This document shows positions 1 through 64,000 of a DNA stretch of 64,000 nt, one piece after another. Position numbers and translations under genes: made by a program. Source of the stretch: an archaeon (GTDB lineage: Archaea > Iainarchaeota > Iainarchaeia > Iainarchaeales > Iainarchaeaceae); the NCBI GenBank assembly GCA_035289625.1, contig DATDWP010000028.1:9840-73839 (forward strand). Direction: 5' to 3'. Below the pieces are notes generated by a model. That model ran no database searches and had not been told where the DNA came from. It saw nothing but the letters and a program-made list of their open reading frames with translations. How positions within the stretch are numbered: the first letter of the stretch is position 1; every line of letters starts with the position of its first letter.

Positions 1-36
1 TTTATTTACAATTCACTAACAATTGCCCTGCCACTG

Positions 37-465
37 ATGGTCGGATATGGGCTTTTTTTACTATATTCAAATAGCAAAGAGGGCGCATTCAAAGAAACTA
101 TTGAAACTCAAAAACTAGAGGAAGGGATGGTTGTTGATAGCTATATTGTGGAAGATGACGGAAAAATAGAGTATGTAAAGGGGCCTTCAATAAAAACAGT
201 TATAAAGCAGTTAATGGATAATAAGATGGAAAAAGGATTACTTGAAGATTTTAAAATAAAAGGAAAAGTTATAAGCGGCCCGAACCAAGCTGGCGGGATC
301 AGTGAGGAGGATGCAAAAAAAATAAAGGAGGCGGCAAAAAAAGGCCTTGCACCAAAGACAATTGTAATAAAGAAAACAATGGCTTTTGTGCCTGCAATAC
401 TATTCGCCTACATCGCGCTGCAGCTTAGCGGGGATATTTTATGGAACGTTCTTTTTTATCGCTAA
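37..465 (+). CDS. hypothetical protein with C-terminal hydrophobic segment
   Basis: ORF track; no recognisable motif; hydrophobic C-terminus (AFVPAILFAYIALQL). Confidence 0.3.
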   Translation: MVGYGLFLLYSNSKEGAFKETIETQKLEEGMVVDSYIVEDDGKIEYVKGPSIKTVIKQLMDNKMEKGLLEDFKIKGKVISGPNQAGGISEEDAKKIKEAAKKGLAPKTIVIKKTMAFVPAILFAYIALQLSGDILWNVLFYR

Positions 466-965
466 ATTCAAAAGGCCAGGCAACAATTGAATTTTTACTG
501 GTAATGATTGTTGCGCTCACCTACATTATTGTTGTAGTGCAGCCAAATGCCGACATTGCAGGATTTGCAGCAGAGGATGTTGCAAACATTTCAAAATTCA
601 AATTATCAACCGAAAAGCTTGCAAATGCAATACAATATGTTTCGATTTCCGGGCAGGGAACAAAAGAGAGCATGGTGTTCTTTTTACCAATCGGTTCAAC
701 CCTCTCCTGCACATCCCCTGCAAACCAACTCACAATAAATTATCCATTAAGATCAAAAGGCAGCACCGGGTGCTTTAATGATGATGACGCTGCAGGCAAT
801 GATCCTAACAATCTCAAGAACTGTAAAAAAATAATAAACCCCGGTGTTGATTTTAGCTGCACCCCTTCAAGCGGGGTTGGAAGCGCGCAATCAACAAGTT
901 CACGAACATATACAACATATGTGCAAAAAGATAGTGCCGGCACAATCAGCGTGCATTTCACGTGA
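441..965 (+). CDS. archaeal type IV pilin-like protein (class III signal peptide)
   Basis: N-terminus SKG|QATIEFLLVMIVAL resembles the prepilin/archaellin class III signal peptide (K/R-G followed by Q and a hydrophobic helix). Confidence 0.55.
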   Translation: MERSFLSLNSKGQATIEFLLVMIVALTYIIVVVQPNADIAGFAAEDVANISKFKLSTEKLANAIQYVSISGQGTKESMVFFLPIGSTLSCTSPANQLTINYPLRSKGSTGCFNDDDAAGNDPNNLKNCKKIINPGVDFSCTPSSGVGSAQSTSSRTYTTYVQKDSAGTISVHFT

Positions 966-971
966 TATTTT

Positions 972-1337
972 ATGAAAGGGCAGGCTAGCATTGAAATAAT
1001 ATTCATAGTTTCTGTTGCAATAGTTCTCGCATTTTTTGTACTCTCAAAATTTGTATCGGTGCAAGATGATGTATTTGTTTCAGCAGCAATTCGCCAAGAA
1101 CTAATCGGGCAGATTGAAAAACTTGATGCAAAATATGAACTTCAAGAAATCCACAGCAGTATGTGCAGAGCAAACCCACGCGATATAATCAAAGTAGTGA
1201 TTCTAATCCAGCCAACACCTAGCGGCCCTGACCAAAGTACACTAACTAGGACAACTACTGCTGCTGTGCAAAAAGTAACAGGACCTTCAAAGGATGTTAC
1301 AGTAGCATACAATAACCTCGCAGCACTCGCCTGCTAG
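972..1337 (+). CDS. archaeal type IV pilin-like protein (class III signal peptide)
   Basis: N-terminus MKG|QASIEIIFIVSVAIVLAF. Confidence 0.55.
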   Translation: MKGQASIEIIFIVSVAIVLAFFVLSKFVSVQDDVFVSAAIRQELIGQIEKLDAKYELQEIHSSMCRANPRDIIKVVILIQPTPSGPDQSTLTRTTTAAVQKVTGPSKDVTVAYNNLAALAC

Positions 1338-1384
1338 GCTCGTCAATCGTCGAATTTTTAATACTTTTATTTCCTAATCCCTAA

Positions 1385-1732
1385 ATGGAACTGGGGGCAG
1401 TAAAATACGCAAGCCTTGCAATCGGCATAGCTGGCCTTTTACTCTTGGGATTTTTTAGCGGGGAAGAGAACCAAGAAATCAGCAAAATCGGAAAAGAGAG
1501 CATTGGCAAAAAAGTTAATCTTTCAGGAGTTATCAGAAACCTTGAAATAAGAAAAGGAAATGCATTTTTCGAACTAGAAAACCAAGGAAGGCTGCAAGCT
1601 GTTTATTTTGGCCCAAAAAGAGAACAGCTCTTAATTTTACAAAACGGCACAAAAATATCAGTGCAGGGCACAATCTCACTCTACAAAAATAAGCTGCAAA
1701 TAATAGCAAGAAGCGTGGGAAAAATTGATTGA
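1385..1732 (+). CDS. membrane-anchored OB-fold domain protein
   Basis: N-terminal TM helix, then an OB-fold-like (tRNA_anti-like) segment VNLSGVIRNLEIRKGNAFFELEN...ISVQGTISLYKNKLQI. Confidence 0.4.
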   Translation: MELGAVKYASLAIGIAGLLLLGFFSGEENQEISKIGKESIGKKVNLSGVIRNLEIRKGNAFFELENQGRLQAVYFGPKREQLLILQNGTKISVQGTISLYKNKLQIIARSVGKID

Positions 1733-2900
1733 ACAAATAACCTTTGCAATACTTGGAATAATTGCAGGTACAATAACCGGGCTAATTCCGGGAATTCACT
1801 CAAACACTATTGCAATTGCTTCTTTGCACCTTCCATTGCAAAACCCACAAGGGCTTGCAATATTTATTGTCACAATGAGCATTACAAATTCAATTGTGGA
1901 TTCGATCCCCTCAATATTTTTAGGAGCCCCTTCAGAAGAGAGCTCAATAAATCTTCTCCCCGGGCATCGCATGCTGCTTGCAGGCAGAGGACTTGAAGCA
2001 CTCTCACTTTGCACATTTAGTTCACTTTGCACATCACTTTTTTCGCTCCTTCTTTTGCCGATCTTTTTTATAATGGCAACAAATTACACTGAAGAGCTAA
2101 ATTCAGTAATACCTAGCCTAATTGCCCTGACCACTATTCTAATGCTATTGCATGAGAAAAATAAAATAGCGGCTCTCATTGTAATTGCACTCTCAGCTTC
2201 ACTTGGAGTAGTTGCGCTCGGTGCCGGAATTTCCGATCCGCTCTTTGCGCTAATTAGCGGTTTTTTTGGATTTAGCAGCCTTGCAGAATCAATATTTTCA
2301 AAGACAAAAATCCCAATCCAAAAAAAGCAGAGGGCAAGAAAAGAAAAATTGCAAAGCGGTTTTTTGCCGGCTGCAATATCAGGTGCGCTTGCACTATTTC
2401 CCGGAATCGGCCCGGCACAGGCAGCAACAATTGCTGGGGCAGTTTTTTCAAAGCGGTTAAGCGGCAAGGGATATCTTATGCTAACATCAGGAGTAAATAG
2501 CGCAAATTTACTGGTTGGCATTCTAATGCTCTTTGCCCTTGAAAAAAGCAGAACCGGAATGGCTGCATCTATTGCACAAATCATTGAACTTGACAGCACA
2601 ACACTTTTCATTCTCCTTGCCGCTGCAATAAGTGCTGTTGGATTTGCCTGCGCAATAGTTGAAATTCTTGCAAAACCATCAATTGCACTTTTACAAAAAA
2701 TAAATTACCCGCTAGCTAGCGCGGGAATAGCAATATTTCTAATATGCCTTGTTACCCTCTTTTGCGGCCCTCTTGGGCTGCTTGCTAGCATTAGCGCGTG
2801 CGCTATAGGGATTTTTGGGATAAATTCAAAAGTGCAGCGCAGCCAGTGTATGGCATTTTTGCTCCTGCCCACATTTTTAATATATCTTGGAATTGCATAG
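1725..2900 (+). CDS. TctA/DUF112-family polytopic membrane protein
   Basis: Multi-pass hydrophobic protein with MIEQITFAILGIIAGTITGLIPGIHSNT start typical of DUF112/TctA. Confidence 0.45.
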   Translation: MIEQITFAILGIIAGTITGLIPGIHSNTIAIASLHLPLQNPQGLAIFIVTMSITNSIVDSIPSIFLGAPSEESSINLLPGHRMLLAGRGLEALSLCTFSSLCTSLFSLLLLPIFFIMATNYTEELNSVIPSLIALTTILMLLHEKNKIAALIVIALSASLGVVALGAGISDPLFALISGFFGFSSLAESIFSKTKIPIQKKQRARKEKLQSGFLPAAISGALALFPGIGPAQAATIAGAVFSKRLSGKGYLMLTSGVNSANLLVGILMLFALEKSRTGMAASIAQIIELDSTTLFILLAAAISAVGFACAIVEILAKPSIALLQKINYPLASAGIAIFLICLVTLFCGPLGLLASISACAIGIFGINSKVQRSQCMAFLLLPTFLIYLGIA

Positions 2901-3021
2901 ATGCAAACCAAAAAAACAAGCCCTACAACGCCCATAAATGATTTCAAGCCCATAAATTTAGAGGCCGGACAAGTCAGACTAGGCCTAGTAGGTTTGAATG
3001 CCCCATAACTTTTAAATCCGA

Positions 3022-3402
3022 TTGAGAAGTAAATCTTGTATGTACCAAATAAAGCGCCTTACAATTGAATCAATAATAATTGCCGCAAAAAATACCTACC
3101 CACTTGAATTTTTCTCAATGCTTGGTGGAAAAAACAAAACAATCGAAGAACTTGTGGTTGTACCTGCAACTTTTGGGGAAAATTACTCATCATATAGACC
3201 AGATCTAATTCCATTTGACCAGGCAATAATTGGCACAATACACTCCCACCCATCTATCTACAATCACCCATCGGAAGCAGACCTTGATTCATTTGAAAAA
3301 TTCGGGCAAGTGCATCTTATCATCAGCTACCCATACGAATTAAATACGGTCCGCGCTTTTGATAATAAGGGCAAAAAAATCACCCTGAAAGTGATAGAAT
3401 GA
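3022..3402 (+). CDS. JAMM/MPN+ metalloprotease (JAB1/Mov34 family)
   Basis: Perfect JAMM motif H-x-H-x7-S-x2-D (HSHPSIYNHPSEAD) and upstream E (PLEFFSMLGG). Confidence 0.65.
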   Translation: MRSKSCMYQIKRLTIESIIIAAKNTYPLEFFSMLGGKNKTIEELVVVPATFGENYSSYRPDLIPFDQAIIGTIHSHPSIYNHPSEADLDSFEKFGQVHLIISYPYELNTVRAFDNKGKKITLKVIE

Positions 3403-4082
3403 CTAAGCTTGTTCTGGTGCGCCATGGAGAGAGCTTGTGGAATCTTGAAAACAGGTTCACCGGGTGGATCGATATTGACCTATCCGAAAAAGGAATTGAA
3501 GAGTGCAAAAGGTGCGCGCAAATACTTCTCAAAAACAACTACAAATTTGACACAGTTTACACTTCCGTACTAAAAAGGGCAATACATAGCGCCTCGATAA
3601 TACTTGGCACAATGGATCTTAGGGTGCCAATAATTGAAAACTGGCGCTTAAATGAGAGGCACTACGGAGCGCTTGCCGGGCTAAATAAACAAGAGATGCG
3701 GAAAAAACACGGAGAGAACCAGGTCTTTATGTGGAGAAGAAGCTATGACATTGCCCCTCCTGCACTTGGAAAAAATGACCCAAACCCTGCAAAAGACCCA
3801 AGGTATAAATCATTAAAAAAAAGTGAAATACCTCTCACCGAGAGTCTCAAAGATACTGTAGATCGAGTTATACCTTACTGGAAATCTGAACTTGCCCCTG
3901 CCTTAAAGAGCGGAAAGAGCATACTAATTTGTGCCCACGGAAATAGCATTCGCGCGCTAATAAAACATATTGACAAAATTTCAAATGAAGAGATACCAAA
4001 ACTAGAAATCCCCACAGGAAAACCACTTGTATATGAATTTGGGAAAAACCTAAAACCTATAAAACATTACTATCTGGAATAG
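3399..4082 (+). CDS. gpmA: 2,3-bisphosphoglycerate-dependent phosphoglycerate mutase
   Basis: LVRHGESLWNLENRFTGW catalytic His motif and CAHGNSIRAL second His motif; ATGA overlap with upstream JAMM gene. Confidence 0.85.
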   Translation: MTKLVLVRHGESLWNLENRFTGWIDIDLSEKGIEECKRCAQILLKNNYKFDTVYTSVLKRAIHSASIILGTMDLRVPIIENWRLNERHYGALAGLNKQEMRKKHGENQVFMWRRSYDIAPPALGKNDPNPAKDPRYKSLKKSEIPLTESLKDTVDRVIPYWKSELAPALKSGKSILICAHGNSIRALIKHIDKISNEEIPKLEIPTGKPLVYEFGKNLKPIKHYYLE

Positions 4083-4123
4083 CGGCGCAAGCTTTATCAA
4101 TAAGAAAAACCTATAAAGTAAAA

Positions 4124-4534
4124 ATGCACTCAGACGGCCAGACAAGTATTGACCTGCTACTTACATTCATGGTCGCGCTTGTACTTTTCTCATTTCTGAG
4201 CGTACATTTTGATGATCTTAGCTCTCAAATAGAGGAGGAATCAAAAAGAAACTCCGCCAAATCAATACTGCTTGATGCATACGCTACTATAGGATCGGTA
4301 AAAGCGTACTCATTGCGAGATGTGGAGTACACATCCCCCACACTTAAAATTGCCCAAACCCAAGAGTTGCTCAATTGCCGAATAAGCATAAACCCCGGAG
4401 CATCTACACTACAAGTAACATCAACTACACTACCATCACCCGTGGAATACAGAAGCATTGACCTAACAGGCGTGACATTTTCTGCACAAAGTTTTGACTG
4501 CGGCAGCAGAATAACCATAAGCGCAAACACGTGA
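4124..4534 (+). CDS. pilin-like protein with atypical class III signal peptide
   Basis: MHSDG|QTSIDLLLTFMVALVLF; D instead of K/R at -2. Confidence 0.4.
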   Translation: MHSDGQTSIDLLLTFMVALVLFSFLSVHFDDLSSQIEEESKRNSAKSILLDAYATIGSVKAYSLRDVEYTSPTLKIAQTQELLNCRISINPGASTLQVTSTTLPSPVEYRSIDLTGVTFSAQSFDCGSRITISANT

Positions 4535-4538
4535 GACA

Positions 4539-5072
4539 ATGACAAAAATGCAAAAAGGCCAGATATTTTCAATCGATTTTTTGATAGCGGCAACACTCAC
4601 AGTTCTTGCAATTGGCCTTCTTCTCGGATATTATGAAACAGCAGCAACTTATGAAAAAGAAACCAGAATGAAAAATGAGTTCACTGCAATAGCCCTAAAT
4701 GCGAGTTCAATACTACTTGAAAAAAACCCCTGCATTCGAAGCGCTGGATTTAGTTCACAAGGATATAATGTTACTGGCTGCTCTGAGGAGACAAATTTTA
4801 ATAATTTCTCCAAAACGCAGCTCATGATACCTACTGGATTTAATTGCTACATCCACTGGGAAGGCCCTGACCCTTACAATGGGACACTGGGTGGCTGCAA
4901 TCAAACGGACCCCGGGACAACCCCATTAGACATTGTATCAATACAAAGGCCATTTGTCTCCCCACCACTCTCAACCGGCCTAACAAAGGCAGGTTATGAA
5001 AAATGCATTGAGGAAAATAATTGCCAGGATACTTACCTAGAATTCACACTCACGGTGAAAATATGGAAATGA
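4539..5072 (+). CDS. archaeal type IV pilin-like protein
   Basis: MTKMQKG|QIFSIDFLIAATLTVLAIGLLL. Confidence 0.55.
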   Translation: MTKMQKGQIFSIDFLIAATLTVLAIGLLLGYYETAATYEKETRMKNEFTAIALNASSILLEKNPCIRSAGFSSQGYNVTGCSEETNFNNFSKTQLMIPTGFNCYIHWEGPDPYNGTLGGCNQTDPGTTPLDIVSIQRPFVSPPLSTGLTKAGYEKCIEENNCQDTYLEFTLTVKIWK

Positions 5073-5353
5073 AAGGGATAATATTCACAATAGATGCAGG
5101 GCTTGCAATTGCAATAGTGATAATGACACTTGCAGCAATTGCCGCGCTCAGTTTCTCAGGATCTGGCGACGCTGCAACCAAAGGGCTTCTTTTCTACAAA
5201 TCAGCAGATGATGCTGTGCAAAAATATTTAGATAACAGTACTAGACCCGAGCCAGATGTTAGCGGAAACAATGTCCACTGCTATCAATTATACGGATATG
5301 CAGGAGATGGAACTGTCAACGAAAAGGTGGAGATATGCCAAAAAGCGGGATAA
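5063..5353 (+). CDS. archaeal type IV pilin-like protein
   Basis: MEMKG|IIFTIDAGLAIAIVIMTLAAIA; start moved to an internal Met of ORF 5021..5353. Confidence 0.5.
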   Translation: MEMKGIIFTIDAGLAIAIVIMTLAAIAALSFSGSGDAATKGLLFYKSADDAVQKYLDNSTRPEPDVSGNNVHCYQLYGYAGDGTVNEKVEICQKAG

Positions 5354-5856
5354 AGGGAACAATTGCAGCAGTAGTTGCGGCCGGCGCAATGATACTTATC
5401 ATATTCACATTCAATATATCGCTCTCCGGGGAAAATAACAATGAGACATTTACCAAAATACAGCTTGCAAGGGATAATTCCCTAAAAACCGAGAACATAA
5501 TAAGGCTACTTGACAAAGCCACAGCCGACGGATACTACGACAGGTTAGACATTTCATGCAATTCATCAGATTCAAGTCTTGTAAATAGCTATTTCACCCA
5601 AGTAATATCAAATACAACCCAGGGCTCTGTTGGAAAGGAGACATTCAAATGCACATTCACATCAGGCCCTAGTTTTAATGCGCCTAATCTTACGGCAAGC
5701 GGGACACTTGAATGCACATCCAAGATAGGAGACTTTACAACAAAGCATCGCAGGTTTTTTTCATTTGATAAGACTGCGGTCTCTAGTGGTGGAGCGTGCA
5801 CAATAATAGATGCTATCTCAGGATGCATGGAGCAGCCAACATTTAGCTGCCCTTAA
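5335..5856 (+). CDS. pilin-like secreted protein
   Basis: MPKSGIKG|TIAAVVAAGAMILIIF followed by a Cys/Thr-rich mature part. Confidence 0.45.
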   Translation: MPKSGIKGTIAAVVAAGAMILIIFTFNISLSGENNNETFTKIQLARDNSLKTENIIRLLDKATADGYYDRLDISCNSSDSSLVNSYFTQVISNTTQGSVGKETFKCTFTSGPSFNAPNLTASGTLECTSKIGDFTTKHRRFFSFDKTAVSSGGACTIIDAISGCMEQPTFSCP

Positions 5857-7261
5857 ATAATTTTGAAACAATCTTTTGCGACCCTGACCCATACTGCATT
5901 GCCTTCTTCGGTTTCATTGCAATAGAAGATGGGACCCCAAAAAGTACTGCAAGTTCTCTTATGGGGGCTTTTCGCAACCCATCATTTGCAGAAAGAATTT
6001 TTTGTGAAGGCTCAATTGCCATTGCCTTTTGCAAAAAATTTAGTGAGAGCAAAGGAACCCTCAATTCTAGCGAATTTGCAGCAAACACCAAATCATCCCT
6101 ATAAAGATTTCTAGACCACATGCGCATTAGTGAAACCCAAATCTGCTCTTCAACTCCGGTATAGCCCTTCTCTTTGAGAACTGAGAGATAATTTGAGTAA
6201 CCTGCAAATACCTCATCGCTTCCTTGCCCGCAAAAAACTACTTTATAGCCATCTTGCGCAATTCTTTTAGCGCAGGCTAGCTCCGGGACAGCAAGGGCTA
6301 TTTGCATCTCATCAAAAAATGAGAGTATTTTTACCGATTCAAGTGCAAGTTTCTGGATATCTTTTTGCGACATCACAATTTTTACCAATGGAAGGCCTAG
6401 CTCTTTTGCTGCTATTTGCGCGCTTTTTAAATCATAACTCCCTTTAGTTCCTGCAACATAGAGCTTTGTATTTTTTACTTTTTGGGAAACTGCACGCGCA
6501 ACAAGAGACGAATCCACCCCTCCACTAAAAATCACTGCAGCAGACTCTAACCCATCACACTGCATCGCAATTGTTTTTTCAAATTCGTTTTTTAGGGAAT
6601 TGATAGACTGTATTTGCGGAGCTGATTTTTTAAAATCTTCAAGAGTGAAAATTTTTTTAACCTGTAAACCTGACTCTGAAATTTCAAGTACATGTCCCGG
6701 TTCAAGAGGCCGTGGAAATAGGATATCAATTTTCATCAAAGCTGCAGGCTCTGAAGCAAAGGCTGCACAAGAACCATTCTCCCCATACCAGAGCGGCTTA
6801 AATCCCACTGGATCGCGGAATGCGTACAATTTTTTCCCGTGCAAAATTCCAACTGCATACTCTCCAATTGCTTTTTGCATAAATTCCAAAAGCGCAGAAT
6901 CAAAATCAATCTTTAACTTTTCATCAAAAAATCTTGCAATCACCTCTGAATCTGAAACTAGAGGTTTTGCGGAAGGATTCAAATCTTTGTAGTTGTAGAT
7001 CTGGCCATTGTGCGAAATTGAAATATCACCAGAACTAAGTGGTTGGATCCCATATCCGGTAGTTGAGAGAAGGCAATGAGCAAGAGCTAAATTAGAAGAT
7101 GGAAGGGGAAGAAGAGCTTTTGTGGATTTTGCTTTTCTTTGATCATTTGGTGTTTTTATGCCAAATGCTTCTGGGCCTCTGTGCAAAAGGCTGCATATGA
7201 GCTTGTGGGCGAGCATGGGCGCATCCGAGCGCTTTGAATAAACCCCTATAACAGAACACAT
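5843..7261 (-). CDS. asnB: asparagine synthase (glutamine-hydrolysing)
   Basis: N-terminal MCSVIG (class II glutamine amidotransferase Cys2) and PP-loop SGGVDSS. Confidence 0.8.
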   Translation of the reverse strand: MCSVIGVYSKRSDAPMLAHKLICSLLHRGPEAFGIKTPNDQRKAKSTKALLPLPSSNLALAHCLLSTTGYGIQPLSSGDISISHNGQIYNYKDLNPSAKPLVSDSEVIARFFDEKLKIDFDSALLEFMQKAIGEYAVGILHGKKLYAFRDPVGFKPLWYGENGSCAAFASEPAALMKIDILFPRPLEPGHVLEISESGLQVKKIFTLEDFKKSAPQIQSINSLKNEFEKTIAMQCDGLESAAVIFSGGVDSSLVARAVSQKVKNTKLYVAGTKGSYDLKSAQIAAKELGLPLVKIVMSQKDIQKLALESVKILSFFDEMQIALAVPELACAKRIAQDGYKVVFCGQGSDEVFAGYSNYLSVLKEKGYTGVEEQIWVSLMRMWSRNLYRDDLVFAANSLELRVPLLSLNFLQKAMAIEPSQKILSANDGLRKAPIRELAVLFGVPSSIAMKPKKAMQYGSGSQKIVSKLFKGS

Positions 7262-7396
7262 AGAAGTGATTTAGCCTAATAAAGATTTAAGAAATAGAGA
7301 GCAGGCGCAAAAATGATCCATAATCTTTGCGGGGAGTTTAGCAATCTGCCTTAGAAAAACCAAAACACTATATAAAGAAGCCCAAAGAAACAAATT

Positions 7397-7633
7397 ATGA
7401 AAAGAAATATTTACGCTGCCCTACTAATTGGCACAATCCTAATAATCGGAGTATTATACATCGAAGGGGTTTTGGGAAAATTCCCTTCACAAACAGAACA
7501 AAAAATACAAATGCAAATAACATCCGATGCGCTAACCGGGAGCGAAAATACCAGTGCTAATGACTCTGAATCTGCCCACAAACAAATTGAACTAAAAAGC
7601 ACAACTGACCATGAAATTTACTTAAAAACTTAA
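7397..7633 (+). CDS. small membrane protein, hypothetical
   Basis: N-terminal TM helix only. Confidence 0.3.
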   Translation: MKRNIYAALLIGTILIIGVLYIEGVLGKFPSQTEQKIQMQITSDALTGSENTSANDSESAHKQIELKSTTDHEIYLKT

Positions 7634-7702
7634 AAATCCCTAATAGGCCTCTTCAGGGCTTAAGGGACTTCTGTGCTTTGGGTGTTTAGAACAAGGATGC
7701 GG

Positions 7703-9493
7703 CTAAACATTATAGTAATATTCGCCACTTCTTTTTTGCTGCTGGTCTAGTTGCGAACCCGGCTTATTTGCCCGCGGCCTACCCGAGCCCGGATCTCGCC
7801 TATAGGTAATATCCATTCCTCGTAAAAATTTATTCATGCCATCTTGCATTGAAACTGCCCCGGCGGCAAACCCCTCAACAGATGCAATGCCATCAAAAAC
7901 AATCAAGCGATCGCTAACATAATCTTGGAACAAAATGTCATGGTCAACTACCATGCAGATTTTTTTATGGGAATCAACAACCGATCTTATTGTATCTGCC
8001 ATTGCAAGCCTATCTTCAATATCAACAAATGCTGAAGGCTCATCTAGAAGCACCATATCGCTCTGGCGGCACAAAGCTAGCCCTACTGCAACTTTTTGTA
8101 GTTCGCCACCTGATAGTTCAGAGAGATTATGATGGGAAAGATCAGTTAGGGCAAGTCTTCTATCCACTTCGCTTTTGAAAATCCCCCTATCAATATCTTG
8201 AGAATCTATAAAATCCCCAACACTAATTCCTTCTTGCGCGCTAATATATTGCGGTTTATATGAAACCTTAAGGCCCAAATCCACTGAACCGGAATCTGGC
8301 TTTTCAATTCCGGCAAGCATTTTTACAAAAGTGGTTTTGCCAATCCCGTTTGGCCCCAAAATGCCCAAAACCTCAGCTTCGCGTAAATCCCCTGGCTCAA
8401 CATGCAGGGAAAAAGAACCCAAAGTTTTTTTGAGGGCAGGATAGGACCCTATGACGCGCTTTTTTTTATAATCAGTTGAGGGCTTTACTTCAAACTTTAA
8501 TTCTTCACGCCTAAACCTCACGTTCTCATCAGAAACAAAGCCTTCCAAAAATTCATTTATCCCATTTTTTGCGCTCTTCTGATTTGACACTATCCCGTAA
8601 ACAGATTTTTTCCCATATAAAATGTTGATATAATCGCTCAAATAATCAAGAACAGCTAAATCATGCTCTATTACCATGACACCTTTTCCGGCATCGGCTA
8701 GAGATCGAATAAGCTTTGCTGCATTGAGGCGCTCTTTTACATCAAGAAAAGAAGTAGGTTCATCAAAAGCATAAAAATCGGCACTCTTGCACGCGGCTGC
8801 TGCAATTGCAACGCGCTGCAATTCCCCGCCGCTCAAATCTGAAATTTTCCTATGCATGATTTTTTCCAAATTGAGCAACTTAGAAACAGAATCAAGCACC
8901 CCCCTCTCATCCGCCTTTTCTAAAAGCTTCTTGCAAGTACCATCAAAAATCTTTGGAATATCAGTGATATTTTGCGGCTTGTATGAAACCTTCAACTTGG
9001 ATTCTTTCAGTCCAAAAAAATACGCCTGCATCTCTTTTCCGGCAAAATGCGAAATCACAGAATCATAATCTGCATCTTTTTCATAGTGCCCTAAATTAGG
9101 GACAAGCTGGCCTGAGAGGGTTTTTAGAATTGTACTCTTCCCAATCCCATTTCTTCCAATAAGCCCTACAACAGAACCATTTTTTACATAAGGGAGGCGG
9201 TAGATACGAAAATTATTTTCCCCAAACCTGTGCAACATATGTTGCGGCGATAGTTCCTGTACAAGATTTTCAATATAAATGCAATCAACCGGGCATTTTA
9301 TCACACAAATATTGCAGCCAATACAGAGATCTTCTGAAATAATAGGAATAATGCGCTTTTGCTCCTCTAGCCCTTCCGGAAGCGTAATGCACTCCTTTCC
9401 CGCCCTATTTACCGGACAGACGTTTCCGCATATATAATTGCACCCATCGCCGTTAATGCAGCGCTCCTGCTCTAGTACTGCTACCCTAACCAT
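7703..9493 (-). CDS. abcE1: ribosome recycling ATPase ABCE1 (RNase L inhibitor)
   Basis: N-terminal double 4Fe-4S Cys clusters (CINGDGCNYICGNVCP, CIGCNICVIKCP) plus two ABC cassettes (GLIGRNGIGKST, GILGPNGIGKTT, LSGGELQ x2). Confidence 0.9.
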   Translation of the reverse strand: MVRVAVLEQERCINGDGCNYICGNVCPVNRAGKECITLPEGLEEQKRIIPIISEDLCIGCNICVIKCPVDCIYIENLVQELSPQHMLHRFGENNFRIYRLPYVKNGSVVGLIGRNGIGKSTILKTLSGQLVPNLGHYEKDADYDSVISHFAGKEMQAYFFGLKESKLKVSYKPQNITDIPKIFDGTCKKLLEKADERGVLDSVSKLLNLEKIMHRKISDLSGGELQRVAIAAAACKSADFYAFDEPTSFLDVKERLNAAKLIRSLADAGKGVMVIEHDLAVLDYLSDYINILYGKKSVYGIVSNQKSAKNGINEFLEGFVSDENVRFRREELKFEVKPSTDYKKKRVIGSYPALKKTLGSFSLHVEPGDLREAEVLGILGPNGIGKTTFVKMLAGIEKPDSGSVDLGLKVSYKPQYISAQEGISVGDFIDSQDIDRGIFKSEVDRRLALTDLSHHNLSELSGGELQKVAVGLALCRQSDMVLLDEPSAFVDIEDRLAMADTIRSVVDSHKKICMVVDHDILFQDYVSDRLIVFDGIASVEGFAAGAVSMQDGMNKFLRGMDITYRRDPGSGRPRANKPGSQLDQQQKRSGEYYYNV

Positions 9494-9547
9494 GTAGCAA
9501 AAATGCCCCTGGAACCTTTAAAAAAGGCTTTTTGACATTGAATAGGT

Positions 9548-10591
9548 ATGCAAATAGTAAAAATTGACCGCAAAAACCACCAATTTGAGGTAGTCCCACA
9601 TAGCTTTGATGACCTGTGGCATCTTGAAAGACTTATTGAAAAAGGGGACAGGGTTAGCGGGACATCTGAGAGAAAAATCAAACCCAAAGAGGAAGGCGAC
9701 AAACCCTATAAAGAAAAAATATATGTCGAACTCGAGGTTGAAAAAGTAATATTTCACGAATCTACAAACCAACTACGCATACAAGGAACTGTAGTAGCGG
9801 CAAAGCCGGAAGAACTAGTGCCACTAAAATCCCACCACACAATAGAAGCAGAAGTGGGAAAGAGCATCAATGTTACAAAAAAATCACTCAAAAATTTCCA
9901 TGTTGAGCGGCTTCAACGGGCAAAAAATGCAAGTGGGCACGAAAAAGTGCTGCTCGTAATAATGGATGATGAACAGGCTGATTTGGTATTTTTAAAAGAC
10001 ACAGGAATTGATACAAAGGCCAGAATAATTGCACAAAAAGAAGGGAAAATGTTTAAAACCGGCGAAAAAGGGAAAACCAAACCATACTTTGAAGAGCTCT
10101 TAAAAAAAATACTCGATCTTGGCAGCTCAAAAATAGTGGTAGCCGGCCCTGGATTTGAAAGACAGAATTTTGAAAAATTTTTAAAAGAAAAATCCCCCAA
10201 ACTACAGGTAATATTTGAATCTACAAATTCAGTTGGCATTACCGGGATAAATGAACTGGTAAAGGGCGGAAAAATCGACAAAGTTATAGAAGGGTTCCAT
10301 TCAACAGAAGAAGCAAAAGCAGTTGAGCGCGTACTTGCTTCAATCTCACAAGAGATGTGCGCTATTGGACAAAAAGAAGTACTCGAATCTGTACAAGCAG
10401 GGGCGTGCCAGGAAATAGTGATTCTTGAGAGCAAAATGCACCAAAAAAACCAAAATATAGAGAAAATATTAGATAGCGCAGAACAATTTGGCGCAAAAAT
10501 ATTTTTTGTAGCAGATAAAAGCGAACCGGGAAAACAACTGGATGGAATGGGCGCAATTGCAGCGGTTTTGCGCTACCGCAAGAAATGGTGA
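9548..10591 (+). CDS. pelA: Pelota/Dom34 ribosome rescue factor
   Basis: N-terminal MQIVKIDRKNHQFEVVPHSFDDLWHLERLIEKGDRVSG typical of Pelota; eRF1-like central and C-terminal domains. Confidence 0.85.
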   Translation: MQIVKIDRKNHQFEVVPHSFDDLWHLERLIEKGDRVSGTSERKIKPKEEGDKPYKEKIYVELEVEKVIFHESTNQLRIQGTVVAAKPEELVPLKSHHTIEAEVGKSINVTKKSLKNFHVERLQRAKNASGHEKVLLVIMDDEQADLVFLKDTGIDTKARIIAQKEGKMFKTGEKGKTKPYFEELLKKILDLGSSKIVVAGPGFERQNFEKFLKEKSPKLQVIFESTNSVGITGINELVKGGKIDKVIEGFHSTEEAKAVERVLASISQEMCAIGQKEVLESVQAGACQEIVILESKMHQKNQNIEKILDSAEQFGAKIFFVADKSEPGKQLDGMGAIAAVLRYRKKW

Positions 10592-10603
10592 AACGCAAAA
10601 ATA

Positions 10604-10969
10604 TTAATTAATTCTCTGCTCAAACCACTCGACTTTTTTTTGCTCAACTAGCTCTTTAATTCTGCGCTGCTTTTGCGATAAGGTTGAAGAGGCGGCTTTG
10701 AACTCTGCAAAAACAATCCTATCATCCTCAAATGCTACTCCGTCAATTGGGCTCCCCAAAAACCTGAAATTTTCTGAAGTGAAAGGGAAACCCTTTGTAA
10801 ATGGTATGAACTGCTCTGTCATCTTTCCATATTTAACTGATTGGGAGGATTTTGAGAACTGCACATTTGCAACAAGGCGCTCAAGAGAAGAAATGCGCAA
10901 GAGCAAAAAAACCACCAAAATAAGTAGGCCTAAAGCAATTGCTGCAAAAAAAAGAACCAAAAAATCCAT
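10604..10969 (-). CDS. membrane-anchored PD-(D/E)xK nuclease-like protein
   Basis: TM helix then PIDGVAFEDDRIVFAEFKA (D...ExK core); start moved to internal Met to avoid divergent overlap with elp3. Confidence 0.35.
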   Translation of the reverse strand: MDFLVLFFAAIALGLLILVVFLLLRISSLERLVANVQFSKSSQSVKYGKMTEQFIPFTKGFPFTSENFRFLGSPIDGVAFEDDRIVFAEFKAASSTLSQKQRRIKELVEQKKVEWFEQRIN

Positions 10970-11053
10970 GGAAGAGAAATGGTCAAGGGAGTTAAAATAA
11001 TAACCGCACACCCCCAAAAGGGCATTAAAGCCTTTTGATAGCAGCTTTTTGGT

Positions 11054-12763
11054 ATGGAGAGCAAAATAGCCAAGTTTTATGAAAAAGTGATAGGCGCAAT
11101 AGAGAGCGGCACTGTCACAAATAAAGAACAACTTGGCAAATACAAGTTAAAGGCCGGAAAACAAATAGGCATTGCCACATTGCCTTCAAACCCCAATATA
11201 TTGATGCACGCAAAAACCCCATCCGAACAGATGGTGCAACTTCTCTCAATTAAGCCCCTTAGAACTCTCTCAGGAGTTGCCCCGGTTGCAATAATGACAA
11301 AACCGATAAGCTGCCCGCACGGAACATGCATATACTGCCCAGGAGGGCCTAAAAGTGTATTTGGCTCTGTGCCACAATCATATACCGGGCACGAACCTGC
11401 TACTATGCGCGCAATTTCAAATAACTACGATTCATACAAGCAGACAATGAATAGGATATGCCAATACTACGCAATAGGCCATAACCCCGAAAAATTAGAA
11501 CTCATAATAATGGGAGGGACATTCCCTAGCTTTCCACAAGAATATCAAAATGAATTTATTGGAGAAGCATTTAGGGCAGCAAATGATTTTTCCGAAATGT
11601 TTTTTGATATGCAAGGAAAATTTGAAGCAGAAAAATTCAGCGAATTCTTCACAAACAAAATGGGAAAAACCCCAGACCTTGCGCAAAACCAAAAACCCTA
11701 TACACTACTAGATGTGCAAAAAGAGCATTTGCGAAATGAAAAATCCCACGTGCGCATTGTAACACTTTGCATTGAAACAAAACCGGATTGGAGCTTTGAA
11801 AAAGAAATAAATTCAATGTTAGAACTCGGGGCAACACGCGTTGAAATAGGAGCGCAAAGCATCTATAATGAGGTGCTAAAATATACAAACCGCGGGCACA
11901 CAATTGAAGATACAATAAAAGTAACCCAACTTCTAAAAGATAGCGCCCTTAAAGTGACATACCACATAATGCCAGGCCAGCCTCAATCAAACCCACAAAA
12001 GGACATTGAAATGTTTTCTGAACTATTTGAAAATGAAAATTATTGCCCGGATGCTCTTAAAATTTACCCCTGCATGGTAATGCCTGGAACTGCACTTGCA
12101 AAATTATATGAAAACAAAAAATTCATACCCCTTACTACTGAACAAGCAGCAGAAATTATTGCACAAGGATTTAGATACATACCAGAATATGTAAGAGTGC
12201 ACAGGGTGCAACGGGACATACCCACAAAATACGCGCTTACCGGAATTGACAAGAACAATCTTCGCCAAATAATAGAAGAAAAAATGAAAGAGCACTCAAT
12301 AGTGCAGCGTGACATACGCTTTCGTGAGAGTGGAATAAAATCCCAAAAAGGAATTTTTACGGATTATTCTAGTGTTGAACTAATCGAGAGAAGATACAAA
12401 GCAAGCGGATCAGAAGAAGTATTCATATCATTTGAAGATACTACAAATGACATCATACTCGGATTTTGCAGGCTACGAAAACCGAACAAACCGTTTAGGC
12501 AAGAATTCACCCCCACTACTGCTTGCATTCGCGAACTGCATGTATTTGGCTCTGAAGTCGGGATTGGAAAGCACAATCAGAGCAGCTCCCAACACAAAGG
12601 ATTTGGGAAAAAAATGGTGGAGCATGCTGAGGAAATTGCCCGCACAGAATTTGGCTACGATAAAATGCTTGTAATAAGCGGAGTTGGAGCGCGAGACTAC
12701 TACTCACGCAAACTAGGATACCAAAAGAGCGGAATTTACATGGCTAAAAATCTAAAAAATTAA
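11054..12763 (+). CDS. elp3: tRNA uridine(34) acetyltransferase Elp3 (radical SAM + GNAT)
   Basis: Radical-SAM Cys cluster CPHGTCIYCPGG and a C-terminal GNAT domain. Confidence 0.9.
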   Translation: MESKIAKFYEKVIGAIESGTVTNKEQLGKYKLKAGKQIGIATLPSNPNILMHAKTPSEQMVQLLSIKPLRTLSGVAPVAIMTKPISCPHGTCIYCPGGPKSVFGSVPQSYTGHEPATMRAISNNYDSYKQTMNRICQYYAIGHNPEKLELIIMGGTFPSFPQEYQNEFIGEAFRAANDFSEMFFDMQGKFEAEKFSEFFTNKMGKTPDLAQNQKPYTLLDVQKEHLRNEKSHVRIVTLCIETKPDWSFEKEINSMLELGATRVEIGAQSIYNEVLKYTNRGHTIEDTIKVTQLLKDSALKVTYHIMPGQPQSNPQKDIEMFSELFENENYCPDALKIYPCMVMPGTALAKLYENKKFIPLTTEQAAEIIAQGFRYIPEYVRVHRVQRDIPTKYALTGIDKNNLRQIIEEKMKEHSIVQRDIRFRESGIKSQKGIFTDYSSVELIERRYKASGSEEVFISFEDTTNDIILGFCRLRKPNKPFRQEFTPTTACIRELHVFGSEVGIGKHNQSSSQHKGFGKKMVEHAEEIARTEFGYDKMLVISGVGARDYYSRKLGYQKSGIYMAKNLKN

Positions 12764-13563
12764 GGCAGCACTAAACTAAAAAAAGAATCGAAGAGCTGGA
12801 ATGGAAGAAGCGAAAAAGTAAAAAATGGAAAACCCGAAAGCGGAGCTGCGAACTTTCCCTTAAGGGTTGGGCGCACATTCAATTCAGACGAGAAACTCTG
12901 CACTATTACATTCTCCTCTTGTGAAAATGCCCTAAAAGTAAAAGGCTGAACTCCCGACGTTTGCGGAGAGACCACAAGCTCAATATCCTCAACACTATTT
13001 GGCTTTAGAACAGCGCCTCTTGAAGAAAACCAATTACTTGGAAGAGAAGAGGAAACAGATACAGTTGCAGGGGCAATTGAAGAATTTGAAATCGTGACAT
13101 TATAAATTACCTTTGCCCCGACATAATAAAACTCATCTCGCGACTTTCTTACAAATGAAACATCAAGAAGATTCTTTTTTACAGCTACTTTAATTGTTGC
13201 AGATTCAACTATCCCTGAATTTTGCGAATTAGAAAATAGCACTTTTAGAGAATAAATATTACTCTGCGCCCCACTTGGAACCTTTATGCGCAAAACAAGA
13301 GAAGTATCAGTTCGCTCTTTTGCAACAACTTCCCAACCAGCAGGAATTGAAGGAGCAGCGATATCAATTGTGTCCCACTCAAATTCATATCCTGAATTGT
13401 CCGAAAAAATCAAATCAAAAGTCTGGCCCCCTGAGAGCTGGCCGGCAGTTATCGAGGCCCCATTTTGCATTGTAATTTCCTGCGGATATGTCATTGTAAT
13501 ATCAGCTAGGCAAATAGATGAAAAAAAGAGCAAAAATGCCCCAAAAAGCAACTTAGAGTGCAT
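12760..13563 (-). CDS. secreted hypothetical protein
   Basis: Signal-peptide-like MHSKLLFGAFLLFFSSICLA, beta-rich body, hydrophobic C-terminus. Confidence 0.4.
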   Translation of the reverse strand: MHSKLLFGAFLLFFSSICLADITMTYPQEITMQNGASITAGQLSGGQTFDLIFSDNSGYEFEWDTIDIAAPSIPAGWEVVAKERTDTSLVLRIKVPSGAQSNIYSLKVLFSNSQNSGIVESATIKVAVKKNLLDVSFVRKSRDEFYYVGAKVIYNVTISNSSIAPATVSVSSSLPSNWFSSRGAVLKPNSVEDIELVVSPQTSGVQPFTFRAFSQEENVIVQSFSSELNVRPTLKGKFAAPLSGFPFFTFSLLPFQLFDSFFSLVLP

Positions 13564-13603
13564 AAAATCTAATATGAAGTAAGACAGAAAGGTAGAAAAA
13601 CAA

Positions 13604-14233
13604 TTGGTTAAAGGCCTCTTAATAGGCGAAAAAATGCAAAAAACAGAGCAAGAAGGCAGATTTGAGATGATAAAGGCAAGGCATAAGGCCACATACCAAA
13701 CCGCCCTACTACAGGGAAAAGTTGACGAGCAGATGAGAGAACTCTGCTCATTTATAGCAGGCACAAAAGGATTTTACACCTCAAGCTGCTGTAGCGGAAG
13801 AATAATGCTACTGGAAAAGCGAGGGGAGAAGAAAAAAGAGAATTTTTTCCACCGCAAATGGCACCGAGAAATTACAAAAGAAGAACTCTTGGAAGGATTT
13901 AAAGAAAAAATAAAAGGGGAACTATGGTTTAAAGTCGAGCCATTTATCCTGCACATTGGCTGCAAAACACTAGAAGATGCAAACAAAATCCTTAGCGCAA
14001 TGAAAAAAGCAGGGGTTAAACGCGGCGGAATAATGATTGCACAAAAAGAAAAATTCCTAATAGAACTGCAAGGCACCGCATCGATTGGGCTCCCAATTAA
14101 AAAAGCAGAAAAAGAACTTGTAACCGAACAATACCTAACCCACTCAGTACTTGGAAAAGCCAACACTTTTATTAGCAACAACTACAAAAGGCTAAAAAAA
14201 CTCGAAGAAGAACTTAGCAAGGATTTGGAGTAG
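13604..14233 (+). CDS. taw3: tRNA wybutosine-synthesizing protein 3 (Taw3/TYW3)
   Basis: SSCCSGRI motif characteristic of TYW3. Confidence 0.65.
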   Translation: MVKGLLIGEKMQKTEQEGRFEMIKARHKATYQTALLQGKVDEQMRELCSFIAGTKGFYTSSCCSGRIMLLEKRGEKKKENFFHRKWHREITKEELLEGFKEKIKGELWFKVEPFILHIGCKTLEDANKILSAMKKAGVKRGGIMIAQKEKFLIELQGTASIGLPIKKAEKELVTEQYLTHSVLGKANTFISNNYKRLKKLEEELSKDLE

Positions 14234-14238
14234 AGAAA

Positions 14239-14772
14239 TTGAGATTATTTTTAGCAGTGCAGATCCCTTCTACAATAAAAGAGCAAATAAATAAACTATA
14301 TCTCAAAAACTTAAATTCTGCACAACTAAAAATTGTCCCTGCAAATAATTTACACATTACTCTTTGCTTTATCGGGCAAAAAAACAATAAAACCGCAAGA
14401 GAAATACTTGGAAAAATAGGAAAAATAGAATTCACTCCTTTCAAAATAAAATTATCCCAACCAGGACAATTTGAAAGAAGGGTTTTGTGGATCGGAATTT
14501 CTCAAGGAACAGAGCAATTGCATTCTCTGCATCAACAAATTTTACAAGCAACAGGAATTGAGAGCAAATTCAGTGCGCATATTACAATTGCAAGAAATAA
14601 AAATATGGAAAAAAAACAATTTTTAGAACTTGAACAGAGGATGAAAAATAGCACAGAACTTGAATTTGTTGCACAAAAAATTTCACTAATGCAATCAAAA
14701 CTAACTTCAAATGACCCTATTTATGAAGAATTAGAAGAGAGCACTTTTTCAAGAACAGATTCCGGCCTGTAG
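14239..14772 (+). CDS. thpR: RNA 2',3'-cyclic phosphodiesterase / 2'-5' RNA ligase (2H family)
   Basis: Two H-x-T-x motifs (LHITLCFIG and AHITIAR). Confidence 0.75.
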   Translation: MRLFLAVQIPSTIKEQINKLYLKNLNSAQLKIVPANNLHITLCFIGQKNNKTAREILGKIGKIEFTPFKIKLSQPGQFERRVLWIGISQGTEQLHSLHQQILQATGIESKFSAHITIARNKNMEKKQFLELEQRMKNSTELEFVAQKISLMQSKLTSNDPIYEELEESTFSRTDSGL

Positions 14773-16283
14773 TAGTACTGCTGAATGAGATTTTCAACAT
14801 CCGGGGCTGCAGAAATATTATTTTTTAGCATCCACTCCAAAACCTTTTGGCGAACATAAATTTCCCTTTCAATTTCTTTTTTTGGCTTGAGGGTTTTTGC
14901 GGCAAGAATATCAAGAACATTCATCGGAACATCTGTTCTTCTAATAGAATCGCTCCTTCTGTCCCACTCATACACATTACTCAAAAGCGCCTGGGATTCC
15001 ATCGAACTAACTTCAGTAACAGCCAAAACCCTTCTCTCAATCCCCTTGCCCTTTACATAAATCCTAAACTGCACCACAATTATATTGAGAAGAGGAATCA
15101 TTGATTCTGGAACGCTCATTGGTTCAGCCTTGAGGCGCAGCAGCATCTCTTTTGCTGAATTACTATGAAGCGTTCCCAAAATGCCCTTATGGCCAGTGTC
15201 CATTGCCAAAAACATTGTCTGGGCCTCCTCGCTACGCACTTCCCCCACAATGAGTCTGTCCGGCCTCATCCTCATGGCATTTTTCAAAAGATCATCCATA
15301 CTAACCCCCTCCTGGCCCTTCATTTTTGGCCGCGATTCCATCTGGATCCAATTCTCCCTCTTACCAAGCTGGATTTCAAGTGTATCTTCAATTGAAATAA
15401 TCCTCTCTGGTTGGCGGATAAAACCTGAAAGGGCATTTAGGGTTGTGGTCTTTCCGGAGCCAGACCCGCCACTAACAATAATGTTCATAGGTTCAATCCC
15501 CACACCTTCAACCATAACCCACATGAACGCCGCAAGCTCGCTTGAAAATGTACTATTTTTTATTAACTGGATAATACTCATCGGAACTGAACTAAATTTT
15601 CTAATAGTAAGGCTTGGGCCAAAAGGGGTAACAAAAGAAAAAGTCGCATTTGCACGATTGCCATCCGGCAATCTGGCATCTAGAAGGGGGCGATCAGCAT
15701 CAAATGTCTTCCCCACGCTCTTTGCAATTTTTTGCAAAATCAAATCTAAAGATTTTTTAGAGCTAAAAGCTATATTTGTCCTGCAGTGGCCATATTTTTT
15801 ATGGAAAACAAAAATATTGCGCTCATAACCATTTACCATTATCTCCTCAAGGCCCTCATCTTCAATAAACGGAGCAAGCACTCCATAACCAACAGAATCC
15901 GCAAGAGAAAGTGAAGCTACCAGCGGGAAATTTCGCATCTTTGGAAAATACTCCTGCAAAATTGACATCAAGGCAAGCTTTGTGGAATTAAAATCATCAG
16001 TTGCCATCAGCGAATCGTGGAAATCGTTGTATGTAATCGGCTTTATTATGCGCTCGCGAAAATCAGCTAAGAATTTTTTTGGAAAAACCTTTGACATTGA
16101 CTGCTCTGCCTGTTCAAAACTAACCTTGCCCAAAATCAGCGAAACCAAAGCATCCTTTAGCTGCGCCTCCTCTTGCGAAAACTGAGGGTCCTTCACAGCA
16201 TATTGCGGATAAGGAAATCCTTCAGAAATGCTCACGCGGCCGTAAGATTCCAATACACTGCCCTTCTGGCCATCATTATCCAT
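14721..16283 (-). CDS. type II/IV secretion-family ATPase (FlaI/PilB-like pilus assembly ATPase)
   Basis: Walker A VSGGSGSGKTTTLNAL; RPDRLIVGEVRSEEA box; 520 aa. Confidence 0.8.
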   Translation of the reverse strand: MDNDGQKGSVLESYGRVSISEGFPYPQYAVKDPQFSQEEAQLKDALVSLILGKVSFEQAEQSMSKVFPKKFLADFRERIIKPITYNDFHDSLMATDDFNSTKLALMSILQEYFPKMRNFPLVASLSLADSVGYGVLAPFIEDEGLEEIMVNGYERNIFVFHKKYGHCRTNIAFSSKKSLDLILQKIAKSVGKTFDADRPLLDARLPDGNRANATFSFVTPFGPSLTIRKFSSVPMSIIQLIKNSTFSSELAAFMWVMVEGVGIEPMNIIVSGGSGSGKTTTLNALSGFIRQPERIISIEDTLEIQLGKRENWIQMESRPKMKGQEGVSMDDLLKNAMRMRPDRLIVGEVRSEEAQTMFLAMDTGHKGILGTLHSNSAKEMLLRLKAEPMSVPESMIPLLNIIVVQFRIYVKGKGIERRVLAVTEVSSMESQALLSNVYEWDRRSDSIRRTDVPMNVLDILAAKTLKPKKEIEREIYVRQKVLEWMLKNNISAAPDVENLIQQYYYRPESVLEKVLSSNSS

Positions 16284-16353
16284 TTTTCTCCCCTACAAAT
16301 AGCTATTTATTATACAATATTTTACTATATAAACACCAAGGATAGTGGACTAA
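16284..16353. promoter_or_regulatory. divergent AT-rich promoter region with TATA-like boxes
   Basis: tttattatacaatattttactatataaacacc between the divergent ATPase and cca genes. Confidence 0.4.
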
Positions 16354-17733
16354 ATGGAAAAGATACTAAAAACGGTTTTGAAAAAAATTACACCTACGCA
16401 AAAGGAAATTTCCGAGCAAAAAAAATTCGCGCAGCTCATAATATCGCGCATAATGAAAATTCCAGGAAAACACCAAAAAGCTGAACTTGTAGGAAGCATT
16501 GGAAGAAGCACACACCTTGCAGGGGATAATGATATTGACATATTTGTATTCTTCCCAGAAGAGCTAAGCCGCGAAGAATTTGAAAAAGAGGGAATTCGCA
16601 TCGGAAAAGCAATCTTTAAAGGCGAGAATTGGGAAACAGCCTACTCCGAACACCCCTACATACGCGGAACAATCGGAAAATACGATGTTGAAATAGTACC
16701 GGCGTACAATGTGCTTGACCCAAAAAACATGAAAAGCGCAGTTGATAGAAGCCCCTTCCACAACCAATACATTATATCGCAAATGATCAGTGGGCAAGAG
16801 CAGCAAGTTAGATTACTAAAGCAATTTATGAAAGGAATAAAATGCTACGGAGCAGACCTTAGTTCAAACGGCTTTCCCGGCTATGTTGCCGAAATACTAA
16901 TACTAAAATATGGGAATTTTGAAAAGTGCATCCAAGAGGCAGCGCAGTGGAAAGAGAAGCAAGTAGTCGATCTTGCAAATTACTACACAAAAGAAGGAGC
17001 AGAACATAAATTCAACACGCATTTTGTAGTAGTTGACCCTGTTGATAAAAATAGAAACGTGGCAGCAGCGCTCTCTCTAAACCAATACGCGCGCTTTATT
17101 GCCGCGGCAAGAGCCTTTTTGGAAAAACCTTCATTCAATTTCTTTTTCCCAAAAAATCACAAACCATGGAGCACAGCTGCCCTTAAAAAATTCCTCAAAA
17201 AAACCGAACTTACTGCAATACATCTTGGCTATCCCAAAGGCGCAGTTGAAGATGTGATGTGGGGAAGCTTGCGAAGGCTTGGCGCAAAAATTGCAACACA
17301 AACACAGGGAGCCGGTTTTATTGTAAAGCGCAGCTCACAATGGCTCGAACACCCAAAACACATGGCAATAATTTTAGAACTCGAATCAACAAAACTAAAT
17401 TCAGTCAAAGTAATAACCGGGCCATCTGTAATGGATTCAAATAACTCTATGAGCTTTATCAAATCCCATCCACACCCACTATCAGGGCCGCGCATTGAAA
17501 ACGGGCGCTGGGTATTGGAAATTGAAAGGGAGCACACACAAATTTCACAGTTCCTCACACACCTTTTCAAAAAACTCAAAAAAGAAGAAAAAGAACTCAT
17601 CAAAAAAGCTATCTCGCAGCGCTTCCAAATACTTAACGAAAAATCAATAATAGGCCTATACAAAAAGAACAAGAACTTCTCCTCTTTTCTCACTGCATAC
17701 CTAAAAGGAAAAGAAGAGTTTTTGGAGCGCTAA
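16354..17733 (+). CDS. cca: archaeal CCA-adding enzyme (class I tRNA nucleotidyltransferase)
   Basis: GSIGRSTHLAGDNDIDIFVFFP nucleotidyltransferase motif; archaeal architecture. Confidence 0.9.
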   Translation: MEKILKTVLKKITPTQKEISEQKKFAQLIISRIMKIPGKHQKAELVGSIGRSTHLAGDNDIDIFVFFPEELSREEFEKEGIRIGKAIFKGENWETAYSEHPYIRGTIGKYDVEIVPAYNVLDPKNMKSAVDRSPFHNQYIISQMISGQEQQVRLLKQFMKGIKCYGADLSSNGFPGYVAEILILKYGNFEKCIQEAAQWKEKQVVDLANYYTKEGAEHKFNTHFVVVDPVDKNRNVAAALSLNQYARFIAAARAFLEKPSFNFFFPKNHKPWSTAALKKFLKKTELTAIHLGYPKGAVEDVMWGSLRRLGAKIATQTQGAGFIVKRSSQWLEHPKHMAIILELESTKLNSVKVITGPSVMDSNNSMSFIKSHPHPLSGPRIENGRWVLEIEREHTQISQFLTHLFKKLKKEEKELIKKAISQRFQILNEKSIIGLYKKNKNFSSFLTAYLKGKEEFLER

Positions 17734-17739
17734 ACCAAA

Positions 17740-18963
17740 GTGGGAATCATGAAGCAGCTAAAAAAAGAACCTGAAAAAGAAGAAAGTCTTACGAAGGAGA
17801 TATTTGTAGAGAAATTAAGTTCATTATTGGGTGCCAAAAAAGAGACCATCTCATTTGGAGTTGTTCGAAACAGCCTTTCACAGAAACAATTTCAAACTGC
17901 TATCTCATATTTTAATATTCTTTTTCCACACCCACAAATAACAGAAGGGTTCACCGGGGCAACTGATGATTTGTTGGATAAAGTTTTTTCCGCGGTCAAA
18001 AATCACAAACCAATTGACATGTACATGGCTTTTGGCGGACGTATTTCTGGCGAAGTTCCCCTCGGTATTTTAAAATATGTTTATTATACTGCGCAGGTTT
18101 CCGAGGAAGCTTCAAAATTATTCGGTAGACACCCAAAAACAACCATTCTTTTGACAAATTCCCATTACCTAAGTGAAATAATGGGGTTTCCTTTAGAGGA
18201 GGCAAAAAAAGCCGAGAGTTTTCAGAGGCACGTATTGGAAAAGGGATTGAATCGTATTTGCACGCGCATAGGTGTCCCGAATACGGCATTTCAAATTGTT
18301 TCTTATGACGAATTACGAAACACCCCAGAAGGACGCCGATTTGTCAAAGAATTTTTAGAAAATAAAAAAATTACGATTGGCAAAAGTGGTTTTGAATCCC
18401 TGGTTAATATGGCTAAAAAAGCCAAACAGGTCGATAGATTTGAAGCTGAACGTCTGGCCGAAAACTACGCTAAAGAACAAGTTGTTGAATCCAGCTTAAT
18501 TATGCATTTGTTCAAACCTGCTTTCAAAATAGTTGAACCAAGCGAAGAAATTTTTGACGTTGTCGAACGGCAAAATGGCTTGCCAGAAGTCACCAAGAGG
18601 CCTTCTATTGTACTAAGAGGCCAGCGGAAAAATGCAACAGATATTCACATTGTTGGGCCAGCATATCACCCACACGACAACCACCCGATTGACAATGTAA
18701 TAAAATACCGTGGCGGTGATATTTCAAGCTTTTTGGCAAAACACAAATTAGTGAGTAGAGGAGACTTAATACGGATGGCAGTGATGCACAAACACGCACC
18801 AAAGCATTTATTGGATACTATGCAAAATAATCCTAATATGACTTATGCCGGTTTGCGAAATACAGATAGAAGCGGCTTTAACAAAGTCCGAAATTTTGTC
18901 AAGGCTTCGCTCACTACATTCCACGAATCAAGAAAAAAACCAAGAAGAAGGGTGCGTCTTTGA
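17740..18963 (+). CDS. hypothetical His-rich protein
   Basis: No known motif; HIVGPAYHPHDNHP and HKHAPKH; CGN arginine codons atypical for this genome; stop overlaps TTG start of the next gene. Confidence 0.4.
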   Translation: MGIMKQLKKEPEKEESLTKEIFVEKLSSLLGAKKETISFGVVRNSLSQKQFQTAISYFNILFPHPQITEGFTGATDDLLDKVFSAVKNHKPIDMYMAFGGRISGEVPLGILKYVYYTAQVSEEASKLFGRHPKTTILLTNSHYLSEIMGFPLEEAKKAESFQRHVLEKGLNRICTRIGVPNTAFQIVSYDELRNTPEGRRFVKEFLENKKITIGKSGFESLVNMAKKAKQVDRFEAERLAENYAKEQVVESSLIMHLFKPAFKIVEPSEEIFDVVERQNGLPEVTKRPSIVLRGQRKNATDIHIVGPAYHPHDNHPIDNVIKYRGGDISSFLAKHKLVSRGDLIRMAVMHKHAPKHLLDTMQNNPNMTYAGLRNTDRSGFNKVRNFVKASLTTFHESRKKPRRRVRL

Positions 18964-19958
18964 AACGTAATCTTATAATTGCAGATTATTCGTCTCTTCA
19001 ATCGCCAGTCACAAAAGATATTTTGAAAATTTTAACAAATGTAAATATTTCGCAATACCCTGACCCACTCTATTCAAACCTAAAAAAATGCATTGCAAAA
19101 TATTGTGGAATAAGCTCAAATAATATAGCGGTAGGAAATGGCGCTGATGACTTGATACAGCTAATTACATCCGTTTTTGGAAAGCGAATTGTAATTCCAA
19201 CTCCGTGTTTCATTACATATTCACTTTCAGCCAAAACCCTTAGAAAAAAAATAAAATTCATAAACTGTATAAAAAAAGGCCGATTTAAGCTTCCAAAAAT
19301 TCGATTAAAAAAATATGATATTCTCTGGATCGCAAATCCAAACAATCCACTCGGAGAATATCTACCTATAGAGGAAATTTTATCCAAAATTTCAGGAAAT
19401 GGAATAACAATAATTGATGAAGCGTACATTGAATTTACCGGAAAGCAAAAAGTGAGCCCACATCTTTTGAAAAAATCGGGTTTGATAATTTTAAGAAGCT
19501 TTTCAAAAGGCTGGCCATTAGCCGGTCTTCGAGTAGGTTATGTTATATCAAACCCAGCAGTAATTCGACAACTCGAAAATCAGAGACTTTTATTTCCAGT
19601 TAATGCAGTGGCAAATACCTTGGTTCCGATTTTATTGGAAAAAAATAAATTATATCAAATAGAAAGGGAAATAGCAAGAAAAACTTCTCTTGATTTTGTG
19701 AAAATTTTTCAAAATAGCGGTCTTCGAACCAGTAACAGTGTAACAAACTTTTTTTGTGTACAATTCCAAAATACAATTCAAGCGGCTAGATTTTATAGAG
19801 AAATTTCAAAACAAGGCGTTCGTATATTACCCCCTAATGACAAGGAATTTGTAGGATTGCCTTCTAACTACCTTAGAATTTGCATCCCTAAAATAAAAAA
19901 TGTAAGCCGCATGAAAGCAGCTATTAAAAAAACACTTCAAACCTTGAAACATAGGTAA
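18960..19958 (+). CDS. class I/II PLP-dependent aminotransferase (HisC/CobD-like)
   Basis: NPNNPLGEY and SFSKGWPLAGLRVGY (PLP-binding Lys). Confidence 0.7.
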   Translation: MKRNLIIADYSSLQSPVTKDILKILTNVNISQYPDPLYSNLKKCIAKYCGISSNNIAVGNGADDLIQLITSVFGKRIVIPTPCFITYSLSAKTLRKKIKFINCIKKGRFKLPKIRLKKYDILWIANPNNPLGEYLPIEEILSKISGNGITIIDEAYIEFTGKQKVSPHLLKKSGLIILRSFSKGWPLAGLRVGYVISNPAVIRQLENQRLLFPVNAVANTLVPILLEKNKLYQIEREIARKTSLDFVKIFQNSGLRTSNSVTNFFCVQFQNTIQAARFYREISKQGVRILPPNDKEFVGLPSNYLRICIPKIKNVSRMKAAIKKTLQTLKHR

Positions 19959-20014
19959 GGTTTCATCCCAGGCAATAGTTACTTGTGGAATCCTTTTTAT
20001 CATCCAATCACTTT

Positions 20015-20090
20015 TGGCGGGCCCGGAGGGAGTCGAACCCTCAACCTTTCGCTTCGAAGGCGACTGCGCTATCCATTGCGCCACGAGCCC
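20015..20090 (-). tRNA. tRNA-Arg(TCG), CCA encoded
   Basis: Cloverleaf folded by hand from reverse complement GGGCTCGTGGCGCAATGGATAGCGCAGTCGCCTTCGAAGCGAAAGGTTGAGGGTTCGACTCCCTCCGGGCCCGCCA: 7-bp acceptor, D-arm, anticodon loop CTTCGAA, T-arm GAGGG/TTCGACT/CCCTC. Confidence 0.8.
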
Positions 20091-20487
20091 TTGGGTAGAA
20101 AGTATTGGGGTCAAGTTCATTATTTAATATCTCTTTTCTTTTGGCATAGGAAATATTTGTAGGGCAAAATCCAAATTTTTGCCAGATCTGATATCTAGAA
20201 ATTTGAGAATTGTTCATAAAACCTATATTCCGAATCCAGCTATTAAGGCTCGAATAACCTCTCAAATAGATGAGATACTTTATATGAGAATATGAATATG
20301 TTGGCTTTGCAACTAATTGAGTGCAATTAAACCCGGTTTTTTGTAGAATAGAAAATACACCATCTGAAAGTTGCTTAGAACAAACACCTAGCTTAATTAC
20401 AGGATAGGAGTGTTTTTTCTTATCCCCATGAACCTTTTTAAAGCTTCCCCACAAGAAAATAGTAGTAAACTTGGAAAGGCAAATTTT

Positions 20488-20640
20488 ATGAAAACATGCA
20501 TTACAACAAACAAGGTCGTAATAAATGACTTTATAGAATTCCACTGCCCGAGCTGCAATGAGCGAATAGTACGAAGCCTTGAAGCGCGCGCAAAGAGCTT
20601 ATCATATAAGTGCCCAACATGCAGCTTTAGCGGCCCATGA
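20488..20640 (+). CDS. Zn-ribbon RNA-binding protein (COG2888-like)
   Basis: HCPSCNERIV...YKCPTCSFSGP; C-terminal CPxCGFxGP-like signature; conserved position upstream of aEF-1beta. Confidence 0.6.
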   Translation: MKTCITTNKVVINDFIEFHCPSCNERIVRSLEARAKSLSYKCPTCSFSGP

Positions 20641-20655
20641 AGATATTTCTATTTT

Positions 20656-20928
20656 GTGATTAATATGCCAGATAAAACATTACTAATTGTTAGAATAAAT
20701 GCAAAAGATATGGAAAAACTTGATGAAACAGTTGAGGCAATTAAGGGAATAAAGAGCGGGGCTGTAAAGGATGTTCGAAAAGAACCCATTGGTTTTGGAG
20801 TCCAGATCATAAAAGCAGGAATATTGATTGATTCAAAAGACCAATCACTCCCGGAAAAAGTGCTAACAGAAATAAACGCGCTAGCAGAAGTTGAAGATGC
20901 TGAAATTGAAGGCATGACACTACTCTAA
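20656..20928 (+). CDS. ef1b: translation elongation factor aEF-1 beta
   Basis: ~90 aa; EPIGFGVQIIKAGILIDSKD...EVEDAEIEGMTLL matches the aEF-1beta pattern. Confidence 0.8.
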   Translation: MINMPDKTLLIVRINAKDMEKLDETVEAIKGIKSGAVKDVRKEPIGFGVQIIKAGILIDSKDQSLPEKVLTEINALAEVEDAEIEGMTLL

Positions 20929-21002
20929 CTTCTAATTTTATTTACTAAAAAGGGCGGAATTCCTTTTTCTTTTAAATTTATTGCACTGTTTTGGGCTATT
21001 TA

Positions 21003-21401
21003 CTATTTGGAAGATGTACTGCCAGATTTTATTCGTTTATAGGTCGAAAAAAGAAAATTTGTAGTTGTTATTGTATAGAGAATGAGTGCTAGCAAAAAGA
21101 AAAGCGGATTTGAATAACCCACTATAAACATCATAACAAATATTGCAAGAAGCAAATTTTTTGAAACAAACATCTCAACTCCCGATATAACAAACCACAT
21201 TGCAATAAAAGTGGTTGCGAGGAAAAAATCATTTATTACATAGGAGATGAAAAAATAGCCAATTAGCACTGCCGCAAAATATAATTGGCCGTTGCCCTTG
21301 CGCGTGAAAATATTTACAACAATTGCAAGATAGATCAGCGCGGTTATCACTAACTTGAAGATTTCAAGCCCTGCTTCAAAAATCTGATCGGACATCAGCA
21401 C
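21003..21401 (-). CDS. polytopic membrane protein, hypothetical
   Basis: Four predicted TM helices; no motif. Confidence 0.35.
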   Translation of the reverse strand: MLMSDQIFEAGLEIFKLVITALIYLAIVVNIFTRKGNGQLYFAAVLIGYFFISYVINDFFLATTFIAMWFVISGVEMFVSKNLLLAIFVMMFIVGYSNPLFFLLALILYTITTTNFLFSTYKRIKSGSTSSK

Positions 21402-21558
21402 AATAAGAAGTGGGAATTATTATTAGTTGCCAAGACCTATTTCTACATAACCCTACCCTGGGCGTTACCCCTTTTGGAAAAAATTAAAAATCACTGCTCC
21501 GTTGGCTTGCATTTTCCCCACTTACAATATATATTCTTTCTTAGGAAAATTAGTTCAG

Positions 21559-23610
21559 ATGATCAAAAGCATTTATTTGGAAAACTGGAAAACCCATTTG
21601 AAGAGCCAATTTGAATTTGCCAAAGGCACGAATGTAATAGTTGGAATATCCGGGGCTGGAAAAACATCAATAACCGATGCAATATCCTACGCGCTATACG
21701 GAACATTCCCCTCACTTGCAGCCCGCAAAGTGAGCCTTGAAGAAACCATAATGTCAAAACCACTAAAACAACAAACAACAACAATAAGGCTAGAATTTGA
21801 TTATTCCAATAAGAGCTACCAAATTGAGAGAACTTCTAGAAGAAACGGCATGAGCGAAGCCACCTTGCGGGAAGGCACAAAAATAATTGCAGGCCCTAAA
21901 ACAACAGATGTCACAAAAAAAGTAACTGAAATACTTGAAGTGAATTATGATCTTTTCAGCAGGGCAATATATTCTGAGCAAAACCAAATAGATTTTTTCC
22001 TAAAACTCTCAGCTTCGCAAAGAAAAGAAAAAATCGATGAACTCTTAGGGCTTGATAGGTATGAGCGCGTGCGAACAAATGCAGTGACGCTTCTAAACCG
22101 CATGAAAAAAATCAACGATGACAAAAAGGCATTTTTGCAAGAGCAGCGCAAGAAAATAAACCCTGTGCAAATTAGTGAATATGAATGGAAATTGAAGCAG
22201 AAAAGAGAGGAAATAGCCCAAAAAGAAAAAGAAATGGAAAATGTACAAAAACTCTTTTTACAAAAAGAACTTGCCGCAAAAGAAATTGAAAAAAAAGAAA
22301 AAGAACACAAATCAATACGCGAACTTGAAATATCAAAAAAATCGAAACTTGAATCACTGCAAGCCCAAATAGAGAATGCGCAAAAAAAATCCCAAGGGCA
22401 TGATCTAACAAGCACGCAAGAGGTTTTACTTAAAATGGCAACGGAGCTTGAAAAACTACATCTTGCAAAAAAATCCCTCGAAGACCTTGCAAAGGCAGCA
22501 CAAAGAGAGGAAAATGGAATAGGTGAAAAACTCGCAGTGCAAAAAAACCTGCTTTTATCAAATGCAAAAAGAATGAAAGAAGCAAAAGACCTTGAAGGAA
22601 AATGCCCAATATGCTGCAGGCCGCTTAGCGAACATGACAAAAAAAAACTGGATGAGGAAATAAAAGGGGAAGAGGAGAGCATTTCCAGGCAAAGTATAAT
22701 ACTGCAAAAAGAACTAGAGCAACAGAGCAAAAAATCCAAAGAGATTATTTCCCAAATAGAAAAGAACACGCGGCAATGCGAAGAGCTACGGGAAAAAATA
22801 CAAACTCTAACACGGCTTTTAGAAATAGCACAGGAGATAAAAGATAAAAAATTCCAAAAAGAAAAACTCGAAGAGGAACTTGCAAAAATACACTCCTCAT
22901 TACTTGAAATGAAATTTGATGAAAAAGATGCAATAAAATCTAGGGAGCAATACTACGAGGCGCGAGAGAAGCACTCCAAAATAAAAATTGAAATAAACGC
23001 AACAAAAGAACTTATAGCAGAACTTGAAACTGCAGAGCGAAGAATAAAGGAAATGCAAAGCCAAATTGAAGAATTGGAAGCGCAAACAAAAATATCTGAA
23101 AAGAATATGGAAAAACTCTCAATGTTCACCTCCGCCCTAAAATCAACACAAGCAGAACTTCGCAATGTAATGATAGATACAATAAACCAGGCAATGGAGC
23201 AGCTGTGGCCCAAAATATACCCATACCAAGATATTCTATGCGTAAAACTTACAGTGGATGAGGGGAGCTATGAAATAATGGTAAGGCAGGTTAGCGGAGA
23301 GTGGATTAGAGTTGAAGGCATACTCTCGGGCGGGGAGAGGAGCAGCGCCGCGCTTACACTGCGAATTGCAATTTCACTAGTGCTCACGCAAAACCTTGGA
23401 TGGATAATACTAGATGAGCCCACACACAACCTTGATGTGAATTCGGTAAAGGAACTATCTGAAATGATGAGAAATCATTTGCCACAATTTATTGAACAAA
23501 TATTTATCATAACCCACGAAAAAGAACTAGAGTATGCAGCATCGGGAAAACTCTACACGCTGGAGCGCGAAAAAGAAAGAGACGGAGTTACGAAAATATC
23601 AATTGAGTAG
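21559..23610 (+). CDS. rad50: DNA double-strand break repair ATPase Rad50
   Basis: N-terminal MIKSIYLENWKTH...GISGAGKTSITDAISYALYG Walker A; central coiled coil with zinc hook GKCPICCRPL; C-terminal LSGGERS signature and ILDEPTHNLD Walker B. Confidence 0.85.
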   Translation: MIKSIYLENWKTHLKSQFEFAKGTNVIVGISGAGKTSITDAISYALYGTFPSLAARKVSLEETIMSKPLKQQTTTIRLEFDYSNKSYQIERTSRRNGMSEATLREGTKIIAGPKTTDVTKKVTEILEVNYDLFSRAIYSEQNQIDFFLKLSASQRKEKIDELLGLDRYERVRTNAVTLLNRMKKINDDKKAFLQEQRKKINPVQISEYEWKLKQKREEIAQKEKEMENVQKLFLQKELAAKEIEKKEKEHKSIRELEISKKSKLESLQAQIENAQKKSQGHDLTSTQEVLLKMATELEKLHLAKKSLEDLAKAAQREENGIGEKLAVQKNLLLSNAKRMKEAKDLEGKCPICCRPLSEHDKKKLDEEIKGEEESISRQSIILQKELEQQSKKSKEIISQIEKNTRQCEELREKIQTLTRLLEIAQEIKDKKFQKEKLEEELAKIHSSLLEMKFDEKDAIKSREQYYEAREKHSKIKIEINATKELIAELETAERRIKEMQSQIEELEAQTKISEKNMEKLSMFTSALKSTQAELRNVMIDTINQAMEQLWPKIYPYQDILCVKLTVDEGSYEIMVRQVSGEWIRVEGILSGGERSSAALTLRIAISLVLTQNLGWIILDEPTHNLDVNSVKELSEMMRNHLPQFIEQIFIITHEKELEYAASGKLYTLEREKERDGVTKISIE

Positions 23611-23615
23611 ATAAA

Positions 23616-23810
23616 TTACTGCGCTTTTGCTTTTGCCTTCTTTCTTGTCAAAAACCCTGCAACCAAATTGCGCTGGGTTGTACTAAGAGGCATTCCTATA
23701 GAATCGACAAATTTTTTATTCTGAGTAAAATCCACACTTACCTGATCGGGATAAGTTTGCATAATCACATTTGCCGTGCTCTTGACTTTTTGCGGAACTG
23801 CTTTTCCCAT
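23616..23810 (-). CDS. rps17e: 30S ribosomal protein S17e
   Basis: MGKAVPQKVKSTANVIMQTYPDQVSVDFTQNKKFVDSIGMPLSTTQRNLVAGFLTRK matches the S17e consensus. Confidence 0.8.
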   Translation of the reverse strand: MGKAVPQKVKSTANVIMQTYPDQVSVDFTQNKKFVDSIGMPLSTTQRNLVAGFLTRKKAKAKAQ

Positions 23811-24017
23811 CTAATTCCCCTCAAATCTTTCAACATGCCCATCCGGAAATTCCCTTAGAACAGTAATCGGAATCACTTTCTTTTCAAGTTCTATTTTTGC
23901 AACTTCAAGAGCATTAGCGCCTTTTGGAGCCTTTGCAAGAGCAGGAGCTCCAAGAGATAATTGAAGAGCACGCGCGCTAATTAGGCGGGTCTTCTCAAAA
24001 CGGGTCAATCTCACCAT
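23811..24017 (-). CDS. rpoK: DNA-directed RNA polymerase subunit Rpo6 (RpoK)
   Basis: LTRFEKTRLISARALQLSLGAP core motif of Rpb6/RpoK. Confidence 0.8.
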   Translation of the reverse strand: MVRLTRFEKTRLISARALQLSLGAPALAKAPKGANALEVAKIELEKKVIPITVLREFPDGHVERFEGN

Positions 24018-24085
24018 AAAAACACTTAAAACAAGGATAAGCCAGTAGTAACTCTTCCACGCAAAGAAATATAAAGCTTAAGTCT

Positions 24086-25591
24086 TTAGAACCGAAGGGC
24101 CCGAACCCCTATAAGACGCCTATCCACACTATACAAATCGGAAAAGCTCTTTAGCACCCCAATTAGCGATTGCGAATCAACCAAGATGCGCGAAAAATTA
24201 GGCGAAGAACTAGGAGTATTTGCGCCCACTAGTGCAACCTGCTCAAAATCCCTCAAAACCCCGCCATTTATTGACTGTATTGCAATTGCAACACTTTTCT
24301 GGAAAAATCCGCAATCCTTACTTGTGAGAATTTGGGGCAGGGAAGTTAGAATTTGCGAGATATTTTTATTTAGAATTTTACTATAAAAAAATGAAGGGCT
24401 TGATTCGATTTGCCGCTGGTAAAATAGGCCATGCGAAGCAACGCTACTGGCCTGCTCAAGCTCTAGCCCAGATTTTGCCAAAAGAAGAATGGATTTTAGC
24501 GATTGCACCTGCTCTGAAAGAGCGCTTTCATTTTGCAAACAAGCCCACATTGGTTTTGAATCTGAAAGTATTTGGACAGAATTTTGCTTTGCCAGCTGCA
24601 GAGCGTCACATAGCAAAATGAACTCCTCACTATTTCTACCAAATGGCCCTATAGGGTAAAAATCATACGAATACTCCGATCTTCTTGCAATCCGCTTTTC
24701 CTTTAGCGCCTTTGAATTGTGAAAATCTTCCGCCCAAATCGGGGAAAGAGAATTGAAGTAAAAACCATCGCAGAGAAATTTCACCTTCACAAGGCTTGAT
24801 GGCAAAACATTCTTATGCGAAATTGATAATGGAGCGCAGCATTTACAATTTAGGGTTTCAAACCCAATATTATTGAAAGGCATTGAGCACATCAGGCAAA
24901 CAATCATTGAAAGATCAATTTCAGATTTTCCCCGGTGCGCCCTTGGAATTTGTGTCTTGCCTTTTTTTTCCAAAACAAGAGGGATTTTTGAAGCAAAAAA
25001 AGAATTTTCAGCAAAAACTTCACCCAGCTCTTTTGGCGCATCCCTTCCGACAAGCGGTATTTTGAGAAGACGCGAGCGCACAATTTTTTCCACCATCTCT
25101 TTTGCAATATTTTTATCTACTACCAAAAGATCCTGCACTGTTTTTTTCAAAGATTCTGAGATAAAATCAAGTTCTACATCAGGAAATTCGCACGAATTCA
25201 CCAGTTCTGGTTCGCCTGAGGAGAAAGAAAAAGAATCAAAATACCCCCACCCTTTTTCGATCAAAAATTGCCGCTCTGGTTCTATCAGATTTACATGCAC
25301 CCCAAAATAAGTGTCAAGAAGATTTGCCACTACTTTTAGATCTGAAAAAGTTGCAGCAAAAATCACCGCAACATCCCCATCAATATCTGCTTTCACACGC
25401 TGCAAATCGTGCTTTGATAAAACTTCCCTAAAAAGCTGCGCTGAAATTCCCCTTAGAGGAAAGTACATTTTCGGGAAGAAAGAGTAGCGTTTTGTGATAC
25501 GCTCTTTTTTGGAAGAAAACTCTGCTAAAACCTGCCTTTTTTGCGCAGAATAGCTAACTCTACAAAGAAACATGTGTGTGCTTGGGAGCAT
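24086..25591 (-). CDS. hypothetical 501-aa protein with Cys cluster
   Basis: No recognisable family; CLMCSMPFNNIGFETLNCKCC cluster; same strand as rpoK-rps17e. Confidence 0.4.
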   Translation of the reverse strand: MLPSTHMFLCRVSYSAQKRQVLAEFSSKKERITKRYSFFPKMYFPLRGISAQLFREVLSKHDLQRVKADIDGDVAVIFAATFSDLKVVANLLDTYFGVHVNLIEPERQFLIEKGWGYFDSFSFSSGEPELVNSCEFPDVELDFISESLKKTVQDLLVVDKNIAKEMVEKIVRSRLLKIPLVGRDAPKELGEVFAENSFFASKIPLVLEKKGKTQIPRAHRGKSEIDLSMIVCLMCSMPFNNIGFETLNCKCCAPLSISHKNVLPSSLVKVKFLCDGFYFNSLSPIWAEDFHNSKALKEKRIARRSEYSYDFYPIGPFGRNSEEFILLCDALQLAKQNSVQILSDSKPMWACLQNESALSEQVQSLKSILLLAKSGLELEQASSVASHGLFYQRQIESSPSFFYSKILNKNISQILTSLPQILTSKDCGFFQKSVAIAIQSINGGVLRDFEQVALVGANTPSSSPNFSRILVDSQSLIGVLKSFSDLYSVDRRLIGVRALRF

Positions 25592-25704
25592 AGCACACTT
25601 GCGGAACCTGCTTTAAAAAGCGTTTGGAGAGGGACCTCATTGCCGGTGCCAAACAAAAATTTTCCCCATTAACAACAAAATGTTGCCCCAATGTTAAGGA
25701 TGGC

Positions 25705-26310
25705 TCATTTTCGTGCCGCTCTTCTTTTCAAAATTTCATACGCGAGCGGAACAATTGATAGCACAATTATTCCAATTATTACAAGGGTTAGCATTTCCCC
25801 GGCGTTTGGCAAAAGGCTCCCTAAAAAATATCCACCGAGAACAAAAATAAGGGTCCAGAGAATTCCTCCTGCTATATTGTATGTTACAAAAGTTTTGTAA
25901 TCCATTCCCCCAATCCCTGCAACAATTGGGGCAAATGTCCTAATTGCCGGAACAAACCTTGCAAGCACGATTGTTTTTTTCCCGTGCTTTTCATAAAACC
26001 CCTGCGCTTCTTCAATATGCTTTGGGTCAAAAAAGAAAGAGCCCGGTTTATTGAATAATTTTTTGCCAAAGTTAGCGCCTGTCCAATACCCAACTTGGTC
26101 TCCTGCAATTGCGCAAATTGCAACGCCCAATAGCACAATTTTTAGATCAAAAAAACCTGTTGCAGCCAAAATTCCGGCAGTAAAGAGCAGCGAATCCCCT
26201 GGCAAAAAAAATCCGAAAAAAAGCCCGGATTCAGCAAAAACAATTGCAAAAAGTGCCAGATATCCAGAGCCTAAGAGCAGCCCTTGGATAGATTCTGAGA
26301 GATCGAGCAT
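25705..26310 (-). CDS. DedA/SNARE-associated family membrane protein
   Basis: FGFFLPGDSLLFTAGILAA DedA signature; 201 aa. Confidence 0.75.
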   Translation of the reverse strand: MLDLSESIQGLLLGSGYLALFAIVFAESGLFFGFFLPGDSLLFTAGILAATGFFDLKIVLLGVAICAIAGDQVGYWTGANFGKKLFNKPGSFFFDPKHIEEAQGFYEKHGKKTIVLARFVPAIRTFAPIVAGIGGMDYKTFVTYNIAGGILWTLIFVLGGYFLGSLLPNAGEMLTLVIIGIIVLSIVPLAYEILKRRAARK

Positions 26311-26349
26311 AAACTAAAAATTTGCACTGAAACATTTAACAAACGAACT

Positions 26350-29300
26350 TTAGAGCAAATCCTCAATATCTTTTGAAGCAGCATCCTTTGTATCCTCAAA
26401 ATCAACTGCCGCCTTTTCAAGTGTTGTCTCATGGCGCGAATCTTGCGAGAGCTTTTTTCTCACCTTGAAAAAAACAGGAAAGTTCACAGCTTCCCCGACA
26501 ATTAAAGCTTCGCCTGTTCGCATTGTAGTTATCATATCAAGGCTACGCTTATCTAGCCCTTCACTAGTTTTTCCAATATGGTCAAGATCGTAAGGGTTTG
26601 TCACGCGCAATATTATATGAGTGTTGCACTGGGAAAGGGCTGTTGTTGAAAGATTTATCGGGCGCTGGGAAATTAGACAAATTGTTGCCCCGAACTTTCT
26701 TCCCTCGCGTGCAATTGTTTCCAAAATCCCCCTGCTAATTGCACCCTCTTTTGAAACCTTTTCCGGGATGAATTGGTGCGCCTCTTCAAGAACCATTGTA
26801 AAGGGCGCGATTTTTTTGTTCTTTCTTTCATAAAATAATTTTGACGAAAAATACGCAACAATTATCTGCTTTTTTTTCATATCAACAATATCGCTAAGAT
26901 CAACAATTGTAAGCTGCCCAGGCCTTATCAGATCATTAATGCTCGGGCTGTCTGTTTTTGAAAATAACCCAAGCTGCTCAAGTGACATAATCCAACCAAC
27001 AAGTGATTGCTTTGTTGCTTCCTTCATCTCTGTGTCTTTGAAAATTTCCGATTTTACCGCGCTAAAATCAAATGGCCCGAGCCCTTCTTTCATTTCCCTT
27101 TTCAATTTTTCCAAAACGCGCGCAAGATCCCTTTTTTGCGGGGATGTGAGCCCGGGAATAATCGAAGCCAGCATTCCAATTGAGAGCTTTGGGACCCCTA
27201 TCTGAATTTCCGGGGCCCTAATATATCTTGTTTTTGAAGAAAAATCAGCATAGCGAGAATCTGTCGGGGGCTCAGCAAATGAACGGTACTCTCCGTGCGC
27301 GTCCATTACAATTACTGCAATTCTACCATCCTCTTTTTTTCGCGCAAGGAGCTCTTCAAATAAAACAGAAGTTAGATAGCTGTTGTGTACAATAATTTCA
27401 TTTGCTACAAAGTTTGAATTTTCAACTGAAATATCATAAACATATTTATAGGCGGGTTTTATTTTCTGTATGTCTTCTACTGTGTCAAAAAATACATTCA
27501 TTTCACAAAATTTTTTAACTACACTTATCCGTGCTCTTGCATTGATCAAGTTTTGGCTGGATTCTTGTGCAATTTTTTTAAGTGAATCTGCAAAAGACAG
27601 CACCAATGAATTGTCAGCTTGGCCTCTTCCTTTTGAATGGCTATAGAGAAATTGTTTGTAACACCCATTAGTTTTGCACAATCCCTCGGTTGAATAACCC
27701 AAAGACTCGCAAAAAGCCTTAATTTCAGAAAGAGCCTTGTTTCTATCATCAGAACACACCCTTTCAAGGCCATTTAAGTTCCCACCCTTTATCTTTAACA
27801 CATTTTTTGCAAGAATGAAAGTCGTATTTTTAGGGGATGTTATTTCCCGAACAACCCTTCTTGCAGTGGTGCTTGACACCCCACTACCGGCAGCAATTTG
27901 ATTAAAATCAAGACCCTCAGAATATGCAGTTTTTAGTATTTCAAGAGCGTTCTGCTCAGATATAGGAATCAATGTTTCAAATACTGAATTTATTTTTACC
28001 AATGTATTTTCAATCTCTTCTGCCCGTTTTTCAAAAAGCCCAATAAGCACTCTCAAACTTTCCCTCGAAGGATTATCCTTACGGTAAAGGTAATTATTTA
28101 TGCCTGAAGACTCTTTTTGCGGCTGTGGCATTCTTAGCAATGAAAGTATTTCCGCAAGATGCGTATGTGTATGCGGTACAACATCAATATTCGTGTTGGG
28201 TTTTGTATGAACCCATTTATCCAATGCGGATTTTTTGTAATCTATCAGCAGGTTTAAATCGTGCAATTTGCGTATTTCCCCCGAGCCACTCACTAAAACT
28301 CTCTGGTATTCTTCCCCATCCACTATTTTGACACTGCGAAGCGTTATGACCCCTAACTTCGTAAATATTTCCTCTACCCCATCAGCTAGCCTTTTGCCGG
28401 CAACTGTTACATCTAACTCTGATTTATCCGGGTTTACATACCCATCACAATCGATAAAAGCCGAGATAAAATTTTTTAGGACATTTTTTTCACTTTGGAG
28501 AATTTCATCCGGAATGAATTTTGTCCAACTTGATTTGGTAAAACCATAGCCATTTAGGCATCGTGCGAGGACAATAGAATCTATTAATAATTCCCCTTTG
28601 GATTTGGCCTTTTTCACCCTGAGAGCAAATTTTTCTTCACAAATATCGGTAAAGTCTTTTTGTATTAGCTGATTTTCATTCGAGAAATTCATCCTCGATT
28701 TAAGCGTATTATGGCCTTCGGCAATAAGGTAGGCCATAAGTCTTGCAAAGCGTTCATCAACAGAATATAAAAGTTTGGTCGAAATCTTCGACTGTTTTTG
28801 GATAGCATATCCATCTTCCATCTTAACCCCCTTGAATTTTGCAGCTGAAGCAGTGAAATCTATTTGGGACTTTTTCCCAACCCAATCTACTCTTGGCAAA
28901 AATACATAATCATTTACCGAAATATTTTGTGCTTCTTTCCATTCAATTGCCCCGTTAAATACAGGCACCAAATGTTCTGGCGTCACCTCAATTTCTTTTC
29001 CAGTCCTTGTTTTTATCCGAATGGCATTTTCCGGAGCCTTTCTCCTATAATACCCAAGTATTTTCCCCGGAACTACCTTATTGACAGACTCTGAAAGCGC
29101 ATACGCCCTCAAATCAAAATCCTCTTCCCAAAACTCTACTCCATTTTCAACTTTCTTATTTTTTTCCAACACAGAATCTACAATCCCACCAATGGTTTTC
29201 TGTGCGCTATTCTCAAGCAATATTTTCGTGTCAGGTTTTACACATTTACCGGCACCAGACATCGCCAAAATCGCAAGGTGCTTTTGGAAAAGGCGTGAAA

Positions 29301-29799
29301 GATTTAATTTTACCGAAACATCATGATGCTCAATTTCGCCTAGCATTAGCCCTTTTTGCAAATCAAGGCCTAGGAATTTTTCCAAAGTTGCCCTTACTGC
29401 TACGCGCACTTTTGTTCCGGGGGAAGGCGGAAAAGTTGCGCGCCTCATTCTGCCTTCATTATATACACCCAAAGGACGGGTTTTTGCAACCAAATATTCC
29501 CACTCATGAGCAGGAAATTGCTCGAATAATTTTTTTCCGGAAGATTCAAATTCTTTAACACTTTCAAATCTTTCAAAATACCTATTTGTTTTGAGAACAT
29601 CGCCGACAAGGCAAACCATTGTCCCTTCACTATAATCAAGCTCAACAAATTGGCCGCGATGAATTGAACCAGAATATACAACAAAATCCAGTGAACTTGG
29701 GGATGGGCCTTCCATACTGCTAACAACAGTTCCGATTTCACCCTCTTTTAATTGCGGCAGATTTTTTAGCTGCTCATCTGAAATCTGCGTTTCATTCAC
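26350..29799 (-). CDS. herA: HerA-like helicase/ATPase with an intein in the P-loop
   Basis: Exteins (185 + 343 aa) rejoin as ...LAILAMSGAGK|SYLTSVLFEELL (Walker A GAGKS); C-extein has a Walker B/HerA-like core; intein begins with Cys after GAGK and ends VHN|S. Confidence 0.8.
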   Translation of the reverse strand: MNETQISDEQLKNLPQLKEGEIGTVVSSMEGPSPSSLDFVVYSGSIHRGQFVELDYSEGTMVCLVGDVLKTNRYFERFESVKEFESSGKKLFEQFPAHEWEYLVAKTRPLGVYNEGRMRRATFPPSPGTKVRVAVRATLEKFLGLDLQKGLMLGEIEHHDVSVKLNLSRLFQKHLAILAMSGAGKCVKPDTKILLENSAQKTIGGIVDSVLEKNKKVENGVEFWEEDFDLRAYALSESVNKVVPGKILGYYRRKAPENAIRIKTRTGKEIEVTPEHLVPVFNGAIEWKEAQNISVNDYVFLPRVDWVGKKSQIDFTASAAKFKGVKMEDGYAIQKQSKISTKLLYSVDERFARLMAYLIAEGHNTLKSRMNFSNENQLIQKDFTDICEEKFALRVKKAKSKGELLIDSIVLARCLNGYGFTKSSWTKFIPDEILQSEKNVLKNFISAFIDCDGYVNPDKSELDVTVAGKRLADGVEEIFTKLGVITLRSVKIVDGEEYQRVLVSGSGEIRKLHDLNLLIDYKKSALDKWVHTKPNTNIDVVPHTHTHLAEILSLLRMPQPQKESSGINNYLYRKDNPSRESLRVLIGLFEKRAEEIENTLVKINSVFETLIPISEQNALEILKTAYSEGLDFNQIAAGSGVSSTTARRVVREITSPKNTTFILAKNVLKIKGGNLNGLERVCSDDRNKALSEIKAFCESLGYSTEGLCKTNGCYKQFLYSHSKGRGQADNSLVLSFADSLKKIAQESSQNLINARARISVVKKFCEMNVFFDTVEDIQKIKPAYKYVYDISVENSNFVANEIIVHNSYLTSVLFEELLARKKEDGRIAVIVMDAHGEYRSFAEPPTDSRYADFSSKTRYIRAPEIQIGVPKLSIGMLASIIPGLTSPQKRDLARVLEKLKREMKEGLGPFDFSAVKSEIFKDTEMKEATKQSLVGWIMSLEQLGLFSKTDSPSINDLIRPGQLTIVDLSDIVDMKKKQIIVAYFSSKLFYERKNKKIAPFTMVLEEAHQFIPEKVSKEGAISRGILETIAREGRKFGATICLISQRPINLSTTALSQCNTHIILRVTNPYDLDHIGKTSEGLDKRSLDMITTMRTGEALIVGEAVNFPVFFKVRKKLSQDSRHETTLEKAAVDFEDTKDAASKDIEDLL
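27382..29244 (-). mobile_element. intein (621 aa) with LAGLIDADG homing-endonuclease domain inside herA
   Basis: Block A Cys1 (GAGK|CVKPDTKILL); LAGLIDADG-like motifs LMAYLIAEGHN and ISAFIDCDGYV; C-terminal block EIIVHN followed by Ser+1. Confidence 0.75.
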
Positions 29800-29912
29800 T
29801 GCAAATCACCAACCGCAGGCCCTTCATAACCACAATCAGGGCACCTATACTGCCTACCCCCCAAATCCAGAGCTTCCTTCATCTTCTTTGACCTACATCG
29901 CGGGCATATCAT
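29796..29912 (-). CDS. 38-aa zinc-ribbon protein (not in the ORF track)
   Basis: Hand translation MICPRCRSKKMKEALDLGGRQYRCPDCGYEGPAVGDLQ*; two CxxC pairs; its TGA stop overlaps the herA GTG start as GTGA. Confidence 0.45.
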   Translation of the reverse strand: MICPRCRSKKMKEALDLGGRQYRCPDCGYEGPAVGDLQ

Positions 29913-29914
29913 AA

Positions 29915-30385
29915 TTATCTCCTCCTTATAGCAATCCTGGATAAAATTTTCCTTTTTTTCTTTTTAGGTTTTTTAACTCTGTGGTTTATTTCTCTCAAAG
30001 CACGCTTTTTTTTCAAATATTCTCCAATAAAACCATCAGTTGTCACAGAACCCGCATAGCAATGAACATAAATTTTTTTACCTGCAGGAAGAGAGCGAAT
30101 TATCTCAAAAAATTTTAAAAGATCATTTTCTTTAACTGGCGACCCGAGACGCCCAAAACCTACGGCGCCACCAAAATCATAAACTCGCATCCCGTATTTT
30201 GGTGCTACAGCATGATCGACTATCCCTGTAGTACGTCTTCCAGCCATATATCCTATCAAAGAAACTATTGCTACGACACCTTTCTCTTTTAGAAATGCAT
30301 ATTTTGCATTTGTATTTGCAACTCCGCCGGCAAGGACAAAACGATCTATTTCTTTAAACAGGTTTGGCTCCTCCAATTGCACCAT
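29915..30385 (-). CDS. dual-specificity-phosphatase-like protein with atypical P-loop
   Basis: VHCYAGSVTT resembles HCxAGxxR(S/T) but the catalytic Arg is replaced by Thr; Lys-rich tail. Confidence 0.4.
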   Translation of the reverse strand: MVQLEEPNLFKEIDRFVLAGGVANTNAKYAFLKEKGVVAIVSLIGYMAGRRTTGIVDHAVAPKYGMRVYDFGGAVGFGRLGSPVKENDLLKFFEIIRSLPAGKKIYVHCYAGSVTTDGFIGEYLKKKRALREINHRVKKPKKKKRKILSRIAIRRR

Positions 30386-30387
30386 CT

Positions 30388-30801
30388 TCACACAACCCTT
30401 ACTTTTGCCTCTTTCACTCTTTTCCACTCCTTATCGCTCGTGACTGCCGTCGCATCGTTTTCGATAGCTGTTTGTAGTATTATGGCATCAGCCATTGAGA
30501 GATTGAGGTCTGTATGCCTGCTTTTCAAAAATGCCGCTTTCTTTGCTATTTTGAGGGTCGGCTCAATAAAACTCCCAATTTTCTCGAAAAATACCACTGA
30601 TTTTACGGCTGACCTTATATTCTTCCTCTTCAAGGTTGTTATAAGCTCAAAAGCCGAGAGCGTGCTTGCAAGGCAATTAATTTCCTTTTTGCTGCCCTTT
30701 TCAAGTAGGTAACCAACCTTTTTGCTGCCCTTTTCTGCGATAGCGAATTTTACCAGTGCGGAGCTGTCAAAAACCAAATCTTTTTTATCTTTTTTTCTCA
30801 T
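30388..30801 (-). CDS. vapC: PIN-domain toxin (VapC-like)
   Basis: LVFDSSALV N-terminal PIN motif; acidic residues spaced as in PIN; 137 aa; overlaps the upstream small gene. Confidence 0.7.
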   Translation of the reverse strand: MRKKDKKDLVFDSSALVKFAIAEKGSKKVGYLLEKGSKKEINCLASTLSAFELITTLKRKNIRSAVKSVVFFEKIGSFIEPTLKIAKKAAFLKSRHTDLNLSMADAIILQTAIENDATAVTSDKEWKRVKEAKVRVV

Positions 30802-31018
30802 CTTCTTGCCTCATTTTCTTGATATCTGAAGATTTTATGCCGGCCCCTTTTGCGATGCCGTAAAGCGCCGCTACAGGATCTTTTGGAACCGGTATCAAAA
30901 GTATCCCTTCAGGAACTTTTTCCACGACAAATTCCGTGCCAGAAAACCAATCCTCTTCTTCCCTAATTTGCGCCGGGAGTACCAACTGCCCCTTTGAAGA
31001 AAGTATTGTTCTATACAT
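30785..31018 (-). CDS. vapB: AbrB/SpoVT-type antitoxin (VapB-like)
   Basis: 77 aa; LSSKGQLVLPAQIRE swapped-hairpin motif; overlaps vapC start. Confidence 0.7.
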   Translation of the reverse strand: MYRTILSSKGQLVLPAQIREEEDWFSGTEFVVEKVPEGILLIPVPKDPVAALYGIAKGAGIKSSDIKKMRQEDEKKR

Positions 31019-31066
31019 TTTACATCACCATACACAGTTCTTACTTTTACCTATAAAAATCTTACC

Positions 31067-32158
31067 TCAAAACGGCCTATTATCCCTTCGCATCCTCATT
31101 TTCACAGACGCCCCCAATTTATCCATAATTTTATTGTACACAATATCGATTTCGTTGTTATTTAGCTTTGCATGAAAATCGGCTTCAATTAGAACCGAAG
31201 GGTATGCGTACTCGCGATGCAAAGAGCTAAGGGCCGTTGCAACACTTGCAATCTCATCTGCTTTTTCAAAAAGCTCTGATTTATTATGGCAAATAAATTC
31301 GACACGAAGCGGCCTATCAAGAGCCGAGGGCTTTACATACAGCCCATAAATGCCCTCTGCCCATTGTGGATTAAAATCAACTAGCACGGGATGCTGTCGG
31401 ATATTTTTTGTATAAGTAAAAGCGCAACTGCGCTCGCCAACTTGCAGGAAATATTCCAAAAGAGAAGAATCAAAAATCCCATCAAGCTCTTCTTTTCTAA
31501 CACTGCCCATCTTTTCTACTACATTGTCTTGCAAAATCGACCGGAAGCGCGAACCTCTACTATCCTCAACAGTTGCAATAAGGGTAGTGTTGTGCTTTTG
31601 CGCCAAAGCATAGAGAGATTCAAACTCACTTATAATCCCGTGATAATTATCGGTTAGTTCGGATTCTTTTCTTGGCTTGTCCTGGTATTGTGGAACAATG
31701 CTCCCGTCAATAAAAAGATATTTCGGAGAGTACTCTTCAATTATTTTTTTTGAAACGCCAACTTCCTCTTTTAACCTCATAAGGCTCTTGCTCTGCTCGG
31801 CTTCATCATCCTCAAGTGATGCTCCTGCAAGATGGGGCTGCGGGAAATTAAAATAACCCGGATGGTATTTTGCGAGGACCACTTTCCCATCAGAATATTC
31901 AAACAAAACCCCCATTGCTCTAATCAGCACAAGATCAATTGTAGCAAGCCGCTTTGCAACAAAACCCGAATCAACCCCTGCAACAAGCCCATTTGGGATC
32001 CACTTTGAAATTGGAAATACAAGCTTTTTTTCAGCAAGTTCTGAAGAGGAAAAATCTAAATATTTTAGCGGCAAGAGGCGCTGCACCACAAATTTTCTGC
32101 GATTCTCCCCATTTGCTATGACATCAACAGTGTGGTCAATTATTGAAGAGATATTCAT
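31067..32158 (-). CDS. nurA: NurA-like nuclease
   Basis: N-terminal LVAGVDSGF motif resembling the NurA catalytic Asp motif; 363 aa; herA on the same strand. Confidence 0.6.
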   Translation of the reverse strand: MNISSIIDHTVDVIANGENRRKFVVQRLLPLKYLDFSSSELAEKKLVFPISKWIPNGLVAGVDSGFVAKRLATIDLVLIRAMGVLFEYSDGKVVLAKYHPGYFNFPQPHLAGASLEDDEAEQSKSLMRLKEEVGVSKKIIEEYSPKYLFIDGSIVPQYQDKPRKESELTDNYHGIISEFESLYALAQKHNTTLIATVEDSRGSRFRSILQDNVVEKMGSVRKEELDGIFDSSLLEYFLQVGERSCAFTYTKNIRQHPVLVDFNPQWAEGIYGLYVKPSALDRPLRVEFICHNKSELFEKADEIASVATALSSLHREYAYPSVLIEADFHAKLNNNEIDIVYNKIMDKLGASVKMRMRRDNRPF

Positions 32159-32254
32159 AATAACATCAATTCTTCGGAGTTTTTAAAACACCTATAGACC
32201 TCATTGCCGGTGCGGGCTCCAAAAACCATTAAATCAACCCAGTACCCAAAATAT

Positions 32255-32752
32255 AATATGGACAAAATGAAGAGCTACAAAGTTCATCCAAGTGTTCGCA
32301 TTGGCCACATACACCTAACTGTTTCAGATTTGGAAAATTCACTCAAATTCTACAGGGACATTTTAGGATTTGAAATAATGCAAAGATTCGATAGCGCTGC
32401 ATTTCTTTCAGCTGGAGGCTATCACCACCACATCGGCCTTAACACGTGGAATTCACCCGGCGCAAAAAAACCACAGGAAGGGCAAATTGGCCTCTACCAT
32501 TTTGCAATACTCTACCCAAATAGAAAAGAACTGGCAATTGCGCTCAAAAGATTGATAGAGGCAAATTACCCGCTAGAAGGAGCATCAGATCACGGAGTTT
32601 CAGAAGCAATTTACCTAAAAGATCCGGACGGCAATGGCATTGAACTCTATGCAGATAGGCCAAAATCCAAGTGGCCAAAGGAGAAGAAGGGGGAAATCAA
32701 AATGGCGACAATGCCACTTGATATTGAGGATCTACTAAAAGAGGCAAAATGA
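32255..32752 (+). CDS. VOC/glyoxalase-family protein (catechol 2,3-dioxygenase-like)
   Basis: IGHIHLTVSDLENSLKFYRDILGFEI and paired beta-alpha-beta-beta-beta modules with His/Glu ligands. Confidence 0.75.
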   Translation, partial: NMDKMKSYKVHPSVRIGHIHLTVSDLENSLKFYRDILGFEIMQRFDSAAFLSAGGYHHHIGLNTWNSPGAKKPQEGQIGLYHFAILYPNRKELAIALKRLIEANYPLEGASDHGVSEAIYLKDPDGNGIELYADRPKSKWPKEKKGEIKMATMPLDIEDLLKEAK

Positions 32753-32818
32753 GGAAAAATGGCTTAGTATATAGAAATAGTTAAGGTTTTTTAAACGGTT
32801 TTTAGTGGAAATAAGATC

Positions 32819-33538
32819 ATGTCAATATATCGATTCCTCGTGTATTCAGACGAGTCTATTCATGGAGTCAGACTTAGAAAATTAGTAAAGAAAGTAGCCG
32901 ATGAACTTACGCCGCCTATATTAGGAGAAACTCAGAATTTGGACGACGAACACGAAGTTGAAGTTCTATGCAGCGTTCAGGATAAAGCTCATCTTGCGAC
33001 CTTTGTTGCCATTATTATAAAATCAGCAAAAGAAATTGCAGATGTTGATGTGAAAATTGCACAGCCTTTAGAGGTAAATGATTTACATAAATATAAAAAT
33101 TTCAAAGATTTTAAGGTAATTCGTGGAGATGCTTTGAAAGAAATTGAATTGGAAATAGAAGGTGCTGAAAGGTTATTTAGAAAATTACAGGAAAATTTCG
33201 AAAAGTTTATTTTGAAAAGAGAAAATAATAAGTTGAAGGGGCTAGATTATCTATTGAAAACGATAGCCGGAAATTTAAAACCAGACGAACCGAAAGCCAA
33301 ATGGCATACCGCCAGAACTGCAATATCGGATTTTGTCGCTGAACCATTCGATGATGATTTGTTTCAATCGGTACAAGAAATAGACCAATTGTTGTATGAA
33401 TTAGCTGATTTTGAAGGCCAAGATATCAGTAAATTGCCAAAAGAACAAGTTGAAAAATTATTGCGACTAATAGACATTTCCCGTAAGAAAATCGCTGATT
33501 TGCACCGGCAGGAAGGTTCAAATATTATTATTAAGTAG
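32819..33538 (+). CDS. hypothetical protein, candidate toxin/effector partner of the Panacea-domain protein
   Basis: No motif; sits 39 nt upstream of the DUF4065 gene in an AT-rich island. Confidence 0.35.
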   Translation: MSIYRFLVYSDESIHGVRLRKLVKKVADELTPPILGETQNLDDEHEVEVLCSVQDKAHLATFVAIIIKSAKEIADVDVKIAQPLEVNDLHKYKNFKDFKVIRGDALKEIELEIEGAERLFRKLQENFEKFILKRENNKLKGLDYLLKTIAGNLKPDEPKAKWHTARTAISDFVAEPFDDDLFQSVQEIDQLLYELADFEGQDISKLPKEQVEKLLRLIDISRKKIADLHRQEGSNIIIK

Positions 33539-33576
33539 TTAATATAGAGTTCTAGAAGGTTGGTCGGTATTTTGGT

Positions 33577-34035
33577 ATGTCGGAAAATGTTACAGTTAAG
33601 GCAATTGATGCGTACGAATATATTTTTGGAAAATTAAGTTTAGGTAGTTTTAGCAGCCGCTTGATGTTCCAAAAAACAATTTATTTACTAAAATTATTTG
33701 GCGTTCCTAGTTTCCAAGATTTGTCTTATACTTGGTATAAAAGAGGCCCTTATTGTTTCGAGTTAGGCGGGATTTACAGTAAAAAATACCAAGAGAAATA
33801 CTATTTAGATGAAAAGGATGTTGAGTCTATCAAGAATTGTAAAAAAATAATTTTAGAGTTAATATCTGATGAAAAATACGGGGAACTAAATTCTTCAATA
33901 GCATATTTACTTCATGATGAAAAACTTTCTGATGAAGATATCATCAAACGAATGTTCTTAACAAAACCGTGGTTTGAAAAAGCAAACGTAGAATCTGCAT
34001 TGGTAAAATTAAAGCAACTTTTACGCCCTAATTAA
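33577..34035 (+). CDS. Panacea-domain (DUF4065, GepA/SocA-like) protein
   Basis: FQKTIYLLKLFGVPSFQDLSYTWYKRGPYCFEL matches the LQKLLY...G...F.AW..GP core of Panacea domains. Confidence 0.55.
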   Translation: MSENVTVKAIDAYEYIFGKLSLGSFSSRLMFQKTIYLLKLFGVPSFQDLSYTWYKRGPYCFELGGIYSKKYQEKYYLDEKDVESIKNCKKIILELISDEKYGELNSSIAYLLHDEKLSDEDIIKRMFLTKPWFEKANVESALVKLKQLLRPN

Positions 34036-34511
34036 ATTTACAATCTACCCTAATTCATTCAGTTCATGCATAATAACCACAATACGATAATAGAGAATTT
34101 TGAACAAGCATTCATTGATTTGTGCTGCTTTAGTTTTGCCTTTTAGCATACTGAAACTGAGTAGTAGCAGCCTAGACAAAAAAAGAAGCCTTACAACTAG
34201 GACAATGGCACTTGTTTTCCCTTTCTTGAGGGAACTTTACTCTCACGAACGTCTTGGTGATTACAATACGGACAAATCATTTCAATTCTTCCCAATCAAA
34301 TTCACATTCCATTCTATCACTAGTTATTATGTAACTGCAGAGTTTGCAACGCCACTCCACTAGATGAACGGACCCATCCCCCATATACTGAATTAGCTTT
34401 CTAACAGTTTTGAACTTCCCACCACAAGCACAGTAAAACTTTCAACCACTTATTTTAGGCACCTAATAAATATAAGCAAAGATTTAAATAATATAGGTAC
34501 CTAACAACATC

Positions 34512-34673
34512 ATGCGCCTACAAAAACAAATGTCAAGACGAGTAGGGGATGTGGAATATGCAAAATGGGTCGTAGTAATACCCCCAGAAATAGTTGAAAA
34601 AAGCAAATTAAAAGAAGGCCAAGAATTAGAAGCACACGTAGCCGAAGGAAAAATAACTCTAAAACCAAAATAA
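34512..34673 (+). CDS. 53-aa AbrB/SpoVT-like small regulator (not in the ORF track)
   Basis: Hand translation MRLQKQMSRRVGDVEYAKWVVVIPPEIVEKSKLKEGQELEAHVAEGKITLKPK; swapped-hairpin-like V.IP.EI...L.EG.E; palindromes sit directly upstream. Confidence 0.45.
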   Translation: MRLQKQMSRRVGDVEYAKWVVVIPPEIVEKSKLKEGQELEAHVAEGKITLKPK

Positions 34674-35624
34674 CTATTTTAGAGATTTTTTCAAACTATC
34701 AAAACTTTTCTTAAAATTAGCCACAATCTTTTTTGTTTTTGGAAACGATAAGTTCCCGTCATTTTCTAATTTTACTAGATATTTTTTAAATTCATTTTCC
34801 TCTTCAACACTTCTATTTGTTTTACTAACCAATTTTAAAAAAGCGTCATTGGTTTTTGGCACATATAAGATTTGCACCCCTTCACCTACATAATTGTCAA
34901 TTTTTGATTCCTCAATATAATTTATTATAAAACAACCTAATTTTGCCATTTCTTCCATGGTAATTTCATCACTCCACATCGCCTTTAGAAAAGTCTGTGC
35001 ATATGGCGAACCACTACCTATTGCCAAAAAAGTTTTTCTTTTACTATCTAAACAATCAGCAATCTCTAATTTATGTAACTCAGCCTCGCGCCCTGAACGA
35101 AAAGCAATTAAAAGTTGCAATCCATTTGGATATTTTTCCATTATATCTTTGTATTGATTTTTCATTTGAAATAAAATCCCTTCACAATCTTCAACAAACT
35201 GATTTGCATAAGCATATGGACTAATTATCGCATCCAACTCTTCTTGAGTTATTTTTGGATTCTGCTCCTGCATTTGTTTTTTTATTTGTTTTTTCCTTTC
35301 TTCTAAGTTAATGAAAACACGAGCTAAAAATTTATCAAATAATTCAGAAATTCCAGCCCCGCTGAACCCTACGCCCAAAGCATCTACCAAGTAAATTTTA
35401 GGATGTGAAGCAATATCTACACCCTCAACTACTTTTTTGTCGGAAATTATTACTACTCCGTCTTTACAATTTGCCCCTATTACTAATGTCATTTTTTCGC
35501 CATTTTGAGGTTTGTTTTTTAACATTTTCGGCACTTTCTGATAAGTAAGCAAAAACGAAACTATAAATTGTCTTTGATTGCTTATCGGTGTTGACACACC
35601 AAAAAAGTACCTAATTTTAGGCAC
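34674..35624 (-). CDS. HslV/proteasome-beta-like Ntn-hydrolase with an internal insertion and C-terminal extension
   Basis: MTLVIGANCKDGVVIISDKKV...LGVGFSGAGIS and AIGSGSPYAQ match HslV/20S beta motifs (Thr1, Lys33-like, GSG); true start probably internal (MTLVIG near 35492). Confidence 0.55.
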   Translation of the reverse strand: MPKIRYFFGVSTPISNQRQFIVSFLLTYQKVPKMLKNKPQNGEKMTLVIGANCKDGVVIISDKKVVEGVDIASHPKIYLVDALGVGFSGAGISELFDKFLARVFINLEERKKQIKKQMQEQNPKITQEELDAIISPYAYANQFVEDCEGILFQMKNQYKDIMEKYPNGLQLLIAFRSGREAELHKLEIADCLDSKRKTFLAIGSGSPYAQTFLKAMWSDEITMEEMAKLGCFIINYIEESKIDNYVGEGVQILYVPKTNDAFLKLVSKTNRSVEEENEFKKYLVKLENDGNLSFPKTKKIVANFKKSFDSLKKSLK

Positions 35625-35643
35625 CTAAAAGAATAAAAGGGAG

Positions 35644-35922
35644 ATGGTAATGGATTTAGAAGAAGTTAGAAATTTTTTACTCGAAGTAAATAGTTTCTTG
35701 GCTATATTTATATTAACAAAAGACACCGTACCCATTCTTTCTAATAATTGGGAACAAAACATATTTCCTCTAATAACATATGCACTTATTTTAGGAGGAC
35801 TGTCATTTTTAATTGCAAAGTTTATTAAAAACACATTAGCCGGAGATAGAGTTTATGCTCAAGTTATAGCACATATTTTTTTGTTAATTCTATTTACTCA
35901 ATTGCTGACACCTAAATTATAA
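35644..35922 (+). CDS. small membrane protein, hypothetical
   Basis: Three hydrophobic helices. Confidence 0.3.
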   Translation: MVMDLEEVRNFLLEVNSFLAIFILTKDTVPILSNNWEQNIFPLITYALILGGLSFLIAKFIKNTLAGDRVYAQVIAHIFLLILFTQLLTPKL

Positions 35923-35959
35923 TTTGATTAACCACTAGTACAAGAAAATTTTTTTCCGA

Positions 35960-36391
35960 TTATTTTTCAACATATATTTCATCTTGGTTTGGTTTTTTGT
36001 GAATTTTTGCAAAAATAAAACCAATAGCATACGTTATCATTATTATTGATGCGATTAATCCTACCAAAATATTCTGCCATGACTCACCATGCGCCCAATA
36101 AGCATTTCTACCAGCTTTCAATGCAAAATAATACATTGGCCACGTCGCAATCACAATTAGGACATAAGTAATTACTGAGACCGTATTAAAATCGAGAAAA
36201 GCTAAGTAGGGGCTATTAATAAAATTACCCGATACAAAAGCTATTAGAACCCACAAACCCGCCCATAAATATTGTCCAAAAAAATAGATAAGGGCACGTT
36301 TAGTATAATTAAACTGTTTAAACAATTCCATGAGAGCCACATTATTCCAATAAATCCAGATTTTAGCCAATTTGGCTAAATTCTTTACCAT
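35960..36391 (-). CDS. polytopic membrane protein, hypothetical
   Basis: Hydrophobic helices; no motif. Confidence 0.35.
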   Translation of the reverse strand: MVKNLAKLAKIWIYWNNVALMELFKQFNYTKRALIYFFGQYLWAGLWVLIAFVSGNFINSPYLAFLDFNTVSVITYVLIVIATWPMYYFALKAGRNAYWAHGESWQNILVGLIASIIMITYAIGFIFAKIHKKPNQDEIYVEK

Positions 36392-36682
36392 TAAAGAGGC
36401 TTAAAATTATTAAGCTTAGTTATATGCAAATAGGCAAACATAAACCGCTTTTCAGGCTTAAAATAACCGGAGTTAAAACAAATAAATCCAAAAACCTCGA
36501 TCAATTCTACAGCGAACTCGTAGACCTATTAAGAGCTAAAGAATAACCAATTCCGACTTTTTACACAAAACCGACTTATTACACAGCGCTACATAAAAAA
36601 GCGTTGTGTAAATAAGGTTCAAAATTGACGACTTTCTACACAAAAAGCAGACTTTTTACACAGATTACTCCATGATTATTCT

Positions 36683-37435
36683 ATGGGTTTTTACCGAGAC
36701 TTCACGGGAGGATCTTTAGACCCTCCTTCTTCTGGTAGAAGATCTCCAAGAAGAGATGATTGGCACAGACATGACAATTATAGGCCAAGAAGGAAAAATT
36801 ACTTTGAAATGTTGAAGGTTCCTGTAATTTTACTTATTGTTCTGGGTGTATTCTTTTACTTAGCTAATAATGGAGATGCAACATACAACGAAACAATCCC
36901 AAAAATTAATAATGATTTTAATAAAATGGTGCAGGATTTTTTCAAAAATACATTTCCGCCTTCGGAACCTATTGCCGATAAAACCAAAGAGGTTGAGAGA
37001 TTAATATTTTATTACACAAACCAAGAAAGACAAAAGTATGGTGTTTCGTTACTGAGTTGGAATGACAGTTTAGCAGATATTGCACGCGAACATAGTCTTG
37101 ACATGGCCACCAATAATTTCTTTGAACATGATAATCCGAGAGGTGAAGATCCAACTGCAAGAGCGCGTAGACACGGATTTCCAGTTGAAGTGCAATTAAG
37201 TAAAAATGTAACTCAAGTTGGAATAGCTGAAAATATTGGCATGATGCCAACAGGAAACGTACAAGGAATTGGTAGAGTGGGTTCAGATGCCGACAGTGTA
37301 GCTTATGCACATGTCAAATCATGGATGGAAAGTCCTGGCCACAGAACTAATATACTTGACCCAAGCTCTCATATAATAGGAGTTGGAGTTGCCTATTCGG
37401 ATGGGTATTATTATGCAACTCAAGATTTCCAATAG
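36683..37435 (+). CDS. CAP/SCP/PR-1 domain secreted protein
   Basis: TM/signal then GHRTNILDPSSHIIGVGVA and HYTNQ motifs of CAP domains. Confidence 0.6.
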   Translation: MGFYRDFTGGSLDPPSSGRRSPRRDDWHRHDNYRPRRKNYFEMLKVPVILLIVLGVFFYLANNGDATYNETIPKINNDFNKMVQDFFKNTFPPSEPIADKTKEVERLIFYYTNQERQKYGVSLLSWNDSLADIAREHSLDMATNNFFEHDNPRGEDPTARARRHGFPVEVQLSKNVTQVGIAENIGMMPTGNVQGIGRVGSDADSVAYAHVKSWMESPGHRTNILDPSSHIIGVGVAYSDGYYYATQDFQ

Positions 37436-37526
37436 CACAGAAAAAGATTACTTTTTACACAAAACCTACTTATTACACAACGCTACATAAAAAGGAAAAT
37501 ATTTATACTCGCGTGCACTTACTCAT

Positions 37527-37889
37527 TTGATGAAATCACTTTTCGAAGTAAAAACCATAGAAAGCGACTGGAAACCGCCTTTTAAGAAAAACACTTACAC
37601 AAACGAATTTGCAGCTGACCAGGGAGAGGCATTTGATAGAATCACCGGAAACGGCAATGACGAACCCATATTTGAAATACTTGAAAGTGCGGGCGATAGG
37701 GTAAAGGTTCGCTACAGCAGGCTTTTTACAATAAAAGAACCAGACGAGAGATGCGGCAAAGACAAAACAGTCTGGCTCATCCGCGGAATGGAACAGCCCC
37801 TTAGCTATTTATGGGGAGAAAAAGGAGTTACAAAAAAAATAACATTCAAAGGAATAGTAACCCCGGAACCTAGCACGCAGGGCGAATAA
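37527..37889 (+). CDS. hypothetical protein
   Basis: ORF only. Confidence 0.3.
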   Translation: MMKSLFEVKTIESDWKPPFKKNTYTNEFAADQGEAFDRITGNGNDEPIFEILESAGDRVKVRYSRLFTIKEPDERCGKDKTVWLIRGMEQPLSYLWGEKGVTKKITFKGIVTPEPSTQGE

Positions 37890-37921
37890 CAATTTAATTC
37901 ATTGCAAGCCCTCTCATTTTT

Positions 37922-38629
37922 ATGACACAAAAGCTCTACTTGCAAGACGCATACCTAAAAGAGTGCGAAGCCATCGTTACAAAAGCTGACGGAAAATTTG
38001 TAGTACTTGATAGGACTATTTTTTATGCCCAAAGCGGCGGGCAGCCAACCGATACTGGCAAGATCACTTCCCAAAACGGCAAAGAGTACAAGGTAGTATT
38101 TGCAAAAAATATTGGAGAAGATGTTTCACACGAAGTTGATTCTGAAGGCTTAAAGGCAGGGGAGAGTGTGAAGTGCTCTCTTGACTGGCAGAGAAGATAC
38201 ACACACATGAAAATGCACACTTCAGCTCATCTCTTAGCAGCATGCATTATGAAAGAAACAGGAGCATTAATTACCGGAAACCAGCTTGATGAAAAACAAT
38301 CACGAATGGATTTTGATGTAGCTGATTTTGACAAGGAACTTTTGAAGAGCTTTGAACAAAAAGTAAACGAGGCAGTAGAACAAAATATGAAAATCGGCAT
38401 CTCTTTTATGAAAAGGGAAGATGCACTAGCAAACCCAACCCTATTTCGCCTCAAAAGCGTTCTGCCAAAAGACATTCCCATCTTGCGAATTGTTGCAATA
38501 GGCGAATTTGATATCCAAGCAGATGGAGGCACACATGTCGCTAGCACAAAAGAAATCGGAAAATTCAAAATAGTGGACTTCAAAAACAAGGGAGCGCAAA
38601 ACCGCAGGGTTTACTGGGAGCTGGAATAG
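37922..38629 (+). CDS. alaX: AlaX-type aminoacyl-tRNA editing deacylase
   Basis: HTSAHLL zinc-binding motif and C-terminal GGTHV motif. Confidence 0.8.
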   Translation: MTQKLYLQDAYLKECEAIVTKADGKFVVLDRTIFYAQSGGQPTDTGKITSQNGKEYKVVFAKNIGEDVSHEVDSEGLKAGESVKCSLDWQRRYTHMKMHTSAHLLAACIMKETGALITGNQLDEKQSRMDFDVADFDKELLKSFEQKVNEAVEQNMKIGISFMKREDALANPTLFRLKSVLPKDIPILRIVAIGEFDIQADGGTHVASTKEIGKFKIVDFKNKGAQNRRVYWELE

Positions 38630-39247
38630 GTGAAAATAATCGACCTCACAATGCCGCTTGATAATGCAACCCCCGTATATCCGGGCGACCCGCTGCCTCA
38701 AATAAATCAAATAGCAACCATCGAAGAACAAGGATGGAATGAATTGAGCCTCAAATTTAATTCACACTGCGGAACCCATATTGATGCCCCATATCACATG
38801 CTAGCGGATGGGAAAAAACTTGACGAATTTCCGATTGATAGTTTTATTGGCAGCGCAATTGTAGTTGATGGACGCAAAAGAAATGAGAAGAATGAAATAG
38901 TTGCTGGCCTAAAACAAATTAAAGCGATAGATTTTGTATTCTTCTGCACAGGGCATGTAAAAAACCGCTACTCACAAAAATATTTTGAAAATAACCCGGT
39001 GATTTCAACAAAAACCGCCCAAGAACTAATTGAGAAAAAAATCAAAATAGCGGGAATTGATTCCTACACGCCCGATAATGAACCTTTTGAAACGCACAAA
39101 TTACTCTTTAAACACCAAATAAGGATTGTTGAAAACCTGGTTAATTTAGAGCAACTAATTGGCAAAAAATTTGAATGCACAATCCTTCCCCTAAATATCA
39201 AAAATGCCGACGGAGCCCCTTGCAGGGTAATTGCAATCCTCAAGTAA
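38630..39247 (+). CDS. putative cyclase / kynurenine formamidase-like hydrolase
   Basis: HCGTHIDAPYH metal-binding motif of the PF04199 cyclase family; GTG start abutting alaX stop. Confidence 0.75.
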   Translation: MKIIDLTMPLDNATPVYPGDPLPQINQIATIEEQGWNELSLKFNSHCGTHIDAPYHMLADGKKLDEFPIDSFIGSAIVVDGRKRNEKNEIVAGLKQIKAIDFVFFCTGHVKNRYSQKYFENNPVISTKTAQELIEKKIKIAGIDSYTPDNEPFETHKLLFKHQIRIVENLVNLEQLIGKKFECTILPLNIKNADGAPCRVIAILK

Positions 39248-39282
39248 TCAGATTTAAATTCCACCGCAGCCTAATTGTTTGC

Positions 39283-39633
39283 ATGCAATTAAAGCAAGCA
39301 CTTGTGATAAGAACTGACCTTGAGATGGGAAAGGGCAAAATCGCAGCCCAATGCGCGCATGCCGCAATTGAAGCTTATGAAAAAACCCTCACGCAAAATA
39401 GGACGTGGGCAGAAAAGTGGAGAGAAGAAGGAATGGCAAAAATAGTGCTAAAAGTGAATTCAAAAAAAGAGCTACTAGAATTATTTGAAAGGGCAAAAAG
39501 GCAAATCCCAACAGCCCTAATAAAAGATGCAGGAAAAACACAAATAGAAGCAGGGGAGCCAACATGTGTAGGGATTGGGCCGGCAGCTGAAAATGAAATT
39601 GACAAATTTACAAAAGACCTAAAACTTTTATAA
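39283..39633 (+). CDS. pth2: peptidyl-tRNA hydrolase Pth2
   Basis: MQLKQALVIRTDLEMGKGKIAAQCAHAA typical archaeal Pth2 start (internal Met of ORF 39175..39633). Confidence 0.85.
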   Translation: MQLKQALVIRTDLEMGKGKIAAQCAHAAIEAYEKTLTQNRTWAEKWREEGMAKIVLKVNSKKELLELFERAKRQIPTALIKDAGKTQIEAGEPTCVGIGPAAENEIDKFTKDLKLL

Positions 39634-39637
39634 AATT

Positions 39638-39874
39638 TTGATTATGAAAATTTCCCCAAAGCACGCAATAGGCATTTGCACAGCGCTGCTTGCAATATTT
39701 ACAAGCATCACACTGCTCTCATACCTCAATAATTTCCACGGGTTTTTCCTAAAAGAAGACCTTCTGAACTCGGCCAGCCCAGCCGGGATTTTTGTAGTGT
39801 TTGGGCTTTTATTATTTGCCGGCGTGTACTTTTTCAACGCAGCCGGAAAAATAATTAAAGAAACAATAAAATGA
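39638..39874 (+). CDS. small membrane protein, hypothetical
   Basis: Two TM helices. Confidence 0.3.
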   Translation: MIMKISPKHAIGICTALLAIFTSITLLSYLNNFHGFFLKEDLLNSASPAGIFVVFGLLLFAGVYFFNAAGKIIKETIK

Positions 39875-39875
39875 A

Positions 39876-40697
39876 GTGGTAAAAATGGGATATTGGGACC
39901 TTGTAAAAAAAATAATAAGCGAAGCTGATATTGTTGCAGAAATAATTGATGCACGCTTTGCAGCACAGAGCAGAAACATTGACATGGAACAAATGGTAGA
40001 ACGAGCGGGTAAAAAACTTTTAATAGTAATAAACAAATCAGACATGATCTCAAAGCGAGAAGCGCAGCGGCAAAAAGAGCAGATCCCAAAAAGTTGCGTA
40101 TTTGTGTCCGCAAAATATAGGAAAGGAGTTGCAAGACTACGCGTTGAACTAGCAAAACTCTCGGCTGGAAATCAAGTTAAAATTGCAATCGTTGGATACC
40201 CAAACACCGGCAAGAGCAGCGTAATAAACATGCTAAAGGGACGAAAAGCAGCGCGCACCTCAAGCATTGCCGGCTTTACAAGAGGAAAACAATTTGTAAA
40301 AATTGCCTCTAACATGATGCTAATTGATTCTCCCGGAATAATACCTGTTGATGAAAAAGATGAAACACTAATGGTTCTACTTAGCGCAAAAAATGTTCAC
40401 CACTTAAAAGATTTGGAAGGAGCAGGAATTGATGTTGCGCAGTTTTTGATTAAAAATAGCCCCGATAAACTTAGAGCAACATACCAAATAGAAGCTAGGG
40501 ACGGGGAAGAGTTTTTAGAAAAACTTGCACTTAAAAGAAATAAGCTACTTAGCGGGGCGCGTGCTGATCTAAACGCTGCTGCGCGCATCCTAATAGATGA
40601 TTTTCAGCAGGGAAAAATAACCCTAAAAAAGCCCCAAAAGCAAAAAATAGAACAAAAAATGCAAAAAGAGCATAAAAAAGAAAATATTAGCCACTAA
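39876..40697 (+). CDS. circularly permuted ribosome-biogenesis GTPase (YlqF/RbgA/Nog2-like)
   Basis: G4 (VINKSDM) precedes G1 (GYPNTGKSSVINML) and G3 (DSPG). Confidence 0.75.
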   Translation: MVKMGYWDLVKKIISEADIVAEIIDARFAAQSRNIDMEQMVERAGKKLLIVINKSDMISKREAQRQKEQIPKSCVFVSAKYRKGVARLRVELAKLSAGNQVKIAIVGYPNTGKSSVINMLKGRKAARTSSIAGFTRGKQFVKIASNMMLIDSPGIIPVDEKDETLMVLLSAKNVHHLKDLEGAGIDVAQFLIKNSPDKLRATYQIEARDGEEFLEKLALKRNKLLSGARADLNAAARILIDDFQQGKITLKKPQKQKIEQKMQKEHKKENISH

Positions 40698-40820
40698 GGC
40701 ATAAAAAGCGCTAAAATAAGCTCCTAAAGGCCCCTAGAAGCAGAAAACTAAAAACATAATCTATTTTAATCCAAACAACTAAATTATAACGAGCTATAAA
40801 TAGCCAAAAAGCTGGTCTTA

Positions 40821-41549
40821 ATGCCAATAACCAAGAACCAAAGCAATCCGAGTATTATCGAAACCATCGATAAAATGGTAAAGGACGGGGAGAGCGAAGA
40901 AAAAATATTAAATACCCTAAAAGATATTGGCATTAGCCCAGATAATGCGCGAAGACTTCTAATTTTAGGCCAAGCTGATGTGTTCTCACTAATAAAGGGG
41001 GAAATCCGCAAAAACATACACCAAGAACTAGAAAAAGAGGAAACCGAACTTCGAAAAGTCACCCACGATGAAGCGCTTTCTGCAATGGAAGAAGTAAAAC
41101 AACAAATGTCGCGCAACGTACTAAACGAAATAAAAGAATATGAAAAAACACTTGCAACCCAAAACAAATCATTCCAAGACCAACTTGCACAAAAAATGCA
41201 AAAAATAGGCGACTCCCCAGGCGGGAGCATTAAAGGTTCAGACCAACTAAGCGCTCGCATACAGAGCATGAGCGAAACTGAAGAAAAATTACAACAGCGC
41301 CTCAACCAAATGGGGGACTCCGTAAAAAGAATGCAAAGTGACATGGGCGATATTGGAGTAAAGGGCGGCGGCGGAAGAAACCGCATGATAGGGTATGCCG
41401 TGATTTTACTCGGACTGATTTTTGGCGCGGGAACTTTGTACATATTCTACACAGGGTTAGGGCAACCATTCACCACCTACTCACTTGTTGTGATGGTAGT
41501 GATGGCAATAATTACAGTAACACTACTTGTTGTTGGAACTCTAATCTAG
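40821..41549 (+). CDS. coiled-coil protein with C-terminal TM anchor, hypothetical
   Basis: Heptad-rich body, two C-terminal hydrophobic helices. Confidence 0.35.
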   Translation: MPITKNQSNPSIIETIDKMVKDGESEEKILNTLKDIGISPDNARRLLILGQADVFSLIKGEIRKNIHQELEKEETELRKVTHDEALSAMEEVKQQMSRNVLNEIKEYEKTLATQNKSFQDQLAQKMQKIGDSPGGSIKGSDQLSARIQSMSETEEKLQQRLNQMGDSVKRMQSDMGDIGVKGGGGRNRMIGYAVILLGLIFGAGTLYIFYTGLGQPFTTYSLVVMVVMAIITVTLLVVGTLI

Positions 41550-41558
41550 AGGGACAAA

Positions 41559-41894
41559 ATGCCGCCAAATAAACTCTACCATGTAAATAAAGTTCTTGGG
41601 GAACAAAGAGAATTTGAAAACCGCAATTCTTCAGGCAGGTTTCTTGGAATTGACGATACAATGACAAAATATAGATATACCGGTCGACAACGAAGAGCCA
41701 GGATACCATTTCGCTCGCCTATATTTGACTTCCTTCATCATCGACTTAGTAAAGCAAAAATTGGCACACAAGCAATTTATACGAGGAGGCGACCAAAAGG
41801 TATCGAAGAATTTACATACGAAAAAATGGAACTAAGAAATGGATCTGTTATTTACAAACAAATTAGCAGGGTAATGAAACCCGAAACAAAATAA
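41559..41894 (+). CDS. hypothetical basic protein
   Basis: ORF only. Confidence 0.3.
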   Translation: MPPNKLYHVNKVLGEQREFENRNSSGRFLGIDDTMTKYRYTGRQRRARIPFRSPIFDFLHHRLSKAKIGTQAIYTRRRPKGIEEFTYEKMELRNGSVIYKQISRVMKPETK

Positions 41895-42073
41895 TTACCT
41901 ATTCTCAATCGACCCATCTATCTTTGAATATTCACGCAAAGATTTGAGAGCGGTTTCAAGATAGATTTTGCGCCTAATGCTCTTTTCCTTATCATAGAGC
42001 TTTTCAACTTCCTTTACAACAAGCTCAAATTCAATCATCAAATAATTAAGCAATGGACGCTTTTTAAACCAAA

Positions 42074-42517
42074 TTACTCAAGCCCAAATCCGCTTTTTGC
42101 AACCTGCTCGCCCTGCACCGGCAAGGTACTTTGGCTGCCAACAAGAACATCAAGAACAACACCGCAGCGCTTTGCATCTTCAAAAGAAATAGAGTAGTGC
42201 TTTGCCTTTCTAAAATCCTGTGGCTTTAAAAAAAACCAACCCTTATTTGGGTACTTCCAGGCAACAAAAACCTCAGCGCCTGCAATTTCATTCCACTTCA
42301 AAAGTTCGTGCATCTGATCCTGCGCAATTGTTAGGTAATTACTTCTCCAAGCCTTTGCCTCAATTACCATAGACCTACCCTTGCCCATTGCAATAAGATC
42401 CGGCATTGGAAGGGAATTTTTCCCAGAACCAGCTGTTCTTGCAACCGCAAACCCTCGCTCCCAAAAAAGCTTGATCAATTCCCTCTCAGCATTCGCCCCT
42501 TTGTTATACCTAGTCAT
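42074..42517 (-). CDS. hjc: Holliday junction resolvase Hjc
   Basis: KGANAERELIKLFWERGFAVARTAGSG...PDLIA...VIEAK matches the archaeal Hjc core. Confidence 0.85.
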   Translation of the reverse strand: MTRYNKGANAERELIKLFWERGFAVARTAGSGKNSLPMPDLIAMGKGRSMVIEAKAWRSNYLTIAQDQMHELLKWNEIAGAEVFVAWKYPNKGWFFLKPQDFRKAKHYSISFEDAKRCGVVLDVLVGSQSTLPVQGEQVAKSGFGLE

Positions 42518-42793
42518 GCACTAATAATGCTGCTGCACTTTAAATAACACGCCATGTAAAATTTCAAAACCCAAGCACTTGACTCAAAAGAGCAAAATCA
42601 AAAAAGTCCATTTTAGGCCCATTTAAGGGGTTTTAGGACAACTTGAGGCCTGCAGGGACGTTAAATGTCGATTTGGGGACCCATACTCACCCCTTAATAA
42701 TCATTTCCAGCAGCAAATATACTAATGCTCAATTGATGAGCAAAATTGGCATTTAACAAGAATTTAGGTTAATGCATTGAGAATTAGTGATTT

Positions 42794-43081
42794 ATGGTTA
42801 AAAACACGAGCGACGCAATGCTTGATTTGGAAGTGATTCCAAATTCTACGCAGTTTTGCATCCTTGGATACAATCCATGGACATGCGCGCTAAGAGTTAG
42901 AGTGAATGCAAGCCCCAAAAAAGGGCTTGCGAACACAGAACTTGCAAAAGAACTTGAAAAGTTTTTTGGCAGAAGTGTAAAAATAATTCACGGGATAAAA
43001 TCCCGAAAAAAGAAAATCCTAATAGAAGGAATTTCAAAACCACAAATCAACCAAATTCTCATCAGGCATCTCAAAACCTAA
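42794..43081 (+). CDS. DUF167/YggU-family protein
   Basis: L.V.V.P.S and LRVRVNASPKKGLANTELAKELEKFFG...V.IIHG pattern of DUF167. Confidence 0.65.
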   Translation: MVKNTSDAMLDLEVIPNSTQFCILGYNPWTCALRVRVNASPKKGLANTELAKELEKFFGRSVKIIHGIKSRKKKILIEGISKPQINQILIRHLKT

Positions 43082-43097
43082 TTCTGTAAAAAAGGAG

Positions 43098-44459
43098 ATG
43101 GTAAAAGTGGCAAAGACATACATGAACACAGTAAAATATGTCGTGAAAATTAGATTTGAAATAGACGGGATTGTTGATAAGCCTGACATTGTGGGCGCAA
43201 TATTTGGCCAGAGCGAAGGACTTTTAGGGGATGAAATGGACCTAAAAGAACTCCAAAAAAACGGAAAGCTCGGAAGAATAGAAATCACCCACGCAACATC
43301 AATGGGAAGAACAAAAGGAGACATACTAGTCCCATCCTCAATGGATATGGCAGAAACAAGCCTACTTGCAGCAGGAATTGAGAGTGTTGATAAAGTCGGC
43401 CCGTGCGCTGCAAAACTTGAAATTTTAGATATTGAAGACACGCGCACAGATAAGAGAAAGGAAATAAAAGACAGGGCAAAAGACCTACTAAAAAAACTCA
43501 TGGAAAAAAGTTCGCCCGAAACGCAAACACTTAGCGAAGAAATCCGCGAGAACGCGCGCGCAGCAGATATTGAAGAATACGGGCCAGACAAACTGCCGGC
43601 AGGCCCTGACATTGAAATTAGCAATGAAATAATAGTTGTGGAAGGAAGAGCGGATGTACTCAATCTTTTGCGCAACCAAATAAAAAACGTAATCGGAATG
43701 AACGGCTCAAACATTTCCTCAACAATAATTGAACTTAGCAAAAGAAAAGAAATCACTGCTTTTGTTGATGGAGATAGGGGCGGAGAATTAAACGCGCGAA
43801 AACTCTCACAACTAGCACGCGTCCAATACATCGCAAAAGCGCCTGACGGAAAAGAAGTTGAAGAACTCACACGAAAAGAAATTATACAATCCCTCAAAAA
43901 AAGAGCGAAGGCAACTGAAGAAATCCCAATTCCCCCACGAAGGGAATTTAGCCCACAGCCACGCTTTGAAGGCGGCGGATTTAGGCCACGAGAAGATGGC
44001 CCTAGAAACAGATTCCACGATAGACCGCAAAGGGGCCCACCAAGAAGATTTGATGAACGAAGGCCAATGCAGCCCCGAAGGCCTTGGAGAGATGAATCAA
44101 ACCCAATGTTTGAAAGAACCGCATTCTCAGCGCAAGGGGAAGCAAGCGCCCCAGTAGCGCAAAAGGGCGCAATGCTAAGCGCAGAAGAGCAGGCAATCTA
44201 CAAACCAATACTCGAGCAATTAAAAGGCTCAATGAAAGCAAAAATTCTTGATGAAAATAACCAGCAGGTAAAAGAAGTCAAGGTAAAAGACATCGTGCTC
44301 GAAATAGCAAAAGCAAAAAAAGCACACGCAATTGTCTTTGACGGAGTAATAACAAAAAGGCTCCTCGAAGCTGCTGAAAAAGCGGGCGCAAAATACGTAA
44401 TAGGCGCGCGCAAAGGAAAAATAGAAGGAAAGGAAAATATCAAAGCAGCAGCGCTCTAA
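43098..44459 (+). CDS. dnaG: archaeal DnaG primase (Toprim)
   Basis: N-terminal KYVVKIRFEIDGIVDKPDIVGAIFGQSEGLLG archaeal DnaG signature; Toprim IVVEGRADVLNLL; Arg/Pro-rich linker. Confidence 0.85.
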   Translation: MVKVAKTYMNTVKYVVKIRFEIDGIVDKPDIVGAIFGQSEGLLGDEMDLKELQKNGKLGRIEITHATSMGRTKGDILVPSSMDMAETSLLAAGIESVDKVGPCAAKLEILDIEDTRTDKRKEIKDRAKDLLKKLMEKSSPETQTLSEEIRENARAADIEEYGPDKLPAGPDIEISNEIIVVEGRADVLNLLRNQIKNVIGMNGSNISSTIIELSKRKEITAFVDGDRGGELNARKLSQLARVQYIAKAPDGKEVEELTRKEIIQSLKKRAKATEEIPIPPRREFSPQPRFEGGGFRPREDGPRNRFHDRPQRGPPRRFDERRPMQPRRPWRDESNPMFERTAFSAQGEASAPVAQKGAMLSAEEQAIYKPILEQLKGSMKAKILDENNQQVKEVKVKDIVLEIAKAKKAHAIVFDGVITKRLLEAAEKAGAKYVIGARKGKIEGKENIKAAAL

Positions 44460-44550
44460 AAAAGCGTGCTGCTAAATTACTTTTTTTAAAATAATTCAAA
44501 AACTAAGTTCAAAAAATTGGATTTAATTATTTTTAAATTAGAATTAAAAT

Positions 44551-45024
44551 TTACTTCTTTCTCTTGTAAGAAAACTTTCTCTCAGAAGATGGTGGCATTT
44601 CCCTTACAATGCTTCTCTCAAATGGAATTGCAAAATAACCTGTCCTATAGAGGAAATACCCAATGAATAGAACTGCTAGCCAGAGCAATATACTTGCAAT
44701 CGGCGTTAGAAGACCGCTCCAGAATTGGCGCGCGGTTAATTTTGGCGTTTCCGGTCGCACTACAATTCCTGTTGCCTTGTAGAGCGTATCTGCACAATCA
44801 TTAAAACTTGCCTTCTGATCGGCAATTGCTTGATCGGCATCAATCCCCTGGATGCAGGTACCGTAATATTTCATATTGTCCCAAGAATCAAACATCTTAG
44901 CCGACCCTTGCACAAACATCAAAAATGCTGCAAAAAGAATAAATGAACCAATAAGGCGAGGCAGGTGAACTTCCCTTCCAGCAACCCTAAAATATAGAAC
45001 CTTTTTCATAAAAATGCCTTGCAA
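44551..45024 (-). CDS. membrane protein, hypothetical
   Basis: Two TM segments. Confidence 0.35.
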   Translation of the reverse strand: MQGIFMKKVLYFRVAGREVHLPRLIGSFILFAAFLMFVQGSAKMFDSWDNMKYYGTCIQGIDADQAIADQKASFNDCADTLYKATGIVVRPETPKLTARQFWSGLLTPIASILLWLAVLFIGYFLYRTGYFAIPFERSIVREMPPSSERKFSYKRKK

Positions 45025-45260
45025 CTAATATATTCATTTAGTATATAAATATTGCGCGGGCAAAAACGGCATTTCCAGAGGCATTGCGGGCAATTAGGGG
45101 CGTTATTAGCCACATTTTTAACCTTATACAAAGCTAAATTTTAACAAAACGTTATTTTTCTTTTTCGCCAACGTTTTTCTTTTTCTTTAGAAAAAGAAAA
45201 CCTTGCAAACCTAGGGTTTGCGAGGCATCGCAAAACCCAGAAGGGTTTTGCAATGAGATT

Positions 45261-45333
45261 GGGCCGGTGGTCTAGCGGTTATGACGCATCGTTTACATCG
45301 ATGAAGTCGCAGGTTCGATTCCTGCCCGGCCCA
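45261..45333 (+). tRNA. tRNA-Val(TAC)
   Basis: GGGCCGGTGGTCTAGCGGTTATGACGCATCGTTTACATCGATGAAGTCGCAGGTTCGATTCCTGCCCGGCCCA; anticodon stem CATCG/CGATG, loop TTTACAT; T-arm GCAGG/TTCGATT/CCTGC. Confidence 0.85.
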
Positions 45334-45468
45334 TTTTCATTATAGATTGAAAATATATCCACTAAATACTTGATGCACAGCCAACCTAACCAAAGCTAAT
45401 ATATTAAAAGCAAATTCTATTGGAAGTTAAGTATATACGCAGCAAAGTTGCTGCAGGAGAGGTTTGGA

Positions 45469-46020
45469 ATGGCAATTGAACTAATTATAGGCGCAGTTGT
45501 AGTAATCGGTGGGCTGTGGTTTTTACTCTCATACAACGGATTTGTGCAGCTAAAAAATAGAATTGATAATGCGTGGTCACAAATTGATGTGCAACTCAAA
45601 AGAAGATTTGACCTTGTCCCAAACCTAATTGAAACAGTAAAAGGTTATGCAAAGCACGAAAAAGAAACCCTCAAAATGGTTACCGAAGCAAGATCTGCCA
45701 TAACAAAAGCGGGGAACCTAAAACAAAAAGCGGATGCCGAAAACATGCTAACCGGCGCTCTAAAGAGCCTCTTTGCAGTCTCTGAGAGTTATCCGACATT
45801 AATGGCAAACCAGAACTTTCTAATGCTCCAAGAAGAGCTTGCAGGGATCGAATCAAAAATAGCATTCGCAAGGCAATTTTACAACGACAGTGTACTCACA
45901 TACAACACAAAAACCGAGAGCTTCCCTGACAGTGCCGTTGCTGGAATTTTCAACTTCAAAAAACGCGAATATTTTGAAATAGAAGAAGGCGCAAGAGAAC
46001 CTGTAAAAGTGCAGTTCTAA
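45469..46020 (+). CDS. lemA: LemA-family protein
   Basis: N-terminal TM helix then NRIDNAWSQIDVQLKRRFDLVPNLIETVKGYAKHE LemA pattern. Confidence 0.8.
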   Translation: MAIELIIGAVVVIGGLWFLLSYNGFVQLKNRIDNAWSQIDVQLKRRFDLVPNLIETVKGYAKHEKETLKMVTEARSAITKAGNLKQKADAENMLTGALKSLFAVSESYPTLMANQNFLMLQEELAGIESKIAFARQFYNDSVLTYNTKTESFPDSAVAGIFNFKKREYFEIEEGAREPVKVQF

Positions 46021-46046
46021 ATTCCCTACACTGAGGCGGTTTTGGA

Positions 46047-46925
46047 ATGTATGAACAGATAGAGCAAAACAACAGAAACACTATCTTTCTCTTTGCCGCC
46101 TTTTCACTTTTAATAATCTCGCTCTCCTGGGTTTTGGGAGAGTACATATTCGGAATAGGTTCAGCCGGGCTTGTAATCGGCGCAATATTTCTTATAGTAT
46201 ACTCTCTAATTAATTATTTTTTTGCAGACAAAATCGTTCTTGCCGTTAGCGGGGCGCGCGAAGTAAAAAAAGAAGAATACCCATACCTATTCAATATAAT
46301 CGAAGGCCTCTCGATTGCAGCTGGAATTCCAAAACCGCGCGCATATGTAATTGATGATACTGCCCTTAATGCATTTGCAACAGGAAGAGACCCGCAACAT
46401 GCAATGATTGTTGTCACAACTGGAATGCTGCAAAAATTAAATAGGCAAGAACTAGAAGGAGTAATTGCACATGAAATGTCTCACATACAAAATTATGATA
46501 TCCGCGTGATGACAATTACTACTGTATTTGTAGGCCTTAGCGTTCTACTTAGCGATCTTATTTTGCGCAGCGTTCTTTGGGGGAATAACAGAAGAGATGA
46601 CAAAGCCGGCCTTATACTAATTGTAATAGGGCTCGCACTAGCTATCCTCACGCCAATAATTGCAACAGTAATAAAACTTGCAATCTCGCGCCAACGCGAA
46701 TACCTAGCAGATGCTTCAAGCGCTCTTCTTACAAGAAACCCGGATGGGCTTGCAAGCGCACTTGAAAAAATCTCAGGCGATAGAGAAATACTTGAAGCCG
46801 CAAACAAGGCAACAGCACACCTCTATATTGATAACCCACTAAAAAACCGCAAAGAATTTTTTGATTCACTCTTTTCAACTCACCCGCCAATACAAGATAG
46901 GATTGCAAGGCTTCGCAAAATGTGA
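46047..46925 (+). CDS. htpX: HtpX-like M48 zinc metalloprotease
   Basis: HEMSHIQNYD (HExxH) and TM helices; classical LemA-HtpX pairing. Confidence 0.85.
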   Translation: MYEQIEQNNRNTIFLFAAFSLLIISLSWVLGEYIFGIGSAGLVIGAIFLIVYSLINYFFADKIVLAVSGAREVKKEEYPYLFNIIEGLSIAAGIPKPRAYVIDDTALNAFATGRDPQHAMIVVTTGMLQKLNRQELEGVIAHEMSHIQNYDIRVMTITTVFVGLSVLLSDLILRSVLWGNNRRDDKAGLILIVIGLALAILTPIIATVIKLAISRQREYLADASSALLTRNPDGLASALEKISGDREILEAANKATAHLYIDNPLKNRKEFFDSLFSTHPPIQDRIARLRKM

Positions 46926-47084
46926 AAGTTTACAAATTGAGCCATTTGCCCAAAAAACCCCAAAACAATGCCCTGCCCTGTGACGACTCATCTCAAAAGG
47001 GCCCCAGGCCATTTGGTTTATTGGAAAATACTTTTTAAATAGGCCTGCAAATTGCAAATAAATAATAACCCAGTAAACAATTAA

Positions 47085-48824
47085 TTGCTCATGAAAAAAA
47101 TCCTATTACTACTTCTACTAATCCCGCTCTGCAGCGCCCTTGAATTCAACCCAAGCACTGTTGATTCAATGGATGTTACAATAACTACAACTGCTAGCGG
47201 GAGTTTTAGCGGAAATATCACATCAAGAGATGAAATGAAGGTGATGTTTCTTACTATACAAAAATCCGATACGCAAGAAATACTCTCTCTAGAAGAGTAT
47301 ATGCAAATCGGAAACACTAGGCTGCGCGCCTTCAAAGAGGAAAAAAATGGCCTTACTTATGCAACATATACAATAAATGACCTATTAGAGTTTGCTAATG
47401 AAAATGAATTTATAATTGTCAGAAAAGCAAGAATAAAGACCCAGTCGCAAATAGGGCTTGGGCAAGATTACAATTTAGCCGAAGAGATAAAGGGATTTGA
47501 TAAATATATTAACCCTTCAGATTATATTGAATCAAATGACGCGGAGTTAAAGAGCAAAACCGCACTTGAATTTTCAACAGATTCACAAATAGAGGCAATA
47601 CGCAAAATTTCAGAGTGGGTCAATAACAATATTACATACGATTTTGAAAACTACTACAGCGCAATATACAGCGCAAAGCACACCTACAATACCCGCGCCG
47701 GAGTATGTGATGAATTTGCAAACCTTACCGCAGCATTTATGAGAATAAAAGGAATACCGGCACGCTACGTTTCCGGGATTAGCTATGACGGAGAGAGGTT
47801 TGGGTCCCATGGGTGGCTTGAAGTGTTCTTGCCAACAACAGGCTGGATAGGGGTTGATTCAACTTATGGAGAAGCGGGGTTTGTTGACGGAGCACACTTT
47901 TCCATTGCAAAATCAAATGATGCAAATAGTTCAGCCGATCTTATAATTTCAACAAAAACAAGAGAGGAAATAAATGTAATCTCCAAAATACTCCCACCAG
48001 AAGTTGAAATACACTCCGTACACTTTTTTGAAAACCTACTTGATGCTAAAATAAAAAGCCCGGAGGAAACAGAACCTTTGCAAATATTTGAAGTTAGCGC
48101 TAGTATCAAAAATACCACCCAAAAGAGCGCAATATTTCCAATCGAACTTGTACTACATGATGATTTTTTGCAGCTTGATAAAAAAGAGCGGCTTGTGTAC
48201 TTGCAAGCAGGAGAAGAAAAAGAAATAATTTGGGAAATACGCGCTCCGCAAAAAGAGCTGCATAACTCCTACTACACATATGGAATGCTGCTCTTAATGC
48301 CGGATTCAAATCTGCAGAGCACGATAAATCTTGTTCCGAAAAATTCCTCACAAACACCAGGGGCATTTATTAGCGTTGAAGATGTAAGCCCTTTTATTGA
48401 AGGTGAGAAAATCGAAATACAAACAACCCTGCAAAATAGAGGATTGCGAGAAGGAGAAGCTACAATTGAACTCTCAACTGATGGCAACATCCTTGCATTT
48501 GAAAGAGTTAGCCTCAAAGCATTAGAGCAAAAAACCATTTCACTAAAAATTTCCGCAGTTCCTTTGCGAAAAATAATAGTGACAATTAATACACAAAATT
48601 CAGAAAACAAATTCGAACTCACTATCCCGCAAAAAGAAAGCTCGCAAATAGAGGTGCGGGAAATACGCCCTTTACAAGAGCAGTCGATCGAACAAGAACC
48701 ATCGACAAAAAATGAATCAAATTCAAGCAGCGATATAGTGCTGTTGGGAGGAATTGGAATTGGCCTGCTTGCACTAATTATTGCCGCAATTGCAATAGGA
48801 ATTATTATAACCGGCCGAAAATGA
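47085..48824 (+). CDS. secreted transglutaminase-like domain protein with C-terminal TM anchor
   Basis: Signal peptide; TRAGVCDEFANLTAAFMRIKGIPARYVSG...HGWLEVF (Cys-His-Asp transglutaminase core); C-terminal GGIGIGLLALIIAAIAIGIII helix. Confidence 0.7.
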   Translation: MLMKKILLLLLLIPLCSALEFNPSTVDSMDVTITTTASGSFSGNITSRDEMKVMFLTIQKSDTQEILSLEEYMQIGNTRLRAFKEEKNGLTYATYTINDLLEFANENEFIIVRKARIKTQSQIGLGQDYNLAEEIKGFDKYINPSDYIESNDAELKSKTALEFSTDSQIEAIRKISEWVNNNITYDFENYYSAIYSAKHTYNTRAGVCDEFANLTAAFMRIKGIPARYVSGISYDGERFGSHGWLEVFLPTTGWIGVDSTYGEAGFVDGAHFSIAKSNDANSSADLIISTKTREEINVISKILPPEVEIHSVHFFENLLDAKIKSPEETEPLQIFEVSASIKNTTQKSAIFPIELVLHDDFLQLDKKERLVYLQAGEEKEIIWEIRAPQKELHNSYYTYGMLLLMPDSNLQSTINLVPKNSSQTPGAFISVEDVSPFIEGEKIEIQTTLQNRGLREGEATIELSTDGNILAFERVSLKALEQKTISLKISAVPLRKIIVTINTQNSENKFELTIPQKESSQIEVREIRPLQEQSIEQEPSTKNESNSSSDIVLLGGIGIGLLALIIAAIAIGIIITGRK

Positions 48825-48864
48825 GGAATTTAAAAGCATTTGTAAGCGCAAATTCAATGTAAAC

Positions 48865-48963
48865 GCGGGCGTAGTATAGCCTGGTTAGTACTCGGCCTTG
48901 CCAAGAATTTTCCAAAAAATTTGCAACTAGGCCGTGGGTCGGGTTCAAATCCCGACGCCCGCA
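48865..48963 (+). tRNA. tRNA-Gly(GCC) with ~25-nt canonical intron
   Basis: GCGGGCG acceptor, D-arm GTAT/AGCCTGGTTA/GTAC, anticodon stem CGGCC with loop TTGCCA|intron|A and 3' strand GGCCG, T-arm TCGGG/TTCAAAT/CCCGA, acceptor CGCCCGC. Confidence 0.7.
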
Positions 48964-48965
48964 AT

Positions 48966-49472
48966 TTAATTTCCTGCAACAATTTGCTGCAGCTGCTCAA
49001 AAGTTAGCCTTGCAACCCCTTGCTCTGAATTTATTTCACAATACCCCAATTCTTTAATGCAATCAATCCCCACAGGGTGCGAGCCATCAAGAGCGCTAAC
49101 TGAGCATGCGTATACTTTTCTGCTCTCATTCTGCTGCGCAGAACACGAACAACCCCTAACAGCCCAAGCATTGCTCCCCGCACTCTTTTTTGCCTCTGCA
49201 AGGCAATTTTTTTCAACAACAACACTATCGATCATATTCCATAACTCATCGCTGCGACTTGGACCTGGATCAGTTACAGGCGAACTCTCACTTGCCTGCG
49301 GGCTTTGCAAATCGTCAGAAACCGTTGAATTTTGCCCAGATATTGATGGGTGTGGCATTTGAAAAGTGAGGGCGAACACAACTACACCTGCAATTAAAAT
49401 TAGGGCAACAAGCGAACCGGATTGAATTATTTGTTTATTCTCTTCCAAACAATCTCCCCCGCCTTTTTGCAC
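48966..49472 (-). CDS. secreted Cys-containing hypothetical protein
   Basis: TM/signal then Ser/Pro-rich region. Confidence 0.35.
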   Translation of the reverse strand: MQKGGGDCLEENKQIIQSGSLVALILIAGVVVFALTFQMPHPSISGQNSTVSDDLQSPQASESSPVTDPGPSRSDELWNMIDSVVVEKNCLAEAKKSAGSNAWAVRGCSCSAQQNESRKVYACSVSALDGSHPVGIDCIKELGYCEINSEQGVARLTFEQLQQIVAGN

Positions 49473-50053
49473 AGCTCTTCTTCACTTTTCGAAGAATCAA
49501 GAATAATTATATTTTCAGCCGGGAAAGTTTTTTTAATTTGCAAAAAGGAAGCGCGCACTTTTTCCAAAAAATCCTTTTTTTCAAATGCCTCAAGTTGCCT
49601 TCTCTTCTTGTCCCCATTAATTCTTTGCAGCGCAACATCAACTGGAATATCCAAAATAAAAACAATATCAGGAACTGGCATCCCCACATGCAAGGCGCTG
49701 ATTTTTCCAGCAGGTATTTCTTGCAACCCTTGATAGACAAAAGTGCTGTACTTGTATCGGTCACAGAGAATTATTTTTCCCGCGCGCATTGCTGGTTCTA
49801 GCACCTTTTGCACATGCTCTTTTCTATCAGCAACATATAGGTCTAAAAATTGGCGCGCATTCACCTGCGGATCAACACTTAGAGCGAGGAGCTCTCGCAC
49901 CTTCTTGCCATAAAACCCGGAAGTAGGTTCAGCTGTGTGAACTATCGTTTCCTTCTCAAGCCCTTTTTTTAAAAGGAATTTCTCAAGACATGCAATGAGC
50001 GTCCCTTTTCCAGAACCGTCAATTCCCTCAAAGACGATAAATTGACCTTTCAT
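49427..50053 (-). CDS. tmk: thymidylate kinase
   Basis: MKGQFIVFEGIDGSGKGT P-loop; DRY-like motif; 208 aa. Confidence 0.85.
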   Translation of the reverse strand: MKGQFIVFEGIDGSGKGTLIACLEKFLLKKGLEKETIVHTAEPTSGFYGKKVRELLALSVDPQVNARQFLDLYVADRKEHVQKVLEPAMRAGKIILCDRYKYSTFVYQGLQEIPAGKISALHVGMPVPDIVFILDIPVDVALQRINGDKKRRQLEAFEKKDFLEKVRASFLQIKKTFPAENIIILDSSKSEEELCKKAGEIVWKRINK

Positions 50054-50241
50054 ACTAGTAGTAATTAGGAGTGATATTTTAACTATTTACTTCGCCGTCA
50101 GGAAAAAGCGTTTATATTTATGACCAACAGCATGTAGTAACCTTTTTTAAGGTAATCAAACCAAACAATCCTAAGCATACCCTGAAATATAAAATATTTC
50201 GGGAAAGCGGAAAAGTGCCACTCCACAAGGAATTTATTAAA

Positions 50242-50394
50242 GCGGCCGTGGTGTAGTGGTTAGCTTTAAAGGGGAACAAAGAGTTAATCCAACTAAGGCC
50301 CATAAAGCACTAGAGCCTTCCATAAACTTTTCCATTTAAAATTTGTGGGGTTCGGGGTCAGCTCTTAGCCGGGGTTCGAATCCCCGCGGCCGCA
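50242..50394 (+). tRNA. tRNA-Gly(TCC) with two introns (D-arm non-canonical ~44 nt and canonical 37/38 ~37 nt)
   Basis: Hand fold: exon1 GCGGCCGTGGTGTAGTGGTTAGC; exon2 ACTAGAGCCTTCCA (anticodon stem AGAGC, loop CTTCCA); exon3 AGCTCTTAGCCGGGGTTCGAATCCCCGCGGCCGCA; D-stem GTGT/GCAC only pairs after removing the first insert. Confidence 0.55.
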
Positions 50395-50962
50395 TTCTAA
50401 TTTTTCAATTAATTAGAAAATAATTCAAAAAAGAATCAGAATTTTAACTTGAAAATTTGGTTAAAAATTTGGGGGATCTCTCCCCCGATTGTTGCATCGT
50501 ATCACCTCCTTTTTGGTAGTTGCAAAATTCAAAAACAGAATTTTATTGCTGCAAAAAAATCACCTCCATTTTTACTGCAAAAAAAATCAATCATTTTCTA
50601 TAAATCCCCCCTACGAGGGGGAACTTTCACATACATCAATTTTCCTCCGACCCAGATCCGAACCTCGCTATCTGCTGGCAAAAGATGGCCAATCACCCTG
50701 TCAACTTTTTGCTTTTCTTTGCTTTTCATGACACATATTCGTGGGCTTTATTAAAAAGGCTCACGACCAGCAATAGCCCCATAACGGCTAATTTTAGCGA
50801 AAAAATGCCCCTATAGCTAAAAAGATGGGAAAATGAGTAAATTTTAAAAGAACTGAAGAGTTTATATAAAAGGTTTACAAATACCTGCCCAACATGACCA
50901 ATTCTGGTCAAAAATTAACAAATATGATAGGTTTTTATATTAGTTGTAAAATTTATAGTATT

Positions 50963-51691
50963 ATGGGGCGAAATCCGGAACAGGTAAATTCTCTTTCAGA
51001 AGCCGTGAGACAGGAGATAAATATCCTCCCCCACGTAAAAACAGCCCTTTCTGAAGGCATTGTAAACTACTCAGCCCTTGCAAGAAAACTCATGGACAAT
51101 CTTGGTGAAAAACTAGGAAGAAAACTCAATGAAGAGTCCTTAATAGTTGCAATCAAAAGATATGCAGATGAACTTGGCATTGTATCTAACCAGCACTCCC
51201 ACATAGAACTTTTCTCAGAAGGGGAAATTACATTACAAGACAACATGTGCTATGCGCACTTTAAGAAAAAGCCGAATGTACTCTCAAAAATCGAAAAACT
51301 CTTTGGCGAAGAGAACTGGAAGCTAGGAGAAATGCGCGTACTAATACAGGGCGCTGAACAAGTAATGGTTATAATGAAAGAGAATAGGCTAGAAGAAATC
51401 ATGGCAGAACTCTCAGATGATATAATATTTTCGCTGCGAAACAGCGCGCTTCTAACATTTAGAATGCCATTTGAATCCTTTACAACCTACGGAGTACTAG
51501 CTGAACTAACATCGCACCTTGCAAAAAAAGGGATTAGTATAGAACTACTCAGCTCTCCACCAGATATCCACTTCCTTGTTGATGAAAAGGATGCGCAACG
51601 CACCTACTCGGTTCTAAGGCAGCTAATAAACGATTCAAAAAATGCTATGGCACAAAAAGCCTCAAAACCAGCCCAAACAGTTTACAAATAA
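50963..51691 (+). CDS. ACT-like domain protein, hypothetical
   Basis: Weak ACT-like C-terminal pattern; internal Met start. Confidence 0.3.
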   Translation: MGRNPEQVNSLSEAVRQEINILPHVKTALSEGIVNYSALARKLMDNLGEKLGRKLNEESLIVAIKRYADELGIVSNQHSHIELFSEGEITLQDNMCYAHFKKKPNVLSKIEKLFGEENWKLGEMRVLIQGAEQVMVIMKENRLEEIMAELSDDIIFSLRNSALLTFRMPFESFTTYGVLAELTSHLAKKGISIELLSSPPDIHFLVDEKDAQRTYSVLRQLINDSKNAMAQKASKPAQTVYK

Positions 51692-51722
51692 TTATCAACC
51701 CCTTCAGCACTAATTTGATCAA

Positions 51723-52025
51723 ATGAAACACCAAAAAGCCCAGCAAATAGGCCTTGAGAGAATCTACCGCCTCTTTGAACTCGCGCAAGAAGAATTCACA
51801 ACCCACCCCTTGCGCAGCAAACGCTATATCGAACTTGCAATCAAAATCAGCAAAAGGGCAAGGGCAAGAATACCCCCTGAACTCAAAACAAAATACTGTA
51901 AAAAATGCGGCGCGTACCTGCAAAACGGGACGAATGCAAACATCACAAAAATTGGGGCGCTCACAGTGGTGGAGTGCAAAGAGTGCGGGCACATACGGAA
52001 AACTGGAATGAAGGCCGGAAAATGA
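51723..52025 (+). CDS. rnp4: RNase P protein component 4 (Rpp21)
   Basis: Basic helical N-terminus then zinc ribbon CKKCGAY...ECKECGH. Confidence 0.75.
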   Translation: MKHQKAQQIGLERIYRLFELAQEEFTTHPLRSKRYIELAIKISKRARARIPPELKTKYCKKCGAYLQNGTNANITKIGALTVVECKECGHIRKTGMKAGK

Positions 52026-52285
52026 AAAAACTACCTGCAAGAAAAATTGAACAAATAAGAAGAGTACTTGCAGACCAATCAATACATGGAAGAAAAGACA
52101 GATTATATACTAAGGCAGAAAGAAAAGGCCAGTCTATCAAATCCGATGTTTTCCACACACAAATTGCCGGAAAGGCGGTAACAATCAAGGCAAGGGAACA
52201 CGAACTTACTGCAAAAATTAATTCAGAAAAATTGTTTTCTCGCCATCAGAAAGCGGTTAAACAAGGAAAAATAAAGCCAATATGA
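52022..52285 (+). CDS. small basic protein, hypothetical
   Basis: ATGA overlap with rnp4 stop; no motif recognised. Confidence 0.35.
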   Translation: MKKLPARKIEQIRRVLADQSIHGRKDRLYTKAERKGQSIKSDVFHTQIAGKAVTIKAREHELTAKINSEKLFSRHQKAVKQGKIKPI

Positions 52286-52873
52286 TATAGACTCCATAGG
52301 ACAAAATTTTTATTCGCAGATGAAAAACTTGGGAGCGTAACAAAAACAATTGAAGGCGCTGGGATAAATTCTTTATTAACATTTTTATATCATCGGCGCA
52401 CATTTTTAATATCAAAAACCAACCAAAAAGAATATGAAAAAGCCGAACAATTTATTGCAAAACACCCGAATATAACTGAAGGAGAATTAGTTGAAATGCA
52501 TTCAGAATTACAGCACAATTTATTCATAACTTCTGCAGAAAAAGAAAAATTCTCTTATGATTTGATCGGAATGGATAATATCCGTATAATAGACTACAAA
52601 AACGGGGTTTTTGACATAGCACTTGTAGACCAAATCTGGTCAGGAAGAGAAAAACACTATGCAAGAAAGCTAGGCACTGCTGAGCGACCTTAAAGCCAAC
52701 CTGATAAAACCCCCAAAATGACAGTTTTATAAAGCTTTTTAGGGGAAATTACATTTACTTCTAATTCTTAAAAGTTAGGAGTTTTTCGCAATTTGCGAAT
52801 AAAACATTTCCAACTTTCTCCGAAAGGAGAGCAAAGAGCTGGAACCAAAAATCAAACCAAAAAAAGTGAAAAA

Positions 52874-53500
52874 ATGGGAATTTATGATGTGCCCGCAGGG
52901 CTCTTAATCGAAGAGGTCGCAAAAGACCTAAAAACCAAAATAAAAAAACCGGCATTTACAGACTATGTAAAAACCGGAGCGCAAGCAGAGCGCGCTCCAA
53001 ACAATCCGGATTGGTTTTACGTAAGGGCAGCTAGCGTATTATACAGAATTTATAAAGAAGGCAATAGCGGGACCGGCGCCCTTAGAACCTACTACGGCGG
53101 AAGAAGAAACCGCGGAGTACAACCCGAGAAAAAAAGAAAAGCCTCCGGAAAAATAATAAGAACATGCCTGCAAATCCTAGAAAAAGAAGGCCTACTCAAA
53201 AAGGACAAAGCCGGAAGAAAAATATCCCCAAAAGGAGAAAAATACTTATTTGAAAAATCAAGAGTAGTGCAAATAGTATTTGATGAAACACTTCTAAAAG
53301 CAAAACAAAAAGAACAAGAAGAATTTACAAAAAGAGCTGCAGCCGCGCAAAAAATAAGCGCGCCAAAAGTCGAACCTAAAAAGGACCAAAAACCCGAGGT
53401 AAAAAAAGAACAAAAACCGACAGAGCAAAATAAGGCACCGGCACAAAAAGAAGCGGCAGTGCAAAAAACACAAGAGAACAAAGGAGCCACGGAAAAATGA
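52874..53500 (+). CDS. rps19e: 30S ribosomal protein S19e with K/E/A-rich C-terminal tail
   Basis: DWFYVRAASVLYRIY...RTYYGGRRNRGVQP...IIRTCLQILEKEGLL matches S19e. Confidence 0.85.
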   Translation: MGIYDVPAGLLIEEVAKDLKTKIKKPAFTDYVKTGAQAERAPNNPDWFYVRAASVLYRIYKEGNSGTGALRTYYGGRRNRGVQPEKKRKASGKIIRTCLQILEKEGLLKKDKAGRKISPKGEKYLFEKSRVVQIVFDETLLKAKQKEQEEFTKRAAAAQKISAPKVEPKKDQKPEVKKEQKPTEQNKAPAQKEAAVQKTQENKGATEK

Positions 53501-53820
53501 ATGATGATGAACTGAGGCAGAAAAAATTAGAAGAGCTTCAGAACCAATATTCAAAAATGCAGGAGGAAGAGAAAAAACACCAAGAAGCCGAACAAAAAAT
53601 GCAGCAAATGTTAAATAGGCTCCTAGAAGAGGATGCAAAAGCTCGGCTTGCAAACGTTGCACTTGTAAATAAGGAACTTTACATGAAAGCATTCCAAGCA
53701 ATTGTTGAACTTGCACAAAAAGGATACGTAAGAGGAAAACTAAATGACGAACAGGTAAAACAAATCCTCATACAGCTAAAAAATACCAGGGAACCAAAAA
53801 TTAATATTAAAAGAAAGTGA
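53497..53820 (+). CDS. PDCD5/TFAR19-like DNA-binding protein
   Basis: Conserved position after rps19e; helical, K/E/Q-rich; ATGA overlap. Confidence 0.65.
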   Translation: MNDDELRQKKLEELQNQYSKMQEEEKKHQEAEQKMQQMLNRLLEEDAKARLANVALVNKELYMKAFQAIVELAQKGYVRGKLNDEQVKQILIQLKNTREPKINIKRK

Positions 53821-53824
53821 AAAA

Positions 53825-54130
53825 ATGGGAAGAAAAACTCAAGAAGAAAAAGACTTTCTCATATCAACGAGAAAAAAAATAGGGCCAGGAGTAACAAACG
53901 CGCCAGCATGGATACTCCAAAAAGCTGCAAAGAGGATCTGGAACAAGAAGGCAAAGCGCCACTGGAGAGAGACAAACCTTGGACAATTATTTAAGAAAAA
54001 ACAAAAAGAGCAGGGAAAAATAGAGAATATGAAAATGGCAAAGAGCGGAAGAAAAGACAAGAGCAGGCTCTACAAAAACAAAAGACTCAATAAAAGAAGA
54101 AAACTTAGCAAACAAAGAGTGATTGGATGA
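53825..54130 (+). CDS. rpl39e: 50S ribosomal protein L39e (with unusual ~50-aa basic C-terminal extension)
   Basis: MGRKTQEEKDFLISTRKKIGPGVTNAPAWILQKAAKRIWNKKAKRHWRETNLG matches L39e. Confidence 0.7.
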   Translation: MGRKTQEEKDFLISTRKKIGPGVTNAPAWILQKAAKRIWNKKAKRHWRETNLGQLFKKKQKEQGKIENMKMAKSGRKDKSRLYKNKRLNKRRKLSKQRVIG

Positions 54131-54564
54131 AAGGCGAACAGGCAAATTATGTGATCGGGCTTGAAAAAGCATTCCTCTTTCCGCCCAAAACAAGGGTGAA
54201 AAAAGCCATTACCCAAATAAGAAAGTTTGTAAAAAAGCACACACGCATGCAAAACTTTGCTCTTAGCAATGAAGTGAACGAGTACTTACACAAGCACTCA
54301 AAAAACATACCAAAAAAAATCCCCGCAACACTTCTACGAGAACCAAATAGAATAGTCATATTCTTACAAAACGGCAAAGCTCTCCCCGAATACATCAAGA
54401 AAAATGCGGAGAAGAAAAAAGAGCAAAAAGAGAGCAAAAAAGAAGAAAAAAAGGCCACAACCGAAAAAACACCTGAAAATGATACTGAAAAAAAGCTTGA
54501 AGAAAAGAAAGCTAAAGAAGATGCAGCAAAAGCGGCTGACATTAAAAGAAAAACTGGCAAGTAG
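54127..54564 (+). CDS. rpl31e: 50S ribosomal protein L31e
   Basis: RVKKAITQIRKFVKKHTRMQNFALSNEVNEYLHK and RIVIFLQNG match L31e; K/E-rich tail. Confidence 0.75.
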   Translation: MKGEQANYVIGLEKAFLFPPKTRVKKAITQIRKFVKKHTRMQNFALSNEVNEYLHKHSKNIPKKIPATLLREPNRIVIFLQNGKALPEYIKKNAEKKKEQKESKKEEKKATTEKTPENDTEKKLEEKKAKEDAAKAADIKRKTGK

Positions 54565-54574
54565 TGGGTTTTTG

Positions 54575-55237
54575 ATGAACTTTTCACGGGGGACAATCAG
54601 AAGCTCCCCATACGTAGGCGTATTCTGCACAGTAACAGAGCAACTAGCACTAGTGCCGCACTCAGTTGTACCAAAAGAAGCCAAAATGGTTGAAAACATC
54701 CTCAATGTAAAAGTGGTAAGGGCAAACATCGGAAACAGCACCCTAATAGGAGTACTATCCAAAGGGATCAAAAATAAGTTTGCAGTATCAAATTTAATTG
54801 AAGACACGGAAGTTCGCGCCCTTGAAAAAGAAGGCCTTGAAGTTCTAAAAGTACAAGGGTTCACATCCACCGGAAACCTAATAGCGCTAAATGAAAAGGG
54901 GGGAATTGCAAGCCCGCTAATTGCAGACTCTGAAATAGAAAAAATGCACAAGTTTTTTGGAATAAAATTTGAAAAAATGATGGTTGCAGGAAACGATCTG
55001 CCGGGAGCTAGCATAACAGTAACAAATAAAGGGCTTATCTGCCACCCAAATATAGCAGAGAATGAACTTTTAAAGGTTCAAAAAATACTCAGAGTAAATG
55101 GGACCCCGACAACTGCAAACTACGGGGACCTATTTGTCGGAAACAGCGTAATAGGGAATACAAAAGGAGCAATAGCAGGAAGTAACACATCCGGAATAGA
55201 GCTTTCAAAAATAGATGAAGGATTGAGAGGAGAGTAA
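54575..55237 (+). CDS. eif6: translation initiation factor 6 (aIF6)
   Basis: Internal Met of ORF 54404..55237; SPYVGVFCTVTEQLALVPHSV and repeated G-x-x-G-N pentein repeats. Confidence 0.85.
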   Translation: MNFSRGTIRSSPYVGVFCTVTEQLALVPHSVVPKEAKMVENILNVKVVRANIGNSTLIGVLSKGIKNKFAVSNLIEDTEVRALEKEGLEVLKVQGFTSTGNLIALNEKGGIASPLIADSEIEKMHKFFGIKFEKMMVAGNDLPGASITVTNKGLICHPNIAENELLKVQKILRVNGTPTTANYGDLFVGNSVIGNTKGAIAGSNTSGIELSKIDEGLRGE

Positions 55238-55239
55238 AA

Positions 55240-55425
55240 ATGGAACAAAAAACATTCACAATAAAAGGCGCATATAGTTTTAGAGGAAAACCACAAAAAT
55301 TCTCCAAAGAAATAACAGCGCACAACCAAACTTATGCAAAAGAGAAAACACTCTCAGCAATAGGTTCAAAGCACAAAATAAAAAGAAATGCAATACAAAT
55401 CCAAACAATTGAGGAAAAGAAGTGA
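55240..55425 (+). CDS. rplX: 50S ribosomal protein LX (L18Ae)
   Basis: FTIKGAYSFRGKPQKFSKEITAHNQTYAKEKTLSAIGSKHKIKRNAI matches LX; conserved position. Confidence 0.7.
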   Translation: MEQKTFTIKGAYSFRGKPQKFSKEITAHNQTYAKEKTLSAIGSKHKIKRNAIQIQTIEEKK

Positions 55426-55431
55426 AACCAA

Positions 55432-55878
55432 ATGGCCGAGAAAAGAATGAACCTGACAGGAAACCAACTTGCCCAACTAGCAAACCAGGAGAGCGGAAAA
55501 CTCAATGAAATAAACAGAAGAATCAGCTCATTCCAGAACTTCCGAAATGAACTAACAGGCGCAAAAGATGCACTAGAAGAGATCTCGAAAAATGAAAAAG
55601 GGGAAAAAATACTTGTAAACCTTGGCGCAGGAATATTTGTCCAAGCATCCCTTGAAGAGAATGCAAAAGCCATCACTTCAATTGCCGGAAATGTATTCAA
55701 GGAAAAACCAAGCAATGAACTTGCAGCATTACTTGAGAAGAAAATACAAAGCCTTGACAAATCAATTGCAAATGTAGTAGAGCAGCAGCAAAAAACAGCC
55801 TCGCGCCTTAGCCAATTAGAACAAATACTTGCAGCAGGTAGACAGGTTTTGCGCAAGGAAAAAGAAAAAAACAAATAA
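55432..55878 (+). CDS. pfdA: prefoldin alpha subunit
   Basis: Coiled coil - beta hairpin (VNLGAGIFVQASLEE) - coiled coil. Confidence 0.7.
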   Translation: MAEKRMNLTGNQLAQLANQESGKLNEINRRISSFQNFRNELTGAKDALEEISKNEKGEKILVNLGAGIFVQASLEENAKAITSIAGNVFKEKPSNELAALLEKKIQSLDKSIANVVEQQQKTASRLSQLEQILAAGRQVLRKEKEKNK

Positions 55879-55923
55879 TTCTTGCAAAAACTAAAATTTA
55901 GAAAAAAATGCAAAGTTTTACTT

Positions 55924-57252
55924 ATGTTTGATTTTCTCAAGAAAAAAATAGCTAATTTTACCGATAAATTAAAACAAACCCTGCAAAAACAACCCGCAAC
56001 GCAAGAACAAGCAGGAACTGCTCCACCGAGCGAACAAGCACTACCAACAACACAGCAACCCGCAGCAGAGCAAATCCTTTCCGAACAAACCCAAAAAGAA
56101 CAATCGACGACTCAAAGCACCGAGCAACCTACTATTGAAGCGCCACAACTGCCAGCTACCATAATTGAAAAAAGTGAAGAGAAAAAACAGCGTAAAAAAA
56201 AACAAAAAAATACTCCTCAAATTTCTAAAACGCCTGCAACGGAGCAGCAAAAACCAACTACCCAAAAACCTGAGTCAAAACCCTCACAAGAAGAGAAAGT
56301 AGATATTGCAGGGGAGCAAAAAAGCGCAATTGAAAAAGCAACACACATAAGAGAGGATGAAAAAAGGGAGCTAAAAGCAAAGCAAGGAATATTTGGAAAA
56401 ATCGCAGGAATTGTACTTGGCAAAATCAAAATAACAGAGCAAATGTCAGAAGGGTTTTTTGACGAACTAGAACTTAGCCTACTTGAATCTGATGTTGAAC
56501 AAAAAACCGCACTAGCAATTGTTGAAGAACTCAAAAAAAGGCTGGTGGGAGCAGAAATATCCTCACGCGAGGACATTAGCAAATTCCTAAAAGAGCAAGT
56601 GAGAGAGTCATTGCAAACAATAATGCAAACCAAAAAAATCGAAATACTTGCCACACAAAAAAAACCATTCACAATTCTATTCTTAGGGCCCAACGGAGCC
56701 GGTAAAACCACTTCGATTGCAAAAATTGCAAATTATTTAAAGCAAAATGGAAAATCCTCAATACTTGCAGCTGCTGATACTTTTCGCGCGGCAAGTATTG
56801 AACAACTAGAAGCGCATGCAAATGCAATCGGAATAAAAGTGATAAAACACCAATACGGTTCAGACCCAGCAGCAGTAGCATTCGATGCAATAGCTGCTGC
56901 AAAAGCAAAACACATCGATTATGTACTAATTGATAGCGCAGGAAGGCAAGAAACAAACCACAATTTAATTGAAGAATTAAAAAAACTTGAGCGCGTAGCA
57001 AAACCTGACCTCAAACTCTATGTAGGAGAAGCATATACCGGCCAAGCGCTACTTGACCAGGCAAGTGAATTTAACGCGGCAATAGGAATTGATGGGTTCA
57101 TACTAACAAAAATAGATACTGACACAAAGGGCGGAAGCGCAATTTCGCTTCTATATTCTCTGAAAAAACCAATCGTATTTGTAGGAACAGGGCAGAGGTA
57201 TTCTGACATTTTGGAATTTAAGCCCGAATTTATAATTGATAGGATATTGTGA
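55924..57252 (+). CDS. ftsY: signal recognition particle receptor FtsY
   Basis: Q/P/T-rich N-terminal low-complexity region; NG domain FLGPNGAGKTTSIAKIA, DTFRAASIEQL, LIDSAGRQ. Confidence 0.9.
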   Translation: MFDFLKKKIANFTDKLKQTLQKQPATQEQAGTAPPSEQALPTTQQPAAEQILSEQTQKEQSTTQSTEQPTIEAPQLPATIIEKSEEKKQRKKKQKNTPQISKTPATEQQKPTTQKPESKPSQEEKVDIAGEQKSAIEKATHIREDEKRELKAKQGIFGKIAGIVLGKIKITEQMSEGFFDELELSLLESDVEQKTALAIVEELKKRLVGAEISSREDISKFLKEQVRESLQTIMQTKKIEILATQKKPFTILFLGPNGAGKTTSIAKIANYLKQNGKSSILAAADTFRAASIEQLEAHANAIGIKVIKHQYGSDPAAVAFDAIAAAKAKHIDYVLIDSAGRQETNHNLIEELKKLERVAKPDLKLYVGEAYTGQALLDQASEFNAAIGIDGFILTKIDTDTKGGSAISLLYSLKKPIVFVGTGQRYSDILEFKPEFIIDRIL

Positions 57253-57326
57253 GTAAAACCCATAGTCAAAAGAAGAATAAAAATAAATTTTAATATAAAT
57301 TATAAGTTATATATTAGTGGTCTACT

Positions 57327-57698
57327 ATGCAAAAAAAAGTTTTGACAATTGTAATTGGCGGCGATATGGACAAAGATGATGCTGCGCTCTCAAGCGGCAA
57401 ACCTTTGCATAAAACCACGCAGACATCCGATATGCTATACCTTGATTCTTATGATCAGCTTTACCGGATGCTCACCCCGGAAAAATTAGATCTGTTGCAC
57501 TATCTAATGAAAACTACTATTAACAAAAAGCAAAAAAGTGTTTCACAAATAGCAGATGATCTGAAAAGAAAACAAGAAGCAGTGAGCAGGGATTTACATT
57601 ACCTGCAGAGCATCAAGCTTATTGATCTGCGAAAAGAAGGACAAAAAGTTCTTGCGAGCACCCAACTCGAAGCAATAAGCATCAAGGCAGAGGAATAA
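57327..57698 (+). CDS. hypothetical protein, possible winged-helix regulator
   Basis: Weak HTH-like segment KSVSQIADDLKRKQEAVSRDLHYL. Confidence 0.3.
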   Translation: MQKKVLTIVIGGDMDKDDAALSSGKPLHKTTQTSDMLYLDSYDQLYRMLTPEKLDLLHYLMKTTINKKQKSVSQIADDLKRKQEAVSRDLHYLQSIKLIDLRKEGQKVLASTQLEAISIKAEE

Positions 57699-57772
57699 CA
57701 ACCCCTAAAACTCAACTCTTAGGAAGACGCGAACTAGATCAAGAACCCTACAGGCAACCACAAGATTTTTGA

Positions 57773-58390
57773 ATGAGGTTACCTAATATAGATATGCCGA
57801 GTAGAAGAAGACCCAAAATTTCCCGAACTACTCGCACGGAAAAAGTTTTGGGTTTTAACCAGGACATGGTAATTAAATCTTTTAGAAGATTTTGGGAATT
57901 AGAAGGAACTGATACTACATGGAACAGGTATCAAATATGGAAAGTCCCAACAAAACCTCCAAGATATATTGTATATCTAAAAGAGCCTTGGAGAGATGAG
58001 GTGTTTGAAATTGTAAGAATGGAGGACAAAATTCAAGTTAGGTTTGTAGGGGACTTTACAAAAGATTTTGTACACCGTGAGATCAGAGACAGATCATTGC
58101 AAGGATTTGGAATCGGAAGCCTTGCAATTAGAAATTTTTTTGAAAGAGAACGGGTAATACCCCGGAAAACAAATATACAAGTTTCACAAAAAAAATCCGC
58201 TGTGAAGCTTCTTCTCAGACACGGCTATAGGTTAAACCCAGCTAAAACTCTTGTTGTCTCTCTTTTAAAGAAGCGCGGGGTTAGCACTACAGAAGAATTA
58301 GCAAAATGGGTTGAAAGGCAAGAAGAAGAGCTGCCAATTAGCATCCCCCTTATAAAAAGGTTTAGAAGGCAAAACCCCAAACCAACCTAA
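57773..58390 (+). CDS. hypothetical protein with GNAT-like motif
   Basis: RSLQGFGIGSLAI resembles GNAT motif A. Confidence 0.3.
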   Translation: MRLPNIDMPSRRRPKISRTTRTEKVLGFNQDMVIKSFRRFWELEGTDTTWNRYQIWKVPTKPPRYIVYLKEPWRDEVFEIVRMEDKIQVRFVGDFTKDFVHREIRDRSLQGFGIGSLAIRNFFERERVIPRKTNIQVSQKKSAVKLLLRHGYRLNPAKTLVVSLLKKRGVSTTEELAKWVERQEEELPISIPLIKRFRRQNPKPT

Positions 58391-58406
58391 AATTCAAATG
58401 AGAACT

Positions 58407-59195
58407 TCACGCAACCCTAACCAATTTCCCGGACTTTTTTGCGCCGTTAAATGAGAACTGCAGCAGCATCCAACTCCCTACAAGCCATATTACGCTCAGA
58501 AGAATTAGTGAAAACCAATCCGCACTTGCAAGCCCAAATGGCTGTTTTATTAAATTAAATGCGTGCGAACTTGGCAAAAGAAGCGCAATGGAATGGAGCG
58601 GATCCGGGAGCAATTCTAACGGATAATAAACACCGGAAAATATCACTAAAATATCCGGAATTGTCCAGACAAGAAAAATCGCATTTTCACTGTGCGGGAA
58701 AATTATTGCAAGATTTATCAGCCCAATTGAAATCCCAAAAATAAAAAGGAAGAAAAGCGCCGCAAAAAATGAAAATGGGTCGGGGATACTAACTCCATAA
58801 GCAAAATGCATTGTAATGAAAAATAAAACCGTAACAATTGCGCACTTCAAAATCCCTGTCATAATCCCTCCCAATACAAATTCCCAAAGGCGGATTGGTG
58901 TTACTAGAAGATGAGTTAGAGAATGAGACCAAAATTCATCCATATAGCTAACAGCAATTCCCATCTGGGTTTGCTGCACAACCTGCCAACCAATCATGCC
59001 CAAAACAACCATTGCAACAACCATTGGATCATTATTTATCGCGCGCGTGAGAAATACAAAACCGAATAGAAGAGTAAGAGGCCAAATAGTTGTATCCATC
59101 AGACGAAAGAGGTTTTGCGACATCAACTTTGTGTTTTTATAAAATTGGCTATATGCCCTGCCTAAAGAATTATTCATCATCCTCACCTTCCTCAC
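58407..59195 (-). CDS. ABC-2 type transporter permease
   Basis: Six TM helices, ABC-2 topology; overlaps the upstream ATPase. Confidence 0.65.
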   Translation of the reverse strand: MRKVRMMNNSLGRAYSQFYKNTKLMSQNLFRLMDTTIWPLTLLFGFVFLTRAINNDPMVVAMVVLGMIGWQVVQQTQMGIAVSYMDEFWSHSLTHLLVTPIRLWEFVLGGIMTGILKCAIVTVLFFITMHFAYGVSIPDPFSFFAALFFLFIFGISIGLINLAIIFPHSENAIFLVWTIPDILVIFSGVYYPLELLPDPLHSIALLLPSSHAFNLIKQPFGLASADWFSLILLSVIWLVGSWMLLQFSFNGAKKSGKLVRVA

Positions 59196-59922
59196 TTGTT
59201 AGTTTTAGGAAAACCTCTTCAAGGCCGGCTTTTGGCTTTTTTGCCAAACTTTTCAATTGTGAAATCGTCCCTAGCGCAACTATTTTTCCGCTATTAATTA
59301 GCGCGATACGATCACAGAGCTGCTCAGCTTCGCCCATGTAATGGGTGGTTAGAAGAATTGTTTTCCCTTCAACTGAGAGCTTTTTTATTAGCGCTCTTAT
59401 TTTCATCGCGCTCTTTATATCAAGCCCAACAGTCGGTTCATCAAGAAGCAAAACCTGCGGGTTTGACAAAAGCGCCTTTGCAATATAGAACCTTTGCTTA
59501 AAACCGGAAGAGAGGTTTTGCGCGACCTGATCTTTTTTTTGCGCAAGCCCTGTTTGCTCTAGCACCTCTTCAATTCTTTTTTCAAAATTCTGGACAGAGT
59601 AGAGAAGAGAGTAGTATTTCAAAAGATCTTTTACGCTAAGGCCCTGCAATAGCCCCGCAAAACCTGTAACTAAGCCAATTTCTTGCGACACTTCCTCTTT
59701 TTGTGTAAGGCAATCTTTTCCCAAAACAGTAATTTTCCCCCCATCTAATTCTATTAGCCCACAAATTGCAGAGATCAGGGTTGTTTTGCCGGCGCCATTT
59801 GGCCCCAAAAGCCCAAAAATCTCACCCTTTTCAATTTTGAAATCAACTCCGCCAAGGGCAAGAGTATCCCCGTTTTTGCCGGAGAACTTTTTTAGAGCCC
59901 CCTGCACAACAAGCGCGTCCAT
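59170..59922 (-). CDS. ABC transporter ATP-binding protein
   Basis: GLLGPNGAGKTTLI Walker A, LSSGFKQR signature, LLLDEPTVGLD Walker B. Confidence 0.85.
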   Translation of the reverse strand: MDALVVQGALKKFSGKNGDTLALGGVDFKIEKGEIFGLLGPNGAGKTTLISAICGLIELDGGKITVLGKDCLTQKEEVSQEIGLVTGFAGLLQGLSVKDLLKYYSLLYSVQNFEKRIEEVLEQTGLAQKKDQVAQNLSSGFKQRFYIAKALLSNPQVLLLDEPTVGLDIKSAMKIRALIKKLSVEGKTILLTTHYMGEAEQLCDRIALINSGKIVALGTISQLKSLAKKPKAGLEEVFLKLTSEEGEDDE

Positions 59923-60095
59923 TTCAAAAATAGGCAGGTAAATGCTTTTAATTTGCGGGGTGAGAATTGGATTTAAACTAGGATAATTGAAAATAGGACT
60001 CTGAGCATCTGTTCTGGATGAAGAAAATTATCATGTGCTAAACAATTGGTCGGCTAAGTTATAAATATAAATTACTCTATTTTGTTTTAGGTCAT

Positions 60096-60610
60096 ATGAT
60101 TGAAAATATCAGAGTGAAAAAATCAGCTATTGAAGGAGAAGGGGTTTTTGCATCACAAAATTTTAAAAAAGGCGAGACAATCTGCAAAATGCGTGGGGAG
60201 AAGGTGACCTGCGAGGAACTTAAAAGCCGTTATGAAAAAGGGAAGGAGAAAATATGCAACCCTTTGCAAATAAATGAAAAGACCTATCTTGACTTGGGAG
60301 AACCTTATGTGTATGTTAATCATTCTTGCACGCCAAATTGCGGAATAAGAAAAACTGCCGAGTTGTTTGCATTAACAAACATAAATATCGGCGAAGAACT
60401 CACTTATGATTACTCCACCACAGAATGGACCTACGAAAATTTGGCAAGTACAAAGAATGGGCGATGGAATGCAACTGTAATTCAAAAAAATGCAGAGGAA
60501 CCCTTGGACAATTCCCAACACTCGACCCGAAATTAAAAAAGAGATATTATGAGGCCGGGGCACTTCAGGAATTTATCCTCAAAAAACTCGAAAAGAAAAT
60601 GTTTTCATAA
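60096..60610 (+). pseudogene. SET-domain methyltransferase disrupted by a -1 frameshift between the SET and post-SET regions
   Basis: Frame A (60096..60536) has NHSCTPNC and ELTYDYS; the post-SET CxCxxxxC motif (ECNCNSKKCRGTL) lies in the -1 frame (ORF 60425..60610); shift near gaaaattt at ~60438. Confidence 0.5.
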
Positions 60611-60701
60611 TTTGACTCAGTTAAAAGTATCACCATATTGAATTACCACCCACAACAGCATCCATTTAAAAGCATTATTCGACCAAATTCTTGGTGATAC
60701 G

Positions 60702-60992
60702 ATGAAAGTCTCAGAACTAAAAGCAAGAGCTGCAATTGATGAAATTACCCTTGAAATTGTTTCAAAAGCAGAGCCAAGGCAGTGGGCAAATGAAAACGGA
60801 TCCGGAAAGGTCTGTAACTGCGCCGGCAAAGATTCAACCGGTGAAATTAGCGTAAGCCTCTGGAACGACCAGTGCGACCAGGTTGAGGAAGGAAATAAAA
60901 TCAAAATTACCGGTGGCTGGTGCTCAGAATTTCGGGGCCAATTACAGGTTTCAACAGGAAAGCAAGGAAACCTTGAAGTACTCAAGAAATGA
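60702..60992 (+). CDS. OB-fold nucleic-acid-binding protein, hypothetical
   Basis: Beta-rich 96 aa (ISVSLWND...KIKITGGW) resembling SSB/RPA-like OB folds. Confidence 0.4.
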   Translation: MKVSELKARAAIDEITLEIVSKAEPRQWANENGSGKVCNCAGKDSTGEISVSLWNDQCDQVEEGNKIKITGGWCSEFRGQLQVSTGKQGNLEVLKK

Positions 60993-61026
60993 GCTTAAAG
61001 CCCAAAATAACCACTTCTACGCATCC

Positions 61027-61062
61027 CTCACTTTCGAAGGGATGTTTGTGATACAAAATCGG
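61027..61062 (+). terminator. hairpin plus T-tract downstream of the OB-fold gene
   Basis: gcATCCCTCActttcgaAGGGATGtttgtg. Confidence 0.4.
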
Positions 61063-61197
61063 TTGGTTTAAATACTACGTGAGCGGCATATATAGTATAC
61101 AGGATTGGATTCAACAAATACCTATTTTTGAGGTCTTTTTACAAGCCCATATAGGGGTTTGTTGCGTCTGCATCGCAAATTTAGGAGGAGAATTAAA

Positions 61198-61557
61198 ATG
61201 ATGGACAGAGGAAATAGAAGGCCAAATTCAAGATTTGGGGACATACCAGTAAAGGAAGGAGACACATACGATGTTGAAATAGAAGGAATTGGCGAAAAAG
61301 GGGACGGAATAGCAAAAATAAAAGGCTATGTAATAATTGTTCCAAACGTCAAGAAAGGTGACAAAGTCAAGGTCAAAGTCAATGCTGTAAGAGGCAAAGT
61401 GAGCTTTGGCGAAGTCATCGGAGAAGCAAGCGGAGCAGACGAAGAACAAGAAGAAAACCAAGAAGGCGAAGAGGAATCTGAAGACACCGAAGAATCTGAC
61501 GAGGAAGTGGAAGAAGAATCCGACGAGCCTACAATGGATGATGAAGAAGAAAAATAA
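61198..61557 (+). CDS. TRAM-domain protein with acidic C-terminal tail
   Basis: VKEGDTYDVEIEGIGEKGDGIAKIKGYVIIVPNVKKGDKVKVKVNAV TRAM pattern; GGAGGAG SD upstream. Confidence 0.7.
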   Translation: MMDRGNRRPNSRFGDIPVKEGDTYDVEIEGIGEKGDGIAKIKGYVIIVPNVKKGDKVKVKVNAVRGKVSFGEVIGEASGADEEQEENQEGEEESEDTEESDEEVEEESDEPTMDDEEEK

Positions 61558-61583
61558 ATTTAGAGTAAGGGGGGTTTCACAAC

Positions 61584-61787
61584 ATGGCATCTTTAAGTGA
61601 TATAATTGGGCTTGAAGCATCTGAAAAATTCAGGCTAAAGCTCTTAAAGCAGGAATTTAAGCTAAGAAAAAAACAGCCTGAAGCCTGGACAAAAACAAAA
61701 TACAGGCCCTATGCTAACTTTCGCACCAAAAAGAAAGAAGACGAACTTATGGTCGGGGAAGCAACTATCATAAAGGCAAAAGCATAA
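61584..61787 (+). CDS. small basic protein, hypothetical
   Basis: ORF only. Confidence 0.3.
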   Translation: MASLSDIIGLEASEKFRLKLLKQEFKLRKKQPEAWTKTKYRPYANFRTKKKEDELMVGEATIIKAKA

Positions 61788-61900
61788 CAACAGTTTCGTC
61801 TGTTGGGTGCGACGGTTACCCCGCAAATGCGTGGTAAGCCAAAAACCGGTTTTCCACAAAAGGAAAATCGGGACACTAATTTTTTCGAATTCTAATTACA

Positions 61901-62305
61901 CTAGATCTTGACTATAGTCTTTTCAAAAACTGGCCCTTTTATACCTGAAAGATTATGATAAGCAGGAGCATATTTATTTTTTATCAAAAATTTCTCCCAC
62001 TTTTTTAGTGGAAAAATCCTAACGCGAACAAAACCCATATCCAAAGCTTTTTGTTCCAATAAACTAAGAACTTCTGATATTGCCGCAGGATTTTTGAATG
62101 ATAAAAAACTTCGCGATAACCTTAAAACCTCCAGCGTAGGAATATTTTCAAAAGTAAAATTATAATACAAATTGTATTTGGCCCCGCTTTTTGATTTTAA
62201 CGATATTCTACTGGAGCGAAAGATGGCGCGATGGAGCATGTCCCCTAACTTATTGGCAATGCGTACTAAGCCCGGATGAAAGCGCCTTGGTGTTTGCATT
62301 AGCAC
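61901..62305 (-). CDS. hypothetical protein
   Basis: ORF only. Confidence 0.3.
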   Translation of the reverse strand: MLMQTPRRFHPGLVRIANKLGDMLHRAIFRSSRISLKSKSGAKYNLYYNFTFENIPTLEVLRLSRSFLSFKNPAAISEVLSLLEQKALDMGFVRVRIFPLKKWEKFLIKNKYAPAYHNLSGIKGPVFEKTIVKI

Positions 62306-62383
62306 AAATACGCCAAAACCGCTTAATAAATCAGACCAGTATTTTAAGGCTTTTTATGCACAAATAGCATTCTAAGTGATAAT

Positions 62384-63727
62384 ATGGGATTTGGAGAAAC
62401 CTTGCGAAATGCCATGGAAAAGCTGCGCAACAGCTCTTCACTTGACCGCGAAACTGTAAAGGAAGTAATAAAGGAGCTGCAGCGCGCGCTAATATCTTCT
62501 GATGTTGAGATAGCACTAGTTCTCAAACTTAGCAAGGAAATTGAAGAGGAAGCATTCAAGGATTTGCCTTCAGGAATAAACCGAAAAGAGCACATAATAA
62601 AAATTACCCACGACAAACTTGCACAAATACTTGGCGGAAAAGTAGACCCCCCGCAAAAACCTGCTAGAATTCTTCTATGCGGCTTATTTGGCGCAGGGAA
62701 AACAACAACTGCGGGAAAACTTGCAAAATGGTATTCGAAGCGAGGCCTAAAAGTTGGTTTAATTGCAGCAGACGTATTCAGGCCAGCTGCAACCGAACAA
62801 CTAAGAACACTTGCACAGAGGGCAAATGTAGAATTTTATGGAAACGAATCAGAAAAAAATGCCGCAAAAATAGTTGCCCAGGGAGTAGAAAAACTAAAAG
62901 GGTGCGACCTTATAATATGTGACAGTGCAGGGCGCAGCGCTCTTGATTTAGAGCTATCAAAAGAAATGAAAGCAATTGATTCTGTATTTGCAGCAAAAGA
63001 AAAATGGCTAGTAATTGGGGCAGACCTTGGCCAGGTTGCAAAAAAGCAAGCAGAAGCATTCCATGAAATTGTCGGGGTCAACGGAGTTATAATTACAAGA
63101 ATGGATGGTTCAGCAAAAGGCGGCGGCGCTCTTGCCGCTGCAAATAGCACTGGCGCAAAAGTGTATTTTATTGGAATCGGAGAGAAAATGGATGATTTAC
63201 AAGAATTTGATGCAACAAGATATCTTAGCAGAATCATGGGATATGGAGACTTACAATCACTACTAGAAAAGGCCCGCGAAATTGAAGATGAAGAAGGAAT
63301 ATCTGAGCAGATCCTCGAAGGCGAATTTACACTTGAAACCTTCCACCAACAAATGAAGGCTGCCCGCAAAATGGGCCCTTTGGGAAAAGTCATGGACATG
63401 ATGGGCCTTGGGCAGCAGGTACCAAAAGAGATGTCAGAAATCGGGGAGCAAAAACTAAACAAATACGGCTATATTATAGATTCGATGACAAAAAAAGAAA
63501 GGGAGAATGCTGAGACATTAAATAAGAGCAGAATAGCGCGCATTGCAAAAGGATCAGGAACAACACAAGAGAATGTGCGCGAGCTTTTAAAAAATTTCAA
63601 AAAAATGAAAAAAGTATTCAAGCAATTCAGTTCAATTGACCAGCAGAAGATAGAAGAAGGAAAGGGAGTGAATATGCAAAAGCTGCAGAAAATGTTTTCC
63701 AAAAAGAAAAAATTCAAAATCAGGTGA
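62384..63727 (+). CDS. srp54: signal recognition particle protein SRP54
   Basis: GLFGAGKTTTAGKLA, DVFRPAATEQL, ICDSAGR; Met-rich M domain. Confidence 0.9.
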   Translation: MGFGETLRNAMEKLRNSSSLDRETVKEVIKELQRALISSDVEIALVLKLSKEIEEEAFKDLPSGINRKEHIIKITHDKLAQILGGKVDPPQKPARILLCGLFGAGKTTTAGKLAKWYSKRGLKVGLIAADVFRPAATEQLRTLAQRANVEFYGNESEKNAAKIVAQGVEKLKGCDLIICDSAGRSALDLELSKEMKAIDSVFAAKEKWLVIGADLGQVAKKQAEAFHEIVGVNGVIITRMDGSAKGGGALAAANSTGAKVYFIGIGEKMDDLQEFDATRYLSRIMGYGDLQSLLEKAREIEDEEGISEQILEGEFTLETFHQQMKAARKMGPLGKVMDMMGLGQQVPKEMSEIGEQKLNKYGYIIDSMTKKERENAETLNKSRIARIAKGSGTTQENVRELLKNFKKMKKVFKQFSSIDQQKIEEGKGVNMQKLQKMFSKKKKFKIR

Positions 63728-64000
63728 TATGGATAGAAATTTTACTTATACGCGAATTTATTGTAATCCTTGCCAGTGCAATTGCAGCATACACTGATTT
63801 CAAAACAGGGTATATACATGATTGGATAACACTCCCACTAATTGCAGCAGGACTACTACTCAACCTCTATGAAGCACAATACGCAGGAATTGCCCTTGGA
63901 GCAAGTGTATTTGCAATCGGGTATATACTATACTACACCGGCAAAATTGGCGGAGGGGACGTAAAATTATTTACAGGAATAGCACTAGCACTCCCATTCT
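63724..64000 (+). CDS. type IV prepilin / preflagellin peptidase (A24 family), 3'-truncated by window edge
   Basis: Hand translation VIWIEILLIREFIVILASAIAAYTDFKTGYIHDWITLP...GKIGGGDVKLFTGIALALPF with catalytic D...GGGD.KL; GTG start overlaps srp54 TGA (GTGA). Confidence 0.65.
   Translation, partial: MIWIEILLIREFIVILASAIAAYTDFKTGYIHDWITLPLIAAGLLLNLYEAQYAGIALGASVFAIGYILYYTGKIGGGDVKLFTGIALALPF

Follow-up and report, generated by a model that had tools for sequence, protein, structure and literature searches.

The segment 50242-50394 (plus strand) of the 64-kb window, as we call the whole stretch of DNA that was analysed, is a single 153-nt tRNA gene. It is very probably a functional tRNA-Gly(UCC) gene that gives rise to a ~153-nt precursor with two protein-spliced introns of the BHB type, one in the D-loop and the other at the canonical position 37/38 (Table 1). 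The host is, judging by its gene content, a DPANN archaeon close to Ca. Diapherotrites/Iainarchaeota, because the genes around the tRNA encode archaeal proteins (ribosomal protein S19e, eIF-6, Rpr2, a DnaG-type Toprim protein (archaeal DnaG) and the SRP receptor); for the adjacent Tmk (thymidylate kinase), a match of 100% identity bears the label "MAG TPA archaeon", and the next-best homologs, with 54-68% identity, are largely labelled Ca. Diapherotrites. The acceptor stem of the tRNA consists of seven Watson-Crick pairs out of seven (GCGGCCG/CGGCCGC), followed by a discriminator A, and the GC-rich T-arm of 5 bp carries the T-loop TTCGAAT; CCA is not encoded. Both tRNA halves quoted in the original prediction are located in this segment. 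They were said to lie 153 nt apart, but 153 nt is the span of the whole gene, not the gap between the halves.

Table 1. Features of the tRNA-Gly(UCC) locus and of other regions of the window mentioned in the text (↓, predicted cut; linear positions are those of the unspliced gene)
Feature	Position in the window	Strand	Description
Exon 1	50242-50261	+	Acceptor 5' strand, U8-G9, D-stem 5' strand, D-loop to U20a; GCGGCCGTGGTGTAGTGGTT; 3' border set by the BHB register
Intron 1, 44 nt	50262-50305	+	D-loop, between U20a and A21
Intron 1, helix H, 4 bp	50256-50259 with 50300-50303	+	Exonic G15-U16-G-G18 with intronic CCAU (C59-U62), linear positions
Intron 1, 5' bulge	50260-50262	+	UU↓A; linear U19 U20 ↓ A21
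Intron 1, inner helix h', 6 bp	50263-50268 with 50294-50299	+	Linear 22-27 with 53-58
Intron 1, 3' bulge	50304-50306	+	AA↓A; linear A63 A64 ↓ A65; D-stem follows directly
Exon 2	50306-50322	+	A21, D-stem 3' strand GCAC, U26, anticodon stem AGAGC, loop CUUCCA to A37
Intron 2, 37 nt	50323-50359	+	Canonical position 37/38
Exon 3	50360-50394	+	A38, anticodon stem 3' strand GCUCU, variable loop UAGC (4 nt), T-arm, acceptor 3' strand, discriminator A73
Candidate archaeal promoter	50185-50199	+	TATA-like, A/T-rich box AAATATAAAATATTT; lies 43-57 nt before the mature 5' end
Candidate archaeal oligo-T terminator	50401-50405	+	T5 run, 7 nt past the discriminator
Tmk	49427-50053	-	Adjacent gene
tRNA-Gly(GCC)	48865-48963	+	25-nt intron at 37/38, strict hBHBh'
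LAGLIDADG_3 remnant	50089-50253	+	55 codons, directly 5' of tRNA-Gly(UCC)
Rpr2/Rpp21	51723-52025	+	RNase P protein subunit, 1.3 kb 3' of the tRNA
Conserved hairpin and CACCTCC	50449-50520		GC-rich hairpin, then CACCTCC, downstream of the tRNA
tRNA-Arg(TCG)	20015-20090	-	
167-aa ORF	20041-20544	-	Runs into the 5' part of tRNA-Arg(TCG)

When the 44-nt and 37-nt inserts are taken out, the resulting 72-nt RNA is folded by ARAGORN into a perfect tRNA-Gly(tcc) with the D-stem GUGU/GCAC, the anticodon stem AGAGC/GCUCU, the anticodon loop CUUCCAA and a 4-nt variable loop. A variable loop of the same length is present in the tRNA-Gly(GCC) of the window. All 21 cloverleaf pairs of the spliced molecule are intact, as are the invariant bases in the exons (U8, A14, G18-G19, U33 and the T-loop), with no disabling change. 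In archaea, the identity elements for glycine are C35, C36, the pairs G1-C72, C2-G71 and G3-C70, and A73; each of these is found in the gene sequence. GGA is the most common glycine codon in the window, accounting for 45% of the glycine codons in 11 ORFs, 10 of which are supported by Pfam, and this usage implies that a working tRNA-Gly(UCC) is needed. The isotype and anticodon, the two introns of 44 and 37 nt, and the sequences of the D-stem, the anticodon stem and the anticodon loop had all been proposed in the original prediction. The fold of the spliced 72-mer agrees with every one of them, and the isotype and the introns are further borne out by the syntenic orthologs, by covariation, by the alignment of the orthologs and by the BHB-type fold at the D-loop insert.

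A different solution is offered by ARAGORN in the intron mode, which finds the same gene ends and labels the gene tRNA-Leu(taa) with one 62-nt intron. Agreement on the gene ends speaks for this reading, but the fold is poor: the D-stem is mismatched, the anticodon stem has two G.U pairs besides one mismatch, and ~25 nt of variable region are unstructured. It is also at odds with the syntenic orthologs, all 12 of which are tRNA-Gly(UCC), and with G1-C72, C2-G71, G3-C70 and A73, which fit glycine identity. We give a tRNA-Leu(UAA) with a single intron next to no chance.

Default ARAGORN and Rfam at the gathering threshold do not detect the tRNA-Gly(UCC) gene, and with Rfam at E<=10, the unspliced gene yields no tRNA-family match, only fragments of the T-arm that are placed in other families (mascRNA, tmRNA). 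Low-stringency ARAGORN produces 119 calls, most of them spurious; one of these, a "tRNA-Pro" at 19707-19878, was rejected because the sequence is not tRNA-like. When the 64-kb window was searched on both strands for T-arm and acceptor complementarity within 400 nt, there were five matches, four of which are tRNAs (Val, Gly-GCC, Gly-UCC and Arg); the fifth, at 21583-21810 on the minus strand, we take to be spurious. The tRNA-Gly(GCC) gene is likewise missed by default ARAGORN and by Rfam at the gathering threshold. In related genomes, long 37/38 introns (52-66 nt) are present at 854-989 (+) in locus L024, at 534-674 (-) in L037 and in the tRNA-Gly(UCC) genes of L099 and L015, and a tRNA-Glu(CUC) of the relatives with a long 37/38 intron is mislabelled tRNA-Ser(gga) by ARAGORN. 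The isotype calls made by ARAGORN in the intron mode are unreliable in these genomes. Default ARAGORN and Rfam do not see the tRNA that must read the commonest glycine codon of this archaeon; for this and similar DPANN genomes, automated tRNA counts, along with inferences drawn from a "missing" tRNA-Gly(UCC), would therefore be wrong.

For comparison with orthologs, DNA was fetched around homologs of Tmk. The Diapherotrites-like relatives share the gene order Tmk, tRNA-Gly(UCC), ACT-domain gene, Rpr2; the last of these genes encodes Rpr2/Rpp21, a protein subunit of RNase P. A syntenic tRNA-Gly(UCC) lies between the Tmk and ACT-domain genes in 12 distinct relatives. Ten of these orthologs, 71-73 nt long, are intronless (L002, L005, L008, L016, L018, L019, L020, L023, L098 and L100), and the remaining two (L015 and L099) have one intron each, at 37/38, whose hBHBh' motif is perfect. 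None of the 12 has the D-loop insert. When the window gene is aligned with five of the orthologs in MAFFT, it stands apart by just two insertions: the first falls in the D-loop, the second separates A37 from A38. Judged by synteny, both inserts are derived relative to the intronless orthologs.

The spliced 72-mer is 74-90% identical to the 12 orthologs, nine of which have the same anticodon arm. Across the 13 mature sequences, each of the 21 cloverleaf pairs is standard in every sequence (100% of cells). Ten of the 21 pairs show compensatory double changes, a level reached in none of 500 shuffles and not even approached by slid controls. Taken together, the orthologs and the covariation appear to settle both the tRNA-Gly(UCC) isotype and the exon structure, and on this evidence the Leu(UAA) reading is ruled out.

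The unusual length of the gene, taken alone, could point to an assembly artefact or a chimera, but the complete 153 nt recur unchanged in L010, a JGI assembly, and in L011, an ENA scaffold of 293,751 bp. A third assembly, L012, reaches 49 nt into the gene (the complete 5' exon plus 29 nt of intron 1) and differs there by one SNP, while a Logan contig extends over the first 11 nt; the likelihood of an artefact is virtually nil. The SNP, G to A at 50283 (linear 42), is the sole difference between L012 and the window over 237 nt; it maps to the apical part of intron 1 and leaves the BHB core untouched.

The register of the BHB motifs was calibrated on three unambiguous introns of this lineage, those of L015, L099 and the window tRNA-Gly(GCC). 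In this register, positions 32-35 pair with the four bases that precede the last two bases of the intron, and each 3-nt bulge is cut between its second and third bases. The motif of the tRNA-Gly(GCC) intron consists of the helix TTGC/GCAA with the bulges CA↓A and CT↓A. When all pairs of cuts were scanned, the sole combination that yields a tRNA and has a 4-bp central helix in the D-loop was the one with cuts after linear positions 20 and 64, which also ranked first among the registers with the correct product. Cuts at linear 24 and 57 would be flanked by a perfect TTAG/CTAA helix, yet leave 11 surplus bases in the D-loop and are incompatible with a tRNA.

In the predicted fold, intron 1 thus has an archaeal BHB-type motif in the relaxed HBh' form: the 3' bulge faces the unpaired A14, which makes the motif relaxed and HBh'-like. 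The score of this motif is equalled by 9 of 20,000 shuffled introns. When the whole precursor is folded without constraints, the MFE and centroid structures both contain exactly this motif (z-score -2.9), and when the D-arm region is folded alone, it is the MFE structure, with an ensemble P(BHB) of 0.68. According to this model, intron 1 would be excised between U20a and A21 and would belong to the known 20/21 class. The original prediction had put the 44-nt insert after position 23. A 3-nt direct repeat, AGC, borders intron 1, so that cuts after any of the linear positions 20 to 23 give an identical product; the proposed tRNA therefore stands, and it is the cut that is moved by the BHB register.

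Intron 2, in agreement with its original placement after position 37, shares its register with the strict BHB introns found in L015, in L099 and in the window tRNA-Gly(GCC). In the candidate motif, the bases C32-U-U-C35 (50317-50320) would pair with GGGG (50354-50357) through a helix that includes two G.U pairs. Of its two bulges, CA↓U and UC↓A, the one on the 3' side is intact, whereas the inner helix opens with an A.C mismatch that widens the 5' bulge. The strict 37/38 introns of this lineage share with intron 2 the helix H formed by positions 32-35 and the cut after the second base of the bulge; however, they are perfect (for example, CTTC/GAAG with AACC/GGTT), whereas intron 2 has the two G.U pairs and the mismatch at the 5' bulge. 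Other registers of intron 2 were rejected: their helices are worse, or they put U38 where all orthologs have A38. Hence the BHB-motif search that had been suggested as a check finds a well-formed motif at the D-loop insert and, at 37/38, a weak motif in the right register. Both motifs are relaxed, one bulge in each facing an unpaired base, and the intron at the canonical position has the poorer one.

In terms of folding energy, the BHB of intron 2 (~-8.7 kcal/mol) compares unfavourably with a competing hairpin (-13.3 kcal/mol, 4.6 better) in which the first G-run of the intron pairs with the exon; the MFE structure adopts this hairpin, tying up the 5' strand of the anticodon stem, and the ensemble P(BHB) is ~2e-4, versus 0.68 for the D-loop motif. 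These values could be taken to mean that the D-loop insert is the sole normal BHB intron and that removal of the 37/38 insert is inefficient or depends on the mature tRNA body or a cofactor, such that splicing would be ordered or regulated. We regard this scheme as highly improbable: the 37/38 register is exactly that of the strict introns of the relatives, only ~1% of shuffled introns reach a 4-bp helix H in this register, and the energy models omit the tertiary structure of the tRNA and the binding of proteins.

The preferred reading, with two introns that are both removed by proteins, implies the following pathway. A ~153-nt precursor carrying both introns would be transcribed, possibly from the candidate promoter, in which the TATA-like box aligns with TTTTTAAA boxes 5' of the L008 and L100 orthologs, and possibly up to the T5 run that we consider a candidate terminator. 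Within the precursor, the D-loop bases G15-G18 would pair with CCAU of intron 1, producing the central helix, the 3-nt bulges and the 6-bp hairpin, and the loop bases 32-35 would pair with GGGG of intron 2. The archaeal splicing endonuclease EndA would then cleave each bulge between its second and third bases, and a ligase of the RtcB type would join the three exons into the 72-nt tRNA. Because CCA is not encoded in the gene, it would be added post-transcriptionally. By analogy with the systems discussed below, it is reasonable to infer that splicing of this precursor needs an endonuclease of relaxed specificity. With the M. jannaschii EndA as the query (verified against PDB 1a79), neither the window nor any of the fetched loci yielded an EndA homolog. 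The tRNA-Trp intron of Haloferax is an example of an intron that encodes a C/D box sRNA; sequence inspection found neither a C box (RUGAUGA) nor a D box (CUGA) in intron 1 or intron 2.

Alternatively, the gene could be a disrupted pseudogene, derived from an intronless ancestor by one or two inserts that are not spliced, with another copy taking over the decoding. Among the 13 lineages, the D-loop insert is unique to the host, the 37/38 motif is weak, the view of the genome covers 64 kb, and a decaying LAGLIDADG gene adjoins the locus, which implies a history of insertion in this region; all of this is compatible with a pseudogene. However, the 21 cloverleaf pairs and the invariant bases are intact, the positions of the inserts fit BHB registers far beyond chance, the gene is the syntenic copy, of which the relatives have one at this locus, and the codon it would read is the one most used for glycine. 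A pseudogene is therefore improbable.

The combination of a D-loop intron at 20/21 with a 37/38 intron is already known in archaea. Position 20/21 is among the listed non-canonical positions of archaeal tRNA introns, and such introns often accompany a canonical one (PMC4090602). The closest parallel to the tRNA-Gly(UCC) gene described here is the pre-tRNA-Glu(UUC) of Methanopyrus kandleri, which combines a strict 37/38 BHB intron with a relaxed D-loop HBh' intron beside A21 (PMC5829648). Both introns of this precursor are cleaved in vitro, efficiently by the crenarchaeal (alpha-beta)2 EndA, whereas the EndA of A. fulgidus and of M. kandleri itself are poor on the D-loop intron (PMC5829648). 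The two genes share the arrangement of introns and, in all likelihood, the splicing endonuclease pathway, which for tRNA-Gly(UCC) we infer. They differ in isotype and phylum (Glu in Euryarchaeota, Gly in DPANN), in the 37/38 motif, which is strict in M. kandleri and weaker here, and in the nature of the evidence: splicing in M. kandleri was demonstrated by experiment, and the present gene is known from its sequence.

As described in the work cited in PMC4090602 (Marck & Grosjean 2003, Sugahara 2007/2008), tRNA genes of Thermoproteales/Crenarchaeota, Nanoarchaeota and ARMAN similarly contain transplantable BHB sites outside 37/38, including 20/21; a canonical intron is often present as well, and standard tRNA finders overlook these genes. 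In that account, these lineages have many such genes, sometimes with intron families transposed from tRNA to tRNA, whereas we find one in 64 kb. Within the DPANN superphylum to which the host belongs, several lineages, namely, Pacearchaeota, Woesearchaeota, Nanohaloarchaea and Mancarchaeum, possess an alpha4 EndA with an "L3" insert (the L3 loop) and show increased disruption of tRNA genes (PMC5829648). Disruption of tRNA genes together with a broadened EndA is the pattern expected for DPANN, and additional, undetected disrupted tRNA genes are anticipated in these archaea (PMC5829648); the species set of that study left out Diapherotrites/Iainarchaeota. Our literature search found no paper specifically on tRNA introns in Diapherotrites. 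The present gene would add a Diapherotrites-like lineage to the archaea with multi-intron tRNAs that include a D-loop intron, and it predicts that the splicing endonuclease of this lineage accepts relaxed BHB motifs, leaving the current view of archaeal tRNA splicing unchanged.

The D-loop intron looks like a lineage-specific gain, given that no related copies of it were found and that the other intron-bearing tRNAs have single 37/38 introns only. Neither intron has another copy in the window or in ~100 related loci, no similarity was found between the two, and all other intron-bearing tRNAs in the fetched loci carry a single 37/38 intron, with none in the D-arm. A scan of the GTDB representative genomes with the 23-nt 5' exon matched only an unrelated bacterial tRNA-His, so that neither this organism nor close relatives with the exon are included in that set. 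Since no intron homolog was found, the BHB helices are without support from covariation.

The LAGLIDADG_3 remnant located directly 5' of the tRNA shares 67% identity (tblastn E 1e-19) with the C-terminal end of a 298-aa LAGLIDADG_3 protein encoded by a full-length gene at 2007-2903 (-) of L008 (Pfam E 3e-12). Its frame enters the first 12 nt of the tRNA and ends with a TAG stop at tRNA positions 13-15, and the retained part overlaps the likely tRNA promoter. In L100, a LAGLIDADG remnant also lies 5' of the tRNA-Gly and is truncated at another point. Differences are concentrated in third codon positions (11/8/24). Altogether, this looks like a free-standing homing endonuclease gene that decays independently in each lineage. 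Elsewhere in the window, the 167-aa ORF that runs into the tRNA-Arg(TCG) gene shows very weak similarity to the LAGLIDADG C-terminus (E 0.66) and has no Pfam match; it may be a second decayed copy, or the similarity may be due to chance.

The absence of the D-loop intron from 12 relatives, the AGC repeats at its borders and the adjoining, decaying LAGLIDADG gene raise the possibility, doubtful but worth stating, that this intron is a recent lineage-specific gain caught near the event. Should the AGC repeat be an insertion footprint, or should the tRNA gene be a target of the endonuclease, the locus could show how BHB introns enter tRNA genes, and the link between EndA specificity and tRNA gene disruption would reach Diapherotrites.

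The conserved GC-rich hairpin on the downstream side of the tRNA, together with the CACCTCC next to it, recurs at the equivalent position in L098-L100. CACCTCC is the complement of the ribosome-binding site GGAGGTG, which suggests that a small conserved gene or element lies on the minus strand.
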